A DNA stretch of 63,522 nt, the filler included, from Hyphochytrium catenoides (taxonomy: Eukaryota > Protista > Hyphochytriomycota): NCBI GenBank assembly GCA_900088475.1. It is 15 parts of 15 records of this genome, joined end to end, with 100 filler letters (N's around TTAATTAATTAA, not from the genome) between each part and the next. Parts side by side here need not be neighbours in the genome. Positions count along the whole stretch, not along the records: positions 51,854 to 52,897 come from FLMG01001250.1; 14 more parts are not named here. One strand, 5' to 3'. Of the stretch, positions 1-63,522 are shown piece by piece. A model generated the notes under the pieces. That model made no database searches, was not told where the DNA came from, and saw nothing but the letters and a program-made list of their open reading frames with translations. Position 1 is the first letter of the stretch. Each line of letters starts with the position of its first letter. The position numbers and the translations under genes are program-made.

Positions 1-79
1 ACAAAGCACTCACATGTTTGACCAGTGCTTCCTTATACTTGCAAGCTCACCAGAAGCGCCACCAGCCATCATCACCATA

Positions 80-1480
80 GCCATGACGGAAGGACTACCC
101 ACTGCTGCGCAAAGTCCCTCAGGTGTGATCTGAAGGATCCCTTGTTGTTAAGCTTCCTCTTCCATGCACTAGCGGAGGTAAAGGAATCGAACTGGTTGAA
201 GAAGCCGTATCTCTAGATGTGCATTCATCAGGGCCGAGAGTATACCTGCAAGGAGGGACAAGATCATGGAGTCGATGTCCGCGGCACTAGGGAGAGGGAA
301 GAGCCGTCCTTTATGAAGGAACCTGATGAAGGTCAACGCCCTGGGCGTCAGTGACCGGAAGTCAACCTTGACATTTTTCAATATACGCGAAACAACGTCT
401 TGGCCATCTTTGACATTGTTCTAAGGTGAGACCACATATGGTACGAAGTCATGTGCCGGAGGAAGAAACCCTTGCCCCCGGTCCTTGATCTTCTCCTGCA
501 GAGAGGGGATGCCGTCAGCCAGCTTCCTTTGCAGAACCAGCGAGTGCTCGTCGACAGCATGTCCGTACTGCCCAGTCTGAAGCGGTGGTCTGCGACTAGA
601 GAACACCTCATCGCTTAAAGTAAACCATTACCGGCGGGTTGACGCTACACTGCAAACAACTTCTCTCTAGTTGTCCAACTTTTCCTTGTCGACATCCACA
701 ATGAGCGAGTCAAGATTTTCTTCATGCTAGCCACAACGGAGAGGGCATGAAATGCATCCCGTAACAGGTGCATGATGTAGACCTTGGCAACGATATGAGT
801 TGTCCCTACTACATCATCTGCAAAGTCTATGACGCTTTGAGGGCGCCTTTCAGCTTCGCCAACAGTATTAGGTGTAGTCATTGTCTTCACCTCAAGCACA
901 CAAGGAAGATGCCTTCCGCCCAGCATAGGGAAAGAGGGCTCAGCAATAAGTAAAGCAGCATCGATAGGAGTTGCTAGAGGGGTGCCTCTTCTAAACAATA
1001 GTCCTCGTTGAACTGTGTTACCAATAACGGAATACCCGCGACCATGTAAGCGAAAGTGCTCAAGTCACGCTCGTACCACTCGCTGCTCATTATTACTCTC
1101 TAGTTTTCATGTGCGTGGTCTGCTTCGGCTTCATGTACCATTTCTTCATCATCTCAGCCGCAATGTTAACGCTGGGGGTAGGCGGTGTCGTCAAGAGTGA
1201 TTGATAATGGCTTCTCTTGTCGTAAGGCGAGCCAGCGATATCCCTCTTTGTCTGGCCAGAGGCCGAAGATTTGGCACTCTTCGAGAGTACAGGCTCTCAC
1301 GCGATACCAGTTCGTTGGCGTTCCCAGCAGCGCTGCTTATCCCTAGATCAGTACTCTCTTCTGCTTGACTTTGAGAATCACCTTGAGACAGGTCCAAAAT
1401 GCTCTGGGCAATGGTGCTAGTGATCAGGCTCTTCCCCGACCGGATAATGTGCCAATCTGCTCCCTGTGCACAGTGAGGGC
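80..1480 (-). pseudogene. Decayed putative DNA-transposon ORF: YqaJ/lambda-exonuclease-like nuclease (with SAP/HeH-like insert) followed by a piggyBac-like C-terminal catalytic motif
   Basis: Manual minus-strand translation across frameshifts and stops gives, in order: AQGADWHIIRSGKSLITST (~1415-1470), LYSRRVPNLRPLARQRGISL (~1230-1290), KWYMKP..THMK/..NNEQRV (~1075-1145), GLLFRRGTPLATPIDA..LPCVLEVKT (~885-1005), YRCQGLHHA (~769-795), SP*NNVKDGQDVVSRILK (~375-430, in-frame TAG 421-423), LMNAHL/RYGFF..FRSHLRDFA (~105-230). Confidence 0.6.
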
Positions 1481-2568
1481 AGTCGAGGATGACCCGTGGG
1501 TGGCCTCCCTTGGAGAGTCAGTAAATTTCTCAGCTCATCATCCTACCATTGTAGTCGCCTTGCTCTCCGTGGGGCACTCTCCCTAGCCCGAGAAGGAGTT
1601 GCCCGACGCTGAGAGCTCAACAGGCGCCTAATGACCAGATACCCCTCGGGGCTAAAGAGATGTATATTTTTCAACGGCTTGCTCCTTGTCTGGAAGTGTT
1701 TTACGGCTTCGCCTGGCAGGTCGGTCTATCTATTTGTACCAGATAGTTCAGTGAAGATGATGTTGGCTTGGTTTTAACGTAGCTGCATCGTGGTCTCACG
1801 CCATCATCCAGCAGTCTTACAAGGTAAATAGCGGTCAGGCAAAGCAAAAGCCACGCTCGTTGTAGAGTTCCCACCGTTGGCATGGGAGAAAGGAGAGAGA
1901 GGGAGAGAGAGAGCAAGCATGACCAGAAATAAGAGAGGGAAAGACCGTGTGAAGGGATGAGTTTTTGATTGTTTCTGCTGCTTCGCTGGCTATAGCTACT
2001 TCCTAACCTGAGCTCAAGAGCTGAAATCCTCTTGAACTTCTCCATAACTATTGCGACGCTACACTTCGTTCCGGCTACGTTAGACGTATATCGTTTCAGG
2101 AGACCAGGCTCGGGGCTGATGATAGCACCGCGTTCTTCTCTTCTTTTATAAATAGTAATAGATAAATAGGCGAAAGGTAGCTCTTGGAGGCCAACAGCCT
2201 AGAAGGCCGAGGATTAAGCTCCATCTCTGATAGGCGGTGCTTGTTTAGTGATCTCCGGCGCCTTTCCCCAGAAGTAGTGCAGCGTGTGGAGCTGCTGACT
2301 TGGCGGTGAGGTGGTAAGAGCTCCAGTACTTTCTGCGATTGGTGAAGGTAACGCTGCCAAAGTGCTGCGTAACTCATCCACAGAGCTTCGAGTTGGGCAC
2401 CTCTCAGGGTGACTGTTGACTTTGTTGGACGAACCTGTATCCACGGAACCAGTAGCAGCTGCCGGGAATTTGGGTGCGGTACGGTCCTGCTGAGGAATAA
2501 CAGATTGTGATCGGGTAGTGAATGGTGCGTGTCCTGTCGGCGTTGCGGGCTTCATAAATGTTCGCACA

Positions 2569-2668
2569 NNNNNNNNNNNNNNNNNNNNNNNNNNNNNNNN
2601 NNNNNNNNNNNNTTAATTAATTAANNNNNNNNNNNNNNNNNNNNNNNNNNNNNNNNNNNNNNNNNNNN
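2569..2668. other. Artificial scaffold spacer (44N-TTAATTAATTAA-44N); first of 14
   Basis: Identical spacers at 2569-2668, 7782-7881, 17767-17866, 34791-34890, 36860-36959, 40269-40368, 41869-41968, 44405-44504, 47856-47955, 50270-50369, 51754-51853, 52898-52997, 54227-54326 and 59020-59119. The palindromic 12-mer places stop codons in all six frames. Confidence 0.98.
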
Positions 2669-5501
2669 GCCTTCACCTTCCCAGATTTGAGTTTTTGCAG
2701 AAAAGTGCTGAAGAGCCGCTACGAAATTCAATTGTAGAAACAGAGAATGAGAGAGGTATTCTTATTATAGGTTGTATAACGATAGAGATAGTGACAGAGT
2801 CAGACGAGGTATCTGGTTTTGTAAATGAGGCAATGCGAGGGGGGCAATGAGGACGAGGGTGTGCGACCAAAGTTGACTTTATATAAGTGAGAGACAGAGT
2901 ATAGCAAGGCATAGACAGATTGTCAGAATGCTAAGCTGTATAACTCACACTACAGTAGAGAGAGAGCACCGGAGAGGGGAGAGAGACCTAGATTTGGGGT
3001 ACAAGTACTCGTAATAAGAGAAACAAAGACTTCCAGATTAATAGTAAAATGGAACATAGAAGAAAGGGCAGGAGAAAGAGCGAACTGGCGGTGAGACAGC
3101 ACGCCTTTGAAATATGTCCTAATGTAGCTAAATGGGTACGTACGCTATAGCCAGATTGTTGGGTAGATATCTGCTATATCATGGAGATGGAGGCGCCTCC
3201 ATGAAGTGTGTGTTTCTCTCTGTTCGCTCCCACCCTCAGTGGCGTCAGTCTAGACTCACTCCTGTAGTAGTAAGTATTTCTATCTGGTCCAGTCGCCATA
3301 GCTTCATATATTAGGAATACCGCAGTAGTAATACAAAGGGGAAAGGGGGCTAGACATTCACGACAGGTCCAACTCTCCGTGTCCCTTCTAAATTGTAAAT
3401 GCAACCTGAAACCTTCACGCAGTTAGTTTCAATTACTCAAAGGTTCTCTCACATAATCAAACCCCGTATGGGAAAGAAGCAATGGTGAAATGTTGGTGAC
3501 CAATAAAATTCAATTCGTAGAACTTCATTTTTATCCGTAATTATTCTAAATAGACCCAATAAGTTGATGACTTTTGGACGATAATAACCCTTTCAAGAAC
3601 CTCACAGAACTCTTCTGAAAGTCTAGCCGTTATCGACCCTTAGCTTTGCTGTGTTTTGTGCGTGTGCAATTACGTCTCGTACTTGTAGGAACAATTGACA
3701 GCTGCAGCTGGCCGTTAGCAGTTGAAAGTCAAGGATAGTGCGATTATCACCAATCACCAAGCTCTGAAATTCGGAAATCCGTAAACAGAAGACCTGTTCC
3801 AAGAAACAAAAGAAAAAACTGAAAACGAGCGCTTGCCTCTTTTTCGTCTTCTTCTTCTCTGTCCTCGTTCTTTGCTTCGTGCTAGGAGATTATAGTCGTA
3901 GGAAACTTTGACCTTGGTGCGTTCTTCTTCGTCTTTCGCAATGAGCTGCCCGCCCCGCCTCATTATTAGTAGGTGGCCGATGAGGATGGAGTGGTGTTTG
4001 TCCCGCAGCCTCTCTACTGCTATTCTTGTTGTCTTCCCTTACTACCTCCTACTTATTACTCCTTGTCTCTCTTTTTATTATTTGATTTCCTCCTCCTCTT
4101 CTTATTCTTCAAACCGAAGTCCACTAGGTTATAAAATCTTTCACGAGTGCTCTTTGACTTACAGATATAACCAGCTAATAAGGCTAATGTCTAAGAATTA
4201 TCATGAGGAATATAAAATAAAGTAGTTCTTGTTTCTCGTTTTAGTCTTCGTGGTAGATATTAGGCATTTCTTCGTGTTCTTTGAGACAGTAGTCAATTAT
4301 TAGGAAACACTCTTACTACTTTTTGAGTTCTAATAAAGGCCATCAACATCAACTGCGGAAAAAAAAAGCTCTTATCAACTTCTCTAATAAAAATAGCCAT
4401 GATTTTTACGGAAGAAAGCTTCTTGCTGTTTCTTCTCCAATGATAAAGCAAAAATGCCAGAGGGAGAAGCCTCAACGACGCCAATGAAGCTAAGACGATG
4501 GCGCTCGTGGGAGGAGATTATTGAGTTCCAATGTACTAGAAGGAACTAGAAAAAAAACAAAGAGAAGGTGCTGCTCTGAAGCAAGAGAAGCTCTTATCAA
4601 GGAAGCAGAGTATGAAAGAAAGGAAAGTGCCTATCTGGTGATTCAATGCCCGATATCAGCAATAAATAAAGGTATCAAGTCAACCAGTGGTAAAAGCTGA
4701 ACCCACAAGAAGAAGGATGGTGCTGTAGGGAGACCGACTAGTGTTTGCCGTTGGACATCATGGAAGGCGACAGAGCAGATAACTAGCGTCACAGCCAGCA
4801 GCTCATCAACGAGAGCGTGGAAGGGATTCTTGCCGACCGAAAGCGAAAAGCAGAGCAACGCCCTCATTGGAGAATGGGAAAGGAATGGCAGCTTAGACAT
4901 AGAGAGACCATGAAGTAAGATAACCGCACATGACGAAGAGCATTCAACAGAGAAAATGTGTGGTCTTAATTAACGGAGGACCAGAGAAATCTTATCCCAC
5001 TAACAAATCACTCCAATGCGCTGCTCTTTCTTCTGTAAAAAAAATGGTCCTTCGTCAGACCACTTTTTCCATACTCTTCGCGACGACTTCACGGTTGGGC
5101 GGTCATTAAGAGCCCTGTCAGAAGAAGACGTACACTCGCTCTGGAACTCTCGCTAGGACTACCACAAATAAAAAGAGCAAGGGTCCATTTGCCTCTTGAG
5201 GGCCAAAAGGTGATGGCATTATCTTATTTAGCACATATAACAGCAGAAGATTATATATAGAGAGTTATCCTCGGCAAGGGGGAAGAGGGGGCGCAGGAGC
5301 TAGGGGAGCGAGTAGGGAAAGAGAGAACGACAACGTAGGAAGAAGAAGGTTCAGCTTCCGTTTCTTTCTCTCTCTCTCTCTCTTCCCTCGTTACTAAGCT
5401 CTTTCTGTGCACATTAACGGGCCTTCATCCTCCGCAAGGATTAAGCCGTAATGTCAAGAAAGGTGAACAGAGATCATGAGAGAGAGACAGAGGCAGTACT
5501 C

Positions 5502-6320
5502 TTAGTAGTTACGGAACAGCAAGGGGTTGTTAAACTTCCTGCTTCCGAGGATGGGGACATTCAAGAAGGGAATATACTTTTGCTCTCCTCCTTGAATGGT
5601 AGCGGTAGCACCAGCGGTAGAGCCAGTGGTCGAGCCAGCCGCCAGTTTGTTTGTCCCGCCTACTGCTCCTCCTGCTCCCTTCCCTCCAACCGCAACTGAG
5701 CTGTCGCCATTCTTAACGACAGTGACGGCCTCAGAGTCAGAAGTGCTCTTGACTACGTGGGTGGGAAGGGTGTTGGCGATTACGATGTTGGCCGTCTGTC
5801 CGCCTGCCGCTCCTCCTCCGGAGCCATGGGCTGTGCCTGCACCATCTTGTCTCTCTCCGCTGAAGAGACCAGAGGGCCCCTGGGCGCCAGCAGCAACCTG
5901 GACATTGGAGGATCCGGTTGATTCAGTTGCCTGGTCTCTTTGCAAGAGACCACTTCTGTCCGTGGTAGAGCTCTGAGCGTTATTTTGCTGGTTGCCGGTA
6001 GAATAACCAGAAGAATCAGGAGCGAAAGAGAGGGAAGAAGATGGTCCTGTCTCCATGGTCGTGGAACCAGAGGTAGCGCCGGAGCCATAAGAGGCTGAGA
6101 CCGGAGCGGGTGGGTTATACTCGAAGACCAGGTCATTCTTCACATCGTTGAACATCTGCCCAACGTCAGTGGCAGATAGGAAGCGACGACGGAGCATTTG
6201 AGGAGGAGGAGGAACTGGACGAGCGTCATCCACTCCTTCTGCTGCGGAAGCGAGCAGCGCGCTGCCAGAGCTAAAGAGAGCCAGAAGGAAGAAGGCCTGT
6301 GTGATTGTGGTTCTCGCCAT
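5502..6320 (-). CDS. Putative secreted/surface low-complexity Ser/Gly/Thr/Ala-rich protein (272 aa, intronless)
   Basis: Long non-microsatellite ORF. The ATG at 6320 is followed by a signal-peptide-like MARTTITQAFFLLALFSSGSALLASAA, then LRRRFL, S/G/T-rich tracts and a C-terminus ending KYIPFLNVPILGSRKFNNPLLFRNY. Confidence 0.65.
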   Translation of the reverse strand: MARTTITQAFFLLALFSSGSALLASAAEGVDDARPVPPPPQMLRRRFLSATDVGQMFNDVKNDLVFEYNPPAPVSASYGSGATSGSTTMETGPSSSLSFAPDSSGYSTGNQQNNAQSSTTDRSGLLQRDQATESTGSSNVQVAAGAQGPSGLFSGERQDGAGTAHGSGGGAAGGQTANIVIANTLPTHVVKSTSDSEAVTVVKNGDSSVAVGGKGAGGAVGGTNKLAAGSTTGSTAGATATIQGGEQKYIPFLNVPILGSRKFNNPLLFRNY

Positions 6321-7339
6321 GTTGAAAGTATGAAGAGAGAGAGGGACAGGTGTGTTATTAGGGGTGCGACTAGGGCGGAGTGGGTTGGCAGGACGGGGGT
6401 CCGATAGCACTCGCAAGGAAAATCGTGAAGTGCACCGTGGAAGGGAAGCGGGAGAAAACGTGGAAGAGAAAGGTAACAGGAGGGAGAGAGCGCGCGCTCA
6501 GCTTTGGGCAGGTGTTGCCAACCATCTCTAGAATACTTTGTATGGACATGAACTGCTTCTATAGCTGACTCTATGTAAGGGGACAGAAAGAATCAAGGTG
6601 ACGAGAGAGAGAGAGAGGAAAACGAGGGAAGAGAAAAGTAGGTTCAAAATAAGAAAGCGTCCTTAAGGTCAAATGCCTAAGATGCGTCATTAACGAGAAG
6701 AGGAGAGCGGAACAAGGGAGAATGCTCAGTCAAGAACAAGAGGAGGAAAGAATGCAAGAGCAAACAAGAACTGCGGGAGTAGAAAGAGAAGGAAAGATGC
6801 GGAGAGGGAGAAGACTCGATGCGGCAGCTGTTCAGTAAGACAAAAGCTCGCCGGTTATTTCTTGCCGTGTGCCCTTTCTTTGAAAGTAAGTCGAAAGCAA
6901 GAGCCGGAGCCAGCATGCTCCGAAAGCGGTGAGGAGAGTGGTGCAGAGGCAGCTGAAGAAAGAGAGAGACAGTTAGAGAAAGCTGAACAAGGAAAGTGCC
7001 AAAACATCTCCTGCCTAGCCTACAACGGAGTAAGTTCCAATAGTTCGTCTCTGTCTAACAGTGGTAGAACTAGTTCTAATAACAGTCTGTCGCTTGTCTG
7101 GTCTCTTCTCATTATTCTGACACTCTCTTCTTAGTTCCCTACCGTCTCCTCCTTTTCTATACATTTCTCGTCCGGTGACTCTCTCTTTGTTTATACCTTC
7201 CCTCTCTTTATTCTCTGAAATCTGCCTCTTTTGCGATTCTCTCTTGCTTTCTCGTTCGGTCTGTCTGGGTCTCTCTCTTTTGATGTCTGTCTCTCCCTCT
7301 GTCTCCATCTCTGCTCGCTGTTGGCTTCTTTTCTGTCTG

Positions 7340-7435
7340 TCTGTTACTCTCTTTTCCTTCCGCCTCTCTCTCTCTCTCTTCCTCTTCCTCTCTCCCTCTC
7401 TCTCTCTCTTCTTTCTCTCTTTCTATCTCTCTCTC

Positions 7436-7479
<44 letters not shown>

Positions 7480-7560
7480 CTCTCCGCTCCTGTAGCCCCC
7501 TCTCTCTCTCTCTTTGCCTCCGTCTCTTCCTGTCTCTCTTTCTCTCTCTCTCTCTCCTAA
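7340..7560. repeat. (CT)n/(AG)n microsatellite tract, representative of dozens in the window
   Basis: Direct reading. Similar tracts fill introns and intergenic DNA of contigs 3, 5, 8, 9 and 13-15 and sit at most contig ends and internal gaps. Confidence 0.95.
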
Positions 7561-8380
7561 GTTCAGATCTTAGACCACAAGTCAGGCACCTAGAAGTTGC
7601 TTCCACATGCTGGACGGAAGTTTCCTTGTCTGTGTGGAATGTGAGTGCCACTATCAGGAATGATTACCTTTTGGACCGTTCTGTTCAGTGATAACAACGT
7701 GTACAGTGTGAAACGGTAGTCGCATTTTTACAGTCTATTAGAACTATTATTTACAGTATTTTTTTACACAGCGCTTGAATCNNNNNNNNNNNNNNNNNNN
7801 NNNNNNNNNNNNNNNNNNNNNNNNNTTAATTAATTAANNNNNNNNNNNNNNNNNNNNNNNNNNNNNNNNNNNNNNNNNNNNCTCTCTCTCTCTCTCTTCT
7901 CTCTTCTTCTTTTTCTCCGTCACTCTTTCTTTCGATTCCTTTCTTTCTCTCTTCCCCGTGTTTCTTTCCTCTTATCTAATCTTCGAAGCCTTCTTCGTGC
8001 TCCTTTCTTCTATTAGACCTCTTTTAGATGAGAGAGAAGAAAGAGGAGAGAGAGAGAGAGATCCTTCGGTCCGTCTTCTGTCGTTTTCCTCACGTTTGAG
8101 GTGAAGAAGCTATCTCTTTTACCGCTGCTCTCTCTCTCTTTCCATATATTGCCCACTTCAATAAAACTTTTCTTCTCTCTCTCCCTTTATCTCTCTCTTT
8201 TCTCTTCTTCCACGTCGTCCCCTTGTAGAAGACAAAAGGAAAGAGACAAGGAGAAGAGAGAAAAAACAAACCACGAAAGGAATGGCCCTGCGGGAGAGAG
8301 AGGAGAGACAAGACAGCAGGTAGAGAGAAAAAAACTATTACGGGAAAGAGGCAGCACACTCCACGAAGAAGAAAGAAGAA

Positions 8381-8427
<47 letters not shown>

Positions 8428-9330
8428 GTCGCTTTAAAAAGAAAGAGGGAAGACGAAAGAGAAAGAGAGACGGCTTTAGAGAGCTAGTGAGATCATATTT
8501 TCAACGAGGAGTCATTGCCAGCAACAGGGGAAGTGATCGAAAAGAAGCAAGAGAGAGAGACAAGAAGAAAATAGAAAGAGAGAAAAAGAGAGGGAAAAGA
8601 GCGCGGAGGAGCGCATACAGAGCAAGAGGTGGCGGGAGAAAGCGCTGACTGATGTCTCTTCGTAGGGTCCAGGCCCCAAAAGATGAAAGCCGAGCGCAGG
8701 GAGAGAGAGGAGACTGAGAGCGAGCGACAGAGAGAAAGGAGGGGACAGAGAGAGGGAGAGANNNNNNNNNNNNNNNNNNNNNNNNNNNNNNNNNNNNNNN
8801 NNNNNNNNNNNNNNNNNGAGAGAGAGAGCAAGAGAGAGAGAGCGAGAGTCGAAGAGTAGGGGTGACAAAAATGAAACGGCGAGCTGACTATTCCTGATCA
8901 GCCCCACTAGAAACTTTTTTATTCTAAACAACAAATAATTGAATCAGAACGCTGCGTCTCGGAGAGAGCACCCCCTGGAGCGGATTCTGATGGCTTTTCT
9001 GGTGCAAACCCTTGTTGCCCCTGTGTAGCAGGACCTCGGCGGGCGCACTTTCTGGCTCTTCTTCCTCTTTTCATGGGTGAAATGTGTGCCGCTTTGGGAT
9101 TTAAGAAGCCATTTAGCCTTCTAGCCTCTTATCCGATCCTACGCCGTATGGTGCCTCAGACCTTACTGTTTGAAAGCAATTCCTACTTATAGATAAGCCG
9201 GTAAATAATAGAGCCTAGGCTTGAAACAAATCTGAACTTGTTCCTCCTCAAGGTGGTAAACAGCCAAGCGGATTGTATCTCGGGTTCTGGCTCCTTGAGC
9301 TTTCTCGTTTTTCCTCTCTCTTTCTCCGTC

Positions 9331-9373
<43 letters not shown>

Positions 9374-9897
9374 NNNNNNNNNNNNNNNNNNNNNCTCCCC
9401 CTCTCTCTCTCTCCCCCTCTCTCACTCCTGGTTGTTTGATAGCCCGTCCTCTTTCATTCCACCTCCTCCTTCCCCTGCCCACTGCCATCACTGCCTCACT
9501 TGCTCACTTTCCAACATCAGTTCTGCCGCCAGCAGCGGCATCGTAAGAGAGAAAGAGAAGAAGAGATAGTCGCGTGCAACGGGAAAGGTGCCTAGCTGAG
9601 AGGGAGAAAGAGAGAGAGAGAGCGAGAGAGAGGCGGAGGGGGAATCAGGAGAGAGAGAGAGGAGAGAAAGGAGAGAGAGGCGAGCCAGCGAGGAGGCCGA
9701 GATAGAACGAAGACAAAATCCTCGCAATAGGTCAGAGACACAGAGAGAAAAGCTAGTAGAAGGCAGAGGTAGAAAGAAGGAGAGAGAGAGAGAGTGCGAG
9801 AGAGGGAAGAGAGTTAGAGAAAGAGAGAGAGTGAGAGTGTGTGAGAGAGAGAGAGAGAGAGAGAGAAAAGAGAGAGAAAGAAAGAGAGAGGGAAACA

Positions 9898-12800
9898 ATG
9901 ATTTACTACGACTCGGACGCGTTCTTCCGCGTCCTTTTACGAATCCGAGGGACCATTCTCTCAGGCCGCGCCGTCCTCCGATCTCTCTTCATGGCGTTTC
10001 TAGCTTTTCTCTTGGCCTATCTCCACTCTGTCTCGCCCATCGTCCACAACACAGCGTCCAATCACGGATTAGTGCAGACAATGTTCAACGCTAACACTTT
10101 CTTAGGCTTACTGATGACCTTCAGACTTAACTCTGCGTACACGCAGTGGAGAGCGGGCATGACCTCTCTCGATAACCTGACGCGGACCTTGAGAGACTTT
10201 CTCTCCATTGCCAGCTCTTGTCTCGTGGCAGGACATGGGGGAGAAGGAGAGGAGCTTGAGAGTAAGAGGAGAAAGGTAGGAGAGAGACACACTGAGAGAA
10301 AGAGGGAGAGAGAGCAAAAAGAAGAGAGAAAAAACAGAGAGAGAGAGAGAGTAAAAAATGGGAGGAAGAGAGGGGAAGAGTGGAGAAAGAAAGAGAGTCC
10401 GTTGAAGGGAGAGAATGTATTAGAATTAAGGGAGTGAGACAGAGAAAGAGAAAAGAAGAAAGAGAGGCAGAGCGTGACTGATTGATATAAACGGAGCGAG
10501 AGACGCAGAGGAGGGCCATGGTAGAGATGAAGCAACGTAGGAGAGAGAAGAGGTCGCAGGAGCCTAATGTTTAGCTCTTTCAATCCTTCCGTCCTGTTGC
10601 TTCTGTCTCCCCTTTGTCTCATGATCTCTTGTCTCTCCCCTTGCGCACCTCTTTCTGTCGGCGCCTCTCTCCCTGCGGTGCCTCTCTCTGCCCTTTTCTT
10701 CCTCTCTCTGTCTCTCTTTCTCTCTTTCTGCCTCTCTCTGTCTCTCTCTCTGTCTCTCTCTCTGTCTCTCTCTGTCTCTCTCTCTCTCTCTCTCCCTCTC
10801 TCTCTGTTACCAGGTGCAGACATTTATCCTCGAGCTCCGGAGGCTTTTGATCGCCTTTCTCATCGTTGTCTTCCAGCTTCTGAGGCAAGAAGAATATTCT
10901 TTAGAGAGAATCGCCAAAGCGGCGAGACTGACACACGAGGAAGTGCAGCTTCTCATCACCACAGGAGCCGAAGAAGATTACCGGCGAGGCCAGCGAGGAA
11001 GAGATGGGTAAGGAGAGAAAACAGGAAGTCTCTCTCTCTCTCTCTCTCTCTTTCTTTCTCTGTCTCTCTCTCTCTCTCACCATCTCTCTCTCTCTCACCC
11101 TCTCTCTCTGTCACACTCACTGGCCCTCTTCCTCTTTGTCTTTCTCCATGCTGTTTCTGCTTCTCTGCGTGAATAGATTATGGCCGTCCTTCGATCTCCG
11201 CAGCTTCTTTCGCCATCGTCCATCTCCTTTCTCCCCCTCTTTTTCTCTCTCTCTCTTTCTTCTTTCTCCTCATTCAACTTGCCCTCTCTTCTCTGTAGGC
11301 TGTCTGCCTAACATCTTTGTCGCTTCCTATTGGCTTGCTCCTCATTCCGGCATCACTCTTTCTTAATTATCTTCCTCTCTCTCTCTTCTTTTGACTCTCT
11401 CTTCCGCACTCCTCTCTCTCTTGCTCTTTTACTCTCTCTTCTCACGCTCGCCCCTACTCACCTTTTATTCTCTCTCTCTCGCTGTCACTCTTTCTTTCTC
11501 GCCACATCTCTCTCCCTCTTTCTCTCCCTCTCTCTCTTTTCCCCCAGCAAGCTCCGTCGCATGCACTCAAGAGAGAGAGACAAGCGTCTCCTTGCGCACG
11601 TTCCTCCTCGTCTGCGCTACACCGCCATTCTCTGTTGGCTCAGAGATTTTGTAGAAAGTGCGCACCGAAGTGGACTTCTGTCTCAGCCTCAAGCTCAAGC
11701 CTTGCACCAGAACCTATCGGCTCTCAGTCAGGAAGCGCAAACTCTGCACCGAAGTGCGCACGTTCCAATTCCATTCAACTATTCTCATTATACGAAGCTG
11801 GTGAGAGAGATGCGGGGCGGTCTCTTCTCTTCATCCGGGGCTTCTACTCTTTTTCTCTCTCTTTCTCCTTCGCAGTGCCCCCCTTTCTCTCTTGTTCCTT
11901 CTCTCTCCATGAGGTTTCCGCTGTCTTCTCTCTCACATGGTCTCTCTTCCGCATCCTTTTGCTCTTATCCTGCTCTCCTCTCTCTTTGAAGACTTGCTGA
12001 CTACTTTCACTCTCTTATGTCTCCCTTCTCTCTCTCTTTCTCTGTCTCTGTCTCTCTCTCTCCTCCCTTCTCTCCTTGTCTGTTTGTCTAATCTTTCTCA
12101 TTTCTCTCTCGTTTTCGAGCACTCACCTTCCCTTTCATCTCTCTCCTTTCAGGTGATCACGATATTTATCGCTCTGTACACTTTCAGTCTTGTGGAAGGC
12201 TCAGGGCTCATCTTCACTCCTTTCTGGGTCTTCCTCTGGTCCTTTGTACTCCTTGGCGCGGATGACATTGCGAATGAGATAGAGGTACGTCAGAGAGAGA
12301 CACAGAGGGAGAGAGAGAGAGAGGAGGAGAGAGAGGAAGAACAGAGAAGTGTCTTCTATCACCTTGTCCATCCTTTCTCTCTCTCTTTGTCCCACTCCGT
12401 ATCTTTGTAGTCTCTTTGTCACCATTTCACTCGTTCTTTTGGCTCTCAACTTGCTATGCTCTCTCTCGCTCTGTCTCCCCCTGTCTCGCTCTCCATCTCT
12501 CTCTCTCTCCGTGTCTCTCTTTTCACACACTCACATTCACCCATTGCAGTTATTTTCCTATTTTTCCCGCATTGCATAGCTCCCTCTGTTTTTCGAGATT
12601 TCCTCTGGTTCCTTGAGTTTTCTTGCTTATACAAAGCCTTCTCTCTTTCTCTCGCCCTTGCCTTCTTTCTCCCTCTTTTGCGACCCCGCCCTCAATCTTT
12701 CTCTCTCTTTCCTTTTGCCTCTCACTCTAATTTGTCTTCTCCTTCACACAATTTCTCTCTCACTCTCCTCTCTCTCTCTCTCTNNNNNNTGGAGCTTCGA

Positions 12801-13043
12801 ATAATTCGCGTGGAAGACGAGCTGAATGTCATCACAAAGACTTCTTTCCTCCGTCTTGGCCTCCCTCCCATTCTTAGAGAGGGAGAACTCTCTCGAGCGA
12901 TGAGTGAGAACAGGAGAGAGGAAGCTGAAGAGAGAGGGAGAGAGAGACTCAGTTCGTCCTCTTCCTTGTTTGTGCTGCCTCATCTAGGAAAGACGGAGGA
13001 AGATGGTTCTAGAGTCCCCTTACTCTTGCAGCACCGACACTAG
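9898..13043 (+). CDS. Bestrophin-like (UPF0187/VCCN-type) anion channel, spliced
   Basis: Exons 9898-10275, 10814-11007, 11548-11800, 12153-12284 and ~12790-13043; the first three introns are GT-AG with consistent phases. Motifs GLLMTFRLNSAYTQW, VPIPFNYSHY and LLGADDIANEIE. The expected xPFG motif probably falls in the gap at 12784-12789. Confidence 0.85.
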
Positions 13044-13690
13044 AAAATAGGGAGAGAGAGAGAGAGACAGGGCATTGGGATCATGAAGAGACGAGAAGAG
13101 AGAGAGAGAGAGACCACGAAGAGAATAGGGAAAAGCTATCCATAGAATCATCTTAAACTCTTAATCTCATGGATGGAACTCTCTCTCTCTCTCTCTCTCT
13201 CTCTTTACAGATTTATGCCCGCTCACTTCTTCTCTCAAAGCAATAGAGAAACGACAGTAGAAGACTTAAAATATTATATTCCCATTATAATGTTACGGAC
13301 AAGACGGGGAACATGTCTCTTCTAAAGAGAGAGAAGAGACAAGAGAGAGAGAGAGAAGAAGATGGAGCACTACGGAAGCATCTCTCTCCTTTCACTCTCC
13401 CTTTTTCTGCAGTGCCTATCATATAGAGGAACTGCTGATGCTGCTCCTATAAATAATGCCAAATCTCATCCGCGTCGAAAGAGAGAATGAGGCCGCAGTG
13501 CGGAGGAGAGAGGAAGAGAGAGAGAGAGACGCTTTACCCATCGTCCTCTCGCCCATCCACTTGTCGTTGGACGGCCACGACCAATCAACGTTCAACCTCT
13601 CTTCTTCTCTCCGCCCCTAGCCGAAAGAAAGAGAGTGCAACCTCTCTAACTCTTCTCTCTCTGTCTCACCGCATCCGCTTCGCTCACAAG

Positions 13691-13726
<36 letters not shown>

Positions 13727-13780
13727 CGAGGTCGCTAGGACGCGCTAGCTCCTCGAAATATTCCTAAATTTCACCAAGTC

Positions 13781-15744
13781 TCAAATGCAGATCGTGGATT
13801 CTCGTATGCTGAACGTGGAGTCTCGGAAATCTGCATCGTAAGGCTTGCTCGGGGACGAAGGAGGCTCTTCCTCCTTCTGATTTGACTCGGCGTTCTCTCC
13901 CTCTTCCGGTTCTTTCTCTTCTCCTCCTCCTTCTTGTTTTACCTTCTCTCCCTCTTTCTCACCCCCACCTTTGTGCAGTTCTTCCTCTTCGTGAGACTCG
14001 GCAGGCGTCGGCTCTGCAATGGAGAGAGAGGGAGAGAGAAAGGAAGACTCTCCTGCTAACTCCGCCACGTGCGCTCTGATGGCTGACTTTAGATCTTTGT
14101 GAGACCGCGCAGCTCTCTTTACTCCCGTAGAAGAGAAAGAGGAAGAAGCGCTGTCTTCCCTATGGAGAGACTCTCTATGAAGAGAGAGAGGAGAGCCTCG
14201 ATTGCTCCCTCCTCCTCTCTCTCCTCCTCCTCCACTACTTCCTGGGTCCGAGGGAGAGAGACCTTCACTTCCTTCACTTCGACTTCCATCACTGTCCGTG
14301 CTCTCTCCTCCTCCCGCCACCACCGCCTTGGAATTTAACGTAGTTTTCGGTCCTCTCACGCCCAAAACTTCCTCCAGCGCCTTTCGCCATACTTCTTTCT
14401 CGGAAAGAGACGGCGCCACGACGGAAACAATCAAAGTTGCGCCATTACTTCCCGTCACAATCACTAATTCCAGGCCATTTTCCCCGTCTGCTGGGTCATA
14501 GAAAGATTCTAACGAGCCAGAGAGACGGGCCAGGGCGCCAGTGGCCGAGGGAGAGTCGAAGAAAGCGATGTTTCTTCCCTTCAGTTCGCAAAAGGTCATC
14601 TTCCATCCGCCTGTGGGATTTGAAGAGAGAGAGAGAGAGAGAGAAAGAAGTGTGGGAGGGGGGGAGGGGAAGGGAGAGAGAGAGACAGGGAGCGAGAGAG
14701 GAGAGAGAGAGAGACCGACGCAGAGAGGAGAGAAAGAGACAAGGAGTAAATTTGAGAGAGGGGAGAAACAGGTGAAAATTTGTGTAGAAAGAACAAGAAG
14801 AGAGGAGTCAGTTGAGAGGAGAGAGAGAGAGAACAGAAAGGAAACACAGGGACAGAGACATGGAGGTCAGCAGAAAGGGCGGCGGGGTTGGGATGGGAGA
14901 AAGGAGGCAGCAAGAGACAAGAGCAGGGTGAAAAGGAGAGGGACGGAGAGAGAGAGAGGGAGATCGAAGAAGCGAGGGAGAGAGAGAGAGGGGGAGAGGA
15001 AAACAGGAGGAGAAAAAGAGGGGGAAAAAGAAAAAGTAGTGTGCCTTACAGAAAGGCAGCGAAGATACTGAAGACATAGGAGGGTGTATCGAAGAGTGAG
15101 AACCTAAGGATCGAAGAGAGAGAGAGAAAGAGAGAGAGAGAGACAGAGAGAAAGCGAAAGGAGTATTTCCCTACCTAATCGTCTCTTCCTATACATCCAC
15201 CCCGTGGTGAGCATGGTCTCTTCCTCTCTCCCTGCACTGGCGCTGCTCTGCGCCACAGCTTGCAACGCCTCTCCTAACTCGTCCTGCAGCGCCCCCGGAT
15301 CTGTCAAGCAGACAGAGACACTCCTAGAAGCGGAGAGAGAGAGAGAGAGAGAGANNNNNNNNNNNNNNNNNNNNNNNNNNNNAGAGAGAGAGAGAGAGGA
15401 TAGGAGAGAGACAGCAAGTTAGCTTGAAAGAGGAAGAAGAGTGTAGCGGCAGAAGTTTTGGTGCCATGAGCGGTTACCCTCGGAGAGAGACGTCAACAGG
15501 AGAGAAAAGCACAATAGCGGAAAGGGAGAGAGATAGAAATAGACGAAAGGAAGAAGTAGCGAAATAAAGAAACGCGAGGGAGACAAAGAGAGAGAGAAGT
15601 CGAGAGAGAGAGAGAGTGATATAAAGAGAGAACATGAGTATGGGTATGTGTGCGGGGAAACGAGGTCAAGAGGAGGCAACAGAGAGACAGAGTACGATAA
15701 AGTGTTGGAGAGAGGGGTAGCCATAGACAGCAGAGGAGAAAGAG

Positions 15745-15786
<42 letters not shown>

Positions 15787-16183
15787 CAGAGCGAGAGAGA
15801 GAAGCTTTTAACATGCAAGCAGCTTTTAACATGCAAAGACAGCGAATAGTAGATAGTAGACCGGAGGAAGCCGAGCGCAAATCGGGGAAAAAGAAGCGGA
15901 AGAAAGGGGGAGAAGAAAGAGAAGAGAGATATAAAGGGAAAGAGAGAGAGAGAAGAGAGAGAGAGTCCGTTACCTATCCAATATATTAGGGATGGCATCT
16001 TTAGGAAGATGCTGTGTGATCTGCGCCTGGAGCGCCTCCATCCACTGACTCCGGGCAAACTTTGTGTCTGCGTATACCTTTAGCACTCTTCCTCCCTCAC
16101 GCGCGTATAAAAGAATGCCGTTCTTTAGCTCGTTCCACTCTTCCACACGCCCTACCGTCATCTGGAGAAAAAGAGAGAGGGAG

Positions 16184-16224
<41 letters not shown>

Positions 16225-16311
16225 CCAGTGAAGGAGACGACAGGGAGGAAGGAGGAGCAGAGAGAGAACGTAAGGTAGCGTACGAGGGGGAACTGGTTGA
16301 AGGCTGCGGGG

Positions 16312-16343
<32 letters not shown>

Positions 16344-16822
16344 AAAGAAAAGAGAGAGGGAGGACATAGCCATAGATTGACAGCTTTACAAAGAAGAGAG
16401 ATGCCGAGAGACGACGAGAGTGGCTGACGTGAGAGACAGGAGAGAGACCGCCGACTGAGAGTTCACCATCAGAGAAAGAGGAGAGGACCAGATTCTGAGG
16501 GACTCAAGGCAAGAGGAGCTCAATAACAGAAATAATGGATGGGAGAGAAAGGAAACAGAGCGAGAGAGATCAAGGTAGACATTGAAGCAGTGAGTGCAAG
16601 AGCAGCATCTGAAAAAAGGGATAAATAAGGAGAGAAAAAGAGAGAAGAGAGGGCGGGACGGATAGAGAGAAGAAGAGAGAGAGAGTAAACGGGAGGAGAG
16701 AGAGTAGGAGCGAGAAAGAGAGAGAGAAGAAGAGAGAGAGAGAGAAAGAGAATGGGAGAGCGAGGGCGAGGAGAAGCCACTACAGAGAAAGGGCGAGGAG
16801 AGACCAAGAGCGGAGTAAAGAA

Positions 16823-16872
<50 letters not shown>

Positions 16873-17145
16873 TTTTACCTTTCCCCTCGGCTTCGCATTG
16901 ACGGAAGAGGAGTCATAATAAGTGAGTGTCAACCCTTCCAAAGTGAAAAAGCGTCTCTTCCAGGTCTTTATGAAGCTTCCTTGCTTGTACATCCAGCCAG
17001 AGTGAGAGACACGAGGGTCATTCGCTAAGGTTTTCTTAGAGGAAGAAGAGAAAGAGAAAAGTGCCGTCTCTTCTTTCCCTCTCCCTCTCCCGCTGCTGTC
17101 TGTGGAAGGCGTTTTCTTGGAGGAAGAAGAGGAAGTGGTCGACAT
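13781..17145 (-). CDS. Tandem PH-domain protein with acidic/Ser-rich tail, spliced
   Basis: Exons 17145-16879, 16161-15974, 15323-15175 and 14610-13781 join in phase. PH1: HSGWMYKQGSFIKTWKRRFFTLEGLTLTYY...ARSQWMEALQ. PH2: TGWMYRKRRLGGWKMTFCELKGRNIAFFD...EKEVWRKALEEV. Confidence 0.88.
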
Positions 17146-17732
17146 CTTTCTGTCCTTCTTTCTCTCTCTCTCTCTCTCTTTCAGTGATAGCGTGCGGTGC
17201 ACACCCAGGGTCTTGCTAGGAGAAGAGAGAGAGAGAAAGAGAAGGAGAGATCGCCCTTAAGAACCGTCGTGCCTCTCTCAGATCGACACAGAGCGAGAGA
17301 CGTTTGAAAAGAGAGAGAAGGAGAAGGAGAAAGACAGAGGGAAGATGCGCAAGCCACAAGAAGTAAATTAATGAGACTTCAAGAGCGTGGAAGAGAGACA
17401 AAGAGAGGGAAAGAGAGAAGAGAGGAAAGACGATAACCGGAGAATGAGGCTGTTGCTTAAGAGCGAGAGAGAGACAGAGAGACCGAACGGAGCTTCAGCC
17501 TGTCAATCTGGCACAAGCTGCACTTTACGGACAGAAAAAAGAGAAGAGAGAGAAAAGGAGGTGAAGCCAACGAAGAGAGATCGAATTATTGAGGCTCCTA
17601 ACGAGAAGGGATGACGCTAAAGAGTGGAGACTGTCGCCGTTTGTCAGAGTTCTCTCTCTTCTTTCTTTATCCTGAGATGACGTGACTTCCCGCACGAACA
17701 GAGTGTGATTCACAGACTGCAGACAGGGTTGA

Positions 17733-17766
<34 letters not shown>

Positions 17767-17866
17767 NNNNNNNNNNNNNNNNNNNNNNNNNNNNNNNNNN
17801 NNNNNNNNNNTTAATTAATTAANNNNNNNNNNNNNNNNNNNNNNNNNNNNNNNNNNNNNNNNNNNN

Positions 17867-17908
17867 CCCTAACCCTAACCCTAACCCTAACCCTAACCCT
17901 AACCCTAA
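17867..17908 (-). repeat. Telomere (TTAGGG)n, read as (CCCTAA)7 at the contig start
   Basis: Seven perfect CCCTAA units directly after a spacer, with the C-rich strand running 5'->3' inward as expected for a left chromosome end. Confidence 0.9.
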
Positions 17909-19050
17909 CACGCTGCCCTAACACGCTGCCCTAACACGCTGCCCTAACACGCTGCCCTAACACGCTGCCCTAACACGCTACCCTACCACGCTGCACTAAC
18001 AAGCTACACTAACACGCCTCACTAACACGCCACCCTAAAACGCTCCCCCAACACGCTGCCCTAACACGCTGCCCTATCCCTAACTCACTGCCCTATCCCT
18101 AACACGCTGCCCTATCCCTAACACGCTGCCCTAACCCTAACACGCTGCACTAACCCGCAGCTCTAACCAGCTTTCCCACCCCGCTGCCCTAACCCACTGC
18201 CCTACCCCGATGTTCCAACGCGCTCCCTATCCCCAAGCCGTTCCCTATCTTATTCTACCCCGCTGTCCCATCCCTAACCCGCTGCCTTAATCCGCTGCTT
18301 CCCTAACCGTTCTTTATCTTATCCTTACCCGCTGTCCCATCCCTAACCCGCTGCATTAAACTGCTGCCATAACCAGCTGTCCTAACCAGCTGTCCTAACC
18401 CGCTGTCTTAACCCGCTCCCTATCCCCAACCCCCTTCGTGAAACTACTGTTTATTTAAGACAAACTACTGCTCCCATAACCAGCTGTCCTAATCGCTGTC
18501 CTAACCCGCTCCCTATCCCCAACCCCCTCCCTATCCCCAACCCGCTCCCTATCCCCAACCTGTTCCCTATCTTATTCTAACCCGCTGTCCCCTCCCTAAC
18601 CGGCTGCTTTACCCCTAACCCACTGCCCTTTCTTACCCGGTAGCTAACCCGCTGCCCGTTCAATCTATCCGTTACCTTTTTCCTGACGCGCTGCCGCTTC
18701 TTACCCTCCCTATTCTGCTCGCCATCATTAACCCTAACCCATTGACTAGCCTACTGCTTGGTCCCATCTTCGCTGGCCTTTTCCTAACCCGCTGTCCTCT
18801 TCGTAACCCGCTGCCTTTTCTACCCATTCCTTAATCCGCTCATTGTCCAGCTCACTAACTCGCTCACTAACCCGCAAACCGCTCCAACCCGCTAACTAAA
18901 CCCTCTCTAATCAGCTTGCTAACGAACACCTGATCCCCTTTGTTTCTGACGCGCTGCTCTTTCCCCCCTTTCCTGATGCCCGTTTTCACTAGCTGCCGTT
19001 TGCCTAACTCCTCAGCCCTAACCAGCTGCCCTTACCGCTTCCCAGCCCTG
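17909..19050. repeat. Telomere-associated satellite, 13-bp unit CACGCTGCCCTAA, with 19-bp variants, decaying inward
   Basis: Five perfect copies at 17909-17973, then variants (CACGCTGCCCTATCCCTAA at ~18065-18140; CCCGCTGTCCTAA and CCCGCTCCCTATCCCCAA further in) that fade by ~19050. Confidence 0.9.
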
Positions 19051-21029
19051 ATGCTTCCTATATTATCCGGCCCGCCTGATATTTTGCTGGTGCCCTAATG
19101 CTTCACACCCCTACTTACTCATCCTACCTACCTACTACCCCTACTCCCCTATTTCACCATTTGTCACTTGCTATCCCTTCTCGCGGACTCCATCCTCCGG
19201 ACAAAGTGTTCTTAGTGTTCTTTCCCTACCTTGCCTCTTAAATTATCATGTCTTTCTTCCCGATATCAACTGCCCTCCTTGTTATCTTTCATAGAATGAA
19301 AATGCCCCCTTTTCTGGCCACTACTCGCCCATACTCTTTTTCTGACCTTAAAATGCCCACCGAAGTTCAGCATCCTACTCTACTATTACCCCAACTCCAA
19401 TCATTCACCCTTTTTTTTTCATTTGTCTGCCCCTTCTCGCCCACTCCATCTCTGTACAAATCTTCTTCGTGCAGCCCTTTCCTTCTCTTGCTCGTCGTCT
19501 TTACCTCTCATTCCCCCTGTTACCACCGCCTCTCCCACTAGCTTTCCTAAACTTTGGTATACTCCCCTTGGACTTTACCGTCCTGTTGACTTGCTTACAC
19601 TGTTTTACTTGCGTTCACCAACCGCACTCCAATGTGTCCCTTACTACTACTTCCCCGGTCCTGTTTTACTCTACTTATTCTCAGCGAACTCCGTCCTCTG
19701 CACAAATCCTTTCTGATGCCCTCTTTCCACCTTGCTCTTCATCTTTATCTCTCTTTCCCCCTATTGGCAGCTGCCCCCACTATCTTTCCTTTCCTTGAAC
19801 TGCTCCCTGTAAATTACCCCTTTCACCTCAGGGCTACATGCCTGTCACTCCGATAATTCAGCTTTAGTTTTCACTCTACTTGGCGGTCTCCTTCACTCTA
19901 GACATTCTTGCGAACATCGTCCTCTATACCAATCTTGATCCTCTTTCTCTCCCCTTATCTTCGTCTTTATCTGTCTTGCTCTCTATTAGCAACGCGCCCT
20001 CCGACCCCCTTGGCCTCGTAAATCTATTATCCCCTGATCCTTTATCTTCTAATCGCTACCACTTTCCTTCCCCAAAGCTTTTTTGTTCGCAAAAGGTTCC
20101 TAATTACAGAGCGTTCTGTTTGCTAATTTCGTTCTTCAGTCTCTGAATCTGTCTCGGACGTAACTCTTGATTATCCGAGTAACGCTAGTCCGAGAAAGAG
20201 GAACTTGACTAACGACGATGGAGATTATTGCACCATGAGGCTAAGAGTTGGGCTCATTCAGCAGTGAGGGAGACTAAGGAATGCCATGACCTACTACCAA
20301 GAACCTGTACATAAAAGGAGAGAATACAGAAAGGGTGCTCTATCGAAAGCCGCTGCAAAAAGGAGAGAGGATGAGGCTAGCGACCAATATTGAAGTTAGG
20401 TACACTTGGGATTTTAGCCGGGGAAGGGTAGAAAAGTAGGCTAGAATAGAGCAGAAGCCTGCGACTTAAAATGGGGTTACAGAAGCGAGGAGGGAGAAGA
20501 GGTCCATAAATTGAAGATTCGTAGTTAGAGAGTATAAGAATAAGTTAGATAAAAAGATTGTTGGGGGGGACAAAGACAGAGTGAGAGCTTGAGAGACGCG
20601 GAAGGAAGAGAGGGAATGCTTGGAGCAAGAAGTGGAAAATGAACATCGGTGAAAGAGAGAGAGAGNNNNNNNNNNNNNNNNNNNNNNNNNNNNNNNNNNN
20701 NNNNNNNNNNNNNNNNNNNNGAGAGAGGAGAGAGGAACAGGGCAAGAAGAGTGATGGAGGGGAGAGGTCGGGATAAGGTTGGAGCAAAGGAAAGCGGTGG
20801 CAAATAGAAGTTAGTGAAACTATCTAACCGGCGACTAGGGCTCGAGGAAAGACGGAAGAGATGGATAGAGTAGGCTAAGTGTAGGACGGAAGCCTGCGAG
20901 GAACGAAGAGGAGACAAAGAGTCGTCCTAGCCGTTGAAGCGAGAGAGGACACAGTAAGAAGGGTTATAATACCAGGAGAGAGGGCAAGGTGAGGAGAGAC
21001 GCAGATGGGGGACTAGTTTTTCATATAGG

Positions 21030-24000
21030 TCAAGGTGCCAACATACAGCTGGGTGCCAGTAGAGGTGCCGGCCCTAGATGCCAGTTCAGGTACCACCCTA
21101 GAAGCCAGCTTCAGTCTGCCATCTAGGTGCCAGTTAGCAGAACCTGAATTCCAGCCTTAGGAGCCGCCTGCGTACTAGCTCTGTAAAGTACGTAATGATG
21201 CGGGTCACGGGTAACCCTAAGCACCCTAGCTTCTAGCTACCAGAGGCGTCCGATGAGGAAGGAACCTAGTAGTTTTCAGCTGAGTGCCTGCTTCGGGAAT
21301 TGCCTTTATGCAGGTGCCGCCTAGATACCAGCTCTGCGGCGCAGTTTTGATGCGAGGAGACATAGGTGCCACGCTAGTAGCTTCCATAATAGGGGCCGGG
21401 GCCAACCTAGAAACCACCTAGAAAGCACCAACCCGGCGTCATAAACCTCATGTGCCAGGCTAGGTGCCCGTCTTTGTGCAGTTCTTGATCCCAGCACCCA
21501 GCAGACTTGTTGCAAGCCTGGAAGTGGCAGCGTACGTGCCCGCATGGGTGCCAACGTAGATACTACCTTGCATGAGTAACATTGGTATCAGTCTAGGGCC
21601 AACGTTAGAAGTCACACATTTACATTACTTTAGGTCATTAAACCCGACGCTGAGAGCCTACGTGCCAGTTGTCACCCTGAACGCGCGCGCATTTTTTAGC
21701 TTATGGTGCCAGCTTACATTTTAGCCTTCGTTGCCGCCCTAAGGACACGGATAAGGAGGTCCGAGGTACGCGTAGGTACCCGCCGAAAGGTGCTATTCCT
21801 GGTGGGGCCATTTGAGGTCTCCACCTTAGGTGTAAACATATTGCGAGCCCTGCTGCCAGCCTAGATGATGATATTCCTTTTCACCTAGTTAGGTGGAAGC
21901 CTAGTAGGTGCCAGCCTGAGTTGCCATCAAAGTCGTCAGGATAAGATATGACCTGCTAGTCTTTGTGCCAGTCTACTTGCCAGGATGCAAGCCTTATTTG
22001 CCTGGCTAAACACCATCTAGAAATATTACCGCATTCCTATAGACATCCACGCCCTCCTCTATATATTATCGCCCTCCTCCTCCGTGGCGCAACCCTAGGT
22101 GGGTAGACGTGATTGCCAGTTTAGTCCATTCGGCTGCAAACTGCTAGTAGCCTAGATGCCACCAATTAGCCTTTACCCGCCTCAGAAGCCGACAACGGCG
22201 TCCGCCTAAAGCTTGATAACCTAGCCTCAATCCTAGGAGCCCTTCTAGCGACGGCCAGCTTCATGCCAGCCTTGGGGCCAGGTTTACGAGCCGGGCTATT
22301 AATCCTATGTGCACCACAGGTACCACTTTCATGGCCAACCTAAAGTGCCACCTCCGTAGGCCACGACCTTAGTGGGTCCCGGCCCTATAAGAAGCGCAAC
22401 CCACGACAAGAAAGGCTTCGTCGAGTCCGTTAGTCCTGTTCTTAGCTTAGCTGGTCAGACCCCGGTGGAGGCAAAAGCCAGAAGGAGACATCGCGGAAAC
22501 TAGTCAAATGCGACTCTTCCTTCAGAGAGAGTGTTTTAGCCAGCAGGTAAATAGAGAAACCTAAAACAGCAAGGGCAATGTATCTTAGAAAATAAAGAGA
22601 GAAGAAAGAAGGCATAAGGGGCGCAGAGAAAGAATAGGTCGTAAGACTACTCGAGGACAGCACAGACAAAAGAGAAGAGGAAAAGGAGTCCTTCACTGCA
22701 AGTGCCGGGACTATTCGCCCCGCGCTTGGCTAGAGTTGAAGGCTGCCTTTCAGTCTTGAGTGCTGTGCCCGATACAGCTGCCAGTTGACTCTGATCTTAT
22801 GGCCAAGTATGCACTAGAGATTGAACGAAACGACGGCTAGCAAGTAGAACACCCAGATGAACAAGGTGCTAGCTGTTCTAATAAACTCTGTATAACCTCC
22901 TCTACAAGCGTAAATACCAGCCTGCTGTGTGCTCGGCGTTAGCCAGACTAGGTGCGAGGTTCAATAGCAACCGGAGAGTAGCAACCTAGGTGCCGTAGGT
23001 TGGAATTCTATCTGTCAGGGGAGGTACTATCTTCAGGTGCCATACCTACTAGCCGCCATGTTAGGTTGCTAGGGTTAGGTATAGTTGCCCTAGTTGTTGG
23101 TGCCAGCCTGGTTGCGGGGTAGGCGTCAACCCACAGGGGGACCATCCTAGGTGCCAGCCTTTGATGCCATCTCCTGGGCTGGGTAAACTATGGAGGTACT
23201 GCTAGCCCACGGCGCCAGGTTAGGTGCAGACTCTTACGTGCTGGCCTAGGGTGCCATAGGTCTCCTTAGCGCCAGTCATGGTGGCCAGCGAAGGTGCAGC
23301 CTAGGTTACAGCGTAGATACCAGCCTACGACGTAAGAGCCTAGGTGGCAGCCATAACGTGCCAGCAGCTTCGAGTTGTCAGCCTTGGATGGGAAGACGCC
23401 ATCGTAGGTGTCAAGCTAGGTACGCCTTGGAGTTGCTTTTGATGCCAGCCTTAGTAAGTGTCATCCTAGCTAGCAGCATATGTCTCAGTCCCGATATCAG
23501 TGTAAATCGGTACCAGCCTAGGAGGCCGCTTAGGTGCATGGTTTGTGCCAGCCGTAGTTGACCACTTATATACCACCCCAAGGTGGTGCCCAGCAGCTTA
23601 GATCCCAGGCAGACAATCAAATGCAGCTTAACTGGTCTTTTTGGTGTCTGCCTTGGTGCCAGGATAGGTGGCCGTCTAGGTAAGTGTATGTACCCATCTA
23701 TTATTCTTACGGCCGGCTTTTGGACCAACGTAATAGGTACCAGCATTATTGGTGGCCTGCTGATGTAGTTATAATGGGGATCTGGTGATCCTCGTTTTTT
23801 TAGAGTCAATTTGCCTCGGTGTCGGCCCAGGTGCCACCCTTAAGACCACACTTAGTTGCTGGCGTGCTTAGGTCATACACCCTAACGCTAAGCGGCATGT
23901 AGCAGCTTGAAAGAGGCCAGCCCTACGCGAGCACCTAGGGGTTGACATCAAGGGTAAGAACCAAGTGACCTCCGAAGCCGGCACCGAGTACATCAAGCGC

Positions 24001-24480
24001 AGTCGCTACTACCTAGGCTGCTGGTACCCAAGCCTGGCACGTAGTAGGCTGACACTAAGCCTGGCACTTGGCAAACACACGTAGGTTAGCACCAGCGCAG
24101 GCTCTACTGCCTAGATGGCAGTTACACTGACAACTAAAGCTTGTAAGGAGTATGGCACGTAGGTTTGCACCACGCACCCACGTAGCACTGGTACCTGTCA
24201 GCTAGTTATAGCAAACGTTCGTAGGTTCCAGCAAAGTTTGTTACCAGCTTAGTGGATAATTTAGTTTATTCTCCCTAAAAGTCACCGTAGGTGTCAGTCT
24301 CATGTCGGTCTAGTTACCGCGGTAGCTTGGTCCCAGGCTAGCCATCATTGGTGATTGACCATAGTCATTAAGTAGCGCCGGCCTGGCTGTCAGCCTAGAT
24401 GATGCCAGCCTCAATCTGGTTTCCGGTATAGGTGCCGGATCGGTTCCAGGCTTAGGCCATCCTACTTCTACATACCAGCA
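21030..24480. repeat. Highly degenerate subtelomeric minisatellite, consensus approximately CTAGGTGCCAGC (12 bp)
   Basis: Recurrent (CT)AGGTGCCAG(CC) variants at e.g. ~21050-21135, 21312, 21364, 21460, 21905, 23099, 23147, 23506, 23715 and 24430. No credible ORF. Confidence 0.65.
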
Positions 24481-25957
24481 TTGATGATGGACCGTAACCT
24501 TAGGCAGGACGAACCTGGATGGTCTGATAGATGAGGCATCAGCTCTCAGTGCCGCATCCAGAAGCGAGATGAGGTGGTTAACCCTTAAGCTAAGGTCAGT
24601 GGCGGGTTAGAGGATAGTCCAAAAAAACATTTAATAGTCGTTCTTCCCTGGGCGAAGGAAAAGCCACAAGAGTGACAGGCTAGGTGCTTCCGGTGCTTTT
24701 GGGACGAGAGCCTCCTTGGCATGCACAGAAAGAAGAAGGGACTCTTATCTAGAGCTTGAATACAGGACACCTTGTTGCGTAGAGATGCTGTGTTCCCTGC
24801 TCTTCTACCTGCATGTTGGACCAAAAGGCCGAACGGCCGCCCGTTCCCCAGTAGAATAACCACGTCCTCCCCGCATGCAAGTGTGCTTTCACTGCTGGCC
24901 TTTAGGCTTTCGAGTTGCCAGGTAATGGTCACCTGCTGCCACCACTACGTCATGAAGGAGGAGACAGAAGATAACATTCGCCAGGAGTCAATCCATCAGC
25001 AACAGCAGTGGTCACGCAATGAATAGACATCCGGAACCTCCTCGCAAGCTTTCTCAACGTTCAAACCGATATGCGCCATTCAGTGATGATTCGGCTTCTC
25101 CTCATGAAAAGCATCACTCTGCTTTTCTTTAGGGCGTTCTAAGGTAACTTGAACTTTCCAAGCGACAGAAAGAGCGCGATTCCTGACGCCTAATAATAAT
25201 AAAACTACCGCTTTGTCCTCTGCATTCTCTTTTCTAAAAATCACTTTTCTTCTTGTCTTTGAAAGAAGAATGTCCTTTGATGAACAAACCAGGCCGTTAG
25301 CAGTCTAAGAGGCCGTTTCAAGTTCTTGTTTGTTGTCATTTATTAGGTGGAGCATCCTGTCCGGGATCAATCTGTAGAAATATGACGCTCTATAATCCTG
25401 ATGTCACCCTGCCCAGCTTGCCGTCGCCTCCTCGAGTGCCTTGCCTATGACGAAAGCCAGAAGAAGTACCGGACGAAGAGGAGCTACATTCGCCTTCCCA
25501 TGATGGCTGCTATTGCTCTTCTGAAGAAGGAGGAGAAGAAAGTGGGAAGAGGTTGGTGAGCATCAGGCTGTGTAAGGATTGAATGGACATGTCAGAAGAT
25601 GAAGATCTAAGTGAATGAGGCTACTACCGGAGATCCACCGATGTCGTAGACATCTATCTCTATTGTTGTTTATCCTCTGTCGCTAGTGAAGATCTAACGG
25701 AGGACACCTCCTGGTGCTGGTGGAATCACTCTACTACCTACTAGTCTCCTTACGTGAAGCTTGACCCTTTCGATGAGCCGTGAGAAGACCCTGTGGCTGC
25801 CCATATCAAGTGGGAGACATGCGTAGACGAGAAGAGTCACCCAAACCGTGAGTCCGAGACTCGAGGAGATGGAAGACAGCTTCAACCCACGGATTACTAG
25901 TAGGACAGTGCGTGGTAATGTACCAATGACTTGATGTTAGTACCAGAAGCCTCCACC

Positions 25958-28900
25958 ATGGCAGGAAGAGACGACGAGAATAGTGTGAGAGCGTCCACGG
26001 CTCCATCGCCTGTGGATGCGACGTGGCAACAGTCTCGACGACGTTCCTCAGTTACCTCTGCGGCAGCTGCAAGCAAGTCCAAAACATCTGCCAAGGAGTT
26101 CATTACGTCCAGTTCTGGCGGTATTCCAGAGTACAACGCCCTTCTGGACAAGCACCTCTGTAAGTTCATCTGCTAACTCATCGGTCAGGAAGAGGGACAT
26201 CAGAAGCGTTGGTGACCTCCACTAATCTCTCCTACTCCTCCGTACAATCATTTGCCCCTTCCTCCGCTCTAATTAACGTCACGACAAACGGCAAACAACA
26301 GCTGCAAGAGTAAAGCATAAGCTCAAGGATGAAGCTGTCGTCAATCAATTACAAGCGACCAGATGCATTGCAGTGATCAAGGAACAGGATATGAACGTGA
26401 TAGCGGTTCTTCATGACCAGCCTGGTAGTTCACGCGCAACAGCATTGAATTTCGAGAAAGTGAGTGTCAATCTGTCCTCCCTCGACCTGGCACCTCTTCT
26501 TTGTTATCTTTTGCTGCCCATTAGTATCGGATGTTAACAAATCACCTTGTAGGGAAAGAACGGTGGAGCCCCTATTCCTCTGAATTTGGCGAGTCCCTGC
26601 AATAATCCATCGGTCACGTCCCGGCCAGTATCCTCTTCCAATCGCCAGAGGCATTTCTCAGAAGACATTAAGAGCGAGCACCCGGTGACGGTGCAGAGAC
26701 TGAAGAAGAATAGAGAGATCATCAGCGGAACAGGAACAACAACCGAGAGGGAGCCCAAATATGTGGAGGATTATCCTATGCAACCAGCATGGAGGAGAAG
26801 TCTGGCCAGGTCGCAGACAGAGGCGGTCATGGGTAGATCAAAAGAACATCCACAGAAGGTGGGATATCCCTCGCCTTCGAACGACGATGAGCATCAGATT
26901 GTGTCTAGGGTATCTTATGGATTGAAGACGAAGATTCTATCTTCTGTGGCACCAGCAGGACGCGCTAGTTCCAGTGGTGAGCAACGGAAGAGTCATCCTT
27001 CCCCACGGTCAGCCTCCACTAGCCTGGGATCGATATCTCCTCCGCGACCTAGCGGTATCACATGCCAAGAGATTGCGGCGTTGCTGGATAAGGAGAGTGA
27101 TTACCGGACGAAAATTGAGAAGCTCGCACGTGACCTAAGGAGGCTGGACCGCACCAAGCTTGAGGTTGAAAAGTAAGTAGCGAGGAGGTTTATGAGGAAG
27201 GATCTTCTTCCATGATGCCAATCTTTAACCCCTTCCATGGCAACAACTTACAGTCAAATTAATGAAATGAGACGAAACGGTGTCGGACCACGCGTAGTAG
27301 TAGAGACGGACGAGAGTGCGCGGAAGAAAATAACGGCGTTGGAAAGACAAAAGAATAAGTGCCAAGCGGACTATATGAAAGCCTTAGCAAGGCAGAAGCG
27401 AAGGAAAGCTGCGGTCGACGAAGCGAGACATGAAACGGTAGGCAAATGCTCTTGAACAACGAGTAGTATGCACTGTGCAACAACACTCGCTCTTCTTCCT
27501 CACTGACGCGTCGGATGCTCATGGTGCATACTACCGTGGTAGATTATGGTCAAGAAGGAGCGAGTTGCGCTCATGGAGGACCTAAGGAAACTGACGATCG
27601 AAATCCACGAGAATAGCCAGGTGGTCAAATCACATCGGCAGAACTACAACGCGGTGCTTGCAACGCTGAGAGCTACTGAAGCGGAAGCTGAGAGAGATTT
27701 AGTGGCGCGCGTTCAGCAGGTGGTTGCCTCAAGCAAAAGAAACTACTCAGACCGCTGACCGTCGTTATGCTCACTTTGCAGATGCCAGAGATTGAGGCGT
27801 CGAAATCTCTTGACATTGCTGGGGCGATAAGCGAGATCAACGAAAGAGTTAAAGCACGAACAGAAGCCATACTTGAGAAACATATGGAGGTGAGTGCGTA
27901 ATACTAGAAGAAGCAGATATGAGTAGGGAAAATGGGTGCAGCGACTTCCTGGGCACGTTTGACAACAATTGGAACTCTGTAGGCCAAAGGGAAAATGACG
28001 CGAGGACTTTTCCACAACATTATAGGCAAGCACAAGCTCCAGGTTGAGGAAGAGAAGTTAGAGAATTTCCAGGTACGGCAAGTTATGTTATGCTTTGGCT
28101 CACGTTCCGTCCTCGGTGCGCTTGTTCTCTACTGAATCTCTGACCTTCACTACTGTCTATGATATGGACAGAGGATCTTCAACGAGATCAAGGTGGCGTG
28201 TAATCGGGATGACATCACGCTGGAAGAGTTTGCCGAAGAGTTTGTTACGACTGAGCGCAGGGTAACCAAATGCTTCAAAGTCGCATTCACGACGTATCAC
28301 TGCTTGGCTTTCTTACTTTCTTATTTCATTGATGGATGTATGGGTGGTGAGGCCTCCCCCCATAAGGTTACACTGACACCGCCCCCAGTGGGAGTCCTGC
28401 ACCTTAGGCCTTACTATTATAGAATTGATGGTTTGTTTTCCTTGTCATTGGTTCGCGCTGACACGATTCCTTGAAGTTGATCAGCTTGCACGGTCAAGTC
28501 CTGGCGACAGAGCAAGAGAAGAGGGCGCTGCAAGAGGACGTACGCCTAAAAGAGGTACCTAACGGCTCTCTTCTTGTCCTTAAAGCGCTGTCGCCACTAA
28601 CCAGTGTTCTTTGACAAAGGATGAGCTTCGGCAGCGGCTGAGGGACGCACAACAACAGAATATGGACAAGAATGTGGCCTCGAACGAGGTGGCAAAGGCG
28701 ACTCAGGACCAGCTTTCCGAGGCTTCACGACAGCTTGAGGAGTAAGTCTACCCTTTATGAACGTGTTCTTCATCGCCGTTCTCCCAGCAAAAATGGACAC
28801 GACCGCGCAGTGTCTGAAATGAGCTTTACGGGCCTTGAATGTTTCCGTCGATGCTCACTGAACCTTCCCCGACTGCGGGTATTGGCGATCAACCAAATAA

Positions 28901-29984
28901 TCTCTGCGTCTTAGGTGCCAAAAGGAGCAAAGCGACCTGAAAGAGGAGCTAGCCTCTCTTCGTCGACCACTTTTTCGATTAGCAGAACTATTGTTACGCC
29001 GTCCGAAAACCAATGCTCGCAACAAAGAAGTAAAAAAGACTATCTTGGCGACGGGAAAGAAGAGCTCCATTCTGGAAGACTATCTCGAGCCTGTCCGAGG
29101 CAGTCCGATAGGTTCTGTTAAGCACAGAGATGAAAGTCTGCTGCAAGATGCCTCTGTGCAAGAGCTACTCGGTAAGGCATGAAAGTCTCCTCTGTAGTGT
29201 AGACCTAGAAGGGCAGTTTTTGCCTTTTCCCCCCGAACGAGTAAGCTCTAACGCTTGATGAAGGGATCGTACAAGAACAGATTCACAAGTTTGCAGTGGT
29301 AGCAAACATCGTAAGCAAGGCCACTAATCAGCATGTGAATGACTTGGATAAGAGCGCAGCCATGGGTCGAAAGGTTTCGCTCGCGGTAGACAGTGATAAA
29401 AGGCTAAACCGACTTAAGTTCTCGGTAAGTGCCTCGCAGTTCTTGCTAAAATTGATGATGAGATGCGACGTGAAATGATGAGGCCAAGCTGCTCCCCATC
29501 ATACTGGCCATTCTGCCCCCTTCTCTTCCTAGTTCTTTTGCTTCAGCTTCACATTTTCTTACTTGGATACATGCAGCCCCTGCTGCGGTCTCCCTTGAAA
29601 GTGGGTCCTGCTATGCCACTCTCAAGCAAGGCTGGATCCTCAATGCTGGTAGGTCACACAACGGGAACTAGCTTTTCGTGTTTGACCTCTGTCTCTCCTC
29701 CCGCTAATGCACGACTACCCCTTGGTCCTTTTTAGCCCCAGAACATACTCCCCCGGATAGACAGCGCCAATGCCATCAACGGCCCTTACCCCTTTTCATT
29801 GGGAGAGGAAGGGCATGATGATGACGACGAAGTAATCCCTGTTGATCTGCAGGAGCTACATAGTCACGTCTTGAACCCACTCGTAGCTGTCACTGCGACG
29901 GCCCAGAGGCAAGTCAGAGCGGGAAGGGCAAGCATCTCAGTAAATCTGCCCACATTTAGCAAAGGTGGCAATACTAATAAATAG
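25958..29984 (+). CDS. Multi-exon coiled-coil protein, ODA-DC2/CCDC114-CCDC63-like (tentative)
   Basis: CCACCATGG start and a chain of exons separated by short GT-AG introns. Coiled-coil exons at 27100-28560; segments EEEKLENFQ|RIFNEIKVAC..ITLEEFAEEFVTTERR, DASVQELLG|IVQEQIH and C-terminal DDDDEVIPVDLQELH resemble outer-dynein-arm docking complex subunits. Exact exon structure is not fully resolved. Confidence 0.5.
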
Positions 29985-30081
29985 AAGAAGGAGTGGTAAG
30001 CAGTATTCTCATTTGAGCCAGAAGCTATGCATCAACTTACTAATGCCCTGCCTCGTTCTCGGTTCAGCATCTCCGTTGCAA

Positions 30082-31032
30082 TCATCGAAGCCCTTTGCCA
30101 TCGGCATCCCGTCCTATGCTCTGGCGTTGAACGCTGTAGCCGTAAACGGGCATGCTCTCTCCTGAAGAACCTCTACAAATCCAATTTGGACTCCACTCTT
30201 TGATTCTGAACTGCACAGAGTGCAAGAAATAGAGCCATTAGTCAAGTTATGAAGGCATTTGCTTGCACCTGTTGCTCACTTACTCCCAATGAAATCACCT
30301 TGGCAGTCGGCGACAACTGCTCCATGAGCAGGCCTTTGATAGATTCCAGCATCTGCAGGCCAGAGCGACGCAAATAAAGATTTAAGGGATACTTCCAAGC
30401 GGTTATTACTGTCCTCTCACAAACTGCTACCGTACCTTGGGAAAGATGTAGACAATAACCACCGTGGCACTTCTAATATCAGCTTCGTATATATCCTGAA
30501 GATGGACCTTCACCAGTGCATCGACCTTAGCAAAGGTGAAGGGGATTTAGCCTCTTATGCAGAAAGTGAAATGGAGGATGAAGTACGCAGAACCCTACCC
30601 CGGCCTCTTCGGCTTTCTTCCTCGCCATACATACGAGCTCCCCATCTATCTCATACCCCAAGCAGGAACACCCGAAACGCTTGGCCGCCTCTATCAACCA
30701 GCGCCCATCGCCGCACCCTAGGTCAATCAAGACATCATGTGCAGATAGATCGAGCCTGTCAAGAGTGCTAAGCAAGTGAGGGTCAGTGCATGTATGTTGT
30801 TTCTTAAACGGTCAGTAGTGCTAACGAGCAAATAGATGAGGAGATTAGGATATAAGATAACCTCTCACCTTGAAATTCTGGCAGGATCGGCTGGGCTGAA
30901 CGGTGCAGAGTTATTAGCATCGTAGAGTTGAGACTTTTCTTCTTTGGACTTGGCTACTAGCTTTCTCAGTAAGCTTCGCTTTCTCTCCCGAAGGCTCCCA
31001 CCGGCAAATCTGTCCTCCTCCCTTTGAATCAT
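30082..31032 (-). CDS. Class I SAM-dependent methyltransferase (FAM173/ATPSCKMT-like), spliced
   Basis: APFSPAD, then DVLIDLGCGDGRWLIEAAKRFGCSCLGYEID (motif I and post-I), LQDIYEADIRSATVVIVYIFP, and FRIKEWSP. ATG at 31032, TGA at 30082. Confidence 0.85.
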
Positions 31033-32104
31033 GACTTGACATAAACCCTTAGGAGAACTAACATTCTATTTGTCAAGCAGTGTCCACAACGCCACTAGTC
31101 AGCAGATAAAAGCCAAGCCGGCGCCTCTTAGCCTTAAGTTGTTGCAACGACGGACCCCATAGGACTATGGGCAGAGGAGGAGTGTAGAACCCATGCAAGC
31201 CGAAGAGTTGCTGCCTTAAAGCATGTCCTAAGCCCGCAGCCAATGTACTATTAGTCTCGCGACAGGGGAAGCTTAGGTGCTGTGTAGGAACGCCTCCGTG
31301 CTGCTTGCTGCTGCTGCTGCTACAGGTAGCTGCTTGCTGGTGCAGACTCAGTGCTCCGCTGTCGGTCTGGGGCGGGAAGTGGTATGTTGATGATGATACG
31401 AAGGATGTCAAAAGAGAAGAGGAGGAAGGAGAAGGGTTAAAAGAGTTACAAGTAAGAGGCAGGCTCCATGTTCTAGTGCCGCTAACGGCTCATACTCTAA
31501 TTCGCTAAATTTTACGATTTTAGACCGTAGTTCGCAGGTCTTACCAATTTCACACCGTAGCCGTTTTATCTGTTGTCTCAGCAGACTGAAGCGACGTTTT
31601 GGTTGAAGAAGGAGGAAAAAGGGGGGGGGAGGGGCCGGGCGCAGACTGGACCATCACACTCTGTCTTAGTACAACCTTTGATCTCTGGAGGAGAGATCTC
31701 CTGGCCCCTTCCTGATCATTTCCTTGCTGCACATCGACAGGAGGGCCATCATGTTCTTCGTTGTAGGGCACTAGGAACGACTCCTCCGCCCTTTGTTAGG
31801 GGCCTCCATCCCCCAGCTCTTCTCCTTGTTGCACCTTGGGCTCAGCTAATATGACGTATAGGATCCTACATAGACGGCCAGAGGCGCTGGGGTCTTCGCC
31901 GCCATCAAACCAAGTGCAGCGGCTATTCACCGGGAAAACAAATCGTAACGCATCAATTCTTCTTCTTCTTACGCATCCAGGACGATGATAGTAGTTGGTA
32001 GGGAGACAAGAGATTCCTTGGTCCTGATGTGGTTGACCGCTGGGTTCGCGGTTGTTCTGGGCTATTAGGTATAGAAAGACAAAGTGCGTTGGCGGACTGG
32101 AGAC

Positions 32105-34413
32105 ATGGCAGGAAGGTCTCCCTGGACCCTAGAGGCAGCAGCTCTTCACCAACGTGTCAACGTGCTGGAGAGAGAGCTGCTTCTCGCACAACCTATCGAC
32201 AGCCAACTTCAAAAAAGCCTACAGCAACACCGCACCTTAAGAGTTCGCGGACCAGAGAGACGTCCGGAGCAGAGAGTTCAGGACTATGCCGCGGTACGTT
32301 AATGGTGGATTCTTCCTTCATATCAGGCCCGTTCCAATTGGTTAGATCGTCCGTACCGTCATCTCCGGATTTCTGCAAGAGTGTTCCTCTACCTCGGAGA
32401 ACTTCTTTTATTTTCCCCTTTTTATGCTAGTTCTCAATCGCCAACTTTTTCCCCCCAGACCGTGGATCTTCACATGCTTGCTAGCCAGGATGACTTTCAA
32501 CAGGTGACAGACATGCTAACACGGCACAGCGCAGAAGTAGATTCTGCAGACGTAAGTGTTATGAGGCCTGTGCGCCACAATTTTCCCTGTCCTTTCAGCA
32601 CTCATAGAGCAAAGAAAGTGTCAATTTTCCTAACTTCCCTAATGCCTCGCAGGAGGGAGGTCGCACAGCCCTCATGTTCGCAGCGCGATATGTAAGTAGT
32701 GTTACGGCGAGAAGAGATAACCAGGGTTAGTGTGATTATAGTCCTGTGATGAACTCCGTTCTCGCCGCCTATCATCTTGCTTGTCGTCACAGCCTTTCTT
32801 AGCCTGCCACTATGATACCCTAGATGGTGCCTTTCCTAGAGTTCCTTATCAAGGTAGGGCCTGTGGGTAGGCTATTCTTCGTGTACGTAATGATTGGGGA
32901 ACGTTGGCTCTTCTGTCCTTATGGAGTCGGTTCATTAGGATGCAGAAAGGGCTGCGCACGTTCTCCTGAACTTTGGAGCCGTTCCCGACAGTACCGAGGT
33001 ACTCACTATTGCGAAAAGTCCGCTGTGTCTTCCGTCCAACTGCCAGCCAGATTTCCCTTTCCTTTCCGATATATTGTCTCCGCAAAGCCCCATGTTCAGA
33101 CCTGATTCTTTCTGTGGCCTTGCGCACATTTCTAGCATCAGTCATAAGCGCAAGAAGTTAAAGTGCAAAACCCGAATGCACTCACTCGCTCTTTCTTCTC
33201 TCGTTCTCAAGCTCATCCACCAATGGACTCCATTGCATTTCGCGGTGACGGGAGCTAGCCTCCGTGTGGGAGCCCTGCTGATAAGATTTGCAGTCAACCG
33301 CTACCAGGCTGCCTACAATGTGGTAGTAGACAAGAAAGATGTAAGGGACCTCTAAGTCATACGTCGGGCCAGGAGACAGTCGTCTGTGGATACTTATATA
33401 GTCAGCTGACTATCATAGCACGGCGGTGGTGGCCTTTTATTCTGCATTACGACTAAATTACGATGTGTCTGGCGGGTTGATTGAAAGACCGTCCTTCGTG
33501 GGTCCGGCAGCGTAATAAATGGAGGATTGTCTTGGCCGGCCATTAGAGTCGCTATAACAGCTTGTTCAGATCAACTGACCAGGCCGTCCTGCCTCCTACA
33601 TTCCGCAGGTAAACGGAATGACCCCTGTCATGATGGTAAGACCTCTTTGGGGTCAGGAGAAAGGACAAAGGAATCGACTTAGAATTACATCCGTTCTCTA
33701 GGCAGCAGCCCGGAACGAGGCCCAGATGGTTGAACTCCTAGCGACGATAGGAAATGCGGATTTGGATGCCAAGGACGTACGCCTGACTGTCATCGTCCTA
33801 TTTTGTCTGTGGTTTCTCTTTTGCCATGTGTGAGATGTCCGCGATCGTATGCTCTCATTATTTGCCCTCAGCCGCTCATTGAGCTTGGGTTCTGACCACG
33901 CCGCTCTTTGCTATGGCTGACATGTATTTGGTGTACTTCGGAATGCACCATCAACGTCGCGGGCTGTGACCGTGTGCTTCCCAACAGTTTCAGGGTAAGG
34001 AAGGCAAACAACACAAGATGGGAAATAGAAGGGGTGTATGCTCGGGTGTCCTTTCTCAATGTTTCTTCCTCAATAGGGTGGACGGCGTTACATTATTGTG
34101 CGCTAGAGGACAGCTATGAGGCCGCCGAGCGCCTTCTCAAAAATGGAGCTAACTATGACGTACAGAATGAGGTGAGAAGGACCTCGGCAGCATGATATTA
34201 ATAAGCGAGCGAAAGAAGCGCTTCCGGAGGGTAGCGTTATCGTTGTGAGCTTTGTGTGCTGCTGCGTAAGTCCCTGAGGAACTGACAGTGCGGTCCGCGT
34301 AGGACGGTAATACAGCGCTTGAGGTTGCGGATCTACTGGGCCGCGGGCGGACAGCCTCCGTCATATTTACCTTCCAAAGAATGAAGGAAAGAGACTCATC
34401 GAAGCCAACATGA
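32105..34413 (+). CDS. Ankyrin-repeat protein, spliced
   Basis: Small exons encode EGRTALMFAAR, QWTPLHFAVTG, NGMTPVMM|AAARNEAQMVELL, GWTALHYCA..AAERLLKNGANYDVQN and DGNTALEVA. Stop TGA at 34411-34413. Confidence 0.88.
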
Positions 34414-35115
34414 CGAACCAGAACCCCCACCATACCGAGTATCTCCTTCCATGCAGTAGGACCGCACCTTTGGCAAGTCCATTGAAGGAACACTTAGAAA
34501 ACAATGGGCTGCAGGGGGTAACAGAGCTGGGGAAAAAAATGGAGGACTTTGGGAAACGCATAATTGTGAGACTGAGCTATAGGTGCGGGTCCTCTCGCCG
34601 ACAGCTTTTGAAAATAAATTAGTGGTTACAATTGCGCCTATCAGTGGGACTCGGACGACATCGAGCTGTCGTAGCTGGGAGGTGGTGGTCGCGCCTTTCC
34701 TTGCGAAGGTAGGAACTGCGACGAGGACGGGTTATATGGCGGTGGGGCTTCGGTAGGGGTGAACACAGCAGTAGGAGGAGGGGGAAAGGGNNNNNNNNNN
34801 NNNNNNNNNNNNNNNNNNNNNNNNNNNNNNNNNNTTAATTAATTAANNNNNNNNNNNNNNNNNNNNNNNNNNNNNNNNNNNNNNNNNNNNACTGACAAAG
34901 CTAACCAGAAGGAGACAGACACGCTTGGGTCAAGGGATTGAAGCAATGACCGAGAAATAGGATGCAAGCCCTTCTAAGCAGGAGTTTCATGTATCAGGAG
35001 GATAAGCACTGCGGCGGGAGACTGTTAGGGACAAGGAATAGAGCGAGTTGCACCGCAAAGGTTGAATGAGGGGTAAGAAGGAAAGAGCGAGCGACACAGA
35101 GAGAGAGAGAGAGAG

Positions 35116-35146
<31 letters not shown>

Positions 35147-35171
35147 AAGAAAGAGAAGACCATGATCCTAC

Positions 35172-35453
35172 TTGTGATAGGCAGCTAGGAAGGCATTTGG
35201 GATGACTGGATGCGCATTTTGAACAAATAATGCGTATCCACCTACCATCAGAGCTAGGTAGAAGATCTGTAGGAGGGTCAAAAGGTGGTTAGCCAATCGA
35301 GAGAGACACAGAGCAGCAAGAGAGGAGAGGGGAGGGAGAATCAGAGAAAGAAGCGAGAGATAAAGGGAGATACAGGGATGCGCAGAGAGAGAGATGGAAC
35401 AGGGGGGAGGAAGCAGAAGGGACGGAAAGAAAGAGAAAAAGAGAGAGAGAGAG

Positions 35454-35525
<72 letters not shown>

Positions 35526-36245
35526 AGAGAGAGAGAAGCAGAGGGGACGAAGCAAAGGGAGGGAAAGACAAAGAGGGATAAAGAGAGAGACAAAGAGAGA
35601 GAGATCACAGGAGGAATCAGGAGAGAGAGGGAGAGAGAAAGGAGGGAGATTGAGAGAGAGAGAGAGAGGGAGAACGAGAGAGAGAGAGAGAGCGCGCGGG
35701 CGCGCGCGCGAGAGAGAGAGATGGCCCCGCAACGGTGCCTCGTTACCTGAACGACAGGATTGGGCTCCTCACAGAGGATCCGCTGCAGGGACATCAAGGA
35801 ATCTAACGCACGCTGGCCAAACATCTTCTTTACTGCTCCTCTAACAGAAAAAGAGAACGCAAAGGCAATAGAAGTGACCTTTCTAAAGCTGATATGGCGC
35901 GGCTTTCTCGAAGAGAAGACGGAGGATAGATAAGAGAACGCAGAATTGGCAGCTGGGCACGTTCGCGACAATGCAGAGAAAGAGACTAACTCTATGACGG
36001 TTCAGAGCTGCACGTGGGAAGGGCAGACTTACCTTAGGTATGCTGGTAAGCTTCTCAATAAGAGTCGATTGAGGATGCCCAGGAGGCCATTGCTACGACA
36101 GACGGTGTGAGGGGCCTCGTAAAAGTATCGTACGCCCTTTAGCTTCACCATTGAGACGTTACCTTCGCGGGTCTCCGACGAAGGCGATAAGGCCTAAGCA
36201 GAGCACGAGACCAAGATAAAGAAGAACAATAGCGAAGAAGTCCAT
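35172..36245 (-). CDS. N-terminal part of a Swf1/ZDHHC4-like DHHC palmitoyltransferase (truncated by contig end)
   Basis: Exons MDFFAIVLLYLGLVLCLGLIAFVGDPR | NGLLGILNRLLIEKL | ..ILCEEPNPVVQ | IFYLALMVGGYALFVQNAHPVIPN. The NPxxQxFYL signature is typical of this subfamily; the DHHC motif itself is not in the contig. Confidence 0.65.
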
Positions 36246-37239
36246 GGCGCTCTGAGCACGTTGAGGCTCAACAACTGCTTGTCAGGTTGCCTTCAAACGT
36301 GGCACTCAGCTCCTCACCCGATGATCTACTAACAACACTCATTCAGCGGCGACATCGGCTATGACCTCTACTGAATCTTAATACTGTTGACGGTTTAGAG
36401 TCCCACTCTCCCTTCGGCTCTGCTTAAGTGGCTGGCTGAACAAAGGCTCGTTTCCTATCAAGGCAAAGACTCTGTCTAAGCCTCCGTCCACTCGAGCGTC
36501 GACTCGCTGACATTGATAAAGCTTCGAACCAAGAGTCAGAAACTGGAGAATCAGACAGCTCCAAGACTTCAGATCTTCGCATTGCCGATAAATAGCCGCT
36601 AACGCTAGAAGCATCAGCTCTGCAGTTATTGGGTTGATGCGATTCTTACAGATTTCTGAAGCTTTTGTCAATGAGAAGCTTCAGACATTTTTGTCATCTA
36701 TGTTGGAGCGGTGGAGCTTGTGATGATAGCACACTGTGCCCGTCTCTTCAGTCATGAGGAGCTCATCGTGTGACAGCCGGATGTTATAGGCTTAATAGTG
36801 AAGACACTATATAATCTAGCCGCGGAAAAGGTGCTTCGAATGCCAACACGTCTTCTTGCNNNNNNNNNNNNNNNNNNNNNNNNNNNNNNNNNNNNNNNNN
36901 NNNTTAATTAATTAANNNNNNNNNNNNNNNNNNNNNNNNNNNNNNNNNNNNNNNNNNNNTGCTGCGGCAGGTAAACTTTACGTGATGATCTAGGAAAAAG
37001 CCGCTATTGAAATAAATGAAGTTAAAGGAAGATGTCGTCGTGGCTGCTCCTCAGCAATACAAGCGTTCCGTTTAGCGCGCTGCTTTCCCCTTGTCAACCA
37101 ACAAGCCCCATCTACGTTGAGCTTATCCTTTACATGGAATGGCGTTTGCTGACTACTAGAATGCTAGGGCCACAAGAGGAAGAAGCAATGTTGAGCGCCG
37201 TTGTGGAGAGAGGAATGGAATATTTACGTGTGCGCTGCT

Positions 37240-39300
37240 CGTAGGAGGATGGGCGGTAGAACAGATTCATCAGAGTGATTGTCGAGAGAAGGAGAATCAT
37301 TAGAGGTGGTACTAGGAGAGAGGCAAAAGACATCCCATGGAGAAGATAGAGGTCAATGTCTGGAGGATCAACCATCATAGCATCGCTTGCCTGTCAGGTC
37401 TGCATCCTCTCATGCCTTCATGCGATATATGCAATAAACTGTTGGCTCTTAGTCTGCATGGTCTTGGTGCGGAAATTGCTCCATTGTATGCTCCACGATA
37501 AGTGTGCCTATGGCTAGCTGCCCGAGGAGGATGGAAGCAGTGATCCCAAAGCTAGGAAGCAGGATATTGCTGGGTAACCTAAAGCTTCGATGCCTGATCC
37601 TTATAAATGTGTCGTGAGCGAGACGTAGAGAAAGGAAGATAAGCACAGTGCGAGATGTCTCCCAGCTTGCCAGCGTATCTAGCACTGGTGGGATGAGGGG
37701 TACACCGGTACAGCTTTCAGAGCCCAGGGCAGTGATGCTGGTCCTAAAAAACATAAGGATCGCGTATGACACACAGATGCTATATCTGGCGACGAAACAG
37801 AAAAGACTGTTAGGTACTTAACGGGATACGCACCAGATATTGAAAGGAGGTATAGGAGGAGAGGAAAGGTCAATGGTGGTAGGTCTGGAAAATAACACTA
37901 CGATTGATGGGATGACATGGAGGATGCTTCTTCAGACAAGTAATCATCGAGGGTATGAATCTGCTCTGCGAGTGTGGGAAGATATAGAAAGCGATACGTA
38001 CGGGGAGGACGGGAAGAAGAACCATAAGAGGCTACCTGCCAGGAGAGCTTCCAAGGCTCCACAAAGTCTTTTTTTCCGCTGCTGTCACCTGTCGCTGGAT
38101 CTCTAGAAGTGAATTTTTCCGCTGCGACATTTGATCCTGGCGAGAGCGTCGACCCTCGGCCCAGACGGCTACGCGGCGCCAGACGTCGAAGAGGTCAAGC
38201 ACATCTAACAGCCCCATTTCAATTAGCAGCAAGACCAATGGCGTATCAGAGCGGGAGCTGAAGAGAACCAAAGGACAGAACCATGATGCCTCCCTGATTG
38301 TCGTACAATAGCTGGAGAGAGAAGGGATGTCCTGAAAAAAGGACAAAGAACGAGGGAGGATGTTGTTAATAAGGTCGTAAAGGAAAGCCCGAAGAGGAAG
38401 TGGTAGCCCTAACAACTTCAGCAAGAACTCCAAAGTACCTAGTGCCTGCTATGCCAGGGGATAATATGTGACTAAAAAGCCAAATAATAGAATGAAGAGG
38501 ACAACAACGCCTCTGAGCGGTAACGGAGATGCGGAATATAACAGGGGCCAGCGCCAGGTAAAAGTTCCAACAATACAGAGCCATAGCTCTCCCTGCTTTT
38601 TACCTGATGCCACTGTTCTGCACTACTTCGTGTCGCTTTGAAGAGCTTCGGGGCGTCCAGGAGGCAGAAGGGAAGAGTGTGACGAACCAGTTCGCTCCAT
38701 AGGGGGCAAAGAATGGGGAGCACTATCCACAACGCATTGCCATCTAGATGCCTGAACACTAACCCATACAATATGTTGGTGAGATATCCAAAGAGGACAG
38801 AGAGAACAGAGGAGATGATGAACGGCGTGATCTTCAGCAGCCCTTCTTTCCTATGAGTCTCCATTGCCCGCAGCAGAGTATATGCGAGAGTCACCATAAA
38901 GGCTGTTAAGAAGCTTCCGCTCCGAATCAGCATGATGCTCAGTGTCACGCCTAACTGAAAGAGAATGAGAGCTACCAGAAAGCTACGTCTATAGCGGAGG
39001 ATATTGGAGGCTTGCACGGCGGTGGAGAAGGTGATGAAAAGGACCAAAAGACCCCTTCGTGGCGCTGCTTGGAAGGCCTTTCTGCTAAACGACTTGCAAG
39101 TGCACCTAGGGATGAATGTAGCAGAAATGAATGAAGATCAGAAGAAGAAGGGTGGAAGCCGCTGGAAGGAAGACATCTATGCACTAATTGAGGATCAGGA
39201 GGTACATATAGACCAAAAAAGCAATCAAGAATGGAGTCTTCTTAGAGGACAGACCCTAACCAGGAGAAGCGAAAGAAAGAGTTGACGGGGTGAGAATCGT
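37240..39300 (-). pseudogene. Disrupted multi-pass membrane protein gene of unknown family
   Basis: Successive hydrophobic ORF pieces (38472-39047, 38366-38584, 37449-37772, 37130-37378) in different frames, separated by stops or frameshifts rather than clear introns. Confidence 0.4.
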
Positions 39301-40392
39301 CCTTGAACACATGCACCAAGAAGCACTGAACACCACCGTGGCAATGGGGCTGTTTTAAGGCAGCTGCACGCTCTCTACCCCGCAGCGGGCTTTAGACCAG
39401 AAGAGAGAAGGAGAACAGAGTAATCACGAGGAAAACATGGTGGAGAAAAGGACAAGACGAGGAAGGAAGAAGAAGAAGAAGGAAGGCATCAATTCAAGGA
39501 AGATAATAAACACTTTCAATGCTATATATGGCAAACTTTTCTCGTCCCGATTCCTCTTTCAGGAGCTCACTGCTTTGGCAACTGTTACTTACTCTGAGTG
39601 ACCCTCTTCAACGGCTCGGCAGACTGTTAGCCTGGAAGGCATGTCTCCCGTGCAAATGATAAAGCAGAAGATAACATAGACGGCGCCAGAGACTAAAAAC
39701 GCCCCACAGGCTTTGAGTGACAGGGACCAATGCCCCAGTTGCGGCTTAATCGCTGCGGAAGAAGAGGCAGAAACAGTGGATGAGAGCTGTTCCTGTCCTA
39801 CAACTTTGTTAGGCTGCGCGCTTAGTGACGGAGCCGCTGAGGAAGTCGAGGAGAAGGCTACGGTAGGCGTCGAGAAGGATATAGTAGAGGGGGGCGTGGG
39901 CTTTTCTGGCGCCAATACGAGGGTCTCGCTGGGCGTCAGGCTGCACTCTGACTGCGCAGACCGGCTTCCCATTGTCTCCGTTGACACCTTCCTTCTCTCT
40001 ACGGCAGGAAATAACTTGAGACAGAAGTCATGGGCTAAAGGGCGTCGTTGAAGGTCAAGCATGGGAGGAAGAAGAGTGAAGACTAAGAGCCGCAGCGGAG
40101 CGACGAAGATTGGCCACTAAGATGAACCCACGCACTAGCAAGGAGAAATGATGGAGGACAGGAGGATAATTTGAGTTCCTACCTGCAGGGAAAAGAGCAG
40201 CAGTAGCAGAGCCCAGGGAGGCCAATGAAGTTGCTCTAGAGCCATCCACTCTTCTGTTACTGAGTTCTNNNNNNNNNNNNNNNNNNNNNNNNNNNNNNNN
40301 NNNNNNNNNNNNTTAATTAATTAANNNNNNNNNNNNNNNNNNNNNNNNNNNNNNNNNNNNNNNNNNNNGGAGCTTACACTCTCAGTCCTTCA

Positions 40393-41045
40393 GTGGTCAA
40401 GGACATTGCAAAGTTAACCGCACAAGAACAAGTGAGACGTATTGGTTTGACCAATGGAACCGTCTATTACTCCTCGGACAATGACGATGCACGGGGACAA
40501 AGAAGTGACCCTTCTATTCCAAGACTAGCCGCAGCTACGAGCAAGCAAGAGCCTATCACCCTGTGGCACAAACGATTTAATGATCATCTTAACCACACAG
40601 ATATTCGCAGACTAGCCCTGCAGGCTTCCGGTATAGCCCTTGATAGAGCTTCTCAGCAGCTCTGTCTTTGTGAGACCTGCATTCTTGCGATAGGCCTTAC
40701 CACGCTCAGCCCCGTAAGACAACAAGACTGCTGGAACTTCAGCACGCCGATATTGGCATTGTCAATACTCGTAGCTATCAAGGCTATGTACATCTTCTGC
40801 TCGTGGTGGATGATCACTCTCGGAGATGCTGTGTGCAATTTCTTCGGAGCAAAAAAGGAGAAGCAGAAGCTAAGTTGGAGGAGCTCATTCTTTTCATGGA
40901 GAACCAGACGGGTGAGCGCGTGAAGGAGATACGCTCCGATCGCGGGGGAGAGTTCGTTAGCAGTGCTGCACGCAGAGTGTGCTCTCGCCGCGGCATCCTG
41001 CACTCTCCTACACCTGCTTATTCCCCCTCTAGCAATGGATGGGAT
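40393..41045 (+). mobile_element. Ty1/copia LTR-retrotransposon relic: GAG-pre-integrase and integrase core, frameshifted and truncated
   Basis: LWHKRF.DHLN...CETCILA zinc-finger region, then in another frame VVDDHSRRCCVQFLRSK, VKEIRSDRGGEF and TPAYSPSSNG. The third catalytic residue (the E of NGxAER) is lost. Confidence 0.9.
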
Positions 41046-42303
41046 GATTGGACAATGTCATTAGATGAGGGTGCTCTACTTATAAGCCCAACTGGGGTCC
41101 CATAATCTAGAGCTATTCTGACTATGCCAACTATTCCGAATAAAGTCTAAAATATTCAGTCATAGAGAAATCCCTGTCTGGAACAGTCAGTCTTGAAGGT
41201 ATTCCGGGGTACTGACTATAAGCCATAGATATAAACAGAGACATTTCGTTTGCTTCATATCTCGGCTTCTACTGGGAGTTTAGAGCTGAAACTTGGGTGG
41301 TTAAGCTTGCCAGCTTGTAGTCCACATACCTTTCCCCTCAGACTCCAACAACCTCGTCTGCAGCCAGAAGAGAGGAAGTCCCTAGCACATACAGATAGAT
41401 GACTCACATGGAGTCGAAGGACGCCGGCAGGCTTTGTAGGATGGAAGAGATCAGGATCGTTTCGTAAATATCTTGCTGGTTCTCTTTTCTCCTCTGGAAG
41501 ATGACTTTCAAGGCATCTGTTCGCTGCGTTAGCGTATCATGTGGGACCTCAGGGAACTGTGACCGTCAGGATCAAACCTTGAGTTGTTAATATTCTCTTG
41601 TAGACGCCAGAGAATGTTATCCCCTTCTCTTCCGTCCATCTGCTTCTGCAGTTTATCCACCCCGCTTAGGCTGTTGATTGTCTTCCGATACTTATTCTTC
41701 CTTCAGTTCTTCTTGCTCGTCTCCGTGAACTCCTTACAGGTGAGCGGATCTTTGCCATCGTCCATCAGTGACTGACTGACTCTTATCCTTATGTGGACGA
41801 GGAGGTCTAACTCATCCAGGTTGTTGGAATTTCTAATAGAGCAGCGAGCTCTCTTTATGGGTAGGGTTNNNNNNNNNNNNNNNNNNNNNNNNNNNNNNNN
41901 NNNNNNNNNNNNTTAATTAATTAANNNNNNNNNNNNNNNNNNNNNNNNNNNNNNNNNNNNNNNNNNNNCTCTCTCTTCTTCTCGCTCCTCTTCTCTTCTC
42001 ATCTCTGCTCTGGTGGTACCAAGAAGAAGGGTGGTCCTTTCTGCTGCTGTTTGAGAAGGAAGATAAGCGGAGCAAGGAAAGTGCAAGACAGAGAGAGTGA
42101 TAGCAAGAACACGAGACTGGCCAGCCAAATAAGGAAGCGGCTAAAGGAGAAACGGAGGAACAGGCTAGGAATCAGCGGACCAAATGAAAGAGTTGCTGCC
42201 ATCAAAGCAAACACCCCGGTGAAGGAGAGAGAGAGAGACACACACAGACAGACAGAGAGAGAGAGAGAGAGCAGAGAGAGTGAAGAGAGAGAGAGAGAGA
42301 GAG

Positions 42304-42377
<74 letters not shown>

Positions 42378-42833
42378 AGAAGCACATCACACTAGAAAGG
42401 AGAAATGTCACATCGAAAGGGATCGACTCCCCTCAAAGAGACAGGAAACGGAAGAGAGTGAAGCACATCCGAGAAATCCGTGAGTGAGAGGAAGACAAGT
42501 GATTAAAAGCATTCTCCTAAGGTCGAGACGAAGGATAGTCAGACACACACACAAAGGAAGAAGGAGCAACAAAAAGAGAGAGAGAAAGGGTGACCTCATG
42601 CAGACATGAGAGAAAGAGCGAGCTATATAATAATATAGAGAGAGCTTATGAGAGAAAGTTGTGCCTAAGATGCTGCCCGTTACGTTGTCAAAGGAGGAAG
42701 TTGATAGTGGAGGTGTCTCTCTGCCCTTCTATGAAAACAGACAACAGATTCTCTCCTCACTCTGATGTGTCTGCGTCTCCCTAAGAAGAAATGTAGTCTC
42801 CTCCTCTCTCGAACGAACACCTCGAATAAGTAG

Positions 42834-42883
<50 letters not shown>

Positions 42884-42902
42884 CGCCTGCTGTATGGCAA
42901 GG

Positions 42903-43278
42903 CTAGCTGTCTCCCTTCCTTTTCACTGCGAAGCCTTCTAAGCCTGACTTCCAGATCTTCTCTGTCATGCCATCGGGACAGTAGACGCAATGCACTCCGA
43001 GGCGAGAGACGGTGCGGCAGTTCCCCATTTCATTGTCAAAGAAGATCATATCTTCATAGTCAATGCCTGTCTGACGGTGCAATGACTGGAAATGACGGTC
43101 CTGGAGTAGAAGCAGAGCGGAAGAAGACGTTAAAGAGACATGACAATTGGAGAGAGAAAGGAAGAAGAAAAAGGTGCATCAATGATAGGTCAGCGCAAAG
43201 AGCAATAAGAAGCCAGGACAGATACAAACAGAATCCAAGAGAGAGAAACAAACAGAGACAGAGAGCGGAAAGAGTGTA

Positions 43279-43312
<34 letters not shown>

Positions 43313-43383
43313 GCAACATGAGTATTGAAAAGGAATGCAAAAAGTACGGAAGAAAGGTTCAGTTCATCCTTCTCCTCCATCCC

Positions 43384-43418
<35 letters not shown>

Positions 43419-43776
43419 ACTCTTCTCCCCCTCTCTTTCGCTTTCTCTCTCTCTTATACCTCTTCTCTCTCTCTCTTCCCCTTTGCCTTGGTTGGCGCTT
43501 CTTACCTTGGATTGCTTGGAGATCTCTTCAAAGTCTATCACGTCCTTCATTGTCTTCTCTGGCGTCACTTTGATAATTTCCATACATTCTTGCGCCCAGT
43601 CAGGCTCGTCCGTCTTGGAAGAGATGCCCACGAGAGAGTCTTCCCACTCTTTCTCTCTCTTCAGCTCTCTCAGAATCTCTCTGCTGTTTCCCATCAGCCG
43701 TACCTTCGTCCCACTCCGGTCTATGGCGTCTCCCGTTGCTTTGTCTAGTTGGAAGGGAGAACCTCCCCCGCCCCAC
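42903..43776 (-). CDS. MDP1: Magnesium-dependent phosphatase 1 (HAD subclass IIIC), last two exons
   Basis: Exon 43776-43506 ..GISSKTDEPDWAQECM..FEEISKQSK joins in phase to exon 43100-42903 DRHFQSLHRQTGIDYEDMIFFDNEMGNCRTVSRLGVHCVYCPDGMT..*. The second exon is absent from the ORF track. The N-terminal DxD exon is not seen. Confidence 0.88.
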
Positions 43777-43912
43777 CTGAGAGGTCGAACGGAGAGAGAA
43801 AGAGGAGAGACAGGATGGAAGCGGAAGTCGTCAGGAGAGAGAGACAGGAAGAAGACAGACGTCACAGACGGGGAAAGAGGGAGAGAGAGAGACAAAGGGG
43901 AGAGCGGGAAGT

Positions 43913-43972
<60 letters not shown>

Positions 43973-44897
43973 GAGAGAGAAAGAGAGAGGGAGGGAGAGA
44001 GAAAGAGAGCAAGACGAAATGAGACAGAGAAAAGAAAGAGTGCGAGGGAGAAAGAGAGGGAGAAAGACACATGACACATGATAGTGAGACAACTAAAGAG
44101 GATCAATAAGAGAGGGAAGCCTGCATCAAACAGAAGTCTAGGAACCGTCCACAAGCAGAAGAGACAGAGGAAGGATTAACCAAGGACAGGAAAAGAGTGA
44201 TAAGTAAGAAGAATAAAGATAGGAAGAAGTGGACTAGGGAAAGAGGAGGAGGAACAGCCTTAGAGAGAGAGAGAGAGTGGTTGTTTAAGAAGCGGAGGAA
44301 AATGAGAGAGAGAACCATAGGAGTGAGAGCGCTAAAAAAAAAAGAGATGAGAGTGACAGAGAGAGAGAGAAACGGCTGCTAACAATATAGAGAGAAGGGG
44401 GGGGNNNNNNNNNNNNNNNNNNNNNNNNNNNNNNNNNNNNNNNNNNNNTTAATTAATTAANNNNNNNNNNNNNNNNNNNNNNNNNNNNNNNNNNNNNNNN
44501 NNNNAGAGAGAGAGAGAGAGAGAACGATCCAGTCGGAGAAAACTATTTAGAGCCAAATGCTTCGACAAAATAATAAAGAAAGAGGAAAGAAGAGGGTTAT
44601 TGCTGAGAGTGAGAGATGTGGTGCAAGGCAGAAGCATTATATGGAGGGGAGAGAGAAGAGAAGAAGCTCAGTATTCTAAGTCGCCCTCATCCATAGACAG
44701 GACAAAACCCTCTGTCCCTGTGGCGTTTCCTCTACTCTTATTATCTGTCTCTTCGCTGTAGATGTCACCTACTTCCTCTCTTCTCTCCCTTGCCCTCCCG
44801 CTCACTGTTTCCCTTTCTTTCTCTTCACTCTCTCTCTCTGTCTCTAACTCTCTCTTTCTCTCTCTCCTTAGCTACTGCCTCGCTGCCATCCTCTTAC

Positions 44898-45182
44898 CCT
44901 GGATCTCCCTTGGCTCCGGTGGCTCCCTGATGTCTCAGAATGATGTTCTCTTTGTCCAGCTGCTGGCATCTGCGCTCTGTCAAGTCAATCTGCTGAAGGA
45001 GGAGAGAGTCTGCCCATCCGAAACGTGAGAGATGAGAGAAACAGTATGATTTTAGAGTAATGCGCCATTAAGGAAACAAGTGGAAGAGGTAGAAAATTGC
45101 CGGAGAGAGGAAGGCGAAAAAGAGGGAACAGAAAGAGAGACCGAGAGAGAGAGATGAGAGAGAGAGAGATGTGAGAGAGAAC

Positions 45183-45213
<31 letters not shown>

Positions 45214-45555
45214 AAGAGAGAGAGAAAGAAAGAGAGAGAGAGAGAGAGAGAGATAAAGAGAGAGAGAGGGGGAAGAAAGAGAAAGACTGCACGTGGGAGA
45301 ATGTCTTGTCTTTTATCCTTCCGTCTCCCTCAATGAGTCGATTCTCTATCTCCTACATTATCTCTTTTTCCCTCTCTCACCCTCTCTCCCACGCAGGGTC
45401 TCTTCTTCTCTCTGTCTGTCTTTCCCCTCTCTCTTTCCTTCTGCGTCTTCTTCCTCCACAAAGCTCTTACATTCGGAGATCAGTTCCTCAAAAGGCTCCA
45501 CCTGGAGCTTGTTCCTCCTGTCCAGAGCTTCTGCAACTGCCCGTCTCCAAGTCAT
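44898..45555 (-). CDS. ATG16-like autophagy protein, N-terminal exons
   Basis: Exon 45555-45471 MTWRRAVAEALDRRNKLQVEPFEELISE (WxxxIxxxLxxRN ATG5-binding-helix pattern) splices in phase to coiled-coil exon 45009-44898 YSLLLQQIDLTERRCQQLDKENIILRHQ. Confidence 0.7.
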
Positions 45556-46314
45556 CCTGGGCCCTTTTCCTCTTTAGCTTCCAGCGTTAGCAGACTGGCT
45601 CCTTTCTCGCGAACTCTCTCGCCTGCGTCTGTTTCTCTCTCTCTCTCTTTGCAATCGTTCTTCTTTGCACTTGAGCTGCCTGAGGCCGCTGTGGAGACTT
45701 CTTATGAGCCGGAGGAAAGATCAGATCCCCGCCTCCTCCGGGAAGCCAATGATGGCAAGGATTCGGGACCAGAGGGAGAGGGGACCTGAGCAGCACAGGC
45801 ACCACACGGCGAAAGGTCAACAGGGACAAGGAGAGAGAAGAGCAAGAACAGAGAGGATGGACGCTAGAGAGAGAGAGAGAGAGAGAGAGAGAGANNNNNN
45901 NNNNNNNNNNNNNNNNNNNNNNNNNNNNNNNNNNNNNNNNNNNNNNNNNNGAGAGAGAGAGAGAGTGAGAGAGAGACAGTGAGAGAGAGAGACAGACAGA
46001 GAAGGAGAGAGAACGAAGAAAATCCGGCAGCGGAGCTTCAAAGTATCATCAGAACAAGTGCTGCTGCACAAACTTCCCCAATTCACAGTGTTGCATCCAT
46101 AATCCACACAGGACACTAAACTAACAATGTTATTGACAATCATATTTCGAGCTTTGTGCATGGTCAGTTTCGCTTGTAAATTTACTCCTGCGTTAATATT
46201 AGTGAAATATAGGGCGCAGGATTGTGAAAAAGACCTCAGGGAAGCTTCAACATCCGCCTCGACCGCTCCGCGCTATGCCAGCGAAGCTCCGCGTAAGAAG
46301 ATCTCTTGGCCTTG

Positions 46315-47443
46315 TTAGGCCTTGTTGATCAGCGGGTGAGTCTCTCCCCTAGTGCCGTCCTTCTGGTCTGGCTTCCTGCTGGAGGGCAGGCAGCTCTTCA
46401 CTTTCTCCATGATCCAACCCAAGAGGTTGGCTACGATATCCTTGCCTAAGGTCTTCTCCCTCTTCTGCAGCCTCGACCGCCGCAAGCTGCCAAACTCGTC
46501 AAAGCTTGAGACGATGGTCAGATGGATGGCGATAACTGCTGCAGATATGGAGGCAGTGCAGATCAGCAACATGATCATAATCTGATATAAGGCGGCCTGC
46601 TCGGGAGGATTTCCGCCTAAGATCTGTCCCGTCATCATTCCAGGAATGGAGACCAAGCCGATAACACAAAGCGTATTCAAGGTAGGCATGATGGCTGTCT
46701 GCATGCTCTTCACGAAGACCGGGGAGCAAGCTTCCCAGCGCGTGGCGCCATGCGCGATGTAGAGCTCTATCTTAGCATATCCTTCTGCAAGCTCTGTCAC
46801 AGCGATATTCATGGAGAGTGTGACGCTGTTCAGAGTGTTGCCCAGAATCATGCCGGAGAGAGGGATGAGATACTGAGCCTCCCACCAGGGAGATACCTGA
46901 CCGCGACGAGAGAGAAGAAGAGTTAGAGAAACCTCTGTTTCCTCATCCATCCAAAGATCTTCTGCCTTGAGTATCTCGCTCTCTCTCATGTTCTGTTGCT
47001 ATAGTTATCTCGCTCTCTCGTGTTCTCTGGTCTCTCTTTCTTCTCACTCTTCTCTGTCTCCTCTTCTTGCTCTCTCACTTTTCTCTCGGTAAGCCCTGTC
47101 TTCGTTGCTCCGTTTACCCTTCTCTCTATAAGTCGCCTCTGTTTCGAGGGTGTGGTGGTGGTGCTTCTGTTGAAGTGACCTGCTTCTTCTCACCCACGCC
47201 CTGGCCCTTCATCCATCCTTCATCCCTTTCTCTCGTTCTTACGCAGATTGTCTCTGTCAGTTTCTTCGTCGCTTACTTCTCACCTGAATGATGAGGAGCA
47301 TGGCGTAGATCATCACCGAAGAAGCTGCCGCTGAAAGAGCGGTGAACATGTTGAGGAACATCCCCGGGTAGTCGTACTTGGGCCGATTATATGCTGTCTG
47401 GGTAGCCACAGTCATCATAAACAGAGTGTACCCGATAACCTAG

Positions 47444-47485
<42 letters not shown>

Positions 47486-47855
47486 GAGAACAGAGAAAAG
47501 AGCAGAAAGAGGAAGGAGATGAGTTGAGGAACTAGCATGGTTCTCAACTAGCTTGCGGTGATCTTCCTCTCCGTACTCGACCTCGTTGGACAGAATTCAA
47601 CTCTTCTCTCTAGAGTGACCCCTTTCCAATTCTTAGTGAGATCTTGTCCTCTTCTCTTTCTCTCTCTCTCTCTCTCTTCCGCGCGAGCTTTCTCTTTTCT
47701 CTCTCTACCTCCACAAAGACATTTTTGTGAGTCTCTCGTACTTCCGATATGACCTCTCCCCCTCGTTCCTCACCAAGATAGCCGCATCATTCTCAAAGAT
47801 GGGCTTTAGAATGTACCCTAAGAGCAGCAACTGCACCGTGCTCCGTACAAAGCCC
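46315..47855 (-). CDS. UPF0014 / FetB (YbbM)-ALS3-STAR2 family ABC-type permease, 5' truncated
   Basis: RSTVQLLLLGYILKPIF, PWWEAQYLIPLSGMILGNTLN, IELYIAHGATRWEA and GLVSIPGMMTGQILGGNPPEQAALYQIMIM. Exons ~47855-47774, ~47440-47285 and 46897-46315. Confidence 0.92.
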
Positions 47856-48847
47856 NNNNNNNNNNNNNNNNNNNNNNNNNNNNNNNNNNNNNNNNNNNNT
47901 TAATTAATTAANNNNNNNNNNNNNNNNNNNNNNNNNNNNNNNNNNNNNNNNNNNNCCAGCACTTCAGGGTCGACGGAAGGACTCCCTCCCCCATCCTGAA
48001 AGGGAGCCAAAGGGCCCGACGTGCGAAAGGCGGAACCTCTGGTCCTCGATATTCCCACAGGGACAGGTTTCTGAGCAGTCGAAGACTTTGGCGATGGGCC
48101 GGGCTTCTGCTTCTTCTTTCTAGGCATCTTCTCAGTACGACCGGGCAGATGACTGGGCTCCGCACTTCAGTGTTCGCCTAGCTGTCCATGTGGTGCCTTC
48201 GATCTTAGGAGACTCTGGGCACCGTCCACCTCATGTAGTCCTCTTGTCTATGCCTCCTTCTTCTTCAGCGAGTGAGATCTCCGGGCGTGTCATAGCTCAC
48301 AGCAGGCGAGCTACCTTGCGTTGCTTCTCTTCTTTCAAAAAGGCACTTCCAGCCTCCGTCTGGTTCTGGTTCTGTCTCTCAATAGTTCCTTTGATGTGCT
48401 TCCTGACTGTCTGGCGGCAGTGTCTGAAGAGCCAAAATGACTGGGAAAGAAGAGACAAGAAAGACAGCAGAAGAGCCAGAACGGGCAGATAACCGCTAAC
48501 CGCCATTATACAGGTTACGAAGAACGACATAGGTACAGCACGTACAGGGCAATCGCAGGGCAAATAAACTTCACTAGACGGATTGTCTTCGTCATTATCA
48601 TCATGCAGCGAGGCGTGAAGCTTTGTAAGGGGATAAGCCCAAGAAGGCCAGTCTATCACCTTGATTTGTATAATAAATAGAGCCTAACCTCGTCACCAGA
48701 ACAAGGAATCGGACAGGAGTGGAGGAGGACCAAGGAAGAAATCGAAAAGGAAGAACGGAAGGAGAGACGAAGCAACAAAGAAGCAAGCACTTGATGGGCA
48801 ATCAGAAGGGACAGAAGAGAAAAAGAGGAGAACTGATCCACCGCTCG

Positions 48848-50269
48848 CTACTCCGGAAGCAGAGCTTCGAAATCTGGGGTGATTACAATTTGCTTTGCAA
48901 TTGGTCCAAGGGTACTGAACTGCTGCTCTGTCTTATCAATGCAGACAACCTCCTGTGATAGGGCGGAGGGAATGCCAGAGCTCACATCGAAGGGTGTGGA
49001 ACCCAGCATGAGCGAAACTCTAGGTTGCAAGACACAATGACGAGAGCGAGATGAAAAGAGAAGAAAAGCAGGAAGACAATGAGGGGTGTGGAATATGACG
49101 AGGAGGATGCAGAAGCCACATAATTCCATGTCGGATTCTTTAGATGAAGCCGCAGTGGCCGGGAGTGATGCAAGGAGTAGACCAGACCACCATTACAGAA
49201 GACAGTGGTTCTCAGGGACAGCGTCGGGAAGTAGGACCAAGATGTAGGACGGGAAGTTTATCAAAAGAACAACGTGACGGAAGACAGACGACGTCAAGCG
49301 AGGCACAAAATAGGTTGTTATAATGAGAGAAGAAGACATGGTTCAGACTAGGTCCTACCTGCCCGATCTGTGAATGCGCAGTTTCCCGAGTACTCCAGCT
49401 GGCATCTTCTTCAAAGTGTCATCAAAGTTCTTTCTCCCTGTGGACCCACTGCCTTCTTCTCCCGCTCCTCCCGCTGGCTTGCCTTCCTCAGCCTTAACGT
49501 CTTTGATCTCCGCCTCACCTGCGGTTGTCTGATTGGCCGTGGCCGGAGGAGTGAAGGGAAGGCGGGTCGGTAGCTGAACGAGGAAGATGCTGTCGTCTGG
49601 TAACTGGTTTCCATCCTGCATTGTCGAAGGTTGAGGGGATAAAGCGTTAGATAAGTTCTATACGTAGCCTGTCTTATGCAAAATACAAGCAACTTGGTAT
49701 GGGCCAGTCGCGCACATAGTACCACAGCAAAGAGCTACCAACACAATAAAAGCGACGACTTCGTCTATCTCTTCCCCCTCTTTCAAGACCTACCTCGTCC
49801 TCAAACACCGGAGCTGTCATCTCTGCCATAGCAGCGGCAGTTCCCAAACCTCTGCCGGCCCTCCGAGACAAGGGGAGGACCATAGGCTGAAACTTCGAAG
49901 TAACCGGCGGAGGCCACTAGAGCGTTGGGAAGGTTTATTATCAGGTTACGTCAAGGGGAACAAGCAGGAAAGAGTTGACAAGGGCTGATAAGTGGGCTAC
50001 TTCAGGAGGTTGAGGCTCCATCGCTGCATTAAGGGCAAATCGCAGCGATGGAAAGAAGGAAACATGGAAGAATGAGGCGCAGACTAGGGTGGGGAAGGGA
50101 ATTGATAGAAAGGACGCAGATTGGTCTAAGGGTTAATTGAGATGGTACCTGGTCCTCGATATCCATTGCATCTCTCTGGGCCATTCTCTTCTGAAAGAGC
50201 TCTACATCCTCGTCCTCTTCTCCCCGTAAAACACTAATTCCGTCGGCACCGGTCGCCGGTCGAGCAGGA
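48848..50269 (-). CDS. RPC4: RNA polymerase III subunit RPC4 (POLR3D/C53), 5' truncated, spliced
   Basis: IFLVQLPTRLP, MPAGVLGKLRIHRSGR | VSLMLGSTPFDVSSG...LSQEVVCID...LGPIAKQIVITPDFEALL, the conserved RPC4 C-terminal domain. Confidence 0.9.
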
Positions 50270-50369
50270 NNNNNNNNNNNNNNNNNNNNNNNNNNNNNNN
50301 NNNNNNNNNNNNNTTAATTAATTAANNNNNNNNNNNNNNNNNNNNNNNNNNNNNNNNNNNNNNNNNNNN

Positions 50370-50460
50370 TCCCCCAGCCAAGTCTGCAGCCAACTCTGCA
50401 GCCAGCTCAGCCAATCCCGCAGCCAACTCCTGAAACAACCCCGCAGCCAACTTCTCAGCC
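50370..50460. repeat. Short imperfect ~12-bp tandem repeat (GCAGCCAACTCY-like)
   Basis: CAGCCAAGTCTG, CAGCCAACTCTG, CAGCCAGCT, CAGCCAATCCCG, CAGCCAACTCC and CAGCCAACTTCT at the contig start. Confidence 0.7.
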
Positions 50461-51853
50461 CGCCTTACAGCAGGCTCCCCCTCCACCCGATGCGGATCAA
50501 ACGTGGAGGATGGTACCTGACACTGCTCACTGAAGAATCTTTTATTTCGCCGCCTCCCACGCCGTCGCCAGCCCAAGCTCCACAAGTAGATCCTGGACAA
50601 TCCCCCTTGGCGTCACTGCTGCCCTCTCAGGGCAATGACTCCGGACTCTCAGTGTGGGGCCAGTTCAGCCAGCCCGTCAGTGCCCAGCAAACACTCTTCC
50701 GGTCCTATGGTGGCCATAGAATTTGGACGTGCATTTCCTTCAACAGCCAGAATAAGCAGTTCCTTGAGAGCGCTGCCATTGTGAATCTATTCCTCGCATC
50801 CAAGAGCGGCTTCGCGGCCTTCATGCTCGTGCGCTTTACTTCAAGTACGCCTGCTTTTGATGAACATTTATTCAGCGTTGGCACCAGCGTCCCTGATAGG
50901 ACCTGGAATTGGAGTCTCGCCCTCCGACGGTATGGGAACTTTAGCCACCTCGCCTCTGACTCTGATAACCAAAACTCACGATCTCTCTGTCTCATCAGTG
51001 GACCTGGTGCTATTCGTTCCCAATCAATGGACAGTCTTTACTCTCAGATATTCAAATGTAACATCCGGGGCCGAGATTAGAGGGATGGTCTCAGTCTGGG
51101 ATATTCCAGCCGTCGCACAGCGTTCACTGACTTGTCTAACGGTTTCTTTCAATCTCTGTGCCAGTCAGCCGGTAGATACTTCTCTAAGCTCTTCAACAGA
51201 GGCGAGGCAACTGTCTCCATCCTACCGCCGTTCTACTCTTCTTCTGCCGTCCAACTATCCGCTTCCGCCTTGGCGCAATCTAATCAGGTGAACCGTAGTG
51301 CCGTTGTCTCTTGGGAAAGACTAAGCAGCATTTCCAGTGCATCAGCTCCTGTCTTCTATAGCAATGGCCGGTATCTCAACGGCCGTTTATGTCTCGTTCG
51401 ATCGCTCTATCTCTCATTCTCTACTCAGTAGCTCACGCATCTTTTCTATCGGCGCCTTGGGGTTCAGCGTCGTAGCCTTGCTCCGACTCTCAGCGACGCC
51501 TGGCGCCACTGAGCGTATATTCAGCTGAGTGCCGCTGAGAAGATTACTATTGAACATTTATCGCTGACTAGCTATTCTGTCTCCGATGCCCTTGAGTTCA
51601 CGACCCATGAAGGTGCTCGAGTTACCACCTTGCCTGGCATCGTCATCCAGAATGAATGGGCTGTTTTCGCTATTCGCTGCTTTGGAGGACCCAGTGAAGC
51701 CCTAGAGATAGTCTAGATAGAATGGCGTAAGTGTTGGCCTCTCTTCCTCTTTANNNNNNNNNNNNNNNNNNNNNNNNNNNNNNNNNNNNNNNNNNNNTTA
51801 ATTAATTAANNNNNNNNNNNNNNNNNNNNNNNNNNNNNNNNNNNNNNNNNNNN

Positions 51854-52897
51854 CACGAAGATGAGACTCACTTCCTCATGAACGGTCCCTTTTTCTGTCT
51901 CCTTCAGACTTGCCCAGTCTACTGACTTCAAGTGCATATCAGTTGCCCGTTTCTTCAAATCTTCCACAAGGGCAATCAAAGGAATGATGACAACCGTTAC
52001 CAGCAAATGTTTCTCCTCTACTTTAGCCGGGATGAAGTACACCATTGTCTTCCCTCCACCAGCTGGGAGGACGCATAGCAAGTCTGACTTCCTTCTCAAT
52101 GCAGCGATGATGCTTTGACACTGCTGCTCACTATTAAAGGAAGCATCGCTTTTTCCAGTGAGCTTGCGCAATTCAGAAAGAGCAATCACACTCAAACGAT
52201 CCGCCTCTGGAGACATTAACATTTCTTCATCACCAATGTGGACTTGCGAAGTCGATGGAAGAGCTGGATCCACGTAGTTGTTGTTCGTCGCTGTCATGAT
52301 ATCTCTTACAGTATTCTTCAGTTCGGCCATACCCTTGAGGAGAGCGACAAGGAACTCGGAGAGATCTGCTTCCGGCCACAAGGACGGAGAATATCCATTT
52401 CCGCTTGACCCAACATCGTGCCGTCGCTCCAAACGAGGCACCGATAGCTTCTGGAAACCTAAGAAGGCCCACCAAAGAGCGGAGCATAGATGATACTCAG
52501 CCAAGTCCTCTGTCGAAAGCGTCCTCATGTCCCTTGCGCTCTTCCCATATCTGGCGGTTTCCGTCGCCTTAGAGTGCCCAGCCTGCTCAGAAAAAGGAAG
52601 CCTCTTAACTTTTGGAACTCTTGGATAAATATGCGCCTTGAGGATAGCCGCGGTGAGATGGCGGTAGTCGCTGAGCCCAAGGGCGGTCTTGGAAGAATCC
52701 TCAAACTCCCGCTTAAAGGCTGCAGCTACGCTTTCCGGAGTTGCTAATCCTGGGCCGTCCAGCAGCAAATAGGTGTTATAGAGCTTGCAGACGTTGCCAT
52801 CGTTATCGGCCCACAGAACCTCAGCAAACACAATTTCCGCGGATCTTACTAGAGCCAGATATGTGACTACCATCTGCGCTAAGCTTGGAGGAACAAA
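51854..52897 (-). CDS. Telomere-linked-helicase-type protein fragment: tyrosine-recombinase-like tail fused to a RecQ-family SF2 helicase
   Basis: One frame is open across the whole contig, with no introns. LSDYRHLTAAI, EQAGHSKATETARYG and SALWWAFLG are followed by FNSEQQ (Q motif), VLPAGGGKT (Walker A) and VTVVIIPLIALVEDL (motif Ia). Confidence 0.85.
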
Positions 52898-53062
52898 NNN
52901 NNNNNNNNNNNNNNNNNNNNNNNNNNNNNNNNNNNNNNNNNTTAATTAATTAANNNNNNNNNNNNNNNNNNNNNNNNNNNNNNNNNNNNNNNNNNNNTCT
53001 TTCTCTCTCTCTCTCTCGCTCGCTAGCTCGCTAGATCGCTCGCTCGTCTCTCTCTCTCTCTT

Positions 53063-53095
<33 letters not shown>

Positions 53096-53494
53096 GTCTC
53101 GATCTCTTTTCATCTTCCTCTCCCTCTGCCTTCGCTTGACTCTTAGTCCTTGGCTCTTTGAATCCCTTTCCGCCTGCCTCTGATGCCCTTGAGGTTACCT
53201 TTCGAGGCCAGAAAGGAGTTGAAGTTCCATGATTTCCGTCCCCAACCTTCAGTCATCAATGCAATTGGTTCTAGATCAATTATCTGATTACCGATGGAGT
53301 ATGCCAGGATTGGTTATTGAGAAGATTATCAACTAGACATATTCGTCTCCTTACTAATCCTGAATATAAACGCTTAAATTAGGCTATTGCTGATCAAGAA
53401 GCTATACAGATTAGGAATCATAGTGAACGAAGCGGCGTGAGAAAAAAGTCTCGATCGCCCCATCATCCCATGACAGATGCCAAGGACCGGCCGT

Positions 53495-53533
<39 letters not shown>

Positions 53534-54568
53534 CAGCACGTGAGAAAGAGCGCGCTGGACGGAGGGGAGAGAGAGAGAGACGAGATGGAGAGAGAGAGAG
53601 AGACACAGAGAGAGAGAGAGACAGAAACAGAAGGGAAGAAATGGCGAGAGAAAGAGAAGGAAGAGAGGAAGAAGAAGAGGGAAGAAGCGACGGCGCCATG
53701 AGGATGCAGATAGGAGAGCGCGGGAGAGAAGGAGAGAAAGACAGAGACGAGGGCACCTAGAAAGCGTTGATGGAGGAAGCTCCTTATAAAGAAGCTATGG
53801 AAAAAAGTTGATTCATCATCAACCTTCCGCCTCATCAGGACTGAGGGAAGCCGGTAGCAGACGCTGATCACTTAGATAGAGGAGTATTGGCTGTTACTCT
53901 AGTTTGACAGCAGACGCTCGCGTAGCAGCGGGTTGAAGGCCTGGATGGAGGTCAAGTTATTCCTGGCGATAGCTACTCCTCGTCAGGCTGGGAGGAAGGG
54001 ATAGCTGTGACAGGAGCGGAAGAAGGGGTAATCTTTGTCTTCCTCTTCGTCGCCCTGGATGGAGCCGTACAGAGGACGGCAGGCTACGGCCAACAGAAGG
54101 GCCAGGTGAGGCGAACAAGAGGGCCTCTCAGATAGCTAATGGTTCCTTTCTGGCTCTCAATACTGTCTCTCTAATCTAGCTAATCTTTCTTCCCTCCGTA
54201 TGATCCTTCCCGTTCTCTCCCTCTTANNNNNNNNNNNNNNNNNNNNNNNNNNNNNNNNNNNNNNNNNNNNTTAATTAATTAANNNNNNNNNNNNNNNNNN
54301 NNNNNNNNNNNNNNNNNNNNNNNNNNCTTTCTTCTCTCTTCTTCTCTCCCTTTTTGGCTTTCTTTTCCTTTTTCTAACTCTTCGGGAGTAAGTTCAATGG
54401 CTACGTCAACGGGAGGAGAGAAAGAAGATTGTGCCCATGTCCTACTTCTCTCCGCAAGCTTTCTGATGGGGAGAGACGATGTAAGTGAAGAGTAGGCGAT
54501 CAGCTGAGTTGCTGCTCACGGAAAGTGAATGAGAGTAGAAGTGTGAGAGAATGAGAAGAAAGAGAAAG

Positions 54569-54609
<41 letters not shown>

Positions 54610-54610
<1 letters not shown>

Positions 54611-54700
54611 AGGATGAGAGAGAAGGAGGATGAGAGAGAGAAGGAGGATAAGAGAGAGAAGGAGGATGAGAGAGAGAAGGAGGATAAGAGAGAGAAGGAG
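54610..54700. repeat. 18-bp tandem repeat (GAGAGAGAAGGAGGATRA-like), about 5 copies
   Basis: Direct reading of the repeated AGAGAAGGAGGATGAG/AGAGAAGGAGGATAAG units. Confidence 0.75.
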
Positions 54701-55529
54701 AGCGAGGGGCGGACTGAGAGAGAGCGAGGAGAGAGATATGGAGAGAGAGAGAAAAAAAGAGAAAGGGTAAAAGAGAGAGATACAGACACACAGAGACAGA
54801 GAGATCAGGAAGAGAGCTGTTCCCTTAAGGAGAGACAAGGTCCCACCTGCTCCTAGGAGAAATTTGAGGTTTGAATGTACAGTCATTGTTTGCTTGCGCA
54901 GAAGAAGAGGAAGAGTCGGATGGAGAAGAGAGGGATGGAGAAAGAGAAAGTTGTTCTTTGGTTCTCTCTGAAGCGTGTTTCATCTGTTTCCTGCTGAGGT
55001 AGACGGCCCGGAACTCTGAGGTCAGCGTGAGAAGCTTCGCTAGCTCGGGGCCTAGTCAGAGAAAAGATTTTGTGTGTTTATGAGAGTGAGAGAGAGTGAG
55101 TGAGAGAGAGAGACAGAGAGAGATTAGCTCAAAACAGGGCACGTTCCCTCTGTCAGGGAGTAGTACCTACGATGGAGAGGGAAAAAGAGATATGGACAAA
55201 TGCAAGGAAGAGAAAGAGTGAGAGATAGAGAGAGAGAGAGATGGAGAGAGAGGGAGAGAGAGAGAGAGAAAGAGAGAGAGAGAAGGAGTGAGCTCCGTGA
55301 ACACATCGAAGACTTGTGACGGCAAGAAGAAAGAAGAGCCAAAGTTCCTGGTCAAGGAGAAATGGCGCTTGAGTGGTGGAGAGAAAGGAGAGACGAGACG
55401 CTTGTGGCAGTAACTGTGTGCCATATTCCACTGTGGACAATAGAACCAAACGAGAAAGAGAGAGAGGCGAGAGATGAAAGAAAGAGAGAAGAAAGAGAGA
55501 AAAACGGCGGTGGAGACGAGAGAAAAGAG

Positions 55530-56891
55530 GAGGACTGACCTTTATTGTCTCCCATGACAGAGTGCGCTTTCAGGGCAGCCATCGTCTCAGAGTCAAGCCC
55601 AAAGACGATCGCTGAAACCAGAGAGACTGCAGAGTCAAGAGAGACACTCTCTCCTCTCTCTTTTCTCCCTGGTAATGCCTCTGGTTTCTCTCCTTTCTTT
55701 CCAAGTAGTCCCCAAAGAGTGGCCATCTTCCCTCTTTCCTCTGTTTGAATACTCTGCCTTAGAAGAGCCTTGGAAGGGGAAGACGCTGAGGGAGAAGATG
55801 AAGTCTCTCCCTCGTCTGTGGGGAGGGCAGAGTTGGAAAGAGAAGAGAAAGAAAAGGGAGCGTCAATGAGATAGCACATTGGACAACCAGAAGACAGAAG
55901 AGTCTAAGTTCACAAGGGAGAGAGAGAGAGAAAGAGGAAAAGACGTAAGACAGACGCAGGGGGAAAGACAAAGGTGCATGGAGCGGAGACCAGGAGAGAG
56001 GATACTACGGAAAAGTGAAAATATGGGCAGCATCGCGAATACAAAGGGGATAAGAGGGAGGAGAACGAGCCAGAAAAGAGAGAGAGAAAGAAGGAGCGGG
56101 AAAAAGAGGAAGAGAACCAGAGAAGGAGAGAGAGCTTCACACACACAAAGCGAGAGAAAGAGAGAAGCTGAGAGGGAGAGAGAGGCACGACAACAAAGCG
56201 AGAGAAAGAGGAGAAAAAGGAGAAGCTAAGAGAGAGAGAGAGAGAGAGAGAGGGTCGAGCAATCTCTAGTATCTGGTGCTCTACCACTTACTTATTTTCT
56301 GATCCCACGCTCCTCTTGTCAGGATATCCAGCGTCATGAAGATTTTCACCAGGCCTTCCAAAGTCATTCTTCCTCTCTCTTCTCCCTCTCTCCCTTCCCC
56401 GACAGTGTGCCTTTGACAGAAGGCAGCAATTCTCTTTCTCTCTCCTTCTCTCACGTACTTCTCAGAAAGATCAAGGACTCTAGGACTTCCCCGTGTTCTT
56501 TCTTCTTCTCTCTTCTCTCTCTCTCTCTCTTGCGCCTTTGTTGGGGCTCCTTGATGAAGAAAGAGAGAGTACTGAAGAGGATCTCCTGCCACTCTCTTTC
56601 TTATCCTCTTGGCCATGGCCGCACTCCGAGGGTTTATCGTCGGCTTAAACGATGGAGGAGACTCGTCTTCCATCGCGCGTCTTCTCTCTCTTCTCTCGGT
56701 CTCACTCTCTGAGGCCTCTTTCTGGAGTCTCTCTCTCTCTGGTTCTGGAGTTCCCTTCTCTTTCAGAGAGAGAGAGAGCGAGGAAGAGGAAGAAGTAGAG
56801 GAAGAGCTTCTTTTTAAATGGGCAGAGCTTTGCTTGGGCTCACTGAGCCTCCTCAGCGCACTCTCACGACTCTCACAGTAGGCTGAAAAGC

Positions 56892-56937
<46 letters not shown>

Positions 56938-57058
56938 ACACTGAGCTCCGGCAGAAGAGAGAGAGAGAGAGAGTGATGATTGAATGCGAGGAGCGGGACG
57001 AAGAGGCGACAGTGAAAGAGAGAGAGGAAAGAGAGAGGCAAACAGAGAGGCAGGGATA

Positions 57059-57095
<37 letters not shown>

Positions 57096-57615
57096 GAGAA
57101 TGACAACTAGTGGAAGAGGAAGAGAGAAAGACGGAGAGATGCAAATTCGACAGAGAAAAGCGACAGCAATTTCCCAGCTTGATACAGAGTAATAAACGAG
57201 GGAGACCAAGAGAGAGACACATGACAGAGAGAGACAGACACAGCAAGAGAGAGAGAGGGGGAGAGAAAGAGAAGGTTGGGCGCGCACGGGGAGCGAAAGA
57301 GATGAAGACATCAGAGAGAGAGAGACAGACATAAGAGAGAGAGATTTTTGTATCGAACCTCTCCTCTTCTGCAGAATGGCCTCAGACTGCTTGGAGGTGC
57401 ATTTGTAGGGAGACTCGTTCTTAGATCTCTTTCCGTCTTCCTCTCTCGCTGTCTTTCTCTTCATCACACTCTTTAAATAACGCTCCCAGAAAGAGCCTTC
57501 AGGGACAATGCTAAGGGAAGAGACAGAAAAAAAGAAAGTTTAACCTTGAACATAGGATATTAAACGCGGAATGGAGACCAGAGCGAGCGAGCGAGGAAGA
57601 GAGACAAAGAGACAC

Positions 57616-57665
<50 letters not shown>

Positions 57666-58211
57666 GACACTAGAGAGAGAGAGAGAGAGAGAATAGAAGG
57701 CCCTGTCCATACTTATTATTGATGGCTGGCTTCTGGTTCCTGGACTGCTGGAGTTTTTGGAAGATGTAAGAGAAATAACTGCGATCCATGGCCTTTGCCT
57801 GGGAGACCGGGCTACTCCGGAGGGGAGGGGACGGAGGNNNNNNNNNNNNNNNNNNNNNNNNNNNNNNNNNNNNNNNNNNNNNNNNNNNNNNNNNNNNNNN
57901 NNNNNNNNNNNNNNNNNNNNNNNNNNNNNNNNNNNNNNNNNNNNNNNNGAGAATTTGAGGGACCATAAAGAGGAACAGAGACAGACAGACAGCGGGAGCG
58001 GAGAGAGAGGACAGATGGACAGGAAGATGTAAGGCAATAAAGAGGCAAGTTGAGAACAGAAAAACATAGGAGCCGAGAGAATGGGGCGGGAGCGTATTTT
58101 AAAGAGAGAAAGGCAGAAACTCTGGAAAGAGGAGCGACGGGTCATGAAGAGGGAAAGAGAGAAGAAGGAGTAGATAATTATGATAACACTCGCTAGAGAG
58201 AGCAGAGCGAG

Positions 58212-58250
<39 letters not shown>

Positions 58251-58855
58251 AGATCACTCACTGCGGCGCATCCTTGTTCTTCTTCTCCTTTTGGTTCATC
58301 TCTTCTCTTTCCTTCTCTTGGCGGGGAGAACGAGGAACGGCTCCGTTTACAGAGTGGACAATATCCGAGATCCACTGCTTCCTCTCAGGGAAGTCCTAGA
58401 AGCGAACGGAGAGAGGAATGGACAAAAAAAGGGGGAAGATCGTGTGAGGGAGAAAAGAGACAAGAGAGAGAGAGAGACGGCGGGAAGAGAGAGAGAGAGA
58501 GAGAGAGAGAAGGTGGATAAGAGGGACAAATTATTTAGATGAAGACGCTACTTGGAGTCCATAAAAAACATTAAGGAGAACAAGAGAAGAGAGAGAGAGG
58601 AAAAGAATAAGTGTGTAGGAGAGAGAAAGAGAGAGAGAAAGAAAGATAAGAGAGAGGAGGAAGCTGGTAGAGCTACGGATAGATAAGGCGGAGAATGGGA
58701 AGAGCTGGACGCTTACCTGGTAATCTTTGGAGATGACTCTAGCAAGATCCGCCCATTTAGCGCTGAGCTCAGGGAAAAAGAGCGAGGGCTGTCTTTCTCT
58801 TCCCTCTTTCTCTTCTCGACCAGCGTCTAAGAGTGTAAAGAACAACTCGCACCTG
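55530..58855 (-). CDS. Multi-exon hypothetical protein, partial
   Basis: Non-repetitive exon-like blocks, several bounded by AG/GT, between microsatellite introns: ~58855-58717, ~58396-58260, ~57510-57350, ~56880-56290 (includes FKPTINPRSAAMAKR) and ~55790-55530. No family recognised. Confidence 0.45.
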
Positions 58856-59433
58856 AAAGAAGTCAAACGGTAAAGAGGGACATTAGATCCTGTCGTGTTG
58901 AGAGTTCTCTGTCCACCTGCCCTCTCTCTCTTGTCGTCAATTCTCCATGTCTCTCTCTCTCTCTCTCACACTCTCTCTCGTTGTCTCTCTCTCTCTCAAC
59001 ACCTCTCTCCCTCCCCCCCNNNNNNNNNNNNNNNNNNNNNNNNNNNNNNNNNNNNNNNNNNNNTTAATTAATTAANNNNNNNNNNNNNNNNNNNNNNNNN
59101 NNNNNNNNNNNNNNNNNNNCTCTCTCTCTCTCTCTTACGTTCTCTCTCTCTCTCGTACTCTTAGTTTCCTAAGCATTTCTGTGAGAAAGCTACTGCAAAT
59201 CCCTCTTCTCTGCTTATACCTAACTTTTAGGAGAGAGGAGACAGAGAGAGAACCAATACTGGGGAGAAAGAGAGAGAGATTCGACTAGAGAGAGAGAGAG
59301 AGAGAGAGAACATAAGAATAAGGGAAGGAAAACACTTCTTTAGAATCGCTTCCTATAATCGCTGCATTTCCTTCCCGTTCACACGTTATCTTGCCTCTTC
59401 TTCCTACTCTTCTCTCTCTTCTTCCGATAGCAG

Positions 59434-59485
<52 letters not shown>

Positions 59486-59538
59486 CGCTCGCTCTCTCTC
59501 TCTCTCTCTGTCTCGCTCTTTCTCTTGTGTCCTGCTGG

Positions 59539-60196
59539 TCACTTCGTTTTCTTGTCTGCCTGCAGCAGGGCCTTGGCTGGGATGAGCGGAGTGAGAGAAT
59601 AGAGAGTGCGATGATTTCCGGCCTGATGGCTCTTCCGGAACTGATCGTCCGTGCTAGACAGAGCGGCGCGACAAGTGGGAGTGGGCGATGGGTAGGATGA
59701 AGAGAGAGAAAGTGTGAGAAGAGAGAGAAAGTGAGTGGAAGAGAGAGACAGACAGAACGACAGGAGGGAAGTAAGGAGAGAGAGAGAGAGAGGAAGAGAG
59801 AGAACTTACTTGTGCAGGTAGTCGAGTACTCCCAAGACGCCGTAGCATTGGTTGAACTTCAGATGGTGGTAGTCGTGTGCCTCAGGAGAGGGGAGAAGAG
59901 GGAAATGATAGCCTGGAAAGAGAAGAGGAAGAGAGAAACCAAAAGAGAGAGGAAAGACGACGTCGGAATGATGTATCGCCTCTTTCTCTTTCATTCACGT
60001 CCTTCAGTCAATTTCTATTCTTATACCAGTTTTTTCTTTTCTCTTGCGGCTCCTCAAGTTACTTCCTCTTTCTCTAACCTTTCTCATTCCTTTCCCCTTT
60101 CTTTGTCCTTCACTTCTTCTTCCTTTTCACCTTCTCCTCTTTCCCTTTCTCCCCCTCTCCCCCCTCTCTCTCTCTTTCACTCCCTCTCTCCGCGCG

Positions 60197-60249
<53 letters not shown>

Positions 60250-61143
60250 TCTCTCACACACTACTTTCTCTCTCTCTCCCTCCCTCACCGCGCTCTCTCT
60301 CTCTTTCACTCCATCTCTCCCTCTCTTTGTCTCTCTCTCTCTCTCTCTCTTGATCACCTGAGTGAGAGTTGAGAGTGGTGGCGAGGGCGACGGTGTACCA
60401 GAGCCAAGCCGTAGAGAGATGAGAGCCCATCAGGATCGGCCCCGCAGCCACGGGAAGAAGATTGGACACGAGATGCTCCACTAAAGGACAACACAACAGG
60501 AAAGCACCAAGTCAGTGTCGGTAGAGATATGGCGGAAGCGAGAAAGCCGCAAGTTGTGACGCGAGAAAGAGAGAGAGAGAGAGTTATAGTGAGCAAATGA
60601 AACAGAACGGGACGAGAGATAGCGAAACGAAGAGGAGAAAAAAGGAAGTCCACCCAAGAAGAGAAAAACTTCAATACTAATGGAAGAGAGAAGAGGAAGA
60701 AGGGAAAAGGAAGAGAGAGAGAGAGGGAGAGACAGAGAAAGAGAGAGATGTCCCCTACCAGGATGGGCATAGATGCAGGTGATGGCCACAGGAGCCGTCC
60801 ATTCGTGATGAATCTTATGGATTCGCTTGTACAAGGGCTTGGAATGCACTAACCGGTGAGTGTAATAGAAGCCAACCTCCTCCACCAACACGTAGGCCAC
60901 CTGGAGAGAGAGAGAGAAGCGAGAGAGAGGGAGAGAGAGAGAGAGAGAGAAGGGGAAGGGGTGGAGAGAAAGGGATAGATGCAAAGAAGAGGCCGCGATA
61001 TATATGTGAGAGAGACGGAGAAGAGACACTCACACAGATATGGAAGGAGGAGGAGAGAGAGAAAATGGCGGGAGACAAGCGGTGATAAAGAGAAGAAAAA
61101 AAGGAGGCAATAGAAGAGGGATGCAAGACAGACAAACAGACAT

Positions 61144-61220
<77 letters not shown>

Positions 61221-62369
61221 GTGGTCCCTACCAGGTCCCTGAGAACGGTGGCAAGGGAAGGAAGAGGCGCGTCAACAGGGCATCCTCTCCAGAGCTGGAG
61301 AGAGGAGAAGAAGTAAGCAGCGGGAAGGTGGACGAAGAACTGGTTGTAAAGCACACGCCGGACTGCCTTCATAAACTCCTGCAAAGAGAGAGAGAGAGAC
61401 AGAGAGAGAGACAGAGGGAGAAAGAGGTAAGCGCGCGATTAAAGAGAGTGAGACAAGATGATGGATGAGGGCGGCATAGAGGCGAGACAGAAAGCGAGGA
61501 GAAATACCCACAGAGGGAAGAGAGAGGAAGAGATATCGAGGACAGTAATGACAGACTCAAGAGGAAAGGAAAGAATAACTTCGTAGGTGCAGTCGGTGCG
61601 CCTCCAGCCATAGGAAGAGACAGAACAGAACAAAAACACAGAGAGAAAAAGAGAGAGAGAGAAGGGCACGAGAACACAGAGAAAAAGGGGGAAGACGAGG
61701 GGGGAAGAGAAAAGAGAGTAATTGTCAGAGTCTCACTGCGAAGGTCAGCGGCTCATGCTCTCCCGGCTGCACTTTATACTTCCTGAGCAGTGTGGGGCGG
61801 CCGGTGAGGTCGATGAAGAGATAGAGAAGGCCCAGGCCCCAGAAGGTCAGGAGATGGAGGAAGAATGTGCCAAACAGAGTGAGAGAGAAAGGAGAACCGA
61901 GAGGAACGATCTCTTTCATCCAAACAGTGTTAAGAGAGCCGTACAAAGCCTGTGCAGGAGAGGAGAGAGAGAGACAGAGAGACAGAGAGAGAGAGAGAGC
62001 GAGAGAGAGAGCAAGAGGTTGTGTGTGTTGTAAAAGAGAGAGGAAATAGAAAAAAAAAGAAACGAATAGGGTCAGAGAGAGGATAAAGGAACCTACAGAA
62101 AGCGAGGACGAGCGCGCGCGAGAGAGAGAAAGAGACAGATAATAAAGATGGTCTTGGGAAGAGAAACACGGAGACAGATGAATCCTGCTTGTTGTCTACG
62201 TTGTAGAAAGTTTCTCTGCTTTCTCTCTCTCTCTTTCTTTCTCTCTTTCTGTCTCTCTCTCTCTTCTCTCGCTTTCCTTTCCTGTCCCTGCTGTCTCTTC
62301 TCCTAAGCGTACCCTTACATTGGCAAGATCTGCTACGGCAGGGAGAGAGACTTCAGCTGTCGAGTTCAT
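59539..62369 (-). CDS. Fatty-acid hydroxylase/sterol desaturase superfamily protein (FAXDC2 / C-4 methylsterol oxidase-like), about 7 exons
   Basis: His boxes [33 protein letters not shown] and [13 protein letters not shown], plus KYKVQP. Last exon [15 protein letters not shown] at 59539. The start codon is tentative. Confidence 0.92.
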
Positions 62370-63107
62370 CTTCGCTTTCTCCGCGGGCTGGAGCGGCTGC
62401 AAATTCTCTTCTTCTTTTGTGTCTCTCTTTAGGGATGCCTTGCGCTTTGAATTATGGCGTGCTTCTTGCCCAACTTCCACCTGTCATGCCTCTCTCTCTC
62501 GCTCTCTCTCTCTCTCTCTTCCCTCCGTTTGGTGCCCTCTCTCTCCCTCATTTCCTCCCCTGTGATTCTCTTCGACGAGCGGGAGCACAGGTGGAGACAG
62601 GGGAGAAGCTTTCACGAGGGCATCTCGTGGTGTTCAGGCTAACAAGATGATGAAGAGACACGACACCCAGACAGGACGTGCTCGTAGAGGGAGAGCTCCA
62701 ATCGCAGGAAGAAGTATGNNNNNNNNNNNNNNNNNNNNNNNNNNNNNNNNNNNNNNNNNNNNNNNNNNNNNNNNNNNNNNNNNNNNNNNNNNNNNNNNNN
62801 NNNNNNNNNNNNNNNNNNNNNNNNNNNNNNNNNNNNNNNNNNNNNNNNNNNNNNNNNNNNNNNNNNNNNNNNNNNNNNNNNNNNNNNNNNNNNNNNNNNN
62901 NNNNNNNNNNNNNNNNNNNNGAGAAAAGTGATGGAAGCAGCAGCTTCTGCATCAGCATGAGGAAGAGTGCTTCTGAAATATATTGAAACTTAAAAGTAAG
63001 GAAGCATTTACCACATTATATATTATGGTAGATCTGACTGAAACCTTTGAGCCTTTCGTTGAAAGCTTCATTATGTCGTTTCAGACTTCAACCCTACGTG
63101 TGACCNN

Positions 63108-63153
<46 letters not shown>

Positions 63154-63522
63154 GAGAGCAAGACTATGGACGCAGACTGGGAGAGAAATAGGGAGAGAGA
63201 CGGAGAGACTTTATAGAGGGAGAGACTCTATTGTAAAATGCCCTCGCCCACTTCATAGTTGGACAATAGCAGCTAAAAAAAGCTTCATACCTTTCTCTCT
63301 TTCTTGTCTCTCTATTTCTCTCCTTCTCTCTCTTGTCTCTCTCTCTCTCTTAATCTATGATCCACATTCGTCCACTTGTCCTGGCGCCACAGCCGCCAGC
63401 TTCTTCCGCCCTATCAGGGGAGACGAGGCTGAAGGAGAAGAGGAGGGTCGGGAACTGGAGTGAGGAGAGGAGAGGGCAGAAGAGAAAGAGGGTCCGGAGC
63501 ACTCTGTCTCTCCCTCAGCGCC

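Follow-up and report, generated by a model that had tools for sequence, protein, structure and literature searches.

The window is a 63,522-nucleotide stretch of joined contigs attributed to Hyphochytrium catenoides, and all coordinates given here count along it. Positions 51854-52897 carry, on the minus strand (translation of the reverse complement), 348 codons without a stop. The frame is open at both ends and continues into the artificial linker on either side (ORF list), which makes the piece a gene fragment; ORFs in the remaining frames are all ≤85 aa. With three stops among 64 codons, 348 stop-free codons would arise by chance with a probability of ~(61/64)^348, or ~6e-8, and this value, with the 1,208 representative proteins that match the encoded protein at E≤1e-3, rules out a chance ORF. 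Positions 51854-52897 contain no microsatellite, the sole repeat being one of 19 nt in two copies, at chance level. The first-pass annotation had described a single stop-free, microsatellite-free frame across the whole contig, with recombinase-like motifs, a linker and helicase motifs in succession, and each of these elements was recovered at the position given there.

All features of the fragment lie on the minus strand. Amino acids 1-150 (52448-52897), truncated by the contig edge, correspond to the C-terminal half of a catalytic domain with a predicted tyrosine recombinase (YR) fold, the “TLH domain” of telomere-linked helicases (TLH). The Arg-II box, LSDYRH (aa 75-80; 52658-52675), contains the putative second catalytic arginine, R79, and has S76 at the position of the classical HxxR histidine. 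It is followed by a His-III box, QAGHS (aa 105-109; 52571-52585), the counterpart of LGHS in Xer/Int proteins, with H108 at 52574-52576, and by RYG (aa 116-118; 52544-52552), which contains Y117, the putative nucleophilic tyrosine (52547-52549), nine residues past H108. After the tyrosine, WWAFLG (aa 142-147; 52457-52474) lies in a conserved, family-specific C-terminal helix that includes W142. The Arg-I and β-hairpin Lys positions of this gene are upstream of the contig edge and thus outside the piece. A variable linker (aa 151-225; 52223-52447), partly disordered and with a single long helix at approximately aa 176-204, has no conserved alignment columns among the relatives. The N-terminal part of a RecQ-type SF2 helicase core (aa 226-348; 51854-52222) then extends to a point before the DEAH box and contains the Q motif FNSEQQ (aa 254-259; 52121-52138), the Walker A motif LPAGGGKT (aa 277-284; 52046-52069), whose K283 is invariant in the alignment of relatives, and motif Ia, VVIIPLIAL (aa 302-310; 51968-51994).

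The downstream part of the protein is a RecQ-type helicase, with Q motif, Walker A and motif Ia all of the RecQ type. Pfam DEAD matches at 2.5e-7, past Pfam's cutoff, and among NCBIfam models TIGR01389 (recQ) matches aa 254-315 at 4.5e-10 and recQ_fam matches at 2.1e-8. The best PDB sequence matches are RecQ, RECQL5 and BLM (phmmer), and the top five structural matches of a model of the fragment itself are RECQL5 (Z 9.9), RECQ1 (9.8), BLM (9.2), DrRecQ (9.1) and WRN (8.9). Relatives have Pfam matches to both DEAD and Helicase_C; in the gene of the fragment, the DEAH box and the later helicase parts fall beyond the contig end. RQC, zinc-binding and HRDC modules have no Pfam match in the relatives, and subtelomeric RecQ helicases in the literature likewise lack all three.

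Full-length relatives are 1,500-1,750 aa long, and the fragment aligns at approximately residues 700-1000. Pfam comparison of six of them gave DEAD and Helicase_C every time and OrsD for four, whereas ~500 aa upstream of the helicase had no match, giving a layout of OrsD/C2H2, ~500 aa and RecQ core. Published TLH proteins consist of paired C2H2 motifs, a conserved ~250-aa “TLH domain” directly before the helicase and a RecQ core. TLH genes, known since the late 1990s from many fungi and one choanoflagellate, lie at chromosome ends next to telomeres, are reported in 14-19 subtelomeric copies, and have been proposed to function in telomere maintenance. They differ in presence or absence between strains and subspecies and are often pseudogenised. 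Papers from 2020-2024 describe the “TLH domain” as specific and without assigned function, or find no domain apart from the helicase, and the literature searched contains no paper tying it to tyrosine recombinases. The relatives share the tripartite layout of published TLH proteins (paired C2H2/OrsD, a domain before the helicase, and a RecQ core lacking both RQC and HRDC) and, like them, form a multicopy, strain-variable family. This architecture suggests that the fragment is an internal part of an OrsD/C2H2-“TLH domain”-RecQ gene of the published TLH family, in agreement with the kinship to fungal TLH that had been noted in the initial annotation.

Even the closest relative, out of 1.84 billion representatives, shares no more than 36% identity with the fragment. 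Named relatives are all fungal, chiefly Agaricomycetes, and clusters are Ascomycota, Basidiomycota or Mucoromycota; the proteins, from Agaricomycetes and metagenomes, are annotated merely as “hypothetical protein” or “DNA 3'-5' helicase”. An exact-protein look-up and a word-indexed protein search with the fragment returned no match, and an initial metagenome scan returned no relative. Scan matches obtained with the Walker A pattern were generic, mainly bacterial RecQ helicases covering at most query aa 199-348, and were discarded. A phage or bacterial origin finds no support; two relatives annotated as proteins of bacterial MAGs show the fungal OrsD architecture. The fungal affiliations, together with 151-nt pieces 97-100% identical to the fragment in one rhizosphere and one soil metagenome, raise the possibility that the contig derives from a co-cultured or contaminating soil fungus and not from the labelled organism, in which case it would carry no information on a flagellated host; this reading concerns the origin of the gene and not its function. 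Such an origin is quite improbable, as two samples of organism A, collected in 2011 and 2017, both yielded the sequence at high depth, and TLH genes have been reported from a choanoflagellate too. Furthermore, the low identity of the best relative and the empty word-indexed search indicate that the sequence is not from a commonly sequenced fungus.

Sequence-level searches found no recombinase in the upstream domain. The Pfam YR families (Phage_integrase PF00589, DUF3435 PF11917 and NDC10_II PF16787) had no match in the fragment at E≤10 and none in any of 65 relatives at E≤1, DUF3435 included. NCBIfam returned no YR family for the fragment, searches of PDB sequences with the fragment (phmmer) and with the family profile found no YR, and hhalign of the family profile against XerD, Cre and lambda Int gave a probability of <1%. 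The hhalign alignment nonetheless paired GQPxRxTE with ATGLRVSE and YxK with GKG, and was treated as uninformative rather than contrary. Weak leads from a feature-based cluster search, at 0.77, pointed to telomere-resolvase clusters and to a DUF3435 cluster.

A phmmer search with aa 1-240 recovered the upstream module, from query aa 1 to ~155, in 121 of 150 relatives. The fragment holds only the last ~150 aa of the domain, and the fold was tested on a homologous segment of one relative, P0004:411-906, which aligns to aa 1-181 at E 6e-18 and for which the AF2 model had a pLDDT of 89 and a pTM of 0.85. Nearly all top Foldseek matches of this model are YRs. With VIA-align, the best match is XerA (4a8e), with Z 12.7 and an rmsd of 2.8 Å over 172 residues; the alignments of Cre and XerH extend across both domains (229-246 residues). 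An unbiased structural search of 48,161 chains placed only members of the YR/topoisomerase IB/protelomerase superfamily in its top 19 rows. The best matches are Xer, Cre and phage integrases (XerA, XerH, XerD, Cre, IntI, Tn1549 Int and Brujita Int; Z 9-12.7). Type IB topoisomerases and the protelomerases TelA and ResT/TelK score Z 7-9.7, with the bacterial, Leishmania and variola topoisomerases at 9.7, 8.5 and 8.3, and Ndc10 scores Z 6.4-6.7. On the basis of this model, the domain upstream of RecQ in the family is predicted to be a two-domain YR fold of Xer/Cre type, with an N-terminal core-binding-like helical domain. The model of the fragment itself has confident helices at aa 4-28, 35-42, 54-69 and 75-93 and a further helix at 129-146; Y117 is in a low-confidence loop (aa 111-120), and pLDDT is <50 at 156-173 and 207-220, in the linker.

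Conservation was counted in alignments of 65-85 relatives. R79 (Arg-II) and Y117 are kept in all 85 aligned relatives, and H108 is His in 81 and Arg in the remaining four (95-98% His across alignments). The H-to-Y spacing of nine residues equals that of XerD, in LGHSDLSTTQIY. Arg-II, His and Tyr are intact in the fragment, in the order and with the spacing of the YR superfamily, which upholds the claim of an intact catalytic tail. The two residues beyond the contig edge were traced in full-length relatives, where Arg-I in GQPxRxTE (R-x2-E) is 98% conserved and the Lys in YxK, which the P0004 model places between strands 308-315 and 326-331, is 93% conserved. Family-specific positions are also well kept (W142 in 77/85 relatives and S139 in 72/85). 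The fragment departs from the consensus at two conserved positions, S19 and A279, where a high-depth copy carries P and T. Residue-by-residue correspondence with the active site of YRs is drawn from the order of the motifs and from secondary structure.

A further reading sees the domain as a DNA-binding module devoid of catalysis, comparable to Ndc10 or the domesticated DUF3504 proteins, which would serve only to target the helicase. The low confidence of the Tyr loop in the models and the presence of Ndc10 among the structural matches would be compatible with this. However, active recombinases score far above Ndc10, and conservation of Arg-I, Lys, Arg-II, His and Tyr lies at 93-100% in sequences whose identity per column is otherwise only ~21%. 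Inert YR derivatives normally lose catalytic residues, and loss of activity in this family seems highly improbable. The integrase reading of the upstream domain, as first proposed from sequence motifs, is supported both by near-invariant putative active-site residues and by the modelled fold, with its matches to XerA, Cre and XerH.

Of the YR motif layout, Arg-II, His and Tyr are present with XerD-like spacing, but the His-II of the classical HxxR hexad is absent from the fragment (S76) and present in only 6 of 85 relatives, the column being variable (R22, S21, N13, Q10 and H6). The conserved set is therefore a pentad, as in type IB topoisomerases, whose catalytic residues are R-K-R-H-Y without the HxxR His. 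This raises a less likely but serious alternative: a host-serving enzyme of chromosome ends with a YR fold, acting as a swivel or nickase of topoisomerase IB-like or resolvase-like type paired with a RecQ motor, with copies arising by ordinary subtelomeric duplication. By analogy with RecQ-Top3 dissolution and reverse gyrase, such an enzyme might process recombination intermediates or repair or extend eroded telomeres. Besides the pentad, this explanation draws on topoisomerase IB scores little below those of recombinases, on the weak feature-based leads to telomere resolvases, and on the telomere-adjacent location and proposed maintenance role of the family in the literature. Against it, Xer/Cre-type recombinases fit better (Z 10-12.7), and their match takes in both domains, the core-binding-like N-terminal one among them. 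Furthermore, patchy distribution between strains and subspecies and frequent pseudogenisation are unlike an essential host function. Two genome-anchored relatives also sit well inside their contigs, ~99 kb (Neoantrodia serialis) and ~198 kb (Leucocoprinus leucothites) away from the closer end, a location that differs from that of published TLH genes.

Copies of the gene and their surroundings bear on both the recombinase and the host-enzyme readings. A second copy of the fragment differs by 17 nt (1.6%), with seven synonymous and 10 non-synonymous changes, and is stop-free. The contigs that hold it have word depths of 324 and 4,475, whereas assembly depth in those runs is otherwise ~1x, although depth does not equal copy number. 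Depth differs 14-fold between samples, which would be compatible with extrachromosomal amplification. In run X1, a 5,868-nt contig continues beyond the piece by 1,038 nt on the upstream and 3,786 nt on the downstream side in the direction of the gene. The element appears to be present in many copies in the source organism. Ordinary recombination can by itself expand a subtelomeric family, with no need for a self-encoded enzyme. For the distant relative P0046, an identical protein is found on four metagenome contigs that have four unrelated left flanks and share one nucleotide-sharp left boundary. On its right side, the shared block grades into a paralogous ORF of 85% identity and looks like gene conversion or segmental duplication, not like an element end; this resemblance to a conversion tract suits the host-enzyme explanation. 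No terminal direct or inverted repeats were found around the P0046, Neoantrodia and Leucocoprinus copies, and the relatives' copies examined showed no target-site duplications, element termini, empty sites or circular junctions. Telomere-repeat arrays were absent from the 14 relatives' contigs scanned, the sole match being a 28-nt (CA)n run in L005. The suggestion of a self-mobilising element is plausible on circumstantial signs: high depth, the 1.6%-diverged copy, the flanks and boundary of P0046, the chromosome-internal copies, and the copy numbers and strain differences in the literature are in keeping with it.

The explanation slightly favored is that the fragment belongs to a TLH-type gene in which a YR domain fused to RecQ is an active recombinase, forming the self-serving core of a repeated element. 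The YR domain would cleave and rejoin DNA through a 3'-phosphotyrosyl link at Y117, and the fused RecQ motor would unwind or branch-migrate the recombination substrate. The gene could then spread among chromosome sites, often ends, by YR-mediated site-specific recombination.

Comparison with characterized systems indicates what is shared and what is distinct. The two-domain fold, Arg-I in G-x-R-x-x-E, Lys after a β hairpin, Arg-II, His and Tyr are common to the family and to Xer, Cre and phage integrases. Unlike those enzymes, the family has no HxxR His, carries large insertions and, past the Tyr, one additional helix with a conserved Trp, and is fused to a helicase with a zinc-finger domain in front, and sequence similarity between the two groups is below detection. 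Cryptons and Starship “captains” (DUF3435) are fungal YR-fold enzymes for which DNA movement without cut-and-paste-type terminal inverted repeats has been proposed or demonstrated, whereas neither DUF3435 nor another YR family in Pfam matches any of 65 members of the present family at E≤1. To our knowledge, no Crypton or Starship recombinase is a helicase fusion. Type IB topoisomerases and protelomerases share the superfamily fold and the R-K-R-H-Y pentad, and the protelomerases TelA and ResT/TelK act at chromosome ends, which recalls the location of TLH genes. Both groups score below recombinases, however, and the family lacks N-terminal or cap domains of the topoisomerase type. Helitron Rep-Hel, the relaxase-helicases TraI/TrwC and reverse gyrase also combine a DNA-cleaving and -rejoining domain with an SF1 or SF2 helicase in one polypeptide. 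These are analogies of design only, without homology, as their catalytic folds are HUH or topoisomerase IA and not YR.

The novelty of this analysis, relative to published work on TLH, is the recognition of the “TLH domain” as a predicted YR fold with a conserved active site, which gives a multicopy family of chromosome ends a possible means of self-movement. More broadly, and only tentatively, the TLH genes of fungi, choanoflagellates and this organism may be single-gene engines of an unrecognised class of eukaryotic mobile elements rather than host helicases. They would combine a diverged YR, RecQ and a zinc-finger targeting domain and act by site-specific insertion or exchange, preferably at chromosome ends. 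The multicopy, strain-variable and subtelomeric nature of TLH genes would follow from such insertion or exchange. The TLH puzzle thereby becomes testable: the conserved Tyr may cleave DNA, the genes may spread site-specifically from one chromosome end to another, and a recombinase or topoisomerase may be coupled to the helicase. The family would add to the eukaryotic YR systems (DIRS/Ngaro, Cryptons, Starships and Flp) a helicase-fused branch that Pfam-based annotation has missed entirely. For this genome, it means that the contig is probably a piece of a high-copy repeat and not of an ordinary host gene.

A single reading frame crosses the whole piece at 51854-52897. Translation of its reverse complement (minus strand) gives 348 codons without a stop, for which the chance is ~6e-8 (arithmetic), and the ORF listing holds no second frame of >85 aa. 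The GC content is 46-54% and no microsatellites are present, in keeping with the stop-free, microsatellite-free contig described by the first-pass annotation. The frame enters artificial linker on either side, so its product is truncated at both termini. The motifs that had been proposed all lie where they had been placed on the minus strand of the translated frame: LSDYRH, the Arg-II box with R79 (52675-52658); QAGHS with H108 (52585-52571); Y117, nine residues past H108 (52549-52547); the RecQ Q motif (52138-52121); Walker A, LPAGGGKT (52069-52046); and motif Ia (51994-51968). WWAFLG occupies 52474-52457 in the same frame.

Residues ~226-348 form the N-terminal stretch of a RecQ-type SF2 helicase. 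They match Pfam DEAD above its cutoff (2.5e-7) as well as NCBIfam TIGR01389 recQ (4.5e-10) and recQ_fam (2.1e-8), and RecQ, RECQL5 and BLM head the sequence matches in the PDB. An AlphaFold model of the 348 residues (pLDDT 80.6), searched against 48,161 representative chains, returned RECQL5, RECQ1, BLM, Deinococcus radiodurans RecQ and WRN as its five best structural matches (Z 8.9-9.9).

Residues 1-240 have no sequence match in Pfam, NCBIfam or PDB. When 1.84 billion representatives were searched exhaustively with HMMER, 1,208 relatives emerged at E<=1e-3, the closest only 36% identical to the window protein; those bearing names are Agaricomycete "hypothetical proteins". At full length, relatives have 1,500-1,750 aa and the query aligns near their residues 700-1000. 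A conserved module (window residues 1 to ~155) is present in 121 of the 150 best matches. Pfam analysis of six relatives (1,189-1,743 aa) placed DEAD and Helicase_C domains in every one; four also begin with OrsD (PF12013), a paired C2H2-like domain, and the ~500 aa upstream of the helicase have no match. Two relatives with the OrsD-YR-RecQ architecture of fungi (YR, tyrosine recombinase), P0006 and P0161, were deposited as "MAG: helicase-related protein" under the labels of a bacterium and a Gloeomargaritales cyanobacterium, probably through mis-binning of eukaryotic contigs with bacterial MAGs. In a Fomitopsis-like relative (L007:569-7345) the gene appears as six successive same-strand ORFs, of which the second contains OrsD and the fifth the helicase; the split is probably due to introns or frameshifts, so that listed protein lengths understate full-length genes. 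The metagenome contig from ENA that bears relative P0010 carries Illumina adapter sequence at both ends (L014:1-60 and 11960-12025) and was thus assembled from untrimmed reads.

The fold of the upstream region was predicted for residues 411-906 of the relative P0004, which match window residues 1-181 at E 6e-18, using a 65-sequence family alignment. The model is confident (pLDDT 89, pTM 0.85). Its Foldseek matches in the PDB are almost wholly tyrosine recombinases, led by Cre (E 1.4e-2, probability 0.98), with none at E<=1e-3. VIA-align re-alignment gave Z 12.7 for archaeal XerA (rmsd 2.8 Å, 172 residues) and Z ~10.5-11.3 for XerH and Cre over 229-246 residues, spanning the N-terminal helical and catalytic domains. 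In a search independent of Foldseek, each of the 13 chains scoring Z>=8, and every entry in the first 19 rows, belongs to a single superfamily: Xer, Brujita Int, Cre, IntI, Tn1549 Int, topoisomerase IB, SSV1 Int, lambda Int, TelA and SroF, an integrase-fold repressor. Lower scores were obtained for Flp (Z 7.1) and Ndc10 (Z 6.4-6.7), with unrelated helical bundles from Z 7.2 down. Comparison of P0004's upstream domain with Cre and Xer by structure prediction returned a YR fold, one that no sequence profile detects. In the model, Arg-I lies at a helix start, the Lys between strands 308-315 and 326-331, Arg-II within helix 402-416, and the Tyr in a low-confidence loop, a predicted placement that is as expected for the YR family.

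Alignments of 40-85 relatives, which took in ~330 aa upstream of the point where the piece begins, show the same residues conserved against a background identity of ~21% per column. Arg-I stands in "GQPxRxTE" (R 98%, E 98%), followed a few residues on by a conserved Asn and Arg; the Lys of "YxK" is 93% conserved; and R79, H108, Y117 and W142 are found in 85, 81, 85 and 77 of 85 relatives, respectively. By sequence, their order and context are those of a tyrosine-recombinase active site (Arg-I, beta-hairpin Lys, Arg-II, His-III, Tyr), and the nine-residue His-to-Tyr spacing is identical to that of XerD; we infer equivalence at the level of individual residues. That the fold is retained as an inert DNA-binding module is very improbable given this conservation. 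Unlike classical YRs, which have the HxxR His, the window protein has S76 at a position that varies across the family, and without that His the pentad is of the type IB topoisomerase kind. Type IB topoisomerases use such a pentad. The absence of His-II, together with good structural scores for topoisomerase IB, lends some weight to the main rival explanation, in which the host employs this chemistry at its chromosome ends, the domain being a topoisomerase-IB-like or resolvase-like partner of the helicase; we regard it as possible but distinctly the lesser prospect, as Xer and Cre match better, over two domains, and the family is patchily distributed.

Telomere-linked helicase (TLH) genes have been described from Magnaporthe, Schizosaccharomyces pombe, Ustilago, Metarhizium, Fusarium, Botrytis, Agaricus and the choanoflagellate Monosiga. 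Published accounts include presence or absence among strains and counts of 14-19 copies in a genome. Their published layout (two N-terminal C2H2 motifs, a ~250-aa conserved domain directly before the helicase, and a RecQ core without RQC and HRDC) matches that of the present family, and the probable identity of the two families rests on this architecture. A 2024 preprint termed the upstream region the "TLH domain", of undetermined function; other work states that no domain besides the helicase core can be recognised. Full-text searches, covering few subscription journals, found no paper linking TLH, tlh1/2, RecQ or subtelomere genes to a tyrosine recombinase, integrase, Crypton or DUF3435; such a link may have been reported elsewhere. 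The gene family itself is already known; the apparent novelty lies in recognising that its signature domain has a tyrosine-recombinase fold. Structure and conservation support the proposal of an integrase-type domain before a RecQ helicase, as in fungal TLHs. Searched by structure, the ESM Atlas yields this fold in fungal clusters as well, where it accompanies OrsD or helicase domains or stands by itself (TM 0.55-0.84).

Distant relatives offer some view of copies and their flanks. Four contigs, each from a different metagenome, encode the protein P0046 with the same sequence, within a 6.8-kb block that is 99.97-100% identical (L001:8362-15146, and from position 1502 of L002, 45 of L003 and 95 of L004). 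Its left boundary, at the start of CCTATGTATATGCGATCC, is exactly the same nucleotide on all four, and the four left flanks are unrelated, one being a Gypsy element and one (L004) CA-rich irregular repeats. At the right edge, identity falls from 100% to ~85% within a minus-strand ORF, a pattern that by sequence resembles the limit of a conversion or duplication more than an element's terminus. The 48 nt at the left end have a 77%-identical counterpart 150 bp upstream of the block (L001:8211-8258), and 98 nt of the L004 flank recur in L002, 871 bp further from the block. The search for element ends yielded a sharp common left boundary for P0046, but neither terminal repeats nor target duplications around the copies of P0046, Neoantrodia serialis or Leucocoprinus leucothites. 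No telomere-repeat array occurs in any relative's contig fetched, the only similar sequence being a 28-nt (CA)n run in L005. The nearest contig end is ~99 kb away from the Neoantrodia copy and ~198 kb away from the Leucocoprinus copy, so family members are not restricted to chromosome ends. A tandem array of at least 13 units of 173-174 bp (L005:5052-7918) lies 2-5 kb upstream of the Neoantrodia member. The gene range of the Leucocoprinus member, P0034, includes a long 27-nt (9-codon) tandem array (L018:13936-14802), with a perfect 1,316-nt inverted repeat 7 kb downstream (23361-24676 and 24960-26275).

A second copy, differing from the window copy at 17 positions, was found in sequencing runs labelled with the source organism from two samples (2011 and 2017). 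Its contigs measure 5,868 nt at word depth 324 and, in the second sample, 1,310 nt at word depth 4,475, a 14-fold difference in a quantity that is not equivalent to copy number. Contig letters in these runs nearly equal read letters, indicating an overall coverage of ~1x, and the two contigs account for ~2% and ~6% of reads (arithmetic). A massive copy number, an amplified or extrachromosomal form, or library enrichment could each account for such depth; the simplest supposition is that the sequence is highly multiplied or is amplified outside the chromosomes. An origin of the contig in an associated fungus is unlikely, since the sequence recurs at high depth in two samples and no close relative was found, both of which argue against a casual contaminant. 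Seven of the 17 differences are synonymous and 10 are mostly conservative non-synonymous changes, with no stops. At codon 19 (52841-52843) the window copy has Ser where 74 of 85 relatives have Pro, and at codon 279 (52063), in Walker A, Ala where at least 90% have Thr; as the high-depth copy carries the consensus residue at both, the window copy may be a slightly degenerate member of a repeat family. Pieces of 151 nt, 97-100% identical to window 51935-52275 and 52585-52891, occur on single contigs in a rhizosphere and a soil metagenome, indicating that the bearer or a very close relative lives in soil.

The window encodes the junction of a YR-fold domain and a RecQ motor, and in the family, which is large, patchy and multi-copy, that domain has a conserved active site. 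The first-pass proposal of a self-mobilising YR-helicase element is upheld as to this fusion, and its mobility step is reasonable rather than demonstrated. We marginally favor the reading that a repeated element encodes this protein as its self-serving enzyme, which would act by YR strand exchange with help from its helicase and zinc finger. The Tyr would attack DNA to form a 3'-phosphotyrosyl intermediate, the fused helicase would prepare or branch-migrate the substrate, the zinc-finger domain may add targeting, and strand exchange would insert or swap the element between sites, often subtelomeric.
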